NCBI RefSeq assembly: GCF_006345805.1 | Contig: NC_043000.1 | Location: 95,666,001 to 95,730,000 of the forward strand | Source of the DNA: Octopus sinensis | Lineage: Eukaryota | Direction: 5' to 3' | DNA: 64,000 bases | In this document: positions 1 to 64,000 of the stretch, one piece after another | How the letters are laid out: the number at the start of each line of letters is the position of its first letter | Numbering within the stretch: the first letter of the stretch is position 1 | Position numbers and translations under genes: made by a program | Notes under the pieces: generated by a model | What the model was told of the DNA's origin: nothing | What the model saw: the letters and a program-made list of their open reading frames with translations, nothing else | Databases searched by the model: none

Positions 1-164
1 AAAAAAAAAAAAGCAGACAAAAACAAGAAATGCCAAAAATTGACTTATAAACTCGACTGTGGCTGTTTTTGAAATTATGTTTTGGACGAATTTATTCGTC
101 ACACTCTGAAAAAGACAAATTGGGTGAAGACGAGTGAACTCGTCTTTGCTGGGTAAGGGGTTAA
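1..164. mobile_element. End of a piggyBac-type non-autonomous element
   Basis: Ends ...GACGAGTGAACTCGTC...GGGTAAGGGG followed by TTAA (161-164). The GGG+TTAA terminus and subterminal palindrome are typical of piggyBac MITEs. Confidence 0.55.
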
Positions 165-810
165 ATACTGCAGCTGAAATGTGTTTAAACGAAACACATA
201 CATTAAGTATGAGACAACAATAATATTTATATTATTAGAGCTGCTTCCAATTCAAAATTCAATGTTGTTTTACTTGTGTGGTGCTGTTGCACATCAGTAG
301 ATAGATTTTATGCTATCTGTATATACCTCAGGCCAGCAATTTGAATTCATTTCAAGGGTGACTCAAGTATATGGTGCTGATGAGCTGAAATAACAGCAAA
401 ATATCAATTCCCTATTCTCTTTCACCAAAGGGTGTTTGTTTTGTCTGGTTTTGAAGTATACAGTGTTTTTTACACTTAACATCTTAAAAGTGGGGTGGCT
501 TTCCCTGGACAAAATACTTCAGCTGAGAAGTATTTAACCAAAACACATACGTTAAGTATGTGACATCAATAATGTTTATATGTATGTATGTATGTATTTA
601 TCTGGTGCAGTTTAAACCTTAAATAGAGCTCCAAGTGTATTCTCATTTGTGCTATTGTATTCTTATTCTTTGCTATGTATCTTGGGTTAGATTACTTTAT
701 GGAGTACATGTAGAAAATATAACAAAGCATGAGAGATTGCATATAAGATTTAGTAACTTAATATCCTATAAAAAAATTTCTCATTTTTGTTTTATTTTAC
801 ATACACACAC

Positions 811-2038
811 ACACTCGCATGTAAATAGAAATAAATAGACACCCTTATAATCGTTAAACTTTATTTAAATCTGGAATTATACATTCAAATTATTTATTAA
901 TTATTATAATCTGAATTCTAATATTTAGTAGACATACCCTTTTCATTTTTCAATGCAAGGACCCTATTAGGCATGCTACTGATCTGATGATGCATATTCT
1001 CTTGAGGAATTTCTTGCCAAGTTTTATGCAGTAATCTCAAAAGATCTGGCTTTGAAGATGCTTTCTTGTTCTTTTTATGAAGTGCCCTGTCTATCTCCTA
1101 GAGATGTTCAGTAGGGTTCATATCTAGTAACTAGCTTGGCCGTGGAAGCTATTTAATGTCATTCTCATCCAACAAATATTGGGTCGTTTTAGCTATGTGA
1201 CAAGGAGCCCCATCTTCCATAAATAAAGAGTCTTTAATCATTTCACCACTGAAGAAGATTGGAAGGAGTCCTTTCTGCAATATAGACACATATTTATCTG
1301 AGTTTATATTTCTCTAACACTCCATCAGCTCTGATCAACCATTGCTCCCCAGAATAGCTGCCATATTTAATTGTTGGCTTCGATCTTTTTATGTCAAATT
1401 CTGGATCACAGTCTCCAGACCCACACTCGACCATTGTTAGAAAGTACAGCAAATCCGGATTCATCAGAGAATATGACAGTGTCCCAAAATGCTAGTGACC
1501 TTTCCACCATCTCACTGGCCCAATCATTTCCCCTCTTGATATTGGCTGGTCGAAGAAGAGGCTTCTTTGTTGCTGCTCTGCCATAGTAGCCAAGTTTGTG
1601 GCAATACCTGACAGCTGTTCTGGGACTGACATCAACTTGTTCTGCTATGTCAGAGACCTTACAACAAAAATTATCCCCCACATTTCTCTTAACAAAGCAA
1701 ATGGTCCTGTCAGAGGGTCCTGGTCAACCTGGGTGAGGTGATGTGGACTCCTTCCCCTCTCTGGTGAATTGCAAAATCACTCTATTAACTGTAGAAAGCA
1801 GGATCCCAAGGTTTTCTGCAGTTTTACACTAAGTCCACCTTCGGATTAACCTACAATATGGCTTCTTTGAAATTCAGACAGTTCCAAGGTTTTTTTTTTG
1901 TACATAGCATTATCAAATAGTCACCTATAGAACCTGAAACATAAAGATATCAATTAATAAAAGATATAAACCATTTCAATTTAAAATAAGCATGGAACAA
2001 TGTTTATGGGATGTCTATTTACTTCTGTCATGTGCGTG
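811..2038 (-). mobile_element. Decayed Tc1-family DNA transposon in DNAJC12 intron 1
   Basis: Track ORF 1406..1681 has the Tc1 HTH and FWDTVIFSDES motif. Downstream frames give EDGAPCH, DMNPTEHL and MPNRVLALKNEKGMSTKY* (stop 918-920) with internal stops. Imperfect TIRs lie at about 811-844 and 2008-2038, next to TA or CA runs. Confidence 0.88.
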
Positions 2039-2994
2039 TATATATAAAAACATAGGTGTGGTTGTGTGATGAGAAATTTACCTCCCAACCATATAGTGAT
2101 GGGTTCGATCCCACTACATGGTACCTTGGGCAAGTATCTTCTATAGCCCTTGACCAACAAAAGCCTTGTGAATGGATTTGGTAGACAGAAGCTGAAAGAA
2201 GCCCATTGTGAGTGTGTGTGTGTAATACTGTCTCCTTGCTTTGGCTTCATATGATAGTTCTAAACCGAATGTTTCCATCATCCAAGTGGTGTCCATTTCC
2301 AGCCTTCAATAAAAACATGTCTAGTCATGGAGAATATTATTTTACTTGGAAATGGGTGAAGGTTGGTGACAAAAGATTTGAAACTCTTCCTCAATAAGTT
2401 GTCTGACTCATACAAGCAAGGAAAAATAGATGTTAAATAATAATGATGGTGATATATATATATGGTGGGATTCTTTCAGTTTCCACCTACCAAATTTACT
2501 TACAAGTTAATTTGGTTGGTCTGGAGTTATAATCACCCTTCAACCTGTAAAATTTGCTGAGAAATATCAGAGACTCTCTTGAATATCTTCTGGTGAAGAG
2601 ATATTTAACTGTGCTGTCAAACTTCACAGTAATGTTATAAGCAAAAGACGCTTTGCTTATAGAATTCAATACATTCCTGAATAAAATACTTCTAAAGCTA
2701 ACTGCTAGAAGAGGGAAAGTTGTATATTTTCATCCACTTTTCAGTTTAAATGTTAGTTCTATTATTACTTAACCAGTAAACAATTCCCTACTAACCATAA
2801 GTTCCATGAGATTTTTATAAGAGTAATGTTATGGTAAGTTACCACTGTACAGACAGTTTCACTTCTTCCTTATCTAGGATTTATTTGGAGGAAATTAGCA
2901 TAGGTAATCATGCATGATTCTTTACCACATAGCAAATGCCTTATAGTAATACGTACCCTTCAAGTAGTAAATGTTTTCAAAAGTGTGTAGCTAT

Positions 2995-3190
2995 AGTACA
3001 AAATGCTATACAGGCCTCAAAAACAACATGTTAAATCCAGATACAACCAAAATCTTTTTGTTCAGGCATGAAGAGAGAAGAGGCACAACACCACTATCCA
3101 AGTATATCTGGGATCTGAAAAATAAATGTATCTTCTACTTCAGTATTAATGAATATTTTCATTCATCCACATATTACCCATCATATTGTT
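2995..3190 (+). mobile_element. Degenerate Penelope-like element fragment (GIY-YIG endonuclease region)
   Basis: Translation YTGL...FRHEERRGTTPLSKYIWDLKNK resembles the Penelope endonuclease motif FRHE..R.ST.LSKYIW.LK. Confidence 0.6.
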
Positions 3191-3676
3191 AAAATTCTAT
3201 TACGTATGAGTCACTTCAGTGCTTTTTTGTAGCTTTATACTTCAGTATTTAGTTTCATTAACCTTTCTTGGTTTTATGGTACAAGCTTCCTACTTTAAAG
3301 TGATCTAAATTAAAATTTCTCTTCAAAATTTCATACTAATTTATGTTGCAAACATCAGCTTAATAACAGCAAAGTTATTTCGCCCTATTCTTCATTATTT
3401 CAGAAGTTTATTGAAATAAGAGGGTATATTTCCACAGAAATATGGTAACAAAAGGATTAAGTGACTTTTACTGTAAATAACCCAAGAATATTTTCATATC
3501 AAGCTGAACAATATCTGTATTTACAACAATAGCAATTAAAACAATCTTTTGTTTGTGTTCATGTGTATGTTTTGCCTAATTACGCGTAATTACAAAATAT
3601 TTTAAAATTATGTTTACATTATATGTGCTTTTTTCTATAATGTTTTATCAAACATTTTTTGTTTCTATTTCTGCAG

Positions 3677-3755
3677 ATAGAGCAAATCAATGCAGAATAT
3701 AAAGCACGTGTTTTGTCCTGTCATCCAGACAAACATCCCGATGACCCTCAAGCTG
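3677..3755 (+). CDS. DNAJC12: DNAJC12 (J-domain co-chaperone) coding exon 2 of 5, contains the HPD motif
   Basis: ctgcag|ATAGAG...CAAGCTG|gtgag. The 79 nt translate to IEQINAEYKARVLSCHPDKHPDDPQA(+1 nt), matching the DNAJC12 J-domain as recalled (VEQILAEFKVRALECHPDKHPENPKA). The size equals human exon 2 as recalled (79 nt). Not in the ORF track because it is too short. Confidence 0.93.
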
Positions 3756-6309
3756 GTGAGATTATAATGCATATTCACTACTTATACTCATATACATATA
3801 ATGTTATTCCTTAGCTTTCTCAATGGTTTCAGTCAGTTCACTGTGGCAATGTTGGGGTACCATTTTCAAGGGTTTAAGTTGATTACAAGAAAACTGGTAC
3901 TTTATCCTGTACCTTATCAACATCGGAAGAAGAAAAATTATATCCAAGAACGAAGGGAGGCAACTAAGATTGATTGAAATTATTTTCTTTCACGGCTTTT
4001 TTTTTTTTTTTTTTTTGCATAAGTTCTCTTCTATAATATCCTTCACTGACGAATTTAGTTTTTAGACAAGGGCTGATTAGAGTCAGCTATCAGCTGAATG
4101 TAAGAGTTATTGAATAGAGACAGTGTAGAATGGGATAGAAAGGACTTTAGTTTTGTCCAAGGACATGACACCATTTCTAGGTTTGGTGTCATGAGAAAGT
4201 GCACCTAGTTCACTCTGTAAATAAATCGGTATAACTGGAAGTGCATCCAGCTGTAGAAATCATACAAAAAAAAAAAAAAAAGTTTGGAGAGGAATGTGCC
4301 ATCTCTGATACATCAATAGGGAAATAACTCCAAATAAGATCTGACTTGAACTTTGATGAATCATACAACCCATGCCACCATAGAAATGATGGATGATGGT
4401 GGTGTTGGTGATGACAACTGTCTACTCATTGTCATCATCATCATTTAGCATCTGTTTTCCATACTGGCATAGGTTAAAAGGTTTGAATGGAATTGGTAAG
4501 CCAGGGAGCTGTACCAGGTTCTAATCTGATTTTGGCTTGGTTTCTACAGCTAGATGCCCTTCCTAGTGCTAACCATTCCAAGAGTGTAGTGGGTGCTTTT
4601 ACATGTCACTGGCACAAGTGCCTTTTACGTGTCACCAACATTGGTTCCTTTACATGTCACCAGCACAGATGCCTTTTATGTGTCAGAGTTAAATCATACT
4701 GACTAAAGTTAGCAACACCCACAGAATTTTACATTTTCACAACACTTCATAAACCTCCTCCATTCTATCAGCATGATCAAGAGACAAGCCAAGGCAAAAT
4801 ATTGGGTGTTAAATAGTATCACAGGTCACAAGGCCTGGGATCATTGTGATGTTCAGCAGGCCTATCATCATCGTTTTATGTCAGCTGTCCATGTCCTTGC
4901 TGCAATTTGTCAAGAGCTTTCTTTTGATTTTACTATATGATGCAAAAGTCCAACAATTGTTGAGTGACCAATGTTTAATTCTTCAGCAATGTCAAGTCGT
5001 TTTGCATGGAACTGCTTCAGCTATGAGCCTCGGTTGTTATCAGTCTCAGAATGTCATTCATAACCTTCTTTATATTCAGATCTTTCGTCTTCACCATCCA
5101 CAAATGTGGTGATTTTTATGCACGCACGCACACACACACGCACTCACTCACACACACATATCATTGTTGTCATCATTCTTATGGCAGTTTGTTTCAGTGA
5201 TGGCATGAGTGAATTTTATGAAGGCATTGTTCTTCAACAAATGCAACTTTGTGATGCCAACTCTTACTTGAAGTAATAATAAGCTTATAGTATACCATGC
5301 ACTACAACTCATCAGGAAAAGAGGAAGTAGAAAGCAGTAATAAGTCAAGTAAGGACAGACTGCAATGATAATCAAAAGTAGATGCATAGTATGCAGAATA
5401 AGACACAAAAAGATAGGCAACTGAACAATAAAAGAACCACAAAGAAGAAAGAGTGCATAAGCATGTTAAATGTAGTATTTTCGAAAGATGCAGTGGCCTA
5501 ACAATTAACAATGAATGTGGGTAGTTTATTCCAAGTTTCAACAATTCTGAGCTTGGAAAAATGTTTTTGAAAGTCATAGGTGCTGTGTTGTGTTTTTGTT
5601 CTGTTTTTTTTTTTTTTTTCATTTTACAAGGAAGTTCATGGGTGGTAGATGTATTGAATTCAAAAAGCTGACCAAACTTGTTTTTAGGAAAATGGTGGAT
5701 AGTCTTGTTGGCTTCTGCCAAGTCAATTGTTAGGCATCAAAGCTTTAGTTCAGAGAAACAAGACATTCACGATATATCTAAGTGAAATGAAGGAATATAT
5801 TTGTCTGGTTACATGTCTCTGGACAGTTTATTTTCAAGTAAGACCCTTTATTTTCATGTTTTATTTTGTTTGTTTGTTTTTTTACAACATTGAATCATTG
5901 GGCTGCCACATTTTTTTTGTTTATGTGGGACTTCAATTTATCACCACTCCCCTGGTGATGTCAAAGTTAAAAGACACAGACATGTGTGCATCATGCACAT
6001 CCATCCATACACACATACACACACACATCTTACTAAGGTAAATTAAAACTAATATACATAACCATATCTGTATTACAGACATCTATTCTTTCACATGTTT
6101 CAGTCATTTATTGTGGCCATGCTGGGGCAATGCCTTGAAGTTTGAGTCGAATGAATTGACCCCAGCACTTCTTTTTTAAGCCTGGCACTTATTCTAGTGG
6201 GCCCTTTTGTTGAACTGCTAAGTTATGGGAACATAAACACACCAACACTTGTTGTGAAGCAGTGATAGGGGTACACACAGACACAAAGACACTAAAAGAT
6301 ATATATATA

Positions 6310-6740
6310 TGTACCACATGAGTGAGATCGTTGCCAGAGCAACAAGCTGGCCTCCGTGCCGATGGCACGTTAAAAACACCATTCGAGTGTGATCGTTACC
6401 TGCATCGCCTTACTAGCACTTGTGCTGGTGGCACGTGAAAAAACATTCGAGCGAGGTCATTGCCAGTGCCACTGGACTGGCTCCTGTGCAGGTGGCACAT
6501 AAAAAGCACCATTTGAGCGTGGCCGTTGCCAGTACCGCTTGACTGGCCCTTGTGCCGGTGGCACGTACAAAGCACCCACCACACTCTCGGAGTAGTTGGC
6601 GTTAGGAAGGGCATCCAGCTGTAGAAACTCTGCCAGATCAGATTGGAGTCTGGTGCAGCCATCTGGTTTGCCAGACCTCAGTCAAATCGTCCAACCCAAG
6701 CGAGCATGGAAAGCGGACATTAAACGATGATGATGATGAT
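6310..6740 (+). mobile_element. Non-coding RTE-tail element with four diverged ~62-bp units
   Basis: Four related units are followed by the shared tail CACCCACCACACTCTCGGAG...GGAAGGGCATCCAGCTGTAG...AAACGATGATGAT. Confidence 0.85.
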
Positions 6741-6744
6741 ATAT

Positions 6745-6787
<43 letters not shown>

Positions 6788-8374
6788 CATACATACAACA
6801 GGCTTCTTTCAGTTTCTGTCTACCAAATCCACTCACTAGGCTTTAGTTGGGCTGAAGCCATAGTAGAAGACACTTGCCCAAGGTGTCACACAGTGGAACT
6901 GAACTTGTAACTATGTGTTTGGGAAGCAAGCTTCTTACCACACAGCCATGAAGAGAGTGGATAACAGAGACATCTATGTAAACTTTTTTTAACAGTTTCC
7001 TAATTAACTAATTGAAAAAGAAAATCAGTCTTTTTTGAACTGATATAAACACAGGCAGAGTGTTTTGAGTGGCAAATGAAAATAAATAATAAATTTATGA
7101 AGTGTTATAAAGATGAGTTTTTGCATGGGATATCTACATGTGCTTGGAAACAAATGAGAAGTGACATCAAGATGTGTATCTTGCTATAGAAAACTTCTGC
7201 CTCGATATAACATCTTTTGACCCATATGAGCACGAAAAATATAGATGCTATAATGATGATAGTGGTAGTGGTTGTGTGATGGTGGTGGTTGAATGGGAGT
7301 TATGTATTCATCACTGAATGTGTGTTGTGTGTTTAGCAAGACATTAAAACATCACTGCTCTACTTAAGTTGACATTAAGTGCTGACAAGAAATGAATAAA
7401 GAATGTGAATAGTAGAAATGGCTGATATGGAATACTAAACTAGCTAAAACTGATTTTTCAAAAGGCATTTTGCCTTCTGCTTTTTTTTTTTTTTTCAAAC
7501 TCAGATACTCTTTTGTAATTTCTAGCTTCCATTTCTAGTGCCACTCATTAGGATGAAATGTGGGAAGTCTATTTATTATGCAAAAAAAAAAAAAAAGCTC
7601 TGAAGGGATTTTCTTTCAAAGACTATCTTAAATTTAAAATCATTTCTCATCCTTGAAAGAAACTAGGTCATCATCATCATTATCAACATTTAACGTCCAT
7701 TTTTCATGCTGGTATGGATTGAACAACTTTACAGGAACTGGTAAGACCAAGGTCTGCACCAGGTCCTATAGTTTGTTCCATAGAGGTCATTTATAGTAAT
7801 TCATTCATTCATTTAATGTCTATTTTTCCATGCTAGCATGAGTTGGATGAATTCATATTATTGGTGCTTTTTATTACACATTGATGTCCTTCTTGTTCCT
7901 AATACTCAACAGTTTTTAAAATAAGTGAGCTTTTATTTCACATATCTCTGCAAACAAAGTGCTACTAGATGACTTATTGACAGATGCCTGCAAACATCAT
8001 TGTTTTTAGCTCAATACTTTTCAAGTGAAGTGAGGGATCTAAACATTCACACATATACATATATCACACACATACACATATTATGATCAGAGAAACTAAA
8101 GAGAGGAGGGTTGCATGGAAAGGAAAAGTTCTACTGGGCCCTGCCTCTGCTCTTACATGCTCCCCACCATCACCAACTGTAACTGTGGGTTTTATGCCAA
8201 TATGGGCTTAAAATCCAGTTACAGTTATAGTGACAGCCACTCCATAAAAGGCATTTGGTGCTAGTCCCACATAAAAAGCACTGGTATTGGTGCCATGTAA
8301 AAAGCACCCTGTACACTCTGTAAAGTAGTTGGTATTGTGTGAGAATAACTTAGACATTATGAAATAAATAGATT

Positions 8375-9135
8375 TAATAATAATAATGAAACTATTGTAT
8401 ACAGTGCTCAGGTGCACCGCAACTTGTCAAAAGTGCATATAAAGCATATGCAGTAATGTACAAATGTCTGGAAAGTGAACAGTGTGTGAGTCAGATACAT
8501 GCTTGTGTGTGTATGGAGGGGAGAAAATCAGGTGTAGTGTTGGTGAATCTCAGGAAGCATGGAAGTTTTGAAGGATGCAGTGCTCCAACAACTAACAACT
8601 GATGCTGGCAGTTTATTCCATACTTCAGCAACTCTTAGCGTAAAAAAATGTTTCTGAAAGTCATGGGAGCTGTGCTGTTTTCTGACTTTGTAAACATGTC
8701 CAAGGGTGTTAGACAGGTGGAGTTTGAAAAGGTGCTCAGAGTTATTGTTTGTAAGATGGTTAATAATTTTATGGGTGTCTGCCAAGTCAGCTGCCAGATG
8801 TCGGAGTTTCAATGTATCTATGCCCAGGGAAGTAAGGTGTTCAGAATATGGCAAATGCCTGATGGAGGGTATTCTCTTGGTTGCACAACGCTGAACGGTT
8901 TCCAGACGATTAATATCCTGGGCAAGATAGGGGTTCCAGACTGATGATGCAAATTCCAGATGAGATTGCACCATAGCTATATAAAGCCTCAGATGGATAG
9001 CTGGAGAGTGGCTCACAAAGGACTTGGTGAGTGATGCCAAGACACCCTCAGCCTTCTTGGCAATTTTAGCAATGTGTTTTGTCCAACGCAAATTGCTTTG
9101 TCTAAGATCACTTAAAATATTTACAATGAAACATT
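8375..9135 (-). mobile_element. 5'-truncated CR1/L2-clade LINE (ORF2 C-terminus, 3' UTR, (TTA)n tail)
   Basis: The 187-aa ORF 8528..9091 contains LYIAMVQSHLEFASSVWNPY...LETVQRCATKRI...KHFFTLRVAEVWNKLP, typical of the CR1 ORF2 end. An (ATA)n run lies at about 8376-8386. Confidence 0.9.
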
Positions 9136-9684
9136 ATTTAGTTTCTTTTTCTCTAGAAAAAAAGGATTATGATATTCATCCTTCCTGTCTGAAGATGATC
9201 AAATTAACAACTTTACTCTTTGTGGGTTCTTCAACAGTTTATTAGGCCCGTCATCATCATCGAACATCTGTTTCCTATGCTGGCTTTAATTGGAGGGTTC
9301 AACAGGAAGTGATAAGGTCAGGAGCCATACCAGGCTCTCTTGTTTGTTTTGGCATGGTTTCTGCAGCTAGATGCTCTTTCCAATACCAACTACTTTACAG
9401 AGTGTACAGGGTACTTTTTACATGGCACCAGCACCAGTGCTTTTTATGCAGTGGTCGTCACTATAAATATAACTGGATTCTATGCCGGTATTAGCATAAA
9501 ACCTACAGTTACAGTTGGTGGTTGGGAGCATGTAAGAGCAGAGGCAGTAGAATTCTTCTTTTCTATGCAACACTACATCACAGTTAGCGATCTTGAGCAA
9601 GATGTTCCCAAGTAGACTGCTCTAGATAATACACCAAGCATGTCTGGTTCCCTAAGTAGATTCCAGCTGCAACTCCTTACTCCC

Positions 9685-9770
9685 TTAACAGATATTCTTT
9701 GGTGAACTAGCAGTTGGCTCTTAGTCATGTGATGGACCAAAGAGGAGATACAATGACACTCTCAAGATAG
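9685..9770 (+). mobile_element. Old BovB-like RTE ORF C-terminal fragment
   Basis: QIFFGELAVGS*SCDGPKRRYNDTLK resembles the RTE/BovB motif KQLFYGEL..G.RS.GGQKKRYKDTLK. Confidence 0.5.
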
Positions 9771-9882
9771 GAAAAAGTATTAGACATTTGGACTTCCAAT
9801 AATGATTCCAGTTTTCAAAGAGTTTTATAAAAGTATCTTTATTTGTAAATTTCCTCTGAAATGTTCATATTTGTATTTGCAG

Positions 9883-10022
9883 CAAAGAGATTTATCTTAC
9901 TACAAATTGCTAAAGATGTACTTTCATGTCCAGGAAGCAGGAAGAAATATGACCAGTGGCTTAATTCTGGCTTAGCTATATCTTTTAAGGAATGGTGTTC
10001 TATGAATGACAAGACACACTCT
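9883..10022 (+). CDS. DNAJC12: DNAJC12 coding exon 3
   Basis: tttgcag|CAAAG...CACTCT|gtaag. The 140 nt are phase-compatible with exon 2 and read AKRFILLQIAKDVLSCPGSRKKYDQWLNSGLAISFKEWCSMNDKTHS, fitting the J-domain C-terminal helices and the DNAJC12-type YDxWxxS...FxxW motif. Confidence 0.93.
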
Positions 10023-10493
10023 GTAAGTATATACAATTTATGAAATATATTGTGGCTAAAGACGCAGGCATAACTGTATGGTCAAGAAGATTGCTTCCTA
10101 ACTATGGGTCTTGGATTCAGTCATGCTGCACAACACATTTGGCAAGTGTTTTCTACTATAACCCAAGGCTGACCAAAGCCTTGTGAGTAGACTTGGTAGA
10201 TGGAAACTGAAAGAAGCCTCTCTTATATATGTATGTGTATATACATGTGTGTGTGTATCTTTGTGTTTACTCCCCCTTAATAACCAATGCTGGTTTATTT
10301 ACATGCCTGTAACTGAGCAGTCCAACAAAAGTGACCAATAGAATAGACCTGACATAGTAATTTGGGATAGAGAAGAGAAAGTGTGTACCAGGCTTTAAAA
10401 AAATTAAGTACTTTGGTCAATTTGTTTGACTAAACCCTTCAAAGCAGTGTCCCGGCATGGCTGCAGTCCAATGACTAAAGTAAGTAAAAGATA

Positions 10494-10571
10494 CAGGGTT
10501 GGTCAAAAGTTGCACAACCATTTAATATGTAAATATATATTAAAAAGTAGTGTGACTTTTTGGTCCACCCT
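10494..10571. mobile_element. Minimal Tc1/mariner-type TIR element (78 bp)
   Basis: TA|CAGGGTTGGTCAAAAGTTGCAC ... GTGTGACTTTTTGGTCCACCCT. Confidence 0.6.
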
Positions 10572-11564
10572 TTGTGTGTGTGTGCGCGTGCATGCACATG
10601 TGCACATGTGTATGTTTTTGTGTGTGTGTGTGTGTGTAGGTGCATGGCCTAGTGACTAAGGGGCTCCAACTTATTTTATCAGCTCTGAAAGGATGAAAGT
10701 CAAAGTTGATCTGGGCAGAATTTAAAGAGCCAGATGAAATGCCACTAAGCTATTTACCTGATACTTTAACTCTTTAACATTTAAACTGGCCATGCCCAGC
10801 CCAAATATTATACCTGTTTTATGTACAGACTGACCATAGTCGACATCTCATACCTACTTTATGATGTATTAAAAATAACAAACACCTCATCAAAATTTCA
10901 ATACAAAAAGATAACGCATGAGTAATTCAAAACAATCATTTCTACTATAGGCACAAGGCCTGAAATTTGGGGGAGGAGGATAGCGGATTACATTAACCTC
11001 AGTATTCAACTGGTACTTATTTTATCGACCCTGAAAGGATAAAAAGCAAAGTCAACCTCAGCAGAATTTGAACTCAGAACTTAAAAACAGATGAAATGCC
11101 TTTAATTGTTTTGCCTGGCATGCTAACGATTCTGCCAGTAAATAAAAAGGCATTACATTTGACAGAATAATCTGAATACTGAAGGGATAATGATTCTGCC
11201 TGCTCACTGCCTTCAAACATAATAATGATGATAAATTCTAACATTACAGGTGTGGAAGTGTGGTTAAGAAGTCTATTTTAAACCCACAGAGTTCTTGAGT
11301 TCATCTTGCTGCTCAGAACTTTAAGCATACATCTTATACAACAGCCTCATCATGAACAGTGTTTTAATGTCCACTTTTCCATGCTTGCATGGGTCAGGCA
11401 GAATTTGTTGAGGCACCTTTTCCCCTTCAGTTGGATGCCTTTTCCATTGTTAAGCCCCACCTGTTTCCACAACAATACATGTTTTTCCTGGACAAGTGGC
11501 AACAAACACCATCGTTTGTATTGTTTGTTTACAACGATTACATGACGTCAAAACAACTGTATAC

Positions 11565-11571
11565 ACACACG

Positions 11572-11639
<68 letters not shown>
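11565..11639. repeat. (CA)n microsatellite
   Basis: Long CA run seen directly. Confidence 0.97.
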
Positions 11640-11643
<4 letters not shown>

Positions 11644-12679
11644 TAGACCTGATATAGTAATTTGGGATAGAGAAGAGAAACTATGTACAGTTGTAGAAAT
11701 CAGCTGCCCAACGAATGTTAACATAAAGCTAAAGATCAGCAAAAAAGAGAACACCTATGCTGAACTATTGAGGAATGTACAGCTACTCTATCCAGATTAC
11801 AAGTTCAGGTTTATACCTTTAATTATTGGGGCACTGAGATATGTATCACACTGCCTAAATTCCAATCTTGAGAAATTAGGCTTCTCAAAACCAGAAAGGA
11901 GAAAGCCGATTCGAAGACTACAGATCTGAGCCATCACTGGAACTGTAAAACTTTCCAGAAGTTTATCATTTAAGTATATATGAGTTGCATAAGTATACAT
12001 ATATAAAGCAAAACATACAAATCTGCATACATACATGCATATATACAAAAATACTCTGTTGTTGAAATTCCAATGAAGGAACCTTGGATCTAGGTTAGAA
12101 ATTGACCCTTTCTCTATTGGCAAGAAATCTTGAAAGAAAACTGAATAATGATATATATACATATGTGCATACACCTCTTTCAGTTTCCCTCTATCAAATC
12201 TACTCACAAGGTTTTGGTTCTACAACCTGCAGCTATTGTAGAAGACATTCGCTCAGGATGCCACACAATGTGAATGAACCTAAAACCATGTAGTTGGGAA
12301 GCAAACTTCTTAACCACACAGCCATACCTGAGCCTAAGTAGCTTTATGAATTTATTTTCACCTGTGAATTTATTTTCACCTAAAAACTTACTTTCGTTAT
12401 CTACCACTTAGGATAAAAGATTACTTTTTTTTTCTTTTTTCTCTAGCATGGCCTTGACTGTGATAACTAAAACTACACATTGTATTTTTTATTTACTATA
12501 TCCTGTTTATTTACACAATAACGCCGGCATGGGTCTTTGCATGGGAAGCTCATTTTGTGGGTTCAGTAGCCAACCAATGCCTATGAACATCACAACAAAC
12601 ATACGATCTATTCATAAATACTCTGAAGCTTATAATGTGCATGATGGCTTAACAGAGAATCTTGCCTCTCGCAATATAC

Positions 12680-13070
12680 TCTTTTACTTGTTTTAATCAT
12701 TTGATTGTGGCCATGCAGGAGCACCGCTTTTAGTCGAGCAAACTGACCTCAGGACTTATTGTTTGTAAGCCTAGTACTTATTCTATCGGTCTCTGTTGCC
12801 GAACCGTTAAGTTACGGGGACGTAAACACACCGGCATCGGTTGTCAAGCGATGCTGGGGGGGGGGCAAACACAGACACACAAACATATACACACACATAC
12901 ATATATACGACGGGCTTCTTTCAGTTTCCGTCTGCCAAATCCACTCACAAGGCTTTGGTCGGCCCGAGGCTATAGTAGAAGACACTTGCCCAAGGTGCCA
13001 CGCAGTGGGACTGAACCCGGAACCATGTGGTTCGTAAGCAAGATACTAACCACACAGCCACTCCTACGCC
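12680..13070 (-). mobile_element. Full-length, relatively young tRNA-derived SINE (major family of this genome)
   Basis: tRNA-like head (GGAGTGGCTGTGTGGT...GGTTCCGGGTTCAGTCCC), body ACCTTGGGCAAGTGTCTTCTACTATAGCC...GAAAGAAGCCCGTCG, central (TA/TG)n and tail ...GAAACAAGTAAAAGA. CpGs are mostly intact. Confidence 0.9.
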
Positions 13071-13588
13071 TATATAGAAACATTTCCCACGGCACCAGCA
13101 GACAAAATGGAAAAAGCGTTGCTCCAGAGGATAGCGAAGGAGATGTGCGTGAATTTGGTAGACGGAAACTATGTGGAAGCCGATATGTGTGACTGTCTTT
13201 GTTAGCTCTCCCCCCACACACATACACACTACTTGACAACCGGTGTTTGTTTGTTTATGTGATCGTACTTAGCGGTTCGCAAAAAGAGAATGATTGAATA
13301 AGTACCAAACTTTAAAAGAAATAAGTACTGGGTTTCGATTTGTCTGAGTAAAACTCCTCAAAGTGGTTACCTAGCATGGCAGCAGCCCAGTGACTGAAAC
13401 AAGTGAAATATAAAAGATACAATAACAGTATCTCGCCTCCAAAACAGTTATTCGGTAAGTTAGTGGGAAAAGATGTAAGGGAAATAACTCTGTAAAACTA
13501 TTTAAGATTTTGATTAAAATTATCGGAGAATTCTGACAGAAGCTAAAATTAGAGATTAATTTAAATGATGGCCAGAGAGACCCTACAT

Positions 13589-13702
13589 CAGTCATAGACA
13601 ACCTGCGGCCCGAGGGCCTTTATGAATGGCACACCTAATGAAAATTTACATTGAATTTTTTAGTCGTGCAGCCCGCTTTTCGTCCAAGGTTGCCCATAAC
13701 TG
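13589..13702. mobile_element. hAT-type MITE (114 bp)
   Basis: TIRs CAGTCATAGACAACCT / AGGTTGCCCATAACTG, subterminal GCGGCCCG and a degenerate 8-bp flank match (CCCTACAT / TCCTATAC). Confidence 0.6.
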
Positions 13703-14394
13703 TCCTATACAGTAACTCAACCTGCTAGATATAATGGCTAAATGTTCCTCATGTTATACCTTACTTTCTTAAATACTGAAAGGCTACAATCTATATTATA
13801 GTCCTACATAAGCCATAAGCTCCCAAAAGAGAGGATCTTCACAGTTGAAATGGCTCTAAACTATGGCTAAACAAAACTGAACTAGCAAGCATTTTTAACT
13901 CCTTAAATAAGGAAAGGTTGCATTCTTTAGTGTAGAACTGCATAAGCCCCAAAATGACAAGATAGTCACGGCTGGATTGACTCTAAACTACGGTTAAACA
14001 AAACTGAACCCACAAGCTTTTTTTAACTCCATAAATAAGAAAAGGTCGGATTTATAATATAGTCTTACACACCCCTCTGCCCCCCCCCGACAGGATGGTC
14101 ATAATTGGAGTGGATGTAAAGTATAGCTAAAGAACATTTAAGTAACAAGCATTTGTAACCACCATTTCCTATAACCCACTTCTAAAAACATTAGGTTTTT
14201 ATGCTTATATGGAAAATGTGGTGGCTGTTGGCAAGTCTAGAATTCCATGTAGAATATTATCATCCAGTCTGCTCCCAGCATAGTGGTGGGAATCCAGTTG
14301 CACTTGGAGCCCCCAATGCAGACATTGCAAAGAGCCACAGCATTGAAAGATATGTAAGGAACAAATTTTACATATATATATATATATTTGTGTG

Positions 14395-14644
14395 GAGGTG
14401 TGTGGCTTAGTGGTTAGGGTGTCAGCATCATGATCGTAAGATTGTGGTTTCGATTCCTGGACGGGGTGATGTTTTTTTCTTGAGCAAAACACTTCATTTC
14501 ATGTTGTTCCAGTCCACTCAGCTGGCAAAAATGAGTAACACTGAGATGGACTGGCATCCCATCCAGCTGGGGAACACATACGCCATAGAAACCGGGAAAC
14601 CGAGCCCATGAGCCTGGCTAGGCTTTAAAAGGGCGCATTTATTT

Positions 14645-14645
<1 letters not shown>
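14395..14645 (+). mobile_element. Second tRNA-derived SINE family (Meta/V-domain-like core)
   Basis: Head GGAGGTGTGTGGCTTAGTGGTTAGG...TTCGATTCC, core CTTGAGCAAAACACTT and GATGGACTGGCATCCCATCCAG. Related heads lie at about 14727 and 52280. Confidence 0.7.
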
Positions 14646-14650
<5 letters not shown>

Positions 14651-14716
<66 letters not shown>

Positions 14717-14720
14717 ATGT
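14651..14720. repeat. (TA)n(TG)n compound microsatellite
   Basis: Seen directly. Confidence 0.97.
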
Positions 14721-15329
14721 ATGTTAGAGGGCACATGGCCTAATGATTAGGGTGTTGAACTCATGATCTAGTTAGTGATCATTATTTCAATTCCTAGATC
14801 TGGTGGTGCATGAGTTCTTGAGCAAAAAAACTTCATCTTACATTGTTCTGCAGTCACTTCAACACCTGATGCATGGTGCACAATGCACCTTTTCAGACAA
14901 CATTGATTTGATGGAAAGACTGAGCTAATTTGCAGTACAAACATTTGATCACTTTAAACAAATCATTTGTGCAGGTCATTTGGCAAAAGCTGAATGCTCA
15001 TGCAAACCCTTTAGCATTCAAGATTATTCTGTTAAATGCAATGTTTGTTTATTCATATTGTTTTGAATTAATCATGCATTATCTTGTAGCTTCAGGATAC
15101 CAGTGATCTGCTTGTTTATTCTTAGAATAGCATTGTAGGGTTGGGGTAAGAGGCTGGATCTGGCCAGTTTCAACATGAAACAGGTTAAATATTTTGGCCT
15201 GATGTGGCTGGTTTGAATGCTGAAGGGTTTATGATGTAAATTAACATGAAATTTTAATGGAAGGTTTTAATTTAGATCTCTTTAAAATGGGAAGTTTGTT
15301 CTATAAATCTAAGAGCAGTCTCAGTCAAT

Positions 15330-15760
15330 CATCATTGTTTAATGTCTGCTTTCCATGCTAGCATGGGTTGAATGATTTGACTGAGGTCTGACGAAGCAGA
15401 TGGCTGCACCAGACGCCAACCACTCCGAGAGTGCAGTGGGTGCTTTTACGTGCCACCAGCACGAGGGCCAGTCAGGAGGTACTGGCAATGGCCATGCTCA
15501 AATGGTGCTTTTTATGTGCCACCTGCACAGGAGCCAGTCCGGCAGCACTGACAACGACCTCACTCAAATGTTTTTTTCTCGTACCACCAGCACAAGTGCC
15601 AGTAAGGCAATGTAGGTAACGATCACACTCGAATGGTGTTTTTTACGTGTCACTGGCATGGAGGCCAGCTTGTTGCTTTGGCAATGATCACACTCGTATG
15701 GTACTCTTAGCGCACCACTAGCACGGATGCCAGTCATTGAATTTGATTTAAAACGGTCTA
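15330..15760 (-). mobile_element. Non-coding RTE-tail element, same subfamily as 6310-6740
   Basis: The reverse complement shows the same ordered set of diverged units and the same tail. Confidence 0.85.
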
Positions 15761-16194
15761 TGGGTGTGTGTGTGTGCACAATACTGTCTCTTTGCAGCTG
15801 CACAGCTTGATAGTTGTAAACGAGTGTTACCATCATGCTAGTGGTGTCCTCTATTTCCATTCTTCTATGAAAATTTTAGTCATGAGGAAATATCTTACAT
15901 GGAATCAGGTGAGAGTTGGCGACAAGAAGGGCATCTGGCCATAGAAAACCCACCTCAACAAATTCCATCCAACCTATGCGAGCACAAAAAGTGGATGTTA
16001 AAACACGATGATGATAACATATAAAAAATTTTTGATTATAAATCTGTTGGATGGTGGTTGGGTTCAGGTTGAACAAGTATTTCACTTTTAGGAAAGGAAT
16101 AAATGTCACAGCCCCATCATTTTGTCTCAACTAGAACTATGTATCTAAATGAAATCAATATATCAAATTTAGTTTACTGCAAAACTATCTATAG

Positions 16195-16745
16195 ATGCCG
16201 AGATGGCTGTGTGGTAAGAAGTTTGCTTCCCAACCACATGGTTCTAGGTTCAGTCCCACTGCATGGCACCTTGAGCATGTGTCTTCTACTACAGCCTCAG
16301 GCCAAACAAAGCCTTGTTAGTGGATTTGGTAGATGGAAACTGAAAGAAGCTCATCGTGTATATATGAGAAGGCATAGGAGTGGCTGTATGGTAAGTAGCT
16401 TGCTTACCAACCACATGGTTCCGGGTTCAGTCCCACTGTGTGGCACCTTGGGCAAGTGTCTACTATAGCCTCGGGCTGACCAAAGCCTTGTGAGTGGATT
16501 TGGTAGACGGAAACTGAAAGAAGCCTGTCGTAAATGTACATACATATGTATGTGTGTGTGTCTGTTTTCCCCAACCGATGTTAGTGTGTTTACATCCCCA
16601 TAACTTACCAGTTCAGCAATAAAGCCTGATAGTATAAGTACTAGGCTTACAAAGAATGTCCCAGGGTTTTCTTCGACTAAATAAAAAAAAACCTTTTAAG
16701 GTGGTGCTCCAGCATGGCTGCAATCAAATGACCGAAACAAGTAGA
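16195..16745 (+). mobile_element. Two head-to-tail copies of the major SINE (head half at 16195-16365, full copy at 16370-16745)
   Basis: Same head and body as the 12680-13070 family, repeated twice. Confidence 0.88.
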
Positions 16746-17024
16746 ATAAAAAAAAATATATATATATATATATTTATTGAAATGATGACGATTGCTTTGT
16801 GTTTTTGCTCAAGGAACCGAATAGCAATTTGCTACTTCCACTTCAATATAAAAACCAATCCAGAATATACCAACGTTTTCCAACATGGGGTAACATGAAA
16901 TAGAGTAAAACAAAATTAAGACTGGTTGGAATGTTACTAGATACTTCATTTGAGACATAGCTGATGGGTTTGTAAACCTGAAAATTAACATTTGTTTTGT
17001 AGGATTTTAATTTTATTTATTTAT

Positions 17025-17392
17025 AGGCATAGGAGTGGCTGTGTCGTAAGTTACTTGCTTACCAACCACATGGTTCCGGGTTCTGTCCCACTGCGTGGCA
17101 CCTTGGGCAAGTGTCTTCCACTATAGCCTCGGGCCGACCAAAGCCTTGTGAGTGGATTTGGTAGACGGGGACTGAAAGAAGCCCGTCGTATATATGTATA
17201 TGTGTGTATATATGTTTGTGTCTGTGTTTGTCCCCCCAACATCCCTTGACAACTGATGCTGTGTTTACGTCCCCGTAACTTAGCGATTCTGCAAGAGACC
17301 GATAGAATAAGTCCTGGGGTCGATTTGCCCGACTAAAGGCGGTGCTCCAGCATGGCCAGTCAAATGACTGAAACGAGTAAAAGAGAGTAAAG
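17025..17392 (+). mobile_element. Full-length major-family SINE
   Basis: Runs GGCATAGGAGTGGCTGTGTCGT... to ...GAAACGAGTAAAAGAGAGTAAAGAG. Confidence 0.9.
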
Positions 17393-17652
17393 AGATATTT
17401 TTTCTTCGCCCAACTTAACACTTGAGAGTTTGGTTGGAAATTGCGTGTTTAGTTAAATGTTAACAGATCTGTGAGGAAATATGAAGAGTTATGTACCTTG
17501 CTCAGAACACCCACTCAGTATTTTTATTTTTCATGAGGTTTGAAACTTTCGATAAAATCATTTGTAATCCAATATGTACAGTTAACGTTGGCACTACACT
17601 TCATTCCATTTTCTTCTCTTGCCAAAATGTCTTATATATTCCATTTTTGCAG

Positions 17653-17710
17653 TCAATGCACTGGGCAAGTACAAAACCTAAACCTTTTCAAGTGAAGAAC
17701 AATGCAGAAG
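17653..17710 (+). CDS. DNAJC12: DNAJC12 coding exon 4
   Basis: tttttgcag|TCAATGCACTGG...GCAGAAG|gtaat. The 58 nt read SMHWASTKPKPFQVKNNAE(+1 nt). SMHW is the conserved DNAJC12 linker motif. Confidence 0.88.
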
Positions 17711-19135
17711 GTAATGAACCAGTTTTTATACTTTACCTGTCTGTTTGGAACAATAATGTAATTTTTTTTTAATTAGGCAAAAATGAATCTTGACACATTT
17801 TATGTTTGGCTTCTTACTGTATATGTTCTATTTACACGTAAGAGCTAGAGGCAGGATATGAAATCAGAACCATGATGCTCTAATTAAATATTATATAACA
17901 TATATATGTGTAGTTACACATACATGTGTTTTGAATTTACTGTTGCTATTCAGTTTCAAACCATGTACATTTCATACAATAGCATCTTTATGCTACCTGA
18001 GTACATGTGGAATTAGCAACTGAATACATAAATTTTATATGTATTGCATATTCTGCATGGCTATGGGGGAAATATTACCTTATTTGGTAACAGTAAGAGC
18101 ATCCAGCTATAAAAAATCTGTCCCAACAAATCCAATCAAACCCATGGAAGAGTGGATGTTAAAACGATTATGATAAATGTTAGTGTCAACTCACTCCTTG
18201 CACAGCTCAGAGCTCATACAAAATGTTTTGCTTTTAATTGGGCACTTGTTTTAATTTACCAAATGATTCAATCATAGGTATGTGATATATGATCTTCCTA
18301 ACTCACACTTTAATTTACCTGATATATTTTCAACACAAATCTGTTCTGTACTAACTTGATTTTAGAACTGAAAATTATCACCGAAGAACCTAGTAAAAAC
18401 TATTATGAGAGCATTCCCAAAACATCTTTCTTACTTAACCCAGCCAAAAAGAAAAAATAGCTGAAGCCTTAATCACTGTTACAAAAGCAACAGCTATACT
18501 GTGTCCAGCACCAGAATCTACATGCATACAGAAACAGAGTAGATAGTGACAAAAATAGTTGTTCAGATTGTCATGTTGCTCTCCTTACAATTCATCACAA
18601 TATGGTTCTAAACTGGTGTAGTATAATTGGACCAACAGATCTGAATTATACCTTGTCATTTAGCCAACTGTAACATCAAATGACTGACAGAGCTAATTGA
18701 AGGTAACACAAGGTACCTGTCAATTCATTCGGTTTTAAATCTATTAGCTTAGCTTGTATCATTAACACCTTCGTTACCACATTTCTGATGATAATCTTGA
18801 AAATAATGAAGAATTTAGTGAAGTAACTTTATTATTGAGTTGATGTTTAAAAAAGAAAGTAGCATGGTATTTTGATGGGAGGGTTTAATTTAAATCACAT
18901 TCAAATGTAGAAGTTTCTATTACAGAACCAGGGGTAAAGTAAATTTGTTGTAATTAAGCTGCTGTTTAGAAAATAAATTATGAAATTTTGATGGAAAATA
19001 TTAATTTAAATTGTATTTAAAATGTTTTTACCATAGAACCAAAAGGTCTCAAGCGGGTCGGTATCAAACGGGTTAATCACATTTTCATAAGTAATCTTGC
19101 AAGATAATTTAAACAAAAAAAAACTTTTCTTTCAG

Positions 19136-19227
19136 ATGAATGTCCAGCTAAACTCGAAAAATGTCCACAATGGCACAAAAGAGATGACTGTCCAATGCTT
19201 GAAAAATTCCGTAACTATGAGATCTAG
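19136..19227 (+). CDS. DNAJC12: DNAJC12 terminal coding exon
   Basis: ctttcag|ATGAATGT...GAGATCTAG reads (D)ECPAKLEKCPQWHKRDDCPMLEKFRNYEI*. The C-terminal KFRNYEI* is the DNAJC12 signature ending. Confidence 0.92.
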
Positions 19228-22200
19228 CCAGCCTTCTTATTTGTTCAAAGTGAATTTAGCTATGTTTGAAAATGATAGGATACATGGATTTTGACCAATG
19301 AAAAAATATTTTATTCTCTAGAATGAATTTTAGGTTTTATTATTTCACAGAAGAGATGAAAATATGTTTCCCATTGAAGACGGAATTTTTTTTTATTTTC
19401 ATTTATGGCCTTATTAGATAGCTCAATATAATTTGGATTTGAAGTTTTGTTCTCTAATATAATTTTACTTCTGTAAACATTGTACTTGACAATCACAGAA
19501 CAGCTTTAAAATGACTTTATTGTGTATATTTCATTAAGGTATGTTTATTGATAAACATTTGCTTCAAAGCTTTTGAAAAGAAATTAAACAAAACACACTC
19601 CAAAAGCCAAAGAAGGAACTTCTTTCCAGGGCTTCTCAGGATAGAGTGCATGTCCCCACCTGTTTTTGGTGGAGCATGGATTACTTTCAAAAAAGGGATC
19701 ATGAAAAAAGTGAACGCAATAATTTTAATTAAAACTACATCTATATATACCTGATATATGCTGTGGTGGATTCTATTTCTTTTATTTAAAAAAAAAATCA
19801 AAATAGAGTGAGAGGCAAAAAAATATTGAAACATTGTTCTAGTCAGTCATTGGGCTGCTAGAAACAGCAGTCAAGTATTCCCCCAGTCACACTACCATCT
19901 TGGCTAGTGTATCACAGGTTTGCACGATAATGGCTAACCTCAATCTAAATGAAATGTTTAAAAGTAAAGTGTGATGACTAAGTTTTGGAAATTATTACTA
20001 CAGCTGCATACACTCCTACAGTGATCATTATATATACATACATATTGCATCTTGTATCAAGATTATAGCTTCAACATTTATTCGGAAATAAAAATTATGA
20101 TGTTGCCATTTTGCTTCTTCACATTATTATTGCTTGCATGTGAAAGTTATTGGAGAACAGAATTGGTAGCATGTCATGCCATTTGATTATCTTCATATTA
20201 TTGCCACCAAGATGGACTTGAACATGCAAATATAATTCTTTTTATTACTGAGTGAAGAAATGTTTTCATACATACACATATAATATTAATATCCTTGAAA
20301 AGCACATGAATATCATATGTTCTTACTTCCATTAAAATAGCAGATATGGTCAAGAAGGTATAGTAGAAAACTGAAATACCTATTTTCCTAATGATTTTAA
20401 ATTTCAGATGAAATCCTAATATGTGATAAAATGATATGTTGGTGGTAACTGTGTTTGTGTATATATCTCATTGTTAATTTGATGATAGATATTTATATAC
20501 AACAAGCTGGACCCGTGAAAAATTCACAGAAAACAAAAAAATGTAAGCATCTGTAAACAGTGTACTGGTGCCATGAGAAATGTTTATATATTATAACCGT
20601 CTGTCTTTATGTTCTGAGTTCAAATTCTGCTGAGGTCGACTTGGCCTTTCGTCCTTTGGGGCTCGATAAATTATGTACTAGTTGTGTACTAGAGTCGATT
20701 TAATCAACTGGCCCCCTCCCCACAAAAATTCAGGCCTACAAAAGTTATGTGACAGAGAAAATAATGTAACACCAATGACTATAATCCAACAAAAATATCT
20801 GTTATACAAACGTAAACAGAATTACTATTTAACCTTAAAATACATCGTACATATTCAAAGGACCTTCTTGGTTTAGCGGTACGAAACGTTTTTCTGGTAT
20901 TCTTTTATTCGTTTACTTGTTTCATTCATTTGACGGTGGCCTTGTGAGTCAAAGAAATTGACCCCTGGACTTATTTCCTGTAAGCCTAGTGCTTATTCTA
21001 TCAGTCTTTTCTGCTTAACAGCTAAATAAGAGACGCAAACGCACCAACATCGGTGTGAAGCAATGATGGTGGTGGGACACACACATCATATATAGATATA
21101 TATATATATGATGGGCTTGACGGTAGAGGTGATGTTGGCTGGTGCGATTTTATGGTTTGCTGGTATGCCGAGAGAGAGAGGCAGACAGTAAGTATCAAAT
21201 AGTCCACAAGGAAGTTTTCACCTCTCTTTCTACCTCTTGCTTTGCCACTGACTAGAATTGTTTTTTTTTTTTTGGAGGGGGGGGGGCGTCTCATTCGATA
21301 CTCTGACCCCAATGTTTTTGTGTATCCTCGGATCGTCCCCTCTTTCTCAACCTCATGGTTAATAAAGAAATTGACATCCAATATTTGCTTTGTGTAAGTA
21401 TCTACTGTCTCTCTCTCTCTCCCTTTGTACCCCCTCTTCTGATTTAACAATGTGTATACTTATTTCTCTTGCAATGAACGCCGTCACCACTCACTGTCTG
21501 TCACACATCCTCTCTCTCGCTTTGCCACTTCTTTGAAGTGTGACACACAACACAGAAACGTACAAAAACAAAAAGTTAGCGTATTAATATTATTGATAAT
21601 CCCTTGCTATATCGTGTTCATTATTTAAGCTGATGTCGATTCCTCCGTGGTGTTGTTTTGCATTTATAATAAAATATATACAAATCAAAAATATATAAGC
21701 ACAGTACTGCTTCTACTTCGCAGATTTCCACCAATCGCGGGGGAGGGGGCGTAACACCCGCGATAGTCGTGGGATTAGTGTATATCATACATATATTTAT
21801 GCACACAGTTTGTATGAGAAACCGAAAATAAAATTAAAAGTAGCAATCTAAATGTATTTTAAAGCTCTCTTGAAAACAGACAAATATAGAGACGCAAAAT
21901 ATATATTTTGTTTCCTTTGCACAAAGAAAAATAAGACAATGTTTCAGTGTTTTAACCATTTATCAGAAGCCAAGTACCTCCAACATTTTTTTTTTAATAT
22001 ATAAACGCTGCCAGTTATTCTGGTGAGAACCCAAAAACCAACTTAATTTTTGCTGCTGTAACAATAATAAAAGAGTTGACAGTTTGCGTTTAGTGCTTCT
22101 AGCAGTTTTAAATTTCAGTTTATGAATAGTGAAGAAGTATGCTTTGCAACTACAGTTCTGAGTTCAATCCCATATGTAGCAGCTATAATGTTAAATGCAA

Positions 22201-23419
22201 TAGCTTCAACTACTTTCGTCAACAAACTTTGCAGAAGTCAATCCAGCGCGTGTACAATTTGTGATAAGGAAGGGACGTAACTCGTCTCAGCATTTCGTTA
22301 ATAAATTTATATTGATAAACCTCAGTACTGAGGTTTAATAATTGCCTAAAACCCCTTAGAGGTGATGATCTTAGCATGCCAGCAGCCCAGGTACTGAAAC
22401 GAGATTTTGTTTTTTCTATTGTGGTTTCAAATTCAGATCCATTATGTATTTCTTTCGGCAAGTGTCATCTACTATAGCCCCACATCAACCAATGCTTTGT
22501 AAGCAAGTGGAAACTGCAAAAGCCCACCATGTGTATTTATCTGTCTGCCTCACTGCTTTAGAGTATCTCAAAAACTTAGCAGTCTAGCAAAAATACACTG
22601 ATGTAAAAAAATACTGATTTGTCAAAATTACAAGATATTTTAATTGTTGAAGCTGGGGTTGTTTTTTACTATAATGATTCAAGTAACAAATACCTCTACG
22701 TTCACACCAGGCAATGCTTGAAGACCTTTGCATCAATAATTCTGAATATTAACCTTTCTGCAAATTGTAGGGCAGCAAACGTATTGCTCCCCTGCCTTAC
22801 AAATTAAACAATAATAAAATTAGAAAGTATGATTAATAAAAACTTTGATATAAAAACAATTACTTTATTCTTGCATCATTACTGCTTTATGAATTAGTTA
22901 ACCTTTTAGCATTTAAACTGACCGTATCAGGCCTCATACACCTACCCTACAATGTTATTCTAAAAATAAAGAAAAACATCATTGAAATTTCAAAGCTACA
23001 ATGTAATGCATGCTTAATACACAACAATTTGATTATACAAGCATTACATTTACCAAAATAATGTGAATACTAGAGTTAATGAAATTTAAGGAAAATAGTT
23101 TACAAAATTGATGAAAAAAAAAAATTATATAATTTTGTAACCGGAATATTTAATGTGAAATGTGTTTGACAACTATTAATTACATTGATATTTGGATGGA
23201 AATTAGCAAGTTTTAGCCCTATATATTATCGCACCATTCCAGATCCCGGTCACTAATAACTCAGGACCCTTAATGTTCAAAATCTTTACAGGTGTTTACC
23301 AATGACTTGCATAGGCACAGATCCCCCCCCCCGGTCACTATTAACCACTTTACCAACATCATAACTGATGAAGACTACATGTAGTTCATAAGAATGTATA
23401 AGGATTAAAAGTTGAAAGA

Positions 23420-26009
23420 CTCTCAAGCAGATGGAGGTTGGAGAAAAAAGGGATGGAATCAACATAAGCCATGTAATCAGATAGTGAGTGGCAGATTGGA
23501 TTTATCTGGAAACAGCAAAATAAAGGTCAAATTAATGCTTACAGCACCAATTTCTAGAACCCCAGAGAATACTCTACTTAAAAGTAAAGCAATTTCAAAC
23601 AGCAATACATTGAAATTAAAACAATGTAAAATACCAGTTATAATAAACAGAATGATAACACAAATGATACGAGAATTTCTTTTATTGATTTTTTCTTTTT
23701 CCTTTGTTTTTTTTTTTTAAAGTTTTTCTGCTGTTTTTTTTTTATGTTAGCTTGCTATTTTGCAAATTTCAACATAAAAGTTGTACAGTTTGGGAGTGCT
23801 AAATTGGAGGCAGAGCTAGCTACGACTTTTTTTTTTAGGAGATACTAAAGTTAGCTTGTAGCCAAATATACTGGATAGGGGGAAAAGAAAAAAAAACCCA
23901 AAACTGTAGCCCCAAACATAATGAACTAATATATAATTATTAGTCAGATTCCACAGATGAATTAACTAAATGCAGTATTAAGTATATAGCTCCTCCTCCT
24001 TTAATTTCCTAGAAATTATTCCAGACATCAAAATACAAGACAGGGTTATGACAAACAGGTTGGTTAAAAAAAACCTGCATTTGAAACACAATCACAACTC
24101 CACTTGTGTAGAAATGGACCGATGAAGTGATAACTAAGGTAAAGAAAGGGAATAAGATTATTGACCAACCTTAGGCAGCACTATATGACAAAGAAAGTTT
24201 TTTTTTTTGTTTAGCTTGATTTTTGTTTTTTCTTCTTCCCCCTCCTCCTTTAATAATAATGAACTTGATAAGCTGAAAGATTAGGAGCTAACTGACCAGG
24301 AAATAGGCAAGTGAGTGGTTGGATGTACCAGCAATATTGGAGAGAAAAGAGAGCACAAGACAGTTGCTATAGATATTAGATTATTTTGATTTACGATATT
24401 GCAAAGAAAAAAAATTAGAAAGAAAGGGAGGGAGGAAATAATAAAATATACATAAGGAAGTCCTTGGGGGTAGAGGTGACATTTAAGGTTTTGTAAAATC
24501 CCTCTGATGAATCAGATAATGGTGAATTATATATTATACTGAACAAATTCAAGTTACCTTTTGAACATTGCATCTCCAACAGAGATAAGATAGATAAAAA
24601 GTGAATATTAGTCATATAACTGACAATATTTTGTTTTTAAATTGAAGTAGATCCCATGCATAAGGAAAATAAAAAGACAAAAACAATAATTTCAATACTT
24701 AGATCTTAATAAGAAGCAAAACAGGGAATACATCTAATTCAATTTTTAAAATACCAAACATTGTAATTTTAAATTTTTTCTTTTTTCCTTTTTGTCTTTT
24801 TTTTTTGCAATTTCACTGAATCACAAATCTGGATTGGTATAGTTCGAGAACAGGAAGAGACTTAAAAAAAAATATAAAGTGAAAAGTGGGATTACAAACA
24901 ACAATGTTCAACACCCAGGATGATCTTAAGGTTTACTGCCAGCAGTAGTCCAAGTAAGAAAAAAGAACAGAAGGAACAGATAGAAAAAGTAGGGCACTCC
25001 CTTATTAAAAGAAAAAAAAAGTTAAATATTTAACAGAAAGAAAGAAAAACAATATTTAAACCTCTAAAACTATTTATTTTTCCATTTTAGTACTAGACGA
25101 TTTTCTGATCAAAGAGAGCATAGAAAATATATAAATAATAAAAGAAAAAAAAAAACAAAGAAATCCAGCCACTCTCATGATACTAATTCAAGTAGAACTT
25201 CAAGAAATATTATCAAGCCATTCCGAAAGCCCCCAACAAACACAACAGTTATATTTTACAAAGAGATAAGGCAAATATCCGAGAACTGTAAAGGTAAAAG
25301 GAAATGGGTGTGGAGAGAATTAAAAAAAGTTTTGCTTATTAAGATTTTTCACCTTTGTCATATAGCACTTCTCCAAAGTTACTTGCAATCACCTATCCTC
25401 TCTTCAACCTCCCTCAATAGATTTTATGGAGGGGCACCCATGGCAGAGTAAGTAGAGTATTTTTTTTACCTCCTCTACCTATTCAAGAGGATACCTGGAA
25501 ACTAAGGAAGAAGAGAACAAAAATGGAGAAAAATAAAGTTCCATCCATCAAAGTTGTGTGTGAGAGTGTGTGTGTGTATGTGTGTAACAGAAACATAACC
25601 ATAAAAAGAAAATCACTTAAGAATTGGGATCAAAAACATTGAGGGCACAGGGGTAGGGAGTGGGGGCATTAAGTGTTTACTTTTGGTCATACATATTACT
25701 TTTCTCTCCATTAATGCATCTCTTAGTGAGGAAGCAAATATATTTGCTAGCTTGCTTAGCTGAACACAGCATCATCACCAGTAAGACATCAATGATGCCT
25801 TTTTGCTCGTACCATTAGTCAACTCCAAGGAGAATCCAGTTAACTACATCCCTTATATGCAAGTTGGTGACATATCTTTAAACCAATTAGCAGGGATGTC
25901 ATTGTAGTAGTAGATGTAGTAGTAATGGCAGTTATGGTGATGGGAAGGAGCTGCAGTAACACTAGCAGTGCCACTATATCAGAACACCTACCATCCCAAG
26001 GAGTTGGAG
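23420..26009 (-). other. Probable long 3' UTR of KANSL1
   Basis: Follows the stop codon directly and is U-rich on the sense strand with no recognisable transposon. Candidate AATAAA signals on - lie at 25073-25078 and 23681-23686. The true end cannot be determined from sequence. Confidence 0.45.
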
Positions 26010-27131
26010 TCACCTTTTGGCAAGCCGAAGTACTATACCAGATTTAGAACCAATGACCTTCCACTCAGGATCATTGGGATCATCCTCAGTAGTTGAAGCG
26101 GAGGAACTGCTGGGCAGTGGAGAGCATGGATGGCTGCTTCCAGGTGTTGCTAGTTCAGCTTGAGAAATTTCTGGAGAGGTCGTTGAAGGGTTTTTCTGTA
26201 CTTCCACTGAGGAATTTCCTATATGTAATTTTTCAACGTCTTCTTCACTAAGAGGGAATGTCCGTGGAACCCAAGGTTCAACACATAAATGCTCAAACAT
26301 TTCATGAGAGATGGTCATGTTTTCATCATCATATGAAAAACGATCTGTTCTTGACACAGAACTACTCCGGCGTCTACCAATCTGCTCGTCATTACATCTT
26401 AGTAACTGACCAGCAGAGTAAGTGGTTGGAGTAGAAGGGCGAGTCTGTAAACAACTGTCTAATGAAAAAGCTTGAGGAGGAGTCAACTTAGATGAATGAT
26501 GAAGTGTTGATGATGCTGGCGATAGCTTATAACCTGCCAGCATCTGATGAGAATGTTCTGCTCCTTCTGATTTCAAAAGAGTTTGTTCAAAAGACTGCTT
26601 TTTAGAACCACTTGCTGACTGACAGGATGTGAGCAGACTCTGTTGGTGTTTGTTATTGACATCCCCCATTTCTTCACGATGTAAAGAGGATTTGTCTAAC
26701 ACATTTTGTTGGTTTTCCAGCTGTTTTAATTCATCAGATGCGTCGTCTATTGATGCAAAGAAAGACTTTGACTCAGTGACAGATTGCATTGAAGGATGTT
26801 TGTGTAGGTTTGGGTTTGTAACAGACTGGGAAGGGGATTGAACCTGTAATTGTAGCAAAGGTGGTAGAGGGGGAAACTGTGATGCCACTGAGTGTAAGCT
26901 TTCATTGCCATGACGGCTAGAAGTCAATGAGTGAGTCGGAGAACCAACCATAGAATTGCTGTCCATTAAGCTAACAGATTCAGGAGAAATTGGATCAGAA
27001 TCATCTAACCTCACAGAGCGATTACTGCGCCTGCCATGTTGAAAATATGATACAAATCTTTTCTTTTCTTGAATTTCACACTTTGCATGCCGCTGTATGT
27101 AAAGTTCATCAGATAGATCTTCTATGGGAAG
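26010..27131 (-). CDS. KANSL1: KANSL1 terminal coding exon (PEHE helix plus Ser/Pro-rich tail)
   Basis: tctttccag|CTT CCC ATA GAA GAT...AAA AGG TGA, 1122 nt. Reads LPIEDLSDELYIQRHAKCEIQEKKRF... (the PEHE EDLSD...H.KCE..E motif), ...PWVPRTFPLSEED..., and ends GIVLRLAKR*. Confidence 0.94.
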   Translation of the reverse strand, partial: LPIEDLSDELYIQRHAKCEIQEKKRFVSYFQHGRRSNRSVRLDDSDPISPESVSLMDSNSMVGSPTHSLTSSRHGNESLHSVASQFPPLPPLLQLQVQSPSQSVTNPNLHKHPSMQSVTESKSFFASIDDASDELKQLENQQNVLDKSSLHREEMGDVNNKHQQSLLTSCQSASGSKKQSFEQTLLKSEGAEHSHQMLAGYKLSPASSTLHHSSKLTPPQAFSLDSCLQTRPSTPTTYSAGQLLRCNDEQIGRRRSSSVSRTDRFSYDDENMTISHEMFEHLCVEPWVPRTFPLSEEDVEKLHIGNSSVEVQKNPSTTSPEISQAELATPGSSHPCSPLPSSSSASTTEDDPNDPEWKVIGSKSGIVLRLAKR

Positions 27132-27404
27132 CTGGAAAGAAATAAAAGTTTATTATATTCAAATATTCATCACTGAACTACTATTGAAAACAGCTATAAC
27201 AAAGAAGGATGTAATACAATCACTAATATTATTTCATTATATTAAGTGAATCAATTAGAGTAAAATGATTCTGGCCAATTTAGTTAGAATTATCAACATC
27301 CTCAATATTTTGCATGACATGAAAGGATTACAACTAGAATAAGGCAAATTGAACTGATTTTGCTTAGATTGAAAAACTTTTGGATAATGAATTTGTTGAA
27401 AATA

Positions 27405-27865
27405 ATTTGGTCATGTGATGCATATGGATGGGGACAACAACATAAAGCGTCGAGCTCTAATTGTGGAAGGAACCTGTGGAAGGGATAGACCCAGAGGACA
27501 CGGGACGAAGTGGTGAGAAAGTATCTTCAGACACTGGGCCTCACTGAGGAAATGGCAAGGGACTGGGAAATGTGGCAATTTGTTGTGCTTGATAAGACTC
27601 ATCAAGTAAAAACCGGTGTCCTCCATAAACATGGGCTTGTCCTTTCATGTGCCAGTGCCACTTAAAAAGAACTCATGCCAGTGCTGTGTAAACACACATA
27701 AAAAGTACCCAGCACGCACTTAAGTGGTTGGGTTAGGAAGGGCATCCAGCTGTAAAAACCATGTCACAACAGACAATTGTAGTCTGGACAACTCCCAGCT
27801 AGCCAACTACATGTCAAACCATCCAACCCATGCCAGCATAGAAAACAGACATTAAATGATGATGA
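27405..27865 (+). mobile_element. Older 5'-truncated RTE LINE end (ORF C-terminus plus tail)
   Basis: GHVMHMD...VEGTCGRDRP...DEVVRKYLQTLGLTEEMARD is homologous to the C-terminus of the 31069..32286 ORF. It is followed by the shared ...GGAAGGGCATCCAGCTGTA...(GAT)n tail. Confidence 0.8.
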
Positions 27866-28295
27866 GTCTATGAAGAAAACATAGAAATCATAAGACATTA
27901 ATCTAGTGCTACTGTCACAAGTGGCTATTTAAGTATAGTGGCTAATATCAAAAGTTTATGTGAAGATGAATATTATCCATATAAATTACTAGGATATATT
28001 GCAACAACAGCACTTTTACAACACAAATTGTCTCAAATTACATGAGCCATGAACTAACAATGTGTACTATTTTGAAGACCAAAAAAATTGCAGTAAGCAA
28101 GCTAGAATAATCTATTATGCTTTATATGCAAAATCTTGTTTTTTCAGTATAAATCCAACATCTTCAAAAAGAAAAAAGTTATATAAATACATGGAGTTAG
28201 AGAGGAACAAAACAATTGTAAAGTTCTTAAATTTATTTTCACTAATCTTGTTTTTCTTAATGATTTTTAATAAATTCAATTGTATGATACCATAC

Positions 28296-28485
28296 CTCAT
28301 CATCCTCAGCATCATTTGTCTCAGTTTCATCATCACTTTCATTCTTAATATGAGCTGGAACTATGATACCATTGGTCTTGCCAGAAATAGCTTCCTTTAT
28401 TGTGGTACAAGGAGACTTTACAGATGAATTGATTCCTTCAGTTTCAGTTTTAGACTCAGAAGAATCTTCTCCAATTTCTCGCCAC
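28296..28485 (-). CDS. KANSL1: KANSL1 internal exon (190 nt)
   Basis: ttaccag|G TGG CGA...GAT GAG|gtatgg completes TPK-W of the PEHE domain: WREIGEDSSESK...NDAEDDE. Confidence 0.9.
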
Positions 28486-29060
28486 CTGGTAAACAATAAT
28501 ATTTTCTTTATAAAGATATGAAATTTAAGAAATGATTTAAAATTACATTACATCAATAAATTTATTTGGATACATTTAACCTTTTAACCCATGAACTGGA
28601 AGTTTAAATTCATAAACTCAAAGCTGACCAAAAAAATCCAAGAAAAACAAGGAGAAACTACAATCGTGGAAGTTTACAATTGTTCAATGATGAAGTGAAT
28701 TATAATTAAATTACAGTGTTTTTAAAATACAAGTAAAATATTTCAAGCAAAAGGGTCCCTAAGAGTCTCAAATACTGAACAGCAGGTACTTTTTAACCCT
28801 TTAGCATTCAAATTACTGTGTCAAATGTCATGCTTATTTATTCATGTTTTGAATTTATTTAAAGAATAATATTCTAAGATAGGTTTGAGAGGCTAGATCT
28901 AGCCAGTTTTAAATGTTAAAGAGTTAAGCAAGGTATCTTATTGTATTTACTGGGTAATGATCTAATTCTATGTTGCAATCCTACAAGAGATATTCTCATA
29001 ATGGCAGTGTTTCCCCTGTCTTATATTTCTCTATAGGTAAAGTTATTTATAAAAACTCAC

Positions 29061-29331
29061 TTTGGCGTTACTATTTCTTTATATTGTAACTTTTCGACTC
29101 TGGTAGAAGCAGCCATACTATACGGAATGACAATATTATTGATATCAAAGGCACTCTCCCCACGTCTTTTCCTTAATGTAGCTTCCTTCATTTCTTTAAA
29201 AGTATATGAAGGAAAATTCATTGCAGACGAAGCATCTTTCAAACCAGAGGATTCAGAGGTCATTCTAAACCTCCGCTTTCCAAGTCTGCCGCTGCCCAAT
29301 GAAAGAGAACGCGAAGGTAATTTCTTCAGAG
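29061..29331 (-). CDS. KANSL1: KANSL1 internal exon, start of the PEHE region
   Basis: gttcacag|CT CTG AAG...CCA AA|gtgag, 271 nt. Contains [38 protein letters not shown], a strongly conserved KANSL1/NSL1 motif. Confidence 0.96.
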
Positions 29332-30339
29332 CTGTGAACAAAAAAAAAATAAAATAAGCTTAAAAATGCTGTTTAAATAAACAAAATCAATGAACAATTC
29401 AAATAGTACCAATTTAATTTATCATTATTAAATACAACTCCTTATTAGCCTATCAATATCTCCAAGATTAAATAATTGAGGAAAAAAGAGAAAATACATT
29501 ATATACACCTATATCTAATTTTCTTTCCTTACTACTAACCAACACACACACACTCTTCTCCCGCCATTAGACCCGTCCCTACCACTCGGTATTGACATCA
29601 CCTTGTCCCCTTCCTATCACTTTCTACCTCTATCATGTAGCTCATGCTGTACCAATAACAAACATGTAGTTATTTCCTTTCATTTTTCATACTGTACATT
29701 CTGGTTTTCTCCCTTTATTCTTTTATCCATCAACTTCGTTTTTTGACATTGAATAAACAGAAACAGTGTAAAATAGTGATGTAGAGAGAACTCTTTAGTC
29801 TTGAAACGTCTCTAGAATTAGTGCTTCAATAGAATGTATATCATGCACTCATTGGTTGGTCTCGAGGAAAAGTATCCAGCTGTAGAACTCATGCCAAAAA
29901 TGCAAGATACAGCAAAGTGTTCTCCAAATAGGAACTGACTTACGCCATAAAGGTAAGCACAGAGAAATGTAAAACAATGATGAAACTCGATATTTAAGTA
30001 GGTCAAACTGCATAACATCTAGCAAAGTTAAGAATTATCTCCCCTTCTTGCCAGTGCTGGTACACTGACAAATGCAAACATGCTGCAGTTTCTCTGAAGA
30101 TAATTTCCAAAATATTAAAGAAGTATAATTTATTTTCAAGGATTCTAGACCAAAATTTCCTGACTACTAGGTCCAACAAAACTATCACAGAAAAAGTAAA
30201 CTGCAGAACAGAGCTATTTTTAAATGTAAGTTATATTTGAAAATAACTATCAAAACAGAAAAAGCATAAAATTAAAATTGCCAAACCAAATAGTCATATG
30301 CTATAAGATGAATACCTACTAGTCATTTGATTAACTCAC

Positions 30340-30531
30340 CAATAGCCAACTGTGCTGCCCTGCGTTTCTTGATTTCAGTTCTACAGAGACGTTTATCTGT
30401 CACTTTGTTTTGTGGAGTTGTAGGCAGAGAGGACGATGTGGCTGATGATGTGGTCATAGTCAGTGAGACAGGTGAAGTTGAAGGTGGACGAGATTTCTGT
30501 ACAGGTTTTTTGTCATATCGACTTCTGAATT
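30340..30531 (-). CDS. KANSL1: KANSL1 internal exon (192 nt)
   Basis: ttttcag|AA TTC AGA...ATT G|gtgagt reads (K)FRSRYDKKPVQKSRPPSTSPVSLTMTTSSATSSSLPTTPQNKVTDKRLCRTEIKKRRAAQLAI. It is stop-free and phases 1/1 fit the neighbours. Confidence 0.85.
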
Positions 30532-30538
30532 CTGAAAA

Positions 30539-33046
30539 TTGGAGATGCCACTATGAAAGTTTGCTGAATAAAGAAAATGAATGGGATAAAGAGAGTCTGC
30601 CAAATGTTGACCCAACAGAGGGACCAGCTATCCGAGTTGATAGTTCCGTAGTAGCTAAGGCAGTTAGGAGCATGAAGACAGGGAAAGCCCCAGGCCCATC
30701 AGGAATTACTGCAGAGATGCTCAAAATATCTGGCAGTGTCGGCTATAACCTAGTCACCCGTATAGTCAACCAGGTGATACACGAAGGAGTCATACCCAAT
30801 GACTGGTGTAGCAGCATACTAGTCAACTGCTACAAAGGTAAAGGTGATGCCCTGGATACAAATAATTACAGAGGTATCAAGCTGTTGGATCAGGTAATGA
30901 AGGTTACGGAGAGGGTCTTAGCCCAACTAATTAGAGAGAGAGTTAGTTAGATGAGATGCAGTTTGGGTTTGTCCCAGGGAAAAGCACCACTGATGCTATA
31001 TTCCTGGTAAGGCAGCTGCAGGAGAATACCTAGCCAAGGATAAGCCCCTGTACCTGGCTTTTGTTGACATGGAGAAAGCCTTTGATAGGGTCCCCCGATC
31101 CCTCATCTGGTGGTCAATGAGGAAACTAGGGATAGATGAATGGCTGGTGAGGGCTGTGCAAGCCATGTACAGAGATGCCGTAAGTAAGGTTAGAGTTGGC
31201 AACATGTACACAGAAGAATTCAAAGTAGAGGTTGGGGTCCACCAGGGTTCAGTACTCAGCCCCCTCCTATTTATCATAGTCCTCCAGGCAATAACGGAGG
31301 AATTCAAGTCCGGTTGCCCCTGGGAGCTCCTCTATGCTGACGACCTCGCTCTAATCGCTGAGTCACTATCAGAACTGGAGGAGAAGTTCCAGGTGTGGAA
31401 GGAGGGTTTAGAATCGAGGGGCCTTAGAGTCAACCTAGCTAAAACCAAAGTACTAATAAGTAGAAAGGTAGAAAACCCACAAATATCATCAGGAAGATGG
31501 CCCTGTTCGATCTGTAGAAAAGGTGTAGGTAGAAACTCTATAAGATGTACCCAGTGTAAGCTATGGACACATAAGAGGTGCAGCAATGTCAAAGGTAGGC
31601 TAACTGGGAAGATAGTTTTTGTATGTGGCAGGTGCTCTGGAGCACTGACCTCCGAAAATCTGCAGAAAACAACTTCTGTCACTTTCCGGGGGGAAAAACT
31701 AGAAGTAGTTGATAGTTTCCGCTATCTAGGTGACCAAGTCAGTAGTGGGGGTGGGTGCGCTGAAAGTGTAACTGCTAGAATAAGAATAGCCTGGGCAAAG
31801 TTTAGGGAGCTCTTACCTCTGCTGGTGACTAAAGGCCTCTCGCTCAGAGTAAAAGGCAGACTGTATGATGCATGTGTACGAACAGCTATGCTACATGGCA
31901 GTGAAACATGGGCCGTGACTGCTGAGGACATGCGTAAGCTCGTGAGGAACGAAGCCAGTATGCTCCGATGGATGTGTAATGTCAGTGTACTTACTCGACA
32001 GAGCGTTAGTACCTTGAGAGAAATGTTGTACCTAAGAAGCATCAGTTGTTGTGTGCAAGAGAGACGATTGCGCTGGTATGGTCATGTGGCGAGAATGGAT
32101 GAAGAGAGGTGTGTGAGAAAGTGCCAATCCCTAGCAGTTGAGGGAACCCGTGGAAGAGGTAGACCCAGGAAAACCTGGGACGAGGTGGTGAAGCACGACC
32201 TTCGGACGTTAGGTCTCACCATGGAAATGACTAGAGACCGAGACCTATGGAAGTATGCTGTGCGTGAGAAGACCCGGCAAGACTAGTGAAGCCATAATCC
32301 GTGGCCCCTACCTGGGACGTAGTCAGTCCACCTGTGCATACCTTCCTTCTTGTGACACTTGTGAAGACCTGTTGAGGCAGTGAGAATCGAATCGAATCGT
32401 ATCAAATCAAATCGAACCAAATCAAAATAGATGAACATCAATGGAATTTGTATCCTTGTGGTACCAGTGCCGGTGGCACATAAGAAAACCATCCGAACGT
32501 GACCGTAGCCAGTACCGCAATGACTGGCCTCCGTGCTGAGGGCACGTAACAAACACCATCCGAGCGTGGCCGTCCACCAGCCTCGTCTAGCACCTGTGTC
32601 GGTGACACATAAGAAAACACCATCCGAGCGTGGCCGTCTGCCAGCCTCGTCTGGCACCTGTGTCGGTGGCACATAAAAAACACCATCCGAGCGTGGCCGT
32701 CTGCCAGCCTCGTCTGGCACCTGTGTCGGTGGCACATAAAAAAAAAAACACCATCCGAGCGTGGCCGTCTGCCAGCCTCGTCTGGCACCTGTGTCGGTGG
32801 CACATAAAAAACACCATCCGAGCGTGGCCGTCTGCCAGCCTCGTCTGGCACCTGTGTCGGTGGCACATAAAATCACCCACTACACTCTCGGAGTGGTTGG
32901 CGTTAGGAAGGGCATCCAGCTGTAGAAACACTGCCACATCTGACTGGCCTGGTGCAGCCTTCGGGCTTCCCGACCCCAGTTGAACCGTCCAACCCATGCT
33001 AGCATGGAAAGCGGACGTTAAACGATGATGATGATGATGATGATGA
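30539..33046 (+). mobile_element. Young 5'-truncated RTE-clade LINE (RT, PHD-like finger, 3' UTR array, (GAT)n tail), antisense to KANSL1
   Basis: Continuous RT homology from WRCHYESLLN through QFGFVPGKSTTDAIF, FVDMEKAFDRVP, GVHQGSVLSPLLF and LLYADDL to the stop at 32286. Only two 1-nt frameshifts occur (about 30948 and 31026). CpGs are retained and the element ends in (GAT)7-8. Confidence 0.96.
32554..32872 (+). repeat. Tandem array of five 63-68 bp units in the RTE 3' UTR
   Basis: Units CACCATCCGAGCGTGGCCGTCTGCCAGCCTCGTCTGGCACCTGTGTCGGTGGCACAT(A)n start at 32554, 32618, 32681, 32749 and 32812. Confidence 0.95.
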
Positions 33047-33386
33047 ATAGAAACCAGTTAATACTTGACAATCTCCAACATATTTCTGCAATTGTAAACC
33101 TCTTCCCAAATATACATATATATTTATTCATACACAAAGTAAATGTAATTTATCAGTTGTTAATTTTCTGCTACAATGGTTAAGAGTTAGTTGCACATTT
33201 CTAGAAATGTGCTGGAAGAACCATCTATTTTATCCAAGATGGGTATAATTAGAGTATGCAGCACTGTCAAGATACAAGAGATATCACTAATGACAGGATA
33301 AGAATCATTAAGTCATTTTCATATCCATTTAGTGATTCTATTTATTTAAAGAAATAAATTTAATAAGTATTTCTAAAGACACTTAC

Positions 33387-33469
33387 TAGCTGATGACAGC
33401 AACACTGCTGCAGCATTTTTCAACTTTTTGCTGGTACGCCGAGCTTCATTTTGTAAAAGTTTTTGCCTT
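33387..33469 (-). CDS. KANSL1: KANSL1 internal exon (83 nt)
   Basis: atttccag|A AGG CAA...GCT A|gtaagt reads (R)RQKLLQNEARRTSKKLKNAAAVLLSSA. Phases 2/1 fit both neighbours. Confidence 0.85.
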
Positions 33470-33783
33470 CTGGAAATATAAATGATCAGAATCAAGTTGT
33501 GTAAAATGCTTGAAGTCAAATACCTGTAAGTAAAGCTTTACAGGGCTAAATTTAAAACAGAATTTAAAAAAAAAATATTCTAAAATTAAATTTTTATATT
33601 TTTTCATATACTTGTACACAAGTGACAAAGTTCAACCCTGTGTGATTCTCACTGCCTAAATTCAGAAAATTATATTATATTAGCCACGTGAAAATAAAAC
33701 ATACATATGCTGTTTGTGATTCTTCCTACCTCCCACTTTTACACAAATTACCATGAAACTGATACTTTAGATATCAAATGTAA

Positions 33784-36598
33784 ACTTTTTCATTACATAG
33801 ACAAGCACTATATGAATTATGTATGGTTAGTTTTTAACTTTAAATTGCTTTATTTTACATTAAATAACTAATTTAATATAAACTGATACAGAAGTGAATG
33901 AAATTTAAATATATATATTTCCCCAAGATTGGTTACTAAATCGACTGACTTGATTTTAATGCAAATAATCTATGAGTTCCATGCATTGAATGAAACGTCC
34001 TTCATTTAAAGGATTACTTTACTCTATGACTTCCTATCTGCCAACATTAACCACATTCAAAATGTGCCCTTTATTAAGCTTTTAGCATTCACATTACTCA
34101 TTAAATTAGATGCTTATTTATTTGCATTGTTTTGAAATAATCATGCATTATCTCATAGCTTTGAGATTTCATGATGTCATAGTTTATTTTTAGAATGATA
34201 TTGTAGAGTTTGTGTAAGAGGCTGGATCTGGCCAGCTTGAACATGAAGCAGGTAGGATACTTCGGCTGAATATGGTAGGTTTCAATGCTAAATATCTATT
34301 CACTGTGCAAGAATCTCAAATTGGTTACATTCATTTATACACTTAAATCTTCACCTACAAAGAGGTGCAAATTTTACCAGTTCAGATTAATGAACAATTC
34401 TTAAAAAACAAGACAAATTATTATGAGTTACTAATAGAGGTCAGAGAGTGAATCATGATCACCACTCAACCATTTACTATAGCATACAAGACAACATCGC
34501 ATAATGATGGGCACTAAAGGAATCGGTCAATATGACTGCATTCAGACATAATAGAAAAAGCCTAAGACGGATGAGTGAAAAACTGCCTCGTCCTAATATT
34601 AGCAAAGTAAGACGGAAACAAGTGAGTTAGATAACAGGATTTTGCTTCACACCGAAAAGATGACAGAAGATGAGAAGTGATGATATACTGTGCAGCAGAT
34701 CTCTCTAAATCAAGTCAGCAAGGAAAAACCGATGTTAAACGATGCAAATATCACACAATAACATTTTACTTCTCATAAACTTAATAAAGGTTGGGAGCTT
34801 ACTCTTAACACCTATGACTTAGCAAACCTCTAAAACCCAAATTACACCCATCCCATGCTAAATCAGACATTCACCTGTAAAAACGTAATTGCATCTACTT
34901 AAATTGCTCCCATTTTTATCACTTTCTATGTTATCACAAGTAAATACTACTGAAGAAGCTGTAATTTACATTTTTTTTTATACAAAACTTTACCAAGTGA
35001 AATAAAAATAAAGCACCCTGACACACACAAAACAGTAGAGTAAAATATGGATACATACAAACAAGAAATCAAAATTTATATTTTAAAAAAATCACATACA
35101 CACACAAAATAAATTTCAGTCAAAAACCACCCAGAAAATTAACCATAACACCATACTTAGTTGAAGAATTTCTGTAGGTTTCCTTTTTAATATTATTCTT
35201 TTCAGAGAAGGTTGTCTTTGTTTTTAAAACCATTGGGGAATATCACAAGGAAGAGCATAATTAAAAAAAAAAAAATCTATTTTCATCTTATCTCTAATTT
35301 CTACACACACCACAGGAACCAATCTATTCAAGTAAATTTCTAAGACTTCAATTTTATTTGCATTGCTTGTGATATTCATAAATACTTATGCCCACTCAAC
35401 TAAAATGAAATTGAAACATTTTATTAGTATTTTAGATATACCTAGAGACAGAAACCTTTCAAAAACATTTCTGAATTTAGCTGAATGTCAGTCATGTTGT
35501 ATGTTAATCACTTTTGAGAAAAATGAGCAGTGATAAGAGAATCATTCATATAAGCCGTTTTATACAAAAACTGTATACCAAAAGTTACAAATAACAGTTA
35601 TCACCATCATGCTTGCATGGGTTAGATGAATTTGTTGAAACAGATTTCCTTAGGTCTTCCAGTTACAAACACTCAACTGTTTCTTAGCAAGATAATATTT
35701 CCTCTTGGTCAGATATGGAAATGAATAACGCCATTTGTATGATGTTTGTTTACAACCAACACAGCCTTTTTCAGTCTCTGCCTATTAAATCCATTCACAA
35801 GGCTTCGGTCACAGCCTGAGGTTATAGAAGAAAACACCCAGGATCCAAATACCGCTAGGAAGCAAACTTCTCAACTGCACAATCACATCTGCATTTTTTT
35901 TTTTTATTCAATATGTTTCATAACGGTATAATTACAGAATGGTAATCACCTACCAGGAAGCATTTTTCTTGTACAAGTTAGCAGAACATGATGACATTTT
36001 AATTGATATACTATGTAGGTCGTGTTTATAAGAAAGTACAGTACAAATGAAATGTCCTTCATTTAAAGGATTACTTCACTCTATGACCTCCTTTCTGCCA
36101 ACATTAACCACACCCAAAGTGTTCTTAAGCCCTTTATCAACCCTTTAACGTTCACATTACTCATCAAATTTGATGCTTATTTATTCACACTGTTTTGAAA
36201 TAATCATGCATTATCTCATAGCTTTGAGATTACAATGATGCCATAGTTTATTTTTAGAATGACAGTGTAGAGTTGATGTAAGAGGCTGGATCTGGTCAGT
36301 TTGAACATAAAACAGGTAGAATACTTGGGCTGGATATGGCCAGTTTAAATGCTAAAGGGTTAAAAACCACACGAATCATACTGCCCTCAATTCAATGCAT
36401 GGAACTCATAGGCTACTTGCATAAAAATCAAGTCAATCGATTTAATAACCAATCCTAAGGAAACGCGTATATTTAAATTTCATTCACTTCTGTATCTTTT
36501 TATATTAAATTAGGTATTCAATCTAAAATAAAGCAATTTACAATTTAAAAACAAACAATACATAATTCATATAGTGCTTGTCTATGTAATGGAAAAGT
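33784..36598. repeat. Local duplication with partial inversion (A-B ... B'-A' inverted)
   Basis: 33784-33991 is the reverse complement of 36390-36598. 33988-34290 is a direct repeat of 36047-36363. Confidence 0.9.
36141..36359 (+). mobile_element. piggyBac-type MITE (~220 bp)
   Basis: TIRs CCCTTTA(A/G)C.TT...AATGCTAAAGGG, with TTAA on the right and TCAA on the left. Related copies lie at 15007-15227, 34075-34290, 28797-28925 and 10766-11190 (the last split by a SINE). Confidence 0.8.
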
Positions 36599-36779
36599 GG
36601 CAACATCAATTAACAAAGAAATGAGAAAAAGATAAATGGAGCAGCAGATGGGGTCTTAACAGGTACAAAATAGGCAAAATGTTCAAATATGTCTATATAT
36701 ATATATATATGTATTCCAACATCTACCAATCCATTCCTGCCTTTATTTGAATGTACATTTTGTCTTGTTTGCAACAAGA

Positions 36780-37120
36780 GGTTGGGTCTTCTACCACATA
36801 GCATCTATCCCCTTGGTGAGATGCAACATTGTGAGATCAATCTCAGCCGACATTACTTCATCTGATATCTCTAATATCCAGTTATATTCTCACCTTACTC
36901 ATGCTTCTTTACACAAACAGTAAAGCATACCTAATTCATTTCTTTCTGATCTTTTCAAATCCTTTGCATTCAAGACCTACTTCTCACCACCGTATAGCAT
37001 CATACCTTTCTTACAAGAATTACACAATCTGCCTTTCACACTGAGGGAGAAATTTTTGTTCCGGTAGAGCTAATAATTTCTTGAACTTTATCCAACCTGC
37101 TTATATTCTGGCCACTGTTT
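36780..37120 (-). mobile_element. Highly decayed RTE LINE fragment
   Basis: The minus-strand translation VARI*AGWIKFKKLL...SLSVKGRL...MMLYGGE aligns to TARIRIAWAKFRELL...SLRVKGRL...MLHGSE of the young RTE. Confidence 0.7.
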
Positions 37121-39390
37121 AGAACACCCAAACTATTAATAATTTGACAATAAAATACAGAACAAATCTTGTTGTCATGAAGAAAAAATCCTCATATTAA
37201 CTTATAAATATTCCAATACATTCACTTATATATCATTTCAATTATCTCATAAAACTTGGTTATTGTATTTATTAAATTCTGCTATAAATAGGTTTATATA
37301 ATAAAAATTTTGAATTATGATGCAACCCTTTTTTTAAAATTAATTTTACTAAATATTACATACATCAGCTACAATTAAGTTTAAAACTTATTCAACACTT
37401 TCTCTAATTACCCTGAATTAATTCTCTACATTGCTTCCTCTACTTTCATCATCATGTTAACATTCATTGTTTCCATGTCTATGTTTGCACTAGTCAGATG
37501 GAGTTTAATGAGGCAGATTCTTGATGGTTAGGTATTCTTCCTGTCACCATCCCTCTTGTTTTCAAGAAAGGTAATTTTTCCCTATAGCCAAACATACTTT
37601 CACAGAACACTGGAAATGAAAGCTACTGCTTGTATGATAGTGAAACTCACAACTACAGTATCAACTTAAGGAGATTCAAACACACACGTCATTATTTTAA
37701 ATGCTTTTTCATGCTCGCATTGGTCAGACAGTTTACTGAGGCAAATTTTCTACAGCTGGATGCTGTTCCTAATACCAACCCTCACCTATAGCCAGGCATA
37801 TTTTTGCAGATATTGGAAAGGACATCCATCATTCATTTATAACAATCATGCAAAGTCAAGACAAGGAGACACAAATTTCTTTCAGTTTTCTTCTATCAAT
37901 CTGGAGATATAGTAGGCAACATTTGCCCAAGGTGCTATGCTGTAGGAATGATCCTGAAATCATGTGGTTGGGAAGCAAATTTCTTAACCACACAGTTCAC
38001 ACCTCCACACAATGGGCTTCTTTCAGTTTCCCAAACTTTACTCAAGACTTTGGTTATAACACAGCCATACTTTTCAATATCCATGCTAACATAGACTTTG
38101 CAAGTGTGTGTACACATGCAAAGCAAATTTTCACAAGTACTTTTATAATGAAGTATCTTTCCTAACACTACGTACAGAAGTGGCAACCATTTTTAGGAAT
38201 TTAAAGCAAAGTAAAATAAGTGTTTTGTCTAAAAGTACAATACAAATAACTGACAAAGTTTAACCTCATAACTTCACTGTAGGCTAGTAATTTACCTATG
38301 GAGCTATCTAAATGTAATAATCATAACTAGCGGAATCCATGAATATTTCATGGAATGGTAAGCTTATTGGGTTATTTCTGAAAACTGTCTGTGTTGTGTC
38401 TGTATCGAAAGATAGTCGCTCATCTGCTAATCATCGAAAAGTGAAGGAAGTTGGAATACTATAATGCTCTTCATATACTTCATGCACAATTTTGTAGACT
38501 TAATACACAGCACTCTCCCTCTTTTTCTTTTTTTATTTTACTCTTCACCTTTCCCTTCATCTCATGTGACTGCATGGAGGAAAAAAACTTGGTTAAATTA
38601 AAAAATAATACATTTCACTCACCACTACCTCTCCCACTAATCATGTGGAAGCGTTACAGACAGTTTAATTAACAGAGGAACAAGCAGAATTATTATGAGA
38701 CAACCAGATCTATAGAAATGTCACTATTCTAGAAAACTAAGACAAAATTACTGTTGAATTCTTTCTCTCATCTGCTGTAACAACTCCATTTTCTTTCATT
38801 CCTATTTTCTCTCTTTTACTTCTTGGCTGTTCCCATACTCACTGTAATGATTCATCCCTCTGCTTGTTTTACCAGACCCCTATACTTTTTTGTATGCCAT
38901 CTATCACTATTCATATTTTAAATATATAAAAAAAAATATCGAGGGTTCAGTCTTCACTGTTTAGCAGACAACAATCACTTGCACTAAGGTGTAAGTGTTC
39001 AAATGAGAATTCCAAGAAACATAAATTGTAGTTCAATAAAGGGGGAAAGGAACCCCTACATTCTCCACCATCCCTATCACTTCCACCAACATTCTAACCT
39101 ATAACCCTAACACCTGAAAAAATTACTACAGTTCTTACTTCTTAGTGTAACATGAGCATATGTGCACCAACATCTGTATAGCATTCATATATATTTCACA
39201 TCTCTCTTTTTAACACCCACCCCATCATTTTGCCTGCTAATTTGTTCAGAACTGCTGTTCTTTCTTTAAATGATATCCGTGTTTCATATTTTTCCCCTCT
39301 CCCACTAAACACTCACTATGCTCTCCTTTTGTCTGCCACTTTACTCAGTATAACTCCTCTACCTTCAGCTGAAAACTTTAAGGGTGTAAC

Positions 39391-39553
39391 AGACGTATAA
39401 ATATATAGACAGGTATACCCATTCAGACAAATATACACATACCTGCGTTCATTTGTTGATTTAGTTCGCTTAGACATATAAATATATAGACAGGTATACC
39501 CATTCAGACAAATATACACATACCTGCGTTCATTTGTTGATTTAGTTGGCTTA
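39391..39553. repeat. 81-bp tandem duplication spanning a KANSL1 exon/intron junction
   Basis: Units start at 39391 and 39472 and are nearly identical. Confidence 0.96.
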
Positions 39554-39620
39554 GGGGAAGGTTTGTTCTGCCATTCACCACTTTTTAACAGTGCTTCAAA
39601 ATGAACAGGTAATGGAATTT
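39524..39620 (-). CDS. KANSL1: KANSL1 internal exon (97 nt)
   Basis: tgtttcag|AA ATT CCA...CGC AG|gtatgt reads (E)IPLPVHFEALLKSGEWQNKPSPKPTKSTNER. Phase 1 entry matches the previous exon, and the sequence resembles the KANSL1 segment PxxLHFQSMLKSxWQNKP. Confidence 0.9.
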
Positions 39621-40919
39621 CTGAAACAGAAAAAATTATATGTGAGAGAGAGGTGAGGAGCTAAAATACTCCAAGAATTTTAATGTATAAAATCTTCAAG
39701 ATTGTGCATGTATGAATTCATATATACTTTATGTTAAAAACAGCTAGAAACAATGAAAAACTAAGTTACTAAATCTAAAACTATATGAAAGACTAAAACA
39801 AAAAAACCCCGAAGCTATAAAGTGTATCATTGAAGAGAAACAGAAAGAGTTAAAAGAAATAGTGAAGTCTGTACCAAATAAGGATAGTTTGATAAGCATC
39901 ATCTTAAGTATGACTGGCTAAAATGAGAGGATTAGCTACAATTCAATAGCTATTCAGTTGTCAAAAAATAAATATGAGTGATAATATCAAATGGTTAAAT
40001 CATAGCTATGTAGGCGAATCAGAGTATGTTTTAAAAAATGATTTACAAGGGAAGTGAAACATTCAAATAAACAAAAGGCTTTTATATATTCACTAAGTTT
40101 CAATCATGATTCATGACTGACCATTGTCTGTTGCAAGTCATTTTGGTACCTTTTTTTACCACACGTATACTATCATTTTGTACAATAAAAGGACTATAAA
40201 CCTTTCATATGTACTTGTTATCTAAAGTATACAAATTTCTCTTTAGAAAGACAAATATTTAGTGAGACTATTGTTCACAATTTCATTTATTTTTTAAAAC
40301 TAAAATTACACAAGCATTACAAATTTATCAAATCAATGCAACGTTTGAAGGTCAAGCCAAGATCAATAGCAGGTACAAAGAGAAAATTTTATTGTGAATT
40401 AATAGTTGTAAGATTGATTTTAAAATGGCTCATCATAGAGACCTACTAAAATGCAACGGTTTTGATCAATATGTAACAAAGCAAAACAATGTACTCTCTA
40501 ACACTTTTGGTACCAAACCACTTGAGACTGCTTGGTTTCATTGGATACAAACTTCCCCCTTTAGAGTTATCTAAATTTAAATCTTTCAGCAAAATTTCAT
40601 GTTATGTTCCAAACACCAGCTTAATAATAGTTATTTTACTAAATGCTTCATTAACTTTAGGACTAATTGAAAGAAAGGTGGTATATTTCTACAGAAATAT
40701 GGTAACAAAAAGGTTTTATCTTGTTTATATGACTATTGTTCTTGTGGTACACATCAACAAAGATTTCCATAAAATGCTAGTCCAAAATAAACTTTGGAAA
40801 CCAAATAGTAAAAGTTAAAAAAACTGCAAAGAACATGATTTTAATTAAGAACTATACACCAAAATATGTGTGCTATCATGATAGCATAGTTTACAAACAT
40901 ATATATATATATACACACA

Positions 40920-42000
40920 CAGGGGTATTTGAGGACATTTCATTTTTAGTTTGTTACACCTTCAAATTATTTAATGTATCATTTTTTTCCCCCCAGCTAA
41001 CTTTTTCAAGATATACTAACTCAAGAAATGAAAAGACATGCAGTCATAGTTGCTATACATGCAAACCACAGTGATTTAAAAATTAGCAACTTTCTAAATG
41101 TTGCAAGACCATTTGTACACAAAGTTCGGTTGGAACTGGAGATATGAGGTGATAGTGTTTCACCTGAATCAAAGACAAAAAAAAACATTCACAATACTCA
41201 GACACTAAAAGGACACCGGAATTTATACATGTTCAAAACATTATTGATGAAAACCCCAGATCAATGAGATCCATTGCTGACGAAAAAAAGCTGACCAGGA
41301 CCAAAAGTCTAACAGAAGAAATGACAGATGGTTATGTGCAGATCCTTCTGAAGTACCCAGAGTGATGCGCACGAAATTTCCAGCAACTGTGATGGTTTTA
41401 GGAGTGGTGAGTAGTGAAGGTCATGTGATGTCTCCCCACTTTTTTCCATAGTGTCTTAGAATCAATGCTGCCGAATACATTGAGGTACTAGAAACTGTTA
41501 TCAAGTCCTGGATTGATGAAGTATGCAATGGAAGGTCATACGTTTCAACAAGACTCAGCACCTTCTCACAAAGCTCTAGTCACCGAAGAATGGTAGTCAG
41601 ACAATCTTTACAATAATGTAACACCAATATGTGGCCTCCAAACTCACCAGATTTGAACCCCACTGACTATAGTGTGTGGAGTACTGTTGGAAGGGAGACT
41701 AATCATCATCCTCATAATATCATAGCTTCACTGAAGGCCACCATTGTCCAGATGATGTCCGAAATGAATAAGGACCATACAGTGTCAGCATGCCAGCAGT
41801 TTTGGTCTCTCATTGAACCAGCCATTGAAGCCGAAGGTAGTTTCATAGAATAATATGCTTAAAAAAACCATTATCAAAGCTAATTGCACAAATGTTTATT
41901 CAAATATGTATTTATTTATGCTGAAATAAATATAAATATATATATATATAACTAGCCAATTCTGAAATTCGTATTTTTTCCAGCTGGAATCCACCCTTTT
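40920..42000 (+). mobile_element. Decayed Tc1/mariner-superfamily transposon (maT/DD37D-like)
   Basis: Fragments PATVMVLGVVSSEGHVMSPHFF, QDSAPSHKA and WPPNSPDLNPTDYSVW...IEAEGSFIE* (track ORF 41629..41853). TIRs are not clearly recoverable. Confidence 0.85.
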
Positions 42001-43619
42001 TGTAACAAGCATGATATATCTGTTTGTATTATTGCTCAAAGATTTCCTAATCTAAATAGAAAACAGGCTAACAATAGAAAAAAAAGGAGAAATTCAAAGT
42101 TAATAGAGCCATTCAATAAACATATTTAGCCAACTCTACATTTCAGCAAACAATAATTAAACCGAAGGTAAATGAACATTAGCATATAATTTAATGCTTA
42201 GCTAACAACTCAATATATTTACATTTCTCTAGCATGAGACAAGTTTGAGCAGGTTTCTTTCTACCTTATTTTTGACATATTCAGCAAAGTATATAGCCTC
42301 TTCATAATTTACCAAAATAAGTGAGGATTATTCCATTTCTAAACAATTCTCCAACATTCTTTTACTGGATTCAGAGTATCACATTCAAGAATTTTTAGTC
42401 AAAAACAATGCTACCCAGTATATAGTCTGGTACTTTTCTTAACTACACAACATCAACATGTCATATGCCGATCTTTCAGCAAGTTTTGGAGAGGCTTATT
42501 ACTTGCAGAGAACGTCGTAACTAAAACAAGTAATTATTTTCTAGTCTTGCTGAAAAATGGTCAACTGTATATGCAGGTGTGGCTATGTGGTAAGAAGTTT
42601 GCTTCCCAACCACATGGTTCAGAGTTCAGTCCCATTGTGTGGCACTTTGGGCAAGTGTCTTCTCTTACAGCCTCAGGTCGACCAAAGCCTTGAGTGGATT
42701 TGATAGACAGAAAGTGAAAGAAACCCATGTATGTGTGATCCCACCACCACTTGACAACTGATATTGATGTTTTGACATCCAATTAACTTAGCAGACTAGC
42801 AAAAGAGACCGATAAAGTACTGGGTACAATTCGTTTGACTGAAATTCTTCATGGCAGTATCCCCAGCATGGTCACAGTCTAATCACTGAAACAAGTAAAA
42901 GATATATATTTCTTCCTTACTGCATATATTATTCTTCATTAGTTGTTTCATGTTCAGCAATGTAACATATGCTGCCCCTCACACACACCTATTTATCATG
43001 CAGAAGAATTATTTAGTTTTCTCAATCATTTGGTCAACATATGTTCTAATAATTAGAACTCGGTTTCAATTTATATAATTAAAATAAATGAAACTGCCAT
43101 TTCTTCTCTACACTTAGCACAATCTATGTAATTCCACAACGCATTAGTAATTTTATATCTGCAAACTTACTTCCCTTTGAACATTATAACCAACCAAGCA
43201 TTTTTTTTTTTTTTTTTTGGGCTGCAACTATAAAATAATTTTGACTAAAACTTTTCAACTAGTTGGAACAAAGGCACACCTAATCAATTCCAAAATATTA
43301 ATCTACTTACCAAATGCTATTATTACAGGGCAAAATCTATACATTACCATGATAATCAACCTTTTGGCTCTATCACTATAATTGAGAAACTCAATTACAG
43401 AGCAGTAGTGACTATACTGCAATCTAAGTAACTGACAAAAATTGGTTTATCAATGGTTTCAACTTCAGAATTAAGCATAATAGGGTTAAAATTAAAGGAA
43501 AATATTGAGGGTTAACTCAACCTTTGAGCAAGCAAAGCAACAGAGACAACCCAAAACATTTTTTTAGAAATTGGAGGTGTTTCTATTGTTTATTAAACTA
43601 GATGTTATTATTAGCTAAC

Positions 43620-44050
43620 CATAAGATTGGCAGAATCGTAAGCATGCTAGGTAAAATGCATAGTGGTATTTCGCTTGTCTGCATATTCTGAGTTCAAATT
43701 CTGCCAAGGTCGACTTTGCCTTTTATCCTTTCAGGACTGATAAAATATTACATTGGATTGACCCCAATCACTGTAATTGACTTACCCAACCACTCAGGAA
43801 TTACTGGCCTTGTGCCAAAATTTGAAACCATTATCTAACTCCAAGATGGTGAGCTGGCAGAATTATTAGCATGCCAGAGAAAATGCTTAACAGCATTTTG
43901 TCCATCTTTATGTTCTGAATTCAAACTCCACCAAGGTTAACTTTGCTTTTTATCCTGCAAAAAGTCACTAAAATAAGGATCAATTCAGCACTGAAGTCAA
44001 TGTAATTTACTACCCCTACCCAACCAAAAATTCAAGCCTTCTGCCTATTA
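43620..44050 (+). mobile_element. Two tandem CORE-like SINEs
   Basis: GGTGAGCTGGCAGAAT...GAGTTCAAATTC...AAGGTCGACTTTGCCTTTTATCCTT resembles the CORE domain. Other copies lie at about 20600-20750(+) and 10940-11135(-). Confidence 0.7.
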
Positions 44051-47000
44051 AAAAAAAAAAAAAAAAAGATTAATTAGCTAACCCATGGTCGTCTTATTTA
44101 ACCCTACCATGGTTTGATAAATGTATTGCAGATAATCTAACTTGCTTTTTATGTAATTGTAAAAGTTATTAATTACATCAGATAAAACATTTTTCCAAAT
44201 AAATAAAAAAAAATCTATCATTGAGAAGTAAAATGCTTGCAAATTGCTATATCCATGTCTTAGTTTTTTAATATAATAAAATCCATAAATATTGTATTTA
44301 TTTCTAAAACTATTCTATATACAATTTGATAGTATATTAATAGTATACAATTAATTATTTAAAAAATAATCTCTGCCAAATCTATTCAATTGATTAATTG
44401 CCAATTAGGTAGGTGATTTGTTCCTTATAACTTTAAAATTCAACACTTCATCTGAAAGCAGAGCATTACAATAATCTACAGTCTGAAAACAATCTTATTC
44501 TAAGAGCTTTTATCATTACTTGTTAGTCATTCAAATGTGGCCATGCTAGAGCTCCATCTACAAGGATTTTAGTTAAACAAATTGATCCCAGTTATTTTTG
44601 AAGCCTAGTAATTTGTCCTATAGCTCTACTTTGCCAAATCACTAAGCCACAAGAATATAAACAAACCAACACCAGTCATCAAGAGATGGTGCGGAGCAAA
44701 CACACACTCATTTGTGTCTATCAAATCTACTCACAAACCTTTGGCCAGTCCAGGACTATAAGCAGAAACACTTGCCCCAAATGCCATGCAGTGGGACTGA
44801 ACTCAAGACTACATGGTCAGCAAGCTTCTTACCCACAGACATGCCCATAGCTTCCATTAAAATTTTTTTTTTCTAATTACATAATGCCAAGAAATCTGAT
44901 ACAAAGAATGTGCTCCATCATTAATGATGGCCAATTAATCATATCTATGTAACAATTTTTTTCCTGTAGTTTTTGAAAGATATTTTATGGACATCAAGAA
45001 TTAATACATTGCACCAAACAATTTGAAAAAAGTCTTGAGTTCTATTTAAAAAAAAAAGCAATTTCAATGTTTCCTAAATTATAAAATGTAATGGCGTATG
45101 ATTTTTTTCTTTTAAATCTCCAAATATTCCAAAATAGTATTCACTCTTGCTTTCCTATACAAAATTAACAAATTAGCACTCCTCATTATGATTGCATTAT
45201 TTTTATACACTAATACACAATAAATCTATTCACCACTTTTTGGATGTCTGTAGATAACAAAGAAATCAATTATTTCTATCAAATTCAGTTTTGGATAACT
45301 CAAAAGAAAAAAAAAAACACTAACAGTCACACCATTTATATTTTTAAAAAATGACACCAATTCTGAGCTGAATAGTATTTTAAAAAAGACCATCTTGATA
45401 ATTTTAAGGAGAGAAAATGTTTCCAACCCTTGCAGGTGGTAGCCTCAGATTCATATAGTTGATGTTATTACCTGCAGGGAAAACAGACAGAGGTAATTTT
45501 AAAAAGTAAGAGATCTGGGGATAAAGAATCGAGTGAAATTTTGGGGTTGAGGCAAAATAAAAATAAGAGTGTAGATAAAACAATACATAGCTCATAAGTT
45601 CAGCAGAATAGGAAATGCTATAGTGGTAGAAAAGACAGAAAGAGGATACAGTGCATCAGTGGGCAAGTGGTTGTAAAGTGTTAGTGACAGAAAATTTTTC
45701 AATTAGTTGGATGGCCTACTTTTTTTCTTTTTTTAATGTAGTCGAGAAAGCTTGCCTGTGTAGTAGTAACAGCAGCACTATCAGACATGTGAGCAGTAGC
45801 TAATTTGGGGAGTGCACTAACATCTTACAGCAGCACTCAAATGTACAGAATTGAAGTTGTTCTGGCAAAGATTGCAAAGACAAGTATTTACAGATTAGGA
45901 AAATTTTAGTTGCAACAAGTGAGGAATATAGAGAAGGCTCAGTGTTTAGTTCTTTACTTGGTGTGTGTGATAGCTGTGTCTTCATGCTATTGAATAAAAT
46001 AAACTTGACATATTTATAAGAGATTTCCAAGGTCTTTGTTAATGGAAATAGTGCATATCAGCCCTTGCATGCAAATGATGCCTGGGCACAAATGGTGGCC
46101 AAGGAATGAAGAGTGATATAAAATACATGAGTGATGTAACCACATGTGCAGGAGCAAGTGTGCAGGGAAACATCTGAACCTTCCTGTGGTACACCAAATT
46201 TTAAAATTAGAACTATATTAATCCTTTTGATAACAAACTGTCCAAGACCACCCTGGTTCTTCAATACAAGACAACTTGAAGTGATCTAAATTAAAAACTA
46301 ACATCAAAATTTTATGCAAATTGAAGTTTCAAACACCAGCTTAGTAACGACAAAGTTATTTTACTAAATTATTTGGTATTTTCAAAATTAATTGAAACAG
46401 AAGCAATACATTTCATCAGAAATATGGAAACAAAAAGAATTAACATGCTGCAATGTAGCAATCTGGAAGTTTCCAAATCACAAGAGGTGATATGTAGAGC
46501 ATCTATTCTTAGGAGGTTCTTAGAGTAAGTTAGTCATTATATAACATTAACCACTTCTATATCATGCATTTTATATAGTGTCAAGCCAATTGTACTTATT
46601 TCTACTCTCTTACATCCTTATTGTAACTGTAAGTATAATCTGTAGATATATGTAACTAAAACTCAAAACACAACTTTTGGATCAATCATATTAAAATTAG
46701 AATTTTAAGATGTTACTGTTTTAATAAAAATGTTGCTTTTACTTTTAACACAATCTTTGCTCAAAGTTTATACCTTACTTTCAGTGTTTCCTCTAAGCAA
46801 TGAGTTTGTGCACACCAGGTTTTTTTTTAATGAAATCAGATATTTTACTCAAGAAATTTGAATGGTGGTTATTTGCATGGATGCACACATGCTTTGCAAA
46901 GAAACAAAGACAAAATCTGCACAGAAGTAAATTTATGTACACACTTACACAAAAAAAAAAATTAGAGGGAACATTGCTCACTGTTATACAGTTCTCATTC

Positions 47001-50000
47001 ACAATATTCATCTCCTGAGTTAAACCTAGATTCACTCCTTTGTCATTTCCAACCACCTGTCTAATTTATGCAGACTTATATTGTCATGACAATATTGTTA
47101 TAACAATCATAGCTTTAAAGATACAAAAGAATCTGTTCCTCGCAAATTTAAGTACTTTCAGATTTCACTATTCTCATATAGTAGTTATAAAGCGCTTTTA
47201 AGTTGTTTTCAGTATCTAGAAATAAAACTTAGGTTTTAAACTCATTACACTGTTTTATGTTTCAGAATTTCTTTAAAAGTTAGAAAAACATATATTGAAT
47301 AATGTATCTCTGTACATAGATGCAAGTGTGTGTGTATACATATATTTATATAAACTTTTTAATCACCCGGGCAGCAATGTTTCTCCTGGTAGATACAATC
47401 ATACAGTTATGATAAAGAGAACATAATGTTTCTCTAAATTTAAGTTTTAAAATGTATTATGTAACAGTACATGTTACCTCTGTACAATATTACACATTTT
47501 CATCAATCAACTCATGACTGCATAGTTAAGTTTACTTCCTACCCACATGATTTCAGGTTCAGTAACACACCACCTTGGGCAAGTGTTTTCTAAAATAGTC
47601 TTAGGCTGACAAAGCTTTGCGATTTGATAGATAGAAACTAAAATAAACCTGCAGTGTATGTGTATATCTGTCTTAATATCATGCAAGTTGCAAATAATTA
47701 TCACTGTCACAGAAGTAGTGTACGTTTCCAAACTTTTTTTAAAAAGCATGTCATGGAAAAGTAGTATCTCGCTTGAAACCAAAGATTTGCAGGGGAGGAG
47801 GGGGTGTTAGAAAAATTGCCTTAACTAATTATGTCAGACCCATACAAGCATGGAAAAGCAGACATTAAAACAATAATGATATGCTTCCTCAGCACTTGAA
47901 AAAATATATATTTACTATCATGAAGCTAAAACAGAAGTAATCTCAAACACTCTCCTTCTAATAAAATGACTGAAAACAATATTTGCTGGTGCTATTTACA
48001 CAATAAAAATAAAATTAAACACATTTATTTTTTAAAGTTTCAGGTCTACATCTTTCCAATAGAATTTCCTAAATTACATAAATGCTATAGTTATGAATGA
48101 CCATGGGATTGTACCTAGAAAGTTCCCCTCAGAGGCACAAGTCTCAACAAGGTTGGTTGTAGAAGACCAACAGTCATTCATGCATACCAGTCACCCCTTT
48201 CCACACCACCGATGTTGTCCAAAGGAAAGGCTGATACAGTTTGGCACCAGTAATGTCACAACTCATTTCTACAGCTTACACAACACATGCTCCAGCCCAG
48301 GAATCAAACTGACAACCGTACGATTGTAAGCATGACACTAACCACCAAGTCACGTACGTTCTAATTACATAACTCTTTACAATCAGACTTAGTTACCTGG
48401 TTTAACAACTCTGTAGATCTTAAGAAAATCATTCCGGATTGAACTTGAAAACTTGTTACTTTTCATAATGAATTCTTTGCAATTTAGTTGGGATCTTTTT
48501 CCTTTTTCAGGTATTCTTTGATTTTATGTACTTATTTTAAATTCTATAACTGTAATATCTTGTCTATTCGGCTTTCCCACTCCTCCAATTTTACTATCAA
48601 TTTCATTAAGGATTGAGAACTTTTACCTATTTTTGATGTTTTCCACATTGTTGCTTAGCCACAGTTGAGCAAACCAATGAGCAAAGACATTTCAGCCATG
48701 ACCACACCATCCTATTCAGATAATGCATCAAATACTACATTCTCCAGCAAGGCTGAGATTCTAGGCAAATTTGGATACGATTTCAAGCAGATCAAGACAT
48801 ACCACTCAGTGACCTCTCATTTGCTTGGGTTTTGTTGTTCCTATAGGAACCCACTTTTTTAACTGTAGCTGCTACATAATGACTTTTACTGATGATATTA
48901 AAGTCCACATCTGTTTTCGTTTATCTTTGAAAACTAGATTTGATTTTATTGTTATTTCTGCTTTATTAAGTTTTAATGCCAAGAGAAGAGTATTTTCTTA
49001 AACCACAGAAAGAATTATGGATTTTAATTTACTATTTCCAACTTAAAAAATTAACGTCATCTTCAAAAGTTTGAAATATTTCTCATATTCCTTTTTATCC
49101 AGGTTTTAGTTTTTAGTATCCTATAATTGTATTTTCATCAGTATTTTGTAGGTTGGTTGTTTTATATGTGCTATATCTATCTATCTTCACTTAAATTCTC
49201 AATATATTATTAACATTAGTGATTTTATTCTTGCTGGCATTTTGTTGTTGCTAATATTTTCTTTCTAAGTGCCCTAGTTGTATATGTTTGATATTGTTTT
49301 TGGTTTTGGAAATTTATCAACTTAAATTGAAGTCAGCTTTAAATAAGCTTTATTTTCTTTCCAAATATATGCAGAACTTTTTCATAGGGTAAACAGAGCT
49401 ATAAAAAATGTGTTGTATAGAAACATCTTTCTCCTGCCCACTTAAGGCTTTATAGGGCAAGTGTCTACTTCTATAGCCCTAGGCTAATCAAAGCCTTGTG
49501 AGTTGATTTGGTAAACGAACTGAAAGATACTTATTTTATTTATATATATATCTACACACACACACACACATACAGGTATGTTTGTGCCTCCTTATCTTGA
49601 CATTCTATGATAGTTGTAAATTGACTGTCACTGTTATACAAGCAACATCATTCATATCCATTGTTACCTTGCTTGGAAACTGGTGAGGGTCAGCGATAGG
49701 AAGGACAAAATCTGCCTCAACCAAACTTTGTTCGACTCACACAAGAATAGAAAAGTAGACATTAAAACAACGATGATGATACAGGACTTGAAAAATAAAA
49801 GCCTTCATTTTGATTGTCATAATTTTCACTGGAAACCTGTTCATTTGTTTTACCAAAGCAGACTTCAGCATGTACCATTTCGCATACTTTCTTTACACCA
49901 AATTTAAAGTATGCATTCCAGCTTTAATCTTGCATTAGATTTAATTTGTATTGTTTGCCATTAAGTGAAAGTCCTGGAGTTCATGTAGTGATCTAACATG

Positions 50001-52627
50001 TTCTATTCTAGGACAGCCTGAAATGGGTTATGAATGTTAACCTTTTTCTTCTGACTAAGTCATTGAGAAAACTACATTCAATACAAAGTTGTTATCTATG
50101 TACCTGAATATGTGTAACTTCTGCAATACCAACCAAAGACAGGGAGTGAGAGGGATCTATTCAGAATGTCATAAGCTAATTCATCTAGAATAAGCATTAT
50201 ATATATATATTTATTCACTTACTAGTTTTAGCCATTGGACTTACAGTTTATAATAGGTAAAGGTAGAATCTAAGCTATTATGTCTACAAAGGTATTGCAA
50301 CTATTCTATAAAGTATTAATATACACACAATCGCAAGCCAGACACTTAGGAGTTATGTCAATGTAGAAAGTTTGAGGGTGGGGAAGAAATGGAGAATTAA
50401 ATTTGTTAGTAAACACTCTTGATAATGGACGTTTTTTGTGCATATTTGTGTTTCCATCAAACACACTTCAGACATTATATAGAGAACTATATGAATATTC
50501 TAAACACAAACTCATAGAAATGAATGTATCTTCACATGACCAAACTTGAAAAAGATATAGCTATAATATGTAATACCCGAGTCATTCAAAGAATACATAG
50601 AGAAAATGATTGACTTCAAAAAGCAAAATTATTTCAAAATCCTAATTTTAATTTAGCACAAGTCCAGCATTCTAAAGTGAGGAGACAAGTTGATTACATT
50701 GACCCCCCATTACTTAACTGGTACTTTGTCTCACTGATACATTTCATTGTTCTTGGTTTCTACAACTGGATGCCCTTCCTAACAACAACCACCTTACAAA
50801 GTGTAGATTTTATCATGGCTGCAACGAGAGGTTACTACTTGCTCAACAAGATTAAGAATCTTCTTGAACCCACAATATTTTTGTTCATTCCCTAACCACT
50901 TTATAAAAATGTAGAGAACATTTCATTGTGGCATCAGTGCTGGTGATGTTGTATCTCATAAAACTAGAGAGACCTCACAACTATACAATATATGTCTGAG
51001 GAGATGGAGAGAGCAAGAGTGAAAACTAAAGAATCAAGATAGATGAGAGAATGTTGGATAGTAATAAGCATGAACAATGTGTTAGTGAACACACTCATTC
51101 AAACCTAAAACTTCAAGAAATGGAAAAGTAACCAACTTTAACACTATTGAATATACTTTAGTAAATCTTTTGGGTACTCTTTATAAACATTACTTATCTC
51201 TGCCGCCTCTCCCCCTGGCTCACACACACAAAGCCCACCTACATTGATAAAGTATTGAAGTTGATGTTAAATGTACTCCAGAAAGTAGTGACCCAGTATA
51301 GCAAGAGTCAAGTGACCAAAACTAGTAAAAGAATATCAAATTTCTTACAAAAATAAAAAGTTGTAAGCTCACAGATAAAGGAAAGCAACAAGCTGAGTTA
51401 TTCACTGTTACAACAGTTTCTATTCCTATTAAATTGCAGGTGCTACACTTCCCATACCTATGCATCTAACTTATATAATTAGAGTATTAACCATATGACT
51501 TGAGTATACTTTTCGACCATGGTTGGTTATATCAGGAAATATGACATACATATACAATAATTGTGCTTATACAAAATGATGAAATATGAATTTTGAAAAG
51601 AAGAATATTTGTTATTGTCTTTTACTCCCTCTCCTCCTCTGTTTCTACAATTATTTTACTTTCAGTGTATGTGTGTGTGTGTACATGCATGTATAGCATT
51701 CCTTTAATAATTGATCACCACCAAGCCTAGTATGCGCACTCATCTTGCATCTCTTCTGTATCTTTTACTTTCTGTACCTGCCTCTCATATATATAATGAT
51801 GCAAAGCTTAACTGAAGAAACAGTCCAACTAGCCAACATCTTTATCAGCTATACATTATACAGAGATAATTTCAGCAAATATGGGAACCAACTCTGGGTA
51901 AATTCCAATCTTATAAGCCCTCTTAAGCAAAACAGTGACTTTACCATATGTAACTAAGTAGTGATGAAAAAAGAAAAAACAAAAGCCACAAGTAAATGTA
52001 TGTCATACATGAGAAAAAGTGTGGGGGGGGGTCACCAAGTTTAATATTGCTTACACTAACTTAACTGTTTTCCCTTTGGAAAATTGGAAAAGTAATTAAC
52101 TTCAATTTGCACTTAATTATATTAGTTCAAAGTCAAGGGGAGCTTAAAAAGGAGTTTACTGCAAAAGATTTGCAACTGCACAACAGTTCCCACAAGATTA
52201 AATATTGTGCAATGCTAGTTTTATTTATATATGTGTGTATGTGTATATATATATATATATGCGCACGCGCGCATGTGTGTGAAGGCACATGGCTTAGTGG
52301 TTACAGAATTCGGCTCACAATTGTAAGGTCATCAGTTTGATTCCCAGCAGCACATTGTGCCCTTGAGCAAGACACTTTATTTCACATTGCTCTAGTTCAC
52401 TCAGCTGGCAAAAATGAATAGTACCTGTATTTCAAAGGGCCAGCCTTGTCCCACTCTGTGTCATGCTCAATCTCCCTGAGAACTACATTAAGGGTACACG
52501 TGTCTGTGGAATGCTCAGCCACTTGCACATTAATTTCACAAGCAGGCTGTTCTGTTCATAGATCAACTGGAACCCTTGTCACCATAACTGATGGAGTGTC
52601 AGTAGTGCACATATAAATAAATAATAA

Positions 52628-52629
<2 letters not shown>

Positions 52630-52694
<65 letters not shown>
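52630..52694. repeat. (TA)n(CA)n compound microsatellite
   Basis: Seen directly. Confidence 0.97.
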
Positions 52695-53764
52695 TTAATG
52701 CTTGTTTTTATGTTGAGTTATACTAAAAACTTAACATTAAACTGAAGAATTAATACTTTTTCTAGGGAACATCTTATACTTCCACAAGGTAAAAGTAACA
52801 GTGGCTGCGAAGTTTTGGCCTGCTAGCCTTTGTTGACTGTCCAACAGAAGCTAGTAGATTGAAACTTTGAAGTCAGTGTCACCCCTTTCTTGTAAAAGTA
52901 TAAGACACTCTCTCGTTATGAGAGTGCGTATTGGATTTGATGCAAAGTAGAATTTAAAATTTGAATAGTAGATATCAGGAAGAAATAAGGAACAACTATC
53001 TTAAAATATCAATGACAAATGATATTAAAAAAAAGCTAAGAAAATATTTTTACTTAAGAAAGAAGAAGGCTGGTTTGATGTGCATTCATAAGTAAAATAT
53101 TAAAAAAAATTCTTAACAATGAATTTGCTATTAAAACCAGTAATATTTGTAGTGAAACCATTGCAGGATAGATTGATATAGACAAAGTTATTGTAGATGA
53201 AATATTCCAAGGATATAGTCAATTACAATGTAGTTATCGAAGGATGAAAGGAATGAGCAGGATTAAGATATTTTTTCTAGGTACACTACTGATTCTGCCA
53301 TCCATATGCCTAATATCAAAAATATTGAGTTATTCACACTGGAGAAAATGAAATATTCTAAAGTTTCTACCTTACTTTGATGACAAACTTTTAAAATATG
53401 ATAATTAATCAAAACTCTAATATCAGATGTTTAACACTGCCTATAAAACCCAGTTTGTGACATTTTCATTTGCACCAGCAGTCTAATTGTTATAAAATTT
53501 TGTGCTTATTTTTTTAAAACCATAAACATTGTTCCAGTTCACTAAATAATAAACAACCATATTGTCTTATAGCATGGGTGTCACCAATGACTCCTGAGAT
53601 ACAGTGAGAGTTACTAATGGCAGGCAAAGTACTGAAAATAGTAATAAAATAAAAAAAGGTAGCCCCAGTTAACATGAATTACTCAACTTCCCTCAATCTA
53701 TAGAACCTTTAGTGGTATTGGCAAAAAAATTTTTTTTCTTTTAAAAAAAAAATAAGGAACTCAC

Positions 53765-54546
53765 CTTGAGAAAAAGATAAAACTGGATGAAAAGAAGGAT
53801 CCAAAAGTGACAACCTTTCATGTAAAGGCATGAGGTCAGGATCTAAAGTTTGAGTGTTATTATAACGTCCTCCACACATAGCACAAGGAACAACTGGAGT
53901 ATAACAATGACATTTTACAGTTGAAAGACGAGTAGCTTTTCGATATAACTGGTGCAAACCAGCAGTTCGAAATAGTTTCCTTTTTCTGTAGCTTTTTACA
54001 GGGCGACACCTTGCAGCCTGACATGTAACATCAACAGGCACAGTAGGTGTAGCTAAGGATTCTGAATTCTCTAACAGTAGCTTATCATCAGTCTTTACTG
54101 TTGGTGAAGCTACATCACTGGTTGAAACACTTTTTCCGTTATGGTTACTATCAATTAATCCATTTAAGGATTTCTGTGTTGAGGACTGACAAGTGTCTTT
54201 ACCACTAGACATTGGTGATGTCAGACCAGGAGGTAAAATGCAGTTAACTAATGACTGATTAAATTTTGAGGACTGAAAAACAAAGGGTTTATTAGATTTT
54301 TCTGTTCTCTTCTCTCCACTTTTTTCCTCTTGATTAAGGATTTCTCCTGTCCGTGAATTATATGTTACAGGTTGAGTTTGTAGAGATTCAAATATCAAGT
54401 CCCCTTTCTCACTTCGTATTTGTCTGTGTGTATCACTTTGCTGTCGTATTCGATATTCCAAATCAGAAACTTGAGCCTGTAACCAAGTCCATCGTGAAGC
54501 AATGGCGGAACGCTCAGCAGCCCATTTCCATTCAGATCTTCGATGA
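53765..54546 (-). CDS. KANSL1: KANSL1 (NSL complex subunit 1) internal exon, first visible in the window; includes the WDR5-binding (WIN-like) motif
   Basis: ttttcag|T CAT CGA...TCT CAA G|gtgag, 782 nt. Reads HRRSEWKWAAERSAIASRWTWLQAQVSDLEYRIRQQSD...TCQAARCRPVKSYRKRKL...LDPSFHPVLSFSQ, matching the KANSL1 motifs RWxWLQAxVSDLEYRIRQQ and AARxRPV. Extends the track ORF 53709..54461. Confidence 0.95.
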
Positions 54547-57500
54547 CTGAAAACAAAAAAATTAAAACAATCAGCATTCTACTAATAATAAATTTTCAAA
54601 GTACAAAACTTGTGTACTCATGTCTAGTCGTCTTTATTTTTCTAATATCACGTATCTAACAAATCAGAATCATACTTTTTGCAAGAACAATTGAATACCA
54701 ATAAATTTCATATAATCATGAAGAATTAAATATATTAATGTAAATATGAAAATTATATTACAACTGAAAAGCCAAATAAATAAACAGCTTTTATTTCTTT
54801 TCCTATAATACAGAAGGATTAACAAACAATACTAATCCAGCATAAGACTTTTCTAATGATCTTACACAGCTAATTAAAACTGAGCATTGTGCTTCTAATA
54901 AGCAGAATAGCAAAAGGTTTTGAATGAAAGAGAATTGAACAGAAATGAAAACTAACCAATAAAGCTGGGGAGGTTAGTTTTGTCATATAAACCAATCCTA
55001 TGGAGAAAATTTAACTGGAAATTCTCATTTTATGCTTATCTGGATAAGCTGCATTAACAGTGCACAACATCTTCATGATTAAAATTAAAGGCATTTTAGT
55101 GTCATCATTATTTTTGTCTTTATAACAATGTACTGCATAAGGATATGTGTAACAAAATTGAATCATAAAAAAAATGTACACAAGATGTTGTTTTGGACAG
55201 TTTGACGGGCTATATTGTCTGCTTTGGTATGGTTTCTATAGCTGGATACCCTTCCTAATGTCAACCACTTTACAGTATTCTGGGTGTTTTTTATGTGACA
55301 TCAGCAGTGACGTTTTTTTTTTTTTTTTTTACATGGCACTGACGCCTGGTTGCTGAGTAACTTGCAGGACAAAGACCTTTCAGCCAAGAAAGGGAGTGGA
55401 ACTGTGGGGAAGTAGCTTTGTGCCAGGTGAGAGGTTAGAGTATAGTAGGGGAATAGAGATAGGTGTTTACCATAGAGAAGGATACTTAGCTATCCCAGCC
55501 ACAAAACTTAGTCACACACACACACACACACAAAATCTTTTATCTTTTGTTTCAGTCATTTGCCTGCAGCCATGCTGGGGCACCACCTTAAAGGGTTTTA
55601 GTTGAACAAATTAACCTCAGGACTTCTTTTTAAGCCTAGTACTTTATTCTATTGTCCCTGTTGTTGAACCACTAAGTTACAGGGGTGTTAATACACTAAC
55701 ACTGGTTGTTATGCAGTGGTAGAAGATAAACAGATATACATACATAGATATGCCTTTCTATTATGTATTTACACATGTCCATATACATATTCTAGCAAAC
55801 AGACCCATCCTTTGTACGGTTTAAGTTGCTTTGGTGGTATTTTTCTCCCACTAATTTTACTACCTAAAAGGTTTATGAGTAACATGACAATCTATAATTC
55901 TGATTAACCTAGGAACAAAAAATGAAATTGAAGGTTGGTTGTGGAGGTTGTTGCACTTTAATGATCATAGAACATATAAGTTTGCAAGTGATGCCAAAGC
56001 AGAGCTACTGAAGTGTCTTGGGAGTAGATTACAGATGTCTACAAAATACTGTTGTTTTACATGAAAGCAAAATTTCTTGTCAGAGACAGCCACATAAATG
56101 GTGTAAGGAAATTGAAGGAAGATATTAAAAGTTCCCCTCTGCAAGTTTTCTCAACAGAAAAGGGAGCTATATTTTTTGAGAGATAAGCTAACAAAAGCCC
56201 CTTTATTGTCTTCCCACATAGCCTGCACATAAACTAACAGTGAATAAAGTTAAACTGGTAAGGAGCTTTCTGAAAGATAATATAGCTTTCACTAGTGGAA
56301 ACAAAAATCTTATTTAAAGGTTGATTCTTTAGGACAAATCATATATGGTTGTTTTAAAAGGGTTAGAACAACAACGCTAAAACGTATTTGAAACAATGGA
56401 CATCAGTCGAAATATGATAATGGATAGGTATATAAGCATCCTTAAAGTGAAACAATGGTACCAAAGGTATAAACAAATAGAAGAGAGGGAAGGGAGCATC
56501 ATCTTTCAAGTAACTCAGAATAGGTTACTCAAGTTTAATTCAGTTTAAATATGTAGATTAAGTATTTGGTATTGGATATTCATCACATAGTGTTCCTAGT
56601 CAACTAATCACTGTCGTAGGTGAACAGCGGAAATAGACAAAATCCTTTCACTTTTAAAAAGAGGAAAAATTACGGAAGACCTTACATACAAAAAAACTAT
56701 GTCTATTTACATCCAATTACACAGGAGCTCTGGGCAAAATGTTACAGTGCATGACCATCCTTGGGACATAAGTAATGTGTGCACAAAGTTTGGTGAAAAA
56801 TGGCTGAGAATTGTGGAAATGTATGCTTTAGTCATTATACACACACATACTGTGATTTATATATACTTGATAAGAAGATACGTGATCATAGGCACACCAT
56901 TGCATTACATAAATCTTTTCAATACCAACCTACCTGAGACTGCCTCTTGATCTAGGATAGAAACTTTTTCACTTAAGATTATCTAACACCTTTTAAACAA
57001 AATTTCATATTAATTTATGTTCCAAATACCAACTTAATAACAGTAAAGTTGTTTTACTAAATTCATTATTTTCAAAATTACTGAAAGGTCATGTATTTCA
57101 ATAGAAATAAGATAACAAAAAGGTTAATGTTGAGATTATTGTATACTTTTGATTTATTAATGTGATTTGTTGTAAAGTTATTCATTTTGAATGAAACAGA
57201 AGCAAGACAGAGTTGTTGCCAAGCCTCAGATTAGTATGATCAAAGATATTTCAGCAAAGACCATAATTTATTTAAAACTAATGTTCAATATGTCGCCCCA
57301 TTAAAACAGTGGGGGTGTTGAGGGAGACTTGGCTGCTATTCTAAACAGGTCAAACATCCCTGTAGAAATCTCCTTATTGAAATATTAGTTACATTTCTGA
57401 GTGATTTCTGTTGGATTTACCATACAAATGAAAGGGTGAAATAAGGTGTTTTTGAATGTATAAAACTCATAAGGAACCCTTAAATTATCTACAAGGTGCC

Positions 57501-58874
57501 TCAATATGGTTGTTCAACCTCCTACAAACAACTGGCAAATACCTAGCAACCTTCCACTCACACCAACTGCTTTAACAAATAGTAAAGGTCACAGTTAAAA
57601 AAAAAACAAGTGGTCACAGCTGGAATGACTGATCATCTGTCTGCTCAATCATGCTGACACAGGATTAATCAACACCATATTAACTTATAGGGTATATGAA
57701 TCATCAGTGATATAGATGACTTAGCTATTCTAAGTCCCGCTATATCCAGAGCTAATACATAAATTATAAACACACATGTGAACACACACACAGCATGCAC
57801 ACAAACATATGTACAGCCTTTCCAACTATGTGCTCTCAGATTCAGTTCCAGTGCATGGTAGCCTTGGCAAGTGTCTTAATACAGCCATGGGCTGACAAAG
57901 CCTTGAATAAATTTGGTGGAAAGAAACTAAACGAAGCCTATTGTAAGCACATGCGTGTATGTGTACCTTTGTCTTGATATGTGAGGATTGTCAATTGTCA
58001 TTTTTATAAACACAAAACATGTACACACACATATCATTTAACATCTACTCACCCATCTTTGCATGGCTTACACTAAGTTTGTTGAATGACGTTTTTACAT
58101 CCAGATACACTACCAGTCAACAACTATACATACACACACACGTCTAAACACAAATATAAATACATATATACAAATTTAGATATATAAACATATAAAGTAA
58201 CTTAACCAAAAGAGAACTCAGTCACACAAGCTGTATGGCAACCTCACTAGAGTTAGTGCTACATATAAATTTTTTTTTTAAAATGGTTTTTAATGAAATA
58301 AAAGCACCCACTACACTCAGTACATACATTACAATAAAGTGGTTGACATTAGGAAGGTCATTCAACTGTAGAAATAATGCCAAAGCAGGCATTACAGCAC
58401 AATGAGATCCTGACAGCATGCAAGATGAATGAGTGTGTGTATGTATGTGTGTATATATATATATATATATAAATATATAAAAACATACACACACAATCGA
58501 CATTTAACATCCATTTTTCCATGCTTACCTGGGTCAAAGGAAATTTGTTGAGACAGATTTTCTAATCAGGTGCCCTTCCTGTTACCAACCCTCACCTGTT
58601 TCAAAGTATGGTATTATTCCTTGCTTCCATACTTATTTTTACACTAAAGTGGAAATGAAGGATATTACATGAAGTAAAGTAAGAAGATAGTAATGCACAC
58701 ACATGTATGATGGGCGTCCTTCAATTTCTGTCCATCAAATTCATTCACAAGGCTTTGGTTGCCTGGGGCTATGGTAGAAGACACTTTCCCAAAGTGTCAC
58801 GCAGGGAAACAAACTCCTTACCACACACACACATACATACATACATATATATAAATGAGTAACAAAGATGTACA

Positions 58875-59245
58875 GGTGCAGGAGTGGCTGTGTGGTAATA
58901 GCTTGATTACCAACCACATGGTTCCGGGTTCAGTCCCACTGTGTGGCACCTTCGGCAAGTGTCTTTTACTATAGCCTCGGGCCGACCAAAGCCTTGTGAG
59001 TGGATTTGGTAGATGGAAACTCAAAGAAGCCTGTCGTAGATATGTATATATGTGTGTGTGTTTGTCCCCACTAGCATTGCTTGACAATCGATGGTGTGTT
59101 TATGTCCCGTCACTTAGCACTTCAGCAAAAAAGACCGATAGAATAAGTACTGGGCTTACAAAGAATAAGTCCCAGGGTCAATTTGCTCAACTAAAGACGG
59201 TGCCCCAGCATGGCCACAGTCAAATGACTGAAACAAGTAAAAGAG
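58875..59245 (+). mobile_element. Full-length major-family SINE
   Basis: Same consensus. Further decayed copies lie at about 2051-2455(+), 6100-6290(-), 6795-6950(-), 10100-10490(+), 12165-12335(-), 42570-42905(+), 44520-44850(-) and 55540-55750(-). Confidence 0.88.
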
Positions 59246-59377
59246 GTGTCAATTCATTACAGGGATTTCAAGCAACACCTTTAATTGATTAATAAAAACA
59301 TTTACATCATTTGAAAGAAACCTAGCAAAGTGCCTCAATTTAAGTATCTAATTCAACAGAATCTTAATTACATTTTC

Positions 59378-59416
<39 letters not shown>

Positions 59417-59449
59417 TCTATAATAAATATTTCCTCATACACATATGTG

Positions 59450-59487
<38 letters not shown>

Positions 59488-60304
59488 TTTAACCAAGAAT
59501 AATCATAGAAACACACACACACACACACACGTTCATGCATATGCTACAGTTACAACAATTATATTTATAAATAACAAAAAGATTTTTGGGGTAATATTCT
59601 TTTAAAACTAACAACTTGTTTTCAATGAAATATAAGTCAATATTGTGGTATTTCATCCCAGGTCAGCACAGCCAAGTTAACTTATGACCAAGGACACTCC
59701 AATCATCACCATACAGGATTTTTTTTTTTTTATTTTGGCTTTTCATAACAAGGTCTACATTATCAAATAAGCCATTTTTTATCTTAAGATAATAGCTGCA
59801 AGATTTAAAGGGCACTTGGGTGCTATTTCTAGCAGGCTGAGAAATCATGTGGAAGTCCCCTCATTGATACCTAAATTATATTATATTGTAACGATTTTTT
59901 TCTATATTTTTTTTAAAACAGGTTGGACACAACTGTAATAGTAAACTGATGTGTTTCCAAATGTGTTTGTTACAATACAATGATTACGCACATACAGATA
60001 TCTACACAGCTCTAAAAACAGTGACCATACACGCATTCATATATGGACAATAGATGACTTGCTGTTAAAGCAACAAACACACACACACTTGAGAAATGCC
60101 TTTTCCCATCCAAGTACTTTGTTTAGTCCCACCACTACGACCTCCCACCACTACCCTATCCAGATTTTTACACTTATCCAACAATCAATCATCGCACACA
60201 GACAGGTGGAGTGTACGACTGCGCAGTATAGACATCCAGTGAGGCACAAAGACACACACGCACAGATGGCTGGAAAATTCATTTAGAAATTAAATGAATG
60301 AATG

Positions 60305-60337
<33 letters not shown>

Positions 60338-61092
60338 ATAGTACTCATTTGGCTAATAGCAAATAACCATTAGTAAAAAACAAAACAATTCAAGTAAAAT
60401 ACCAACATGCCAACACACTTGATACCAGGCAAAATTCACAATATCATACTGAATAAGTTATATAATGACAATAATATTGTTACTATATTATTTCACTATT
60501 CCAGTATACCATAAAAATAAACTGGTTTCTAATTTAAACATGAGATTTTTGGTGAAACAAAAACCACCAACTAAGCAGTTATCACACTAAAACCATTTTA
60601 AGATGTAGATATCACAAAAGCATCACAAACCAGACATGATTTGAAAGCCTTCACAAGTCTCATTCACACCTGCCTATAATGTCTCATTGTTGAGTCAAAT
60701 GCAACGCTCAAAAAAATCTTGTCTTTTGTGCTGTTGAATATGTGTCAGACAACTGATTACTTCAAACCAGACCTTATGACCAAAAGAAGGAAACCCTGTG
60801 TGTGTGTGAATGTTTCATAAGTACCTTATACTTAACCTCTATATCAGATTTAAGTATAGGATGAAAGATTCTGCAAATTCCGACATTTGTATGGATCAGA
60901 GAAAATATTACCAACGCAGTGATAAAACACTGGACAAAATAATTAGTTTTATAATTTAGTTACATCTATTTACATTTTCAATTTAGATTGCCCCCTGGCT
61001 AATTTTGCTTTCTTTCATTTTTTAGCGTCAAGTATATTTACATACAGTAATGATGTGCCTATCTCCTCTCTCGTACTGTGTGTGTGTGTATA

Positions 61093-61800
61093 TCATCATC
61101 ATCATCATCATTTAACGTCCGCTTTCCATGCTAGCATGGGTTGGACGGTTCAACTGGGGTCTGGGGAGCCCGAAAGCTGCACCAGTCCAGTCAGATCTGG
61201 CAGTGTTTCTACAGCTGGATGCCCTTCCTAACGCCAACCACTCCGAGAGTGTAGTGGGTGATTTTATGTGCCACCGACACAGGTGCCAGACGAGGCTGGC
61301 AGACGGCCACGCTTGGATGGTGTTTTTATGTGCCACCGACACAGGTGCCAGATGAGGCTGGCAAACGGCCACGATCGGATGGTGTTTGTTACGTGCCCAC
61401 TGCACGGAGGCCAGTCGATGCGGTACTGGCTACGGCCACGGTCGGATGGTTTTCTTGTGTGCCACGTGCCACCGGCACTGGTACCACAAAGATACAAATT
61501 CCATTGATGTTCATTTGTTTTGATTTTCACTTGCCTCAACAGGTCTTCACAAGTGTCACAAGAAGGAAGGTATGCACAGGTGGACTGACTACGTCCCAGG
61601 TAGGGGCCACAGGTTATGGCCTGACTAGTCTTGCCAGGTCTTCGGATGGTGTTTTTATGTGCCACCGACACAGGTGCCAGATGAGGCTGGCGAACGGCCA
61701 CGATCGGATGGTGTTTGTTACGTGCCCACAGCACGGAGGCCAGTCGGTGCGGTACTGGCTACGGCCACGTTCGGATGGTTTTCTTGTGTGCCACCGGCAC
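61093..61800 (-). mobile_element. Short young copy of the RTE at 30539-33046 (3' UTR plus last codons), with an extra 5' block
   Basis: The reverse complement is near-identical by eye to 32270-33040 (ORF end GAAGACC.GGCAAGACTAG, UTR, (GAT)n tail). Bases 61644-61800 duplicate 61316-61480. Confidence 0.92.
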
Positions 61801-61991
61801 TATATTCATTATTATCGTTTAGCATCCGCCTTCCATGCTAGCATAGTCTGGACAGTTTGACAGGAGCCTGCAGACAGCTGGATGCCCTTCCTAACATCAA
61901 CCACCCAGCAGAGTAGACAGTGCTTTTTATGTTGCACAAGCTATATATATATATATATATACACACACACATACATACATACACACACACA

Positions 61992-62227
61992 TAGGGTGGT
62001 CCAAAAGTCGGTTTACAGTTATCACGTTGACACTTTAAATTTCTTTTAAAACATTTTATTACACTTAAATTTCTATCTTACAAACTGAAAAGGGAGCTTG
62101 ACAGAATTAACTAAATTACCATAGAATAATGGTCTCATATTTTTTTTATAATTAAGATCTAAACTGTTAATATATGAATGCAAAAGAGATAGTTGAATAA
62201 CTGTAAACCTACTTTTGGGCCACCCTG
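61992..62227. mobile_element. Tc1/mariner-derived MITE (~236 bp)
   Basis: About 30-bp TIRs: AGGGTGGTCCAAAAGTCGGTTTACAGTTAT ... ATAACTGTAAACCTACTTTTGGGCCACCCTG, followed by TA. Confidence 0.85.
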
Positions 62228-62952
62228 TATATATATATACTAGCATACCTGTGTCAGCAAAAATACCAATAGTTTTATTAATGATAGAAAATGGCAAATC
62301 AACACATGGGGCAAACCACTGACAAAAGTCAGCAATCTAGAAAATATATGTACATACACAGAATTGAAGCACTTGAAGAATCAAAAACGATTGTAACATC
62401 TCGGTTAAAAACATCACCTACATAAAGTACGTTAGAGTGTATATGTGGGTTGTGTGTGTGTGTATAAATAAATATAAAATACATCAAGTATAGGACATCT
62501 CCAATGAGTGAAAAATATATAAACACACAAGAGATAAGTAGAGGACAAAATACCAAAAAATATACAATAAGAACAAGACATCAACGGGTGAAAAATACAT
62601 AAACTGATAAAGAGAGACAAGTAGGGGACAAAACACCTAAAAAAAAGTCTAACCCTTCCTCAGTTGTCGACTTAATTACTCCATATACACGTATGTACAT
62701 ATAGATACATATAAGCATAAATATATACATACACATATTTACATATATATGCCGCCACGAAGTACGGTCACGGGCCATGAGTGGATTTGGTCAAAGGAAA
62801 CTGAAAGAAGCTTGTCATGTGTGTATATATATATATATATATATATGAATGTATACACATACCTCTGTATATACATATGCATGTGTGCATGCATGCATAT
62901 GTTTGTTCACATTTTTTAGATTGATGAAATCATTTTATCGAATATAGCATAT

Positions 62953-62955
<3 letters not shown>

Positions 62956-62993
<38 letters not shown>

Positions 62994-63024
62994 TGAGTGA
63001 GTGTGTGTGTGAGTGTGTGTGTGT
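62956..63024. repeat. (TG)n / (TGAG)n microsatellite
   Basis: Seen directly. Confidence 0.97.
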
Positions 63025-63718
63025 GAAATTGATAAATTTGATTTCATTTTCATTCAGAGCTCAGTACAGTTTACTGCCTCTGACTGTCACTCATTGCCAC
63101 TTCGTTTGTTGTTTTACTCTTCTTTCCCTTGCGTCATTGGAGCAAAGCTTAAGAGCTGCTGCTTGCATTAGCATCTCTCACTGTCACCCTTTCGCAGTTT
63201 ATCTGTTTTACTTTTCTTTGCCTACACACTAAGCATTTTATTATATACAAAGATATATACATACACACACACACAATTAGAGGATATGTTAACGTTGTGA
63301 AGAGATGGTTGCATCCAAGGAAATACTAGTTCAATACCTAGTAGCTCTGGGGAATGAAATCCCCTTAAAACAATAGGTATATACAAAGCATATAGTTTAT
63401 ATCTATTTAAAGAAAAGAAAATGGAGATAAGGAAGTTAATAATTGTTTATTATTAACAAATTGGTCATCATGCTTCTTACAGCTGTTTCAATTAATACTC
63501 AATTTAATTACGAATTTGTACATTAAATTTACATTTATGTGACAGGAGTATAATTTCATCAGAGGAAAAAAGATGTACCTTTGGATGTTATATGTGGGCT
63601 TATCAATCCATTTCAAAAGGTACATTAAACTGAATATTAACAGAAACAGCTGTAAGAAGCAAAGATGACCAATTTGTTAATAATAAACAATTATTAACTT
63701 ATCTCGATTTTCTATTCT

Positions 63719-63744
<26 letters not shown>

Positions 63745-63762
<18 letters not shown>

Positions 63763-64000
63763 TTTAATATATAAAATCCGCTCCATCTGTCTGTTTATGT
63801 GCTTATAACTCGAGTATTGTTCATTCAATCACGCTAAAATTTTAAACATGGATACATGAGAGAGCTGGGCGTTCTGTAAGCTAAAAAGATTTTCAAAATT
63901 GTTAGTTTCAAAGTGAGAATTTTTGTAATCTTTAATGTCCTGTTTGTTCTGCCATAAAAACAACCAGTTGCTCAGATGGCATATACCATTTCACTAGCAA
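63745..64000 (+). mobile_element. Probable Helitron-derived non-autonomous element, 5' part
   Basis: Starts TATATAAAATCCG...CATCTGTCTGT...ATAACTCGAG...AAAATTTT, resembling Lep1/HINE-type 5' ends. An opposite-orientation piece lies at about 56730-56875. Confidence 0.45.

Follow-up and report, generated by a model that had tools for sequence, protein, structure and literature searches.

Can a conserved exon keep its acceptor when a retrotransposon has taken the place of almost every 3' splice signal in front of it? This question is raised by a gene in a 64,000-nt window of the Octopus sinensis genome (contig NC_043000.1, positions 95,666,001 to 95,730,000; coordinates below are positions in this window), where a LINE lies beside the acceptor of an exon, here called exon D. 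An earlier sequence-only reading of the window had identified the gene as KANSL1 and had proposed that the insertion was either a tolerated replacement of splice signals or a built-in dosage switch coupled to nonsense-mediated decay (NMD). The coordinates on which it relied, exon D at 30531–30340 with the AG at 30533–30532 and the LINE abutting it, were all reproduced nearly to the base.

The KANSL1 Gene and Conservation of Exon D

The minus-strand gene is an orthologue of KANSL1, as the proteins that it matches carry the name KAT8 regulatory NSL complex subunit 1 or are called PEHE-domain proteins. The gene model comprises six exons, every one of them open and their order kept. The best match among named proteins is from the bivalve Solemya (54%), and the best match of exon A, with 98% identity at the amino acid level and only 82.6% at the nucleotide level, points to a sister species. 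Together with the Solemya match, the low G+C and the very long introns suggest a mollusc, probably a cephalopod. The C-terminal PEHE domain (PF15275) is found when exons E and F are joined (E=7.3e-8, 33.4 bits, with the curated cutoff at 34), this score being taken on E+F only in a model that lacks one exon between the two. The PEHE search with exons taken singly produced no match, nor did a search of PDB sequences with the PEHE exon. The same domain is present in the homologues found using the window exons, scoring 37.1 bits in P0219, a transcript-derived protein of 1147 aa. The blocks WTWLQAQVSDLEYRIRQQ, CQAARCRPVKSYRKRK, HFEALLKSGEWQ, SAK(F/I)R, and KRRRAAQLA keep the order that they have in KANSL1 of Solemya, Capitella, insects, and vertebrates, and collinear similarity to named KANSL1 proteins extends outside PEHE, including the segment encoded by exon D. 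The names of the homologues, the PEHE score, and the collinear blocks all agree with the initial gene call.

Exon C (33387–33469, minus strand, 83 nt) ends in phase 1 with the donor GT at 33386–33385, and its translation, RQKLLQNEARRTSKKLKNAAAVLLSSA, aligns with RRQKLLVTEKDLARKTSRKLAKQAVLFSSA from Solemya. Exon D (30340–30531, minus strand) has 192 nt, or 64 codons, runs from phase 1 to phase 1, and has its donor GT at 30339–30338; its authentic acceptor AG (30532–30533, minus strand) stands in the context ttttCAG/AATTC. The peptide motif at the junction of exons C and D, ..SSA-K-(F/I)R.(R/K)Y.., is conserved in Solemya, Capitella, and insects, and also in the spliced transcript P0219 of a distant relative. 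In the window it is obtained in frame only via the 30531 acceptor, as LLSSA-K-FRSRYDKK, which matches SSAKIRNKYDGK (Solemya, P0074), LSAKIRSKYEQKP (Capitella, P0073), and LLTSAKIRNKYEGK (P0219). Of the AGs considered, none but 30533–30532 leaves the frame unshifted and yields the conserved SAK(F/I)R motif at the junction. Judged by this conservation, exon D is a real, normally included exon. As its length is a multiple of three, skipping of exon D would stay in frame. KANSL1 is essential in other animals and haploinsufficient in humans.

Structure and Family of the LINE

The LINE is antisense to KANSL1, extends from 30534–30540 to 33044, and constitutes 88% of the 2855-nt intron between exons C and D. 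Its 5'-truncated coding remnant (30534–32286, plus strand), covering the reverse transcriptase (RT) and the C-terminal region, is spread over three frames and has no in-frame stops; in tblastn searches with LINE relatives, the match divides into frames 3, 2, and 1, with frameshifts at approximately 30947–30956 and 31027. The RT domain is identified as RVT_1 (6.9e-19, 68.8 bits). A PHD-like zinc finger (31504–31635, plus strand; PF00628, E=2.4e-4, 21.5 bits) is below the 24-bit cutoff in the window copy, and the domain scores above it in the relatives P0108 and P0094. The 3' UTR (32287–33023, plus strand) contains a 63-bp tandem repeat in 5.2 copies (32541–32872) and a 15-bp repeat (32384–32426), and is followed by an uninterrupted tail, (GAT)7GA (33024–33046, plus strand), next to which comes ATAGAAACCAGTTAATAC.

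Homologues of the LINE protein number 2963, the full-length ones having about 960–1016 aa with the apurinic-type endonuclease (APE), RT, and PHD domains. Full-length relatives at 50–58% identity (960–1016 aa) contain PF03372 and PF00078 (plus PHD), while the window copy is without the endonuclease part. It begins at approximately residue 290–430 of the longer relatives (about 880–1016 aa), that is, it is truncated at the 5' end and intact at the 3' tail. The last 400 nt or so of the LINE have short copies elsewhere in the window (72–92% identity), and the family tail occurs there at least six more times. The identification of the LINE as RTE-like, a member of a single-ORF APE+RT family with a trinucleotide-repeat tail, holds up on the RT domain, the APE+RT relatives, and the tail, in line with the type first suggested. 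A 3' end consisting of short tandem repeats instead of poly(A) is typical of RTE elements.

Cephalopod genomes have undergone expansion of RTE-type LINEs, with recent activity evident in Octopus (PMC10294476, PMC9115989). The RTE-2_OV and O. bimaculoides RTE elements (PMC9115989) and RTE-BovB (PMC10294476) resemble the window LINE in the single ORF with APE and RT seen in its relatives, in a tail other than poly(A), and in signs of recent activity. However, RTE-2_OV has an N-terminal C2H2 finger and an ORF of 1109 aa (PMC9115989), whereas the window LINE family has a PHD-like finger after RT, and the window LINE itself has a 3' UTR of approximately 740 nt with the 63-bp repeats, and the comparison with RTE-2_OV is one of likeness, not a family assignment.

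Insertion Site and Age of the Copy

The 5' end of the LINE can be placed by the family motif W(K/R)xHYExLLN, whose W is encoded by TGG at 30540–30542, and by the two preceding codons, GAA AAT (30534–30539), which also fit the family pattern K-E-A/V-W. The copy would thus start between 30534 and 30540, 1–7 nt from the AG, in agreement with the start by about 30539 estimated previously. On the other side, the native, non-LINE part of the intron (33048–33386, minus strand, 339 nt) ends with ..gtattaactggtttctattca beside the LINE tail.

The tetranucleotide TGAA is present at both ends of the LINE, as had been noticed: on the 3' side at 33044–33047 and on the 5' side at 30533–30536 (both plus strand), where it overlaps the A of the acceptor AG. 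As a candidate target-site duplication it is weak evidence, since the tail unit accounts for three of its four bases, which prolong the (GAT)n tail, and GAA may be the first LINE codon. Given so weak a 4-nt duplication, and with the empty site not recovered, the insertion may also have involved a target-site deletion. An exact insertion with TGAA duplication would predict an empty allele ..GAATTCTGAATAGAAACC.. The acceptor rebuilt in this manner by the sequence-only reading has a pyrimidine fraction of 0.61, equal to that of the present acceptor; it is not stronger, and it has an AG of its own 19 nt upstream. The earlier reader's own reconstruction hence gives no basis for the claim that the insertion worsened the polypyrimidine tract.

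As the closest protein is only 74% identical to the LINE, and the in-window copies share just the 3' tail, the copy was dated through the integrity of its ORF, via simulation of stop codons, and not against a family consensus. No stops are observed in 1755 coding nt, the simulated P of this being 0.14 at 3% random substitution and 0.026 at 5%; by this measure the decay of the LINE is probably under about 5%. The lack of in-frame stops over 1755 nt, together with only two frameshifts, indicates a fairly young LINE, and the same two frameshifts mean that the copy is not brand new. The youth of the LINE claimed at the outset is upheld in this indirect way, with the frameshifts as a qualification. 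The observed-to-expected CpG ratio, 0.41–0.56 in the LINE vs. 0.26–0.30 in the flanks, also speaks for its youth.

3' Splice Signals at Exon D

Acceptor strength was gauged by the pyrimidine fraction, the run length, the distance free of AGs, and the yUnAy motifs. Beyond about –2 to –8 on the upstream side of exon D, the sequence is antisense LINE throughout. It contains two AGs within 32 nt upstream of the acceptor, whereas the 25 nt next to each of the remaining five KANSL1 acceptors are free of AGs. The farther one belongs to a LINE-derived cryptic 3' splice-site unit (30564–30590, minus strand), which comprises the motifs tttAt (A 30587) and ttcAt (A 30578), the tract cattttctttatt, and CAG at 30566–30564, and which is the antisense of purine-rich LINE codons for LLNKENEWDKES. 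Its tract is the better one, as previously judged: the pyrimidine fraction at –22 to –5 is 0.83 for this +32 AG vs. 0.61 for the true acceptor (0.72–0.89 for the other five), and the AG-free stretch is 31 nt vs. 17 nt. Use of the +32 AG (30565–30564) adds 32 nt, shifts the frame, and leads to a TGA inside exon D. The nearer one, a LINE-derived tAG at 30551–30552 (minus strand), adds 19 nt, also with a frameshift, and a stop is met 12 codons on, again inside exon D.

The two upstream AGs of the sequence-only reading, both frameshifting, are therefore real, and the stop inside exon D, given there for the +32 form, is met by the +19 form as well. Two outcomes had also been overlooked. One is a fourth AG, 7 nt inside exon D (30525–30526, minus strand; TTCAGAATTCAG/AAG), whose use results in a frameshift; the +19, +32, and –7 acceptors each lead to a stop within exon D, with exons E and F downstream. 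The other is the skipping of exon D, by which the frame is kept. The idea of an upstream acceptor that lies within the LINE and is in frame was considered and rejected, as the exon frame meets TAG at 30552–30550.

The yUnAy scan also yields a branch-point-like ttcAt of LINE origin (30553–30557, minus strand), a candidate for function, whose A30554 is 22 nt upstream of the authentic AG and 2–3 nt upstream of the +19 AG. The latter would be sterically masked, being too near to this candidate branch point. The true acceptor has its AG and the C at –3, and it is accompanied by a T4C run and, at a usual distance, by a branch-point-like motif, so that the machinery could splice it correctly. A tolerated replacement of splice signals, one of the two options offered initially, is plausible.

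Two other features of the intron may be mentioned. At 31994 the LINE has a consensus-like donor, GAG/GTAAGT, with which a pseudo-exon might be formed. The possibility that transcripts are polyadenylated prematurely within the antisense LINE was considered as well and rejected, since neither AATAAA nor ATTAAA occurs in the LINE-derived segment of the intron when read in the gene sense.

The Orthologous Site in a Relative

The sole relative recovered with this end of the intron (L001) lacks the LINE at the orthologous site. Its exon D aligns at 75% and has identical borders, with a clean acceptor, cttccag/AATTCCGAAG. The nearest 200 nt are free of LINE sequence, and the 60 nt next to the acceptor lack any further AG; CCG is found where the window has the AG 7 nt inside exon D. 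The intron flank of L001 has no significant similarity to the window intron (local score 21 vs. the shuffle mean of 20.4). As the two introns are not alignable, L001 does not separate an exact insertion from an insertion with target deletion. In the search for an empty allele, exact look-ups of the 44-aa exon D ORF and of the 207-aa chimeric exon/LINE ORF in the protein collection found none, and an exact-pattern scan of the metagenome and prokaryote-genome collections with a 22-mer common to the window and L001 gave 0 matches.

Comparison with Known Systems

The effect seen most commonly when retrotransposons insert into human 3' splice sites is skipping of the downstream exon. The closest parallels are the Alu and L1 insertions in NF1 (introns 10, 14, and 48; Wimmer et al., 2011, PMC3219598), in which an endonuclease-dependent retroelement has also entered the tract or AG of a dosage-sensitive gene, leaving the exon untouched and displacing the splice signals; where Alu has entered the polypyrimidine tract or the AG of an NF1 acceptor, the exon is skipped. 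However, these are de novo human disease alleles with documented skipping, whereas here an RTE-like LINE is seen in an invertebrate reference assembly, from sequence only; and in KANSL1, unlike NF1, the AG is retained and the antisense insert offers substitute signals.

The zone between the branch point and the acceptor is normally free of AGs, and new AGs arising in it lead to mis-splicing or exon skipping (Gooding et al., 2006, PMC1431707; Wimmer et al., 2020, PMC7317903). The extra AGs 19 and 32 nt upstream of exon D are of this kind, and use of a cryptic acceptor or skipping is the expected effect here as there. Still, the published cases are point mutations in an existing branch-point-to-AG interval, while the KANSL1 interval is wholly new, and of its two extra AGs one may be situated upstream of the candidate branch point and the other too near to it to matter.

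Exonization of antisense LINE and Alu elements, such as that at mouse L1 antisense splice sites (PMC2176070), likewise demonstrates that the antisense strand of a retrotransposon yields usable pyrimidine tracts and AGs. It creates new, usually alternative exons, whereas the exon whose acceptor the KANSL1 LINE would serve, or compete with, is old, conserved, and constitutive. Insertions of this kind are already well known; the event described here is ordinary in type, though unusual in location.

Interpretation of the Insertion

Starting from the observed anatomy of the locus, the identity of the gene, the conservation of the exon and its junction, the consequences for the frame, and the low decay of the LINE, we favor, with moderate confidence, the view that the LINE inserted recently and by accident, that the gene tolerates it or is mildly harmed by it, and that splicing to 30531 continues; the insertion may still be polymorphic, and we do not take it for an evolved regulator. 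For the insertion mechanism, the choice of the branch point and AG, and the tolerance, we infer the following sequence of events. Target-primed reverse transcription would have placed a 5'-truncated RTE-like non-LTR retrotransposon within the final few bases of a KANSL1 intron that was then short, about 340 nt, between the old polypyrimidine tract and the AG. This would have left the AG, the exon, and the reading frame intact and displaced the old branch point and tract 2.5 kb upstream, every 3' splice signal but the AG now coming from antisense LINE coding sequence. Productive splicing to 30531 would most likely proceed via the LINE branch point A30554 (ttcAt) and the moderate tract tggcatctccaattttc, the +19 AG going unused as too close to A30554. 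The stronger-looking +32 unit would probably capture some transcripts, and NMD would remove those made with the +32, +19, or –7 acceptor on account of their premature stop; skipping of exon D, which keeps the frame, may be a further leak. Use of 30531 from the inserted allele is an assumption which rests on the gene being otherwise intact and on KANSL1 being essential in other animals.

Four observations speak against this interpretation. By simple measures the +32 site looks the stronger one, and first-AG scanning from an upstream branch point would favor the frameshifted product; the outcome of the NF1 Alu insertions in the tract or AG is exon skipping (PMC3219598); the empty site was not recovered, with the 4-nt duplication being weak; and the two frameshifts indicate a copy that is not brand new.

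The first two of these are also among the arguments for a loss-of-function or strongly hypomorphic KANSL1 allele, spliced mostly to +32 or +19 or skipping exon D, present in the heterozygous state or at low frequency, and caught by the assembly with its haplotype. We regard this as possible, though doubtful. The +32 unit outscores the true acceptor, and AGs are crowded in front of exon D as at none of the other five acceptors; a young LINE is what would be expected in an allele not yet purged, and the haploinsufficiency of KANSL1 in humans provides the background for its harm. AGs that newly arise in the exclusion zone have spliceogenic effects (PMC7317903), and retrotransposon insertions in the NF1 tract or AG cause skipping of the downstream exon (PMC3219598). 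On the other hand, the signals listed above for the true acceptor allow correct splicing, and the two frameshifts imply some persistence of the copy, unless its template had already been damaged.

We consider it improbable that the insertion is fixed, so that a constitutive exon depends on the LINE branch point and tract, a sizeable share of transcripts is diverted to +32 or +19 and destroyed by NMD, and KANSL1 output has been permanently reset or made tunable.

Very unlikely is the second option of the sequence-only reading, in which the LINE-derived AGs form a regulated switch of unproductive, NMD-coupled splicing that sets KANSL1 dosage. A premature stop upstream of later exon junctions is the arrangement that NMD recognizes in many animals, and with either upstream AG such a stop would indeed arise in exon D, ahead of two or more exon junctions. 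However, known switches of this type are conserved, whereas this is a young lineage-specific insertion, and no conservation of the poison sites was found: they lie within the young LINE, and L001 has neither the LINE nor an AG within 60 nt of its acceptor. Moreover, the cryptic site is simply the antisense of the purine-rich LINE codons for LLNKENEWDKES, and nothing indicates regulation.

Finally, an assembly artefact (such as a mis-join caused by repeats or a read of somatic or chimeric origin) is very unlikely despite the repeat-rich region, in which the LINE family tail recurs at least six times, as a clean microsatellite tail abuts unique intron, the 5' truncation falls within the coding region, a 4-nt duplication may be present, and the unique sequence flanking the LINE leads, as it should, into exon C at one end and exon D at the other.

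Significance

With either outcome, this is one locus and no new principle. If the allele is defective, a recently active LINE would have produced a KANSL1 hypomorph that segregates, a case relevant to the debate on the cost of LINE activity in these genomes, and annotation pipelines could settle on a false acceptor here or annotate the chimeric 207-aa ORF. If, on the contrary, the allele is functional, a conserved essential exon would have survived the complete exchange of its branch point and pyrimidine tract for antisense retrotransposon sequence. The locus would then demonstrate how little native intron a 3' splice site needs, and would offer, in a non-model animal, a ready-made minigene system, the filled vs. 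the empty allele, for the study of AG choice.

KANSL1 Gene Structure

Encoded on the minus strand of the window are the 3' two-thirds of an orthologue of KANSL1, which in humans is sensitive to dosage. With a query built from the window exons we recovered 91 proteins, of which those bearing names are 'KAT8 regulatory NSL complex subunit 1', 'KANL1' or 'PEHE domain-containing protein', many with PF15275; the best named match is from Solemya. Scanning by tblastn with proteins of a bivalve (Solemya, P0074), an annelid (Capitella, P0073) and an insect (P0058), and with a transcript-derived protein of 1147 aa (P0219), yields six open, collinear exons on this strand: A (about 54546–53745), B (39620–39525), C (33469–33387), D (30531–30340), E (29331–29060) and F (27131–26010), the last with the stop after the conserved DPNDPEW...LAKR. 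Introns are 3–14 kb long, and window G+C is 33%; with the Solemya match, these features point to a mollusc, probably a cephalopod. The most conserved block in all KANSL1 matches is TCQAARCRPVKSYRKRK in exon A (53970–54010, minus strand), a putative counterpart of the arginine motif by which human KANSL1 binds WDR5. The PEHE model matches the joined exons E and F with E=7e-8 and 33.4 bits, 0.6 under the curated cutoff, with one E–F exon absent from the gene model. In relatives, about 15–50 residues (WRD...) lie between the E- and F-encoded segments, without a match within 27132–29059 (minus strand) of the window; probably, a short, poorly conserved exon is missing here.

Exon D is 192 nt long, flanked by AG at 30533–30532 and GT at 30339–30338. 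Exon C ends in phase 1, and the frame is kept with the 30531 acceptor only, giving ..AVLLSSA-K-FRSRYDKKP... The counterparts of the C|D junction are SSAKIRNKYDGK in Solemya, LSAKIRSKYEQKP in Capitella and SAKIK in insects, while P0219 reads LLTSAKIRNKYEGK...KRRRAAQLAIAALKR. As P0219 is a 3.4-kb ORF within a 4.9-kb contig, it necessarily comes from spliced mRNA. In a genomic contig of a more distant relative (L001–L006, six sequencing runs) exon D is 75% identical with matching borders, ttttctcttccag|AATTCCGAAG... and ...CAATTG|gtaagt; it shows neither an AG within 60 nt upstream of the acceptor nor a LINE in the 200 nt that it covers. Judging from the conserved junction, the spliced P0219 and these shared borders, exon D is real, old and normally included, which clears one of the refuting conditions set in the sequence-only reading, namely that orthologues do not use it.

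The LINE Copy and Its Age

The exon D acceptor adjoins a non-LTR retrotransposon copy on the plus strand, extending from 30534–30540, that is, 1–7 nt from the acceptor AG, to 33044. The observation as first reported is confirmed, with minor corrections. Of the 2855 nt of the intron, 2508 belong to the LINE and 339 are native. Its translation matches RVT_1 at 6.9e-19 and also contains a PHD-like finger; homologues number thousands across animals (~50–58% identity), and full-length ones (960–1016 aa) combine APE endonuclease, RT and PHD finger. Since the relatives are single-ORF APE and RT elements and the tail is trinucleotide, the copy appears to fit the RTE type, this clade label being provisional. 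It starts mid-protein, where relatives have the conserved motif W(K/R)xHYExLLN (W encoded by TGG at 30540–30542); the codon pair ahead of the W, GAA AAT, agrees with the usual K-E-(A/V)-W pattern, but the TCT before this pair does not, which places the first LINE base between 30534 and 30540. The coding part has two frame breaks, near 30947–30956 and near 31027 (relatives align in three frames), and is otherwise without a stop in 1755 nt; the stop at 32286 is followed by a ~740-nt 3' UTR and a perfect (GAT)7GA tail. Tandem repeats in the 3' UTR (32384–32872, plus strand), of 63 bp (5.2 copies, 93% matches) and 15 bp (2.9 copies), are an unusual bulk for the RTE clade, whose 3' UTRs are as a rule described as short. 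A 207-aa ORF (30327–30950, plus strand) runs from exon D antisense directly into the LINE RT frame; this chance chimera could be reported as a gene by ORF callers or annotation pipelines.

The closest LINE protein is 74% identical, and copies within the window have just the tail in common. As an age proxy we used random mutation of the LINE coding pieces: the chance of remaining stop-free is 0.50, 0.25, 0.14, 0.026 and 0.004 at 1, 2, 3, 5 and 8% substitution, respectively. The CpG observed/expected ratio is 0.41–0.56 in the LINE versus 0.26–0.30 in the flanking introns. These values and the clean tail support the earlier view of the LINE as young and put its decay at probably under about 5%. 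As intron DNA of the nearest species found differs by ~17%, we infer that the insertion probably postdates the split from it.

Short copies at 4426–4622, 6347–6740, 7668–7763, 15328–15709, 27723–27865 and 61092–61914 match the LINE only over its final ~100–550 nt, which comprise 3' UTR repeats and the tail region (72–92% identity), and resemble SINE-like or strongly truncated relatives with the same 3' end; the last locus appears to comprise two or more nested copies. An ORF fragment at 1406–1681 (minus strand), probably a decayed DNA transposon, resembles the Tc1/Tc3-type transposase helix-turn-helix (PF01498, 27.2 bits, under the 31.5-bit cutoff). A 187-aa ORF at 8528–9091 (minus strand; …VWNPY…LE.VQR.A.K.I…) has no Pfam match and may derive from the C-terminal part of another LINE family.

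Insertion Junctions and Splice Signals

TGAA is indeed found at both ends, 30533–30536 and 33044–33047, but is thin evidence for target-site duplication, as TGA is the tail repeat unit and the LINE may itself open with the codon GAA. The joined flanks, as previously proposed, read ..caagtattaactggtttctattcag|AATTC and resemble an acceptor, with ttaAc 15 nt upstream and CAG. The pyrimidine fraction is 0.61, as at the acceptor now present, and this rebuilt site likewise contains an AG 19 nt upstream. At the gene's five remaining acceptors, the fraction is 0.72–0.89 and the nearest 25 nt are free of AG. Two explanations are possible: the acceptor was the gene's weakest even before the insertion, or part of the target sequence disappeared when the LINE inserted; the L001 intron is too diverged to decide between the two.

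On the gene-sense strand, the region upstream of the true AG reads ctctctttatcccattcattttctttattCAG caaactttcaTAG tggcatctccaattttCAG|AATTCAG|AAG. Both additional AGs, at 30565–30564 (+32, by the number of nucleotides added) and 30552–30551 (+19), shift the frame as claimed: with +19, a stop follows 12 codons on, and with +32, a TGA deeper within exon D ends the frame. An in-frame upstream acceptor is ruled out, as the exon frame meets TAG at 30552–30550. A fourth AG, overlooked previously, is located at 30526–30525, 7 nt within exon D, and its use would likewise cause a frameshift; it is lineage-specific, since L001 has CCG there. At the intron/exon border (30520–30540, minus strand), TTCAGAA occurs twice in tandem, which yields this second CAG.

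The best-looking signals are those of the +32 site, with the better pyrimidine tract (0.83 versus 0.61 at the true acceptor, in line with the sequence-only reading), 31 AG-free nt and yUnAy 14 and 23 nt upstream; the site is antisense of purine-rich LINE codons for LLNKENEWDKES. A LINE-derived ttcAt has its A at 30554, at a distance of 22 nt from the true AG and of just 2–3 nt from the +19 AG; a branch point here would mask the latter and direct the spliceosome to the correct AG. The strong +32 signals and this placement of ttcAt lead us to predict two LINE-derived 3' units in competition, of which the first is unproductive and the second productive.

A consensus-like donor GAG|GTAAGT at 31994 (minus strand), in gene sense within the antisense LINE, could form a pseudo-exon with a LINE-derived AG. 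In gene sense, the LINE portion of this intron contains neither AATAAA nor ATTAAA.

Skipping is the commonest outcome of acceptor damage. Exon D comprises exactly 64 codons and is in phase 1 at both start and end; its skipping retains the frame (192 = 64 × 3) and would produce KANSL1 lacking the SAK(F/I)R...KRRRAAQLA segment, not a null.

Interpretation of the Insertion

Of the two readings proposed initially, we prefer the first, in which the replacement of splice signals is tolerated, and consider it more likely than not. Its main rival, a defective KANSL1 allele segregating in the population, is considerably less likely. A built-in NMD dosage switch, the second initial reading, has the premature stop that it formally requires, but the site is not conserved, and we hold this reading to be very improbable. 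An assembly artefact is just as improbable, given the clean retrotransposition hallmarks.

Exon skipping is a known consequence of retroelement insertion into the acceptor tract or AG, as with four Alu insertions in the NF1 gene (PMC3219598). New AGs in the interval from branch point to acceptor form a main class of splice mutations (PMC7317903), the AG exclusion zone being defined in PMC1431707, and usable splice sites are known from antisense LINE sequence (PMC2176070). RTE-type LINEs have expanded in cephalopods, with recent activity reported in Octopus (PMC10294476, PMC9115989). As acceptor insertions, AG-zone mutations and antisense LINE splice sites are all documented, the insertion at exon D is a new instance of an already known type of event. 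What is unusual is its location, in a reference assembly and at a conserved exon of a gene whose human counterpart is sensitive to dosage.
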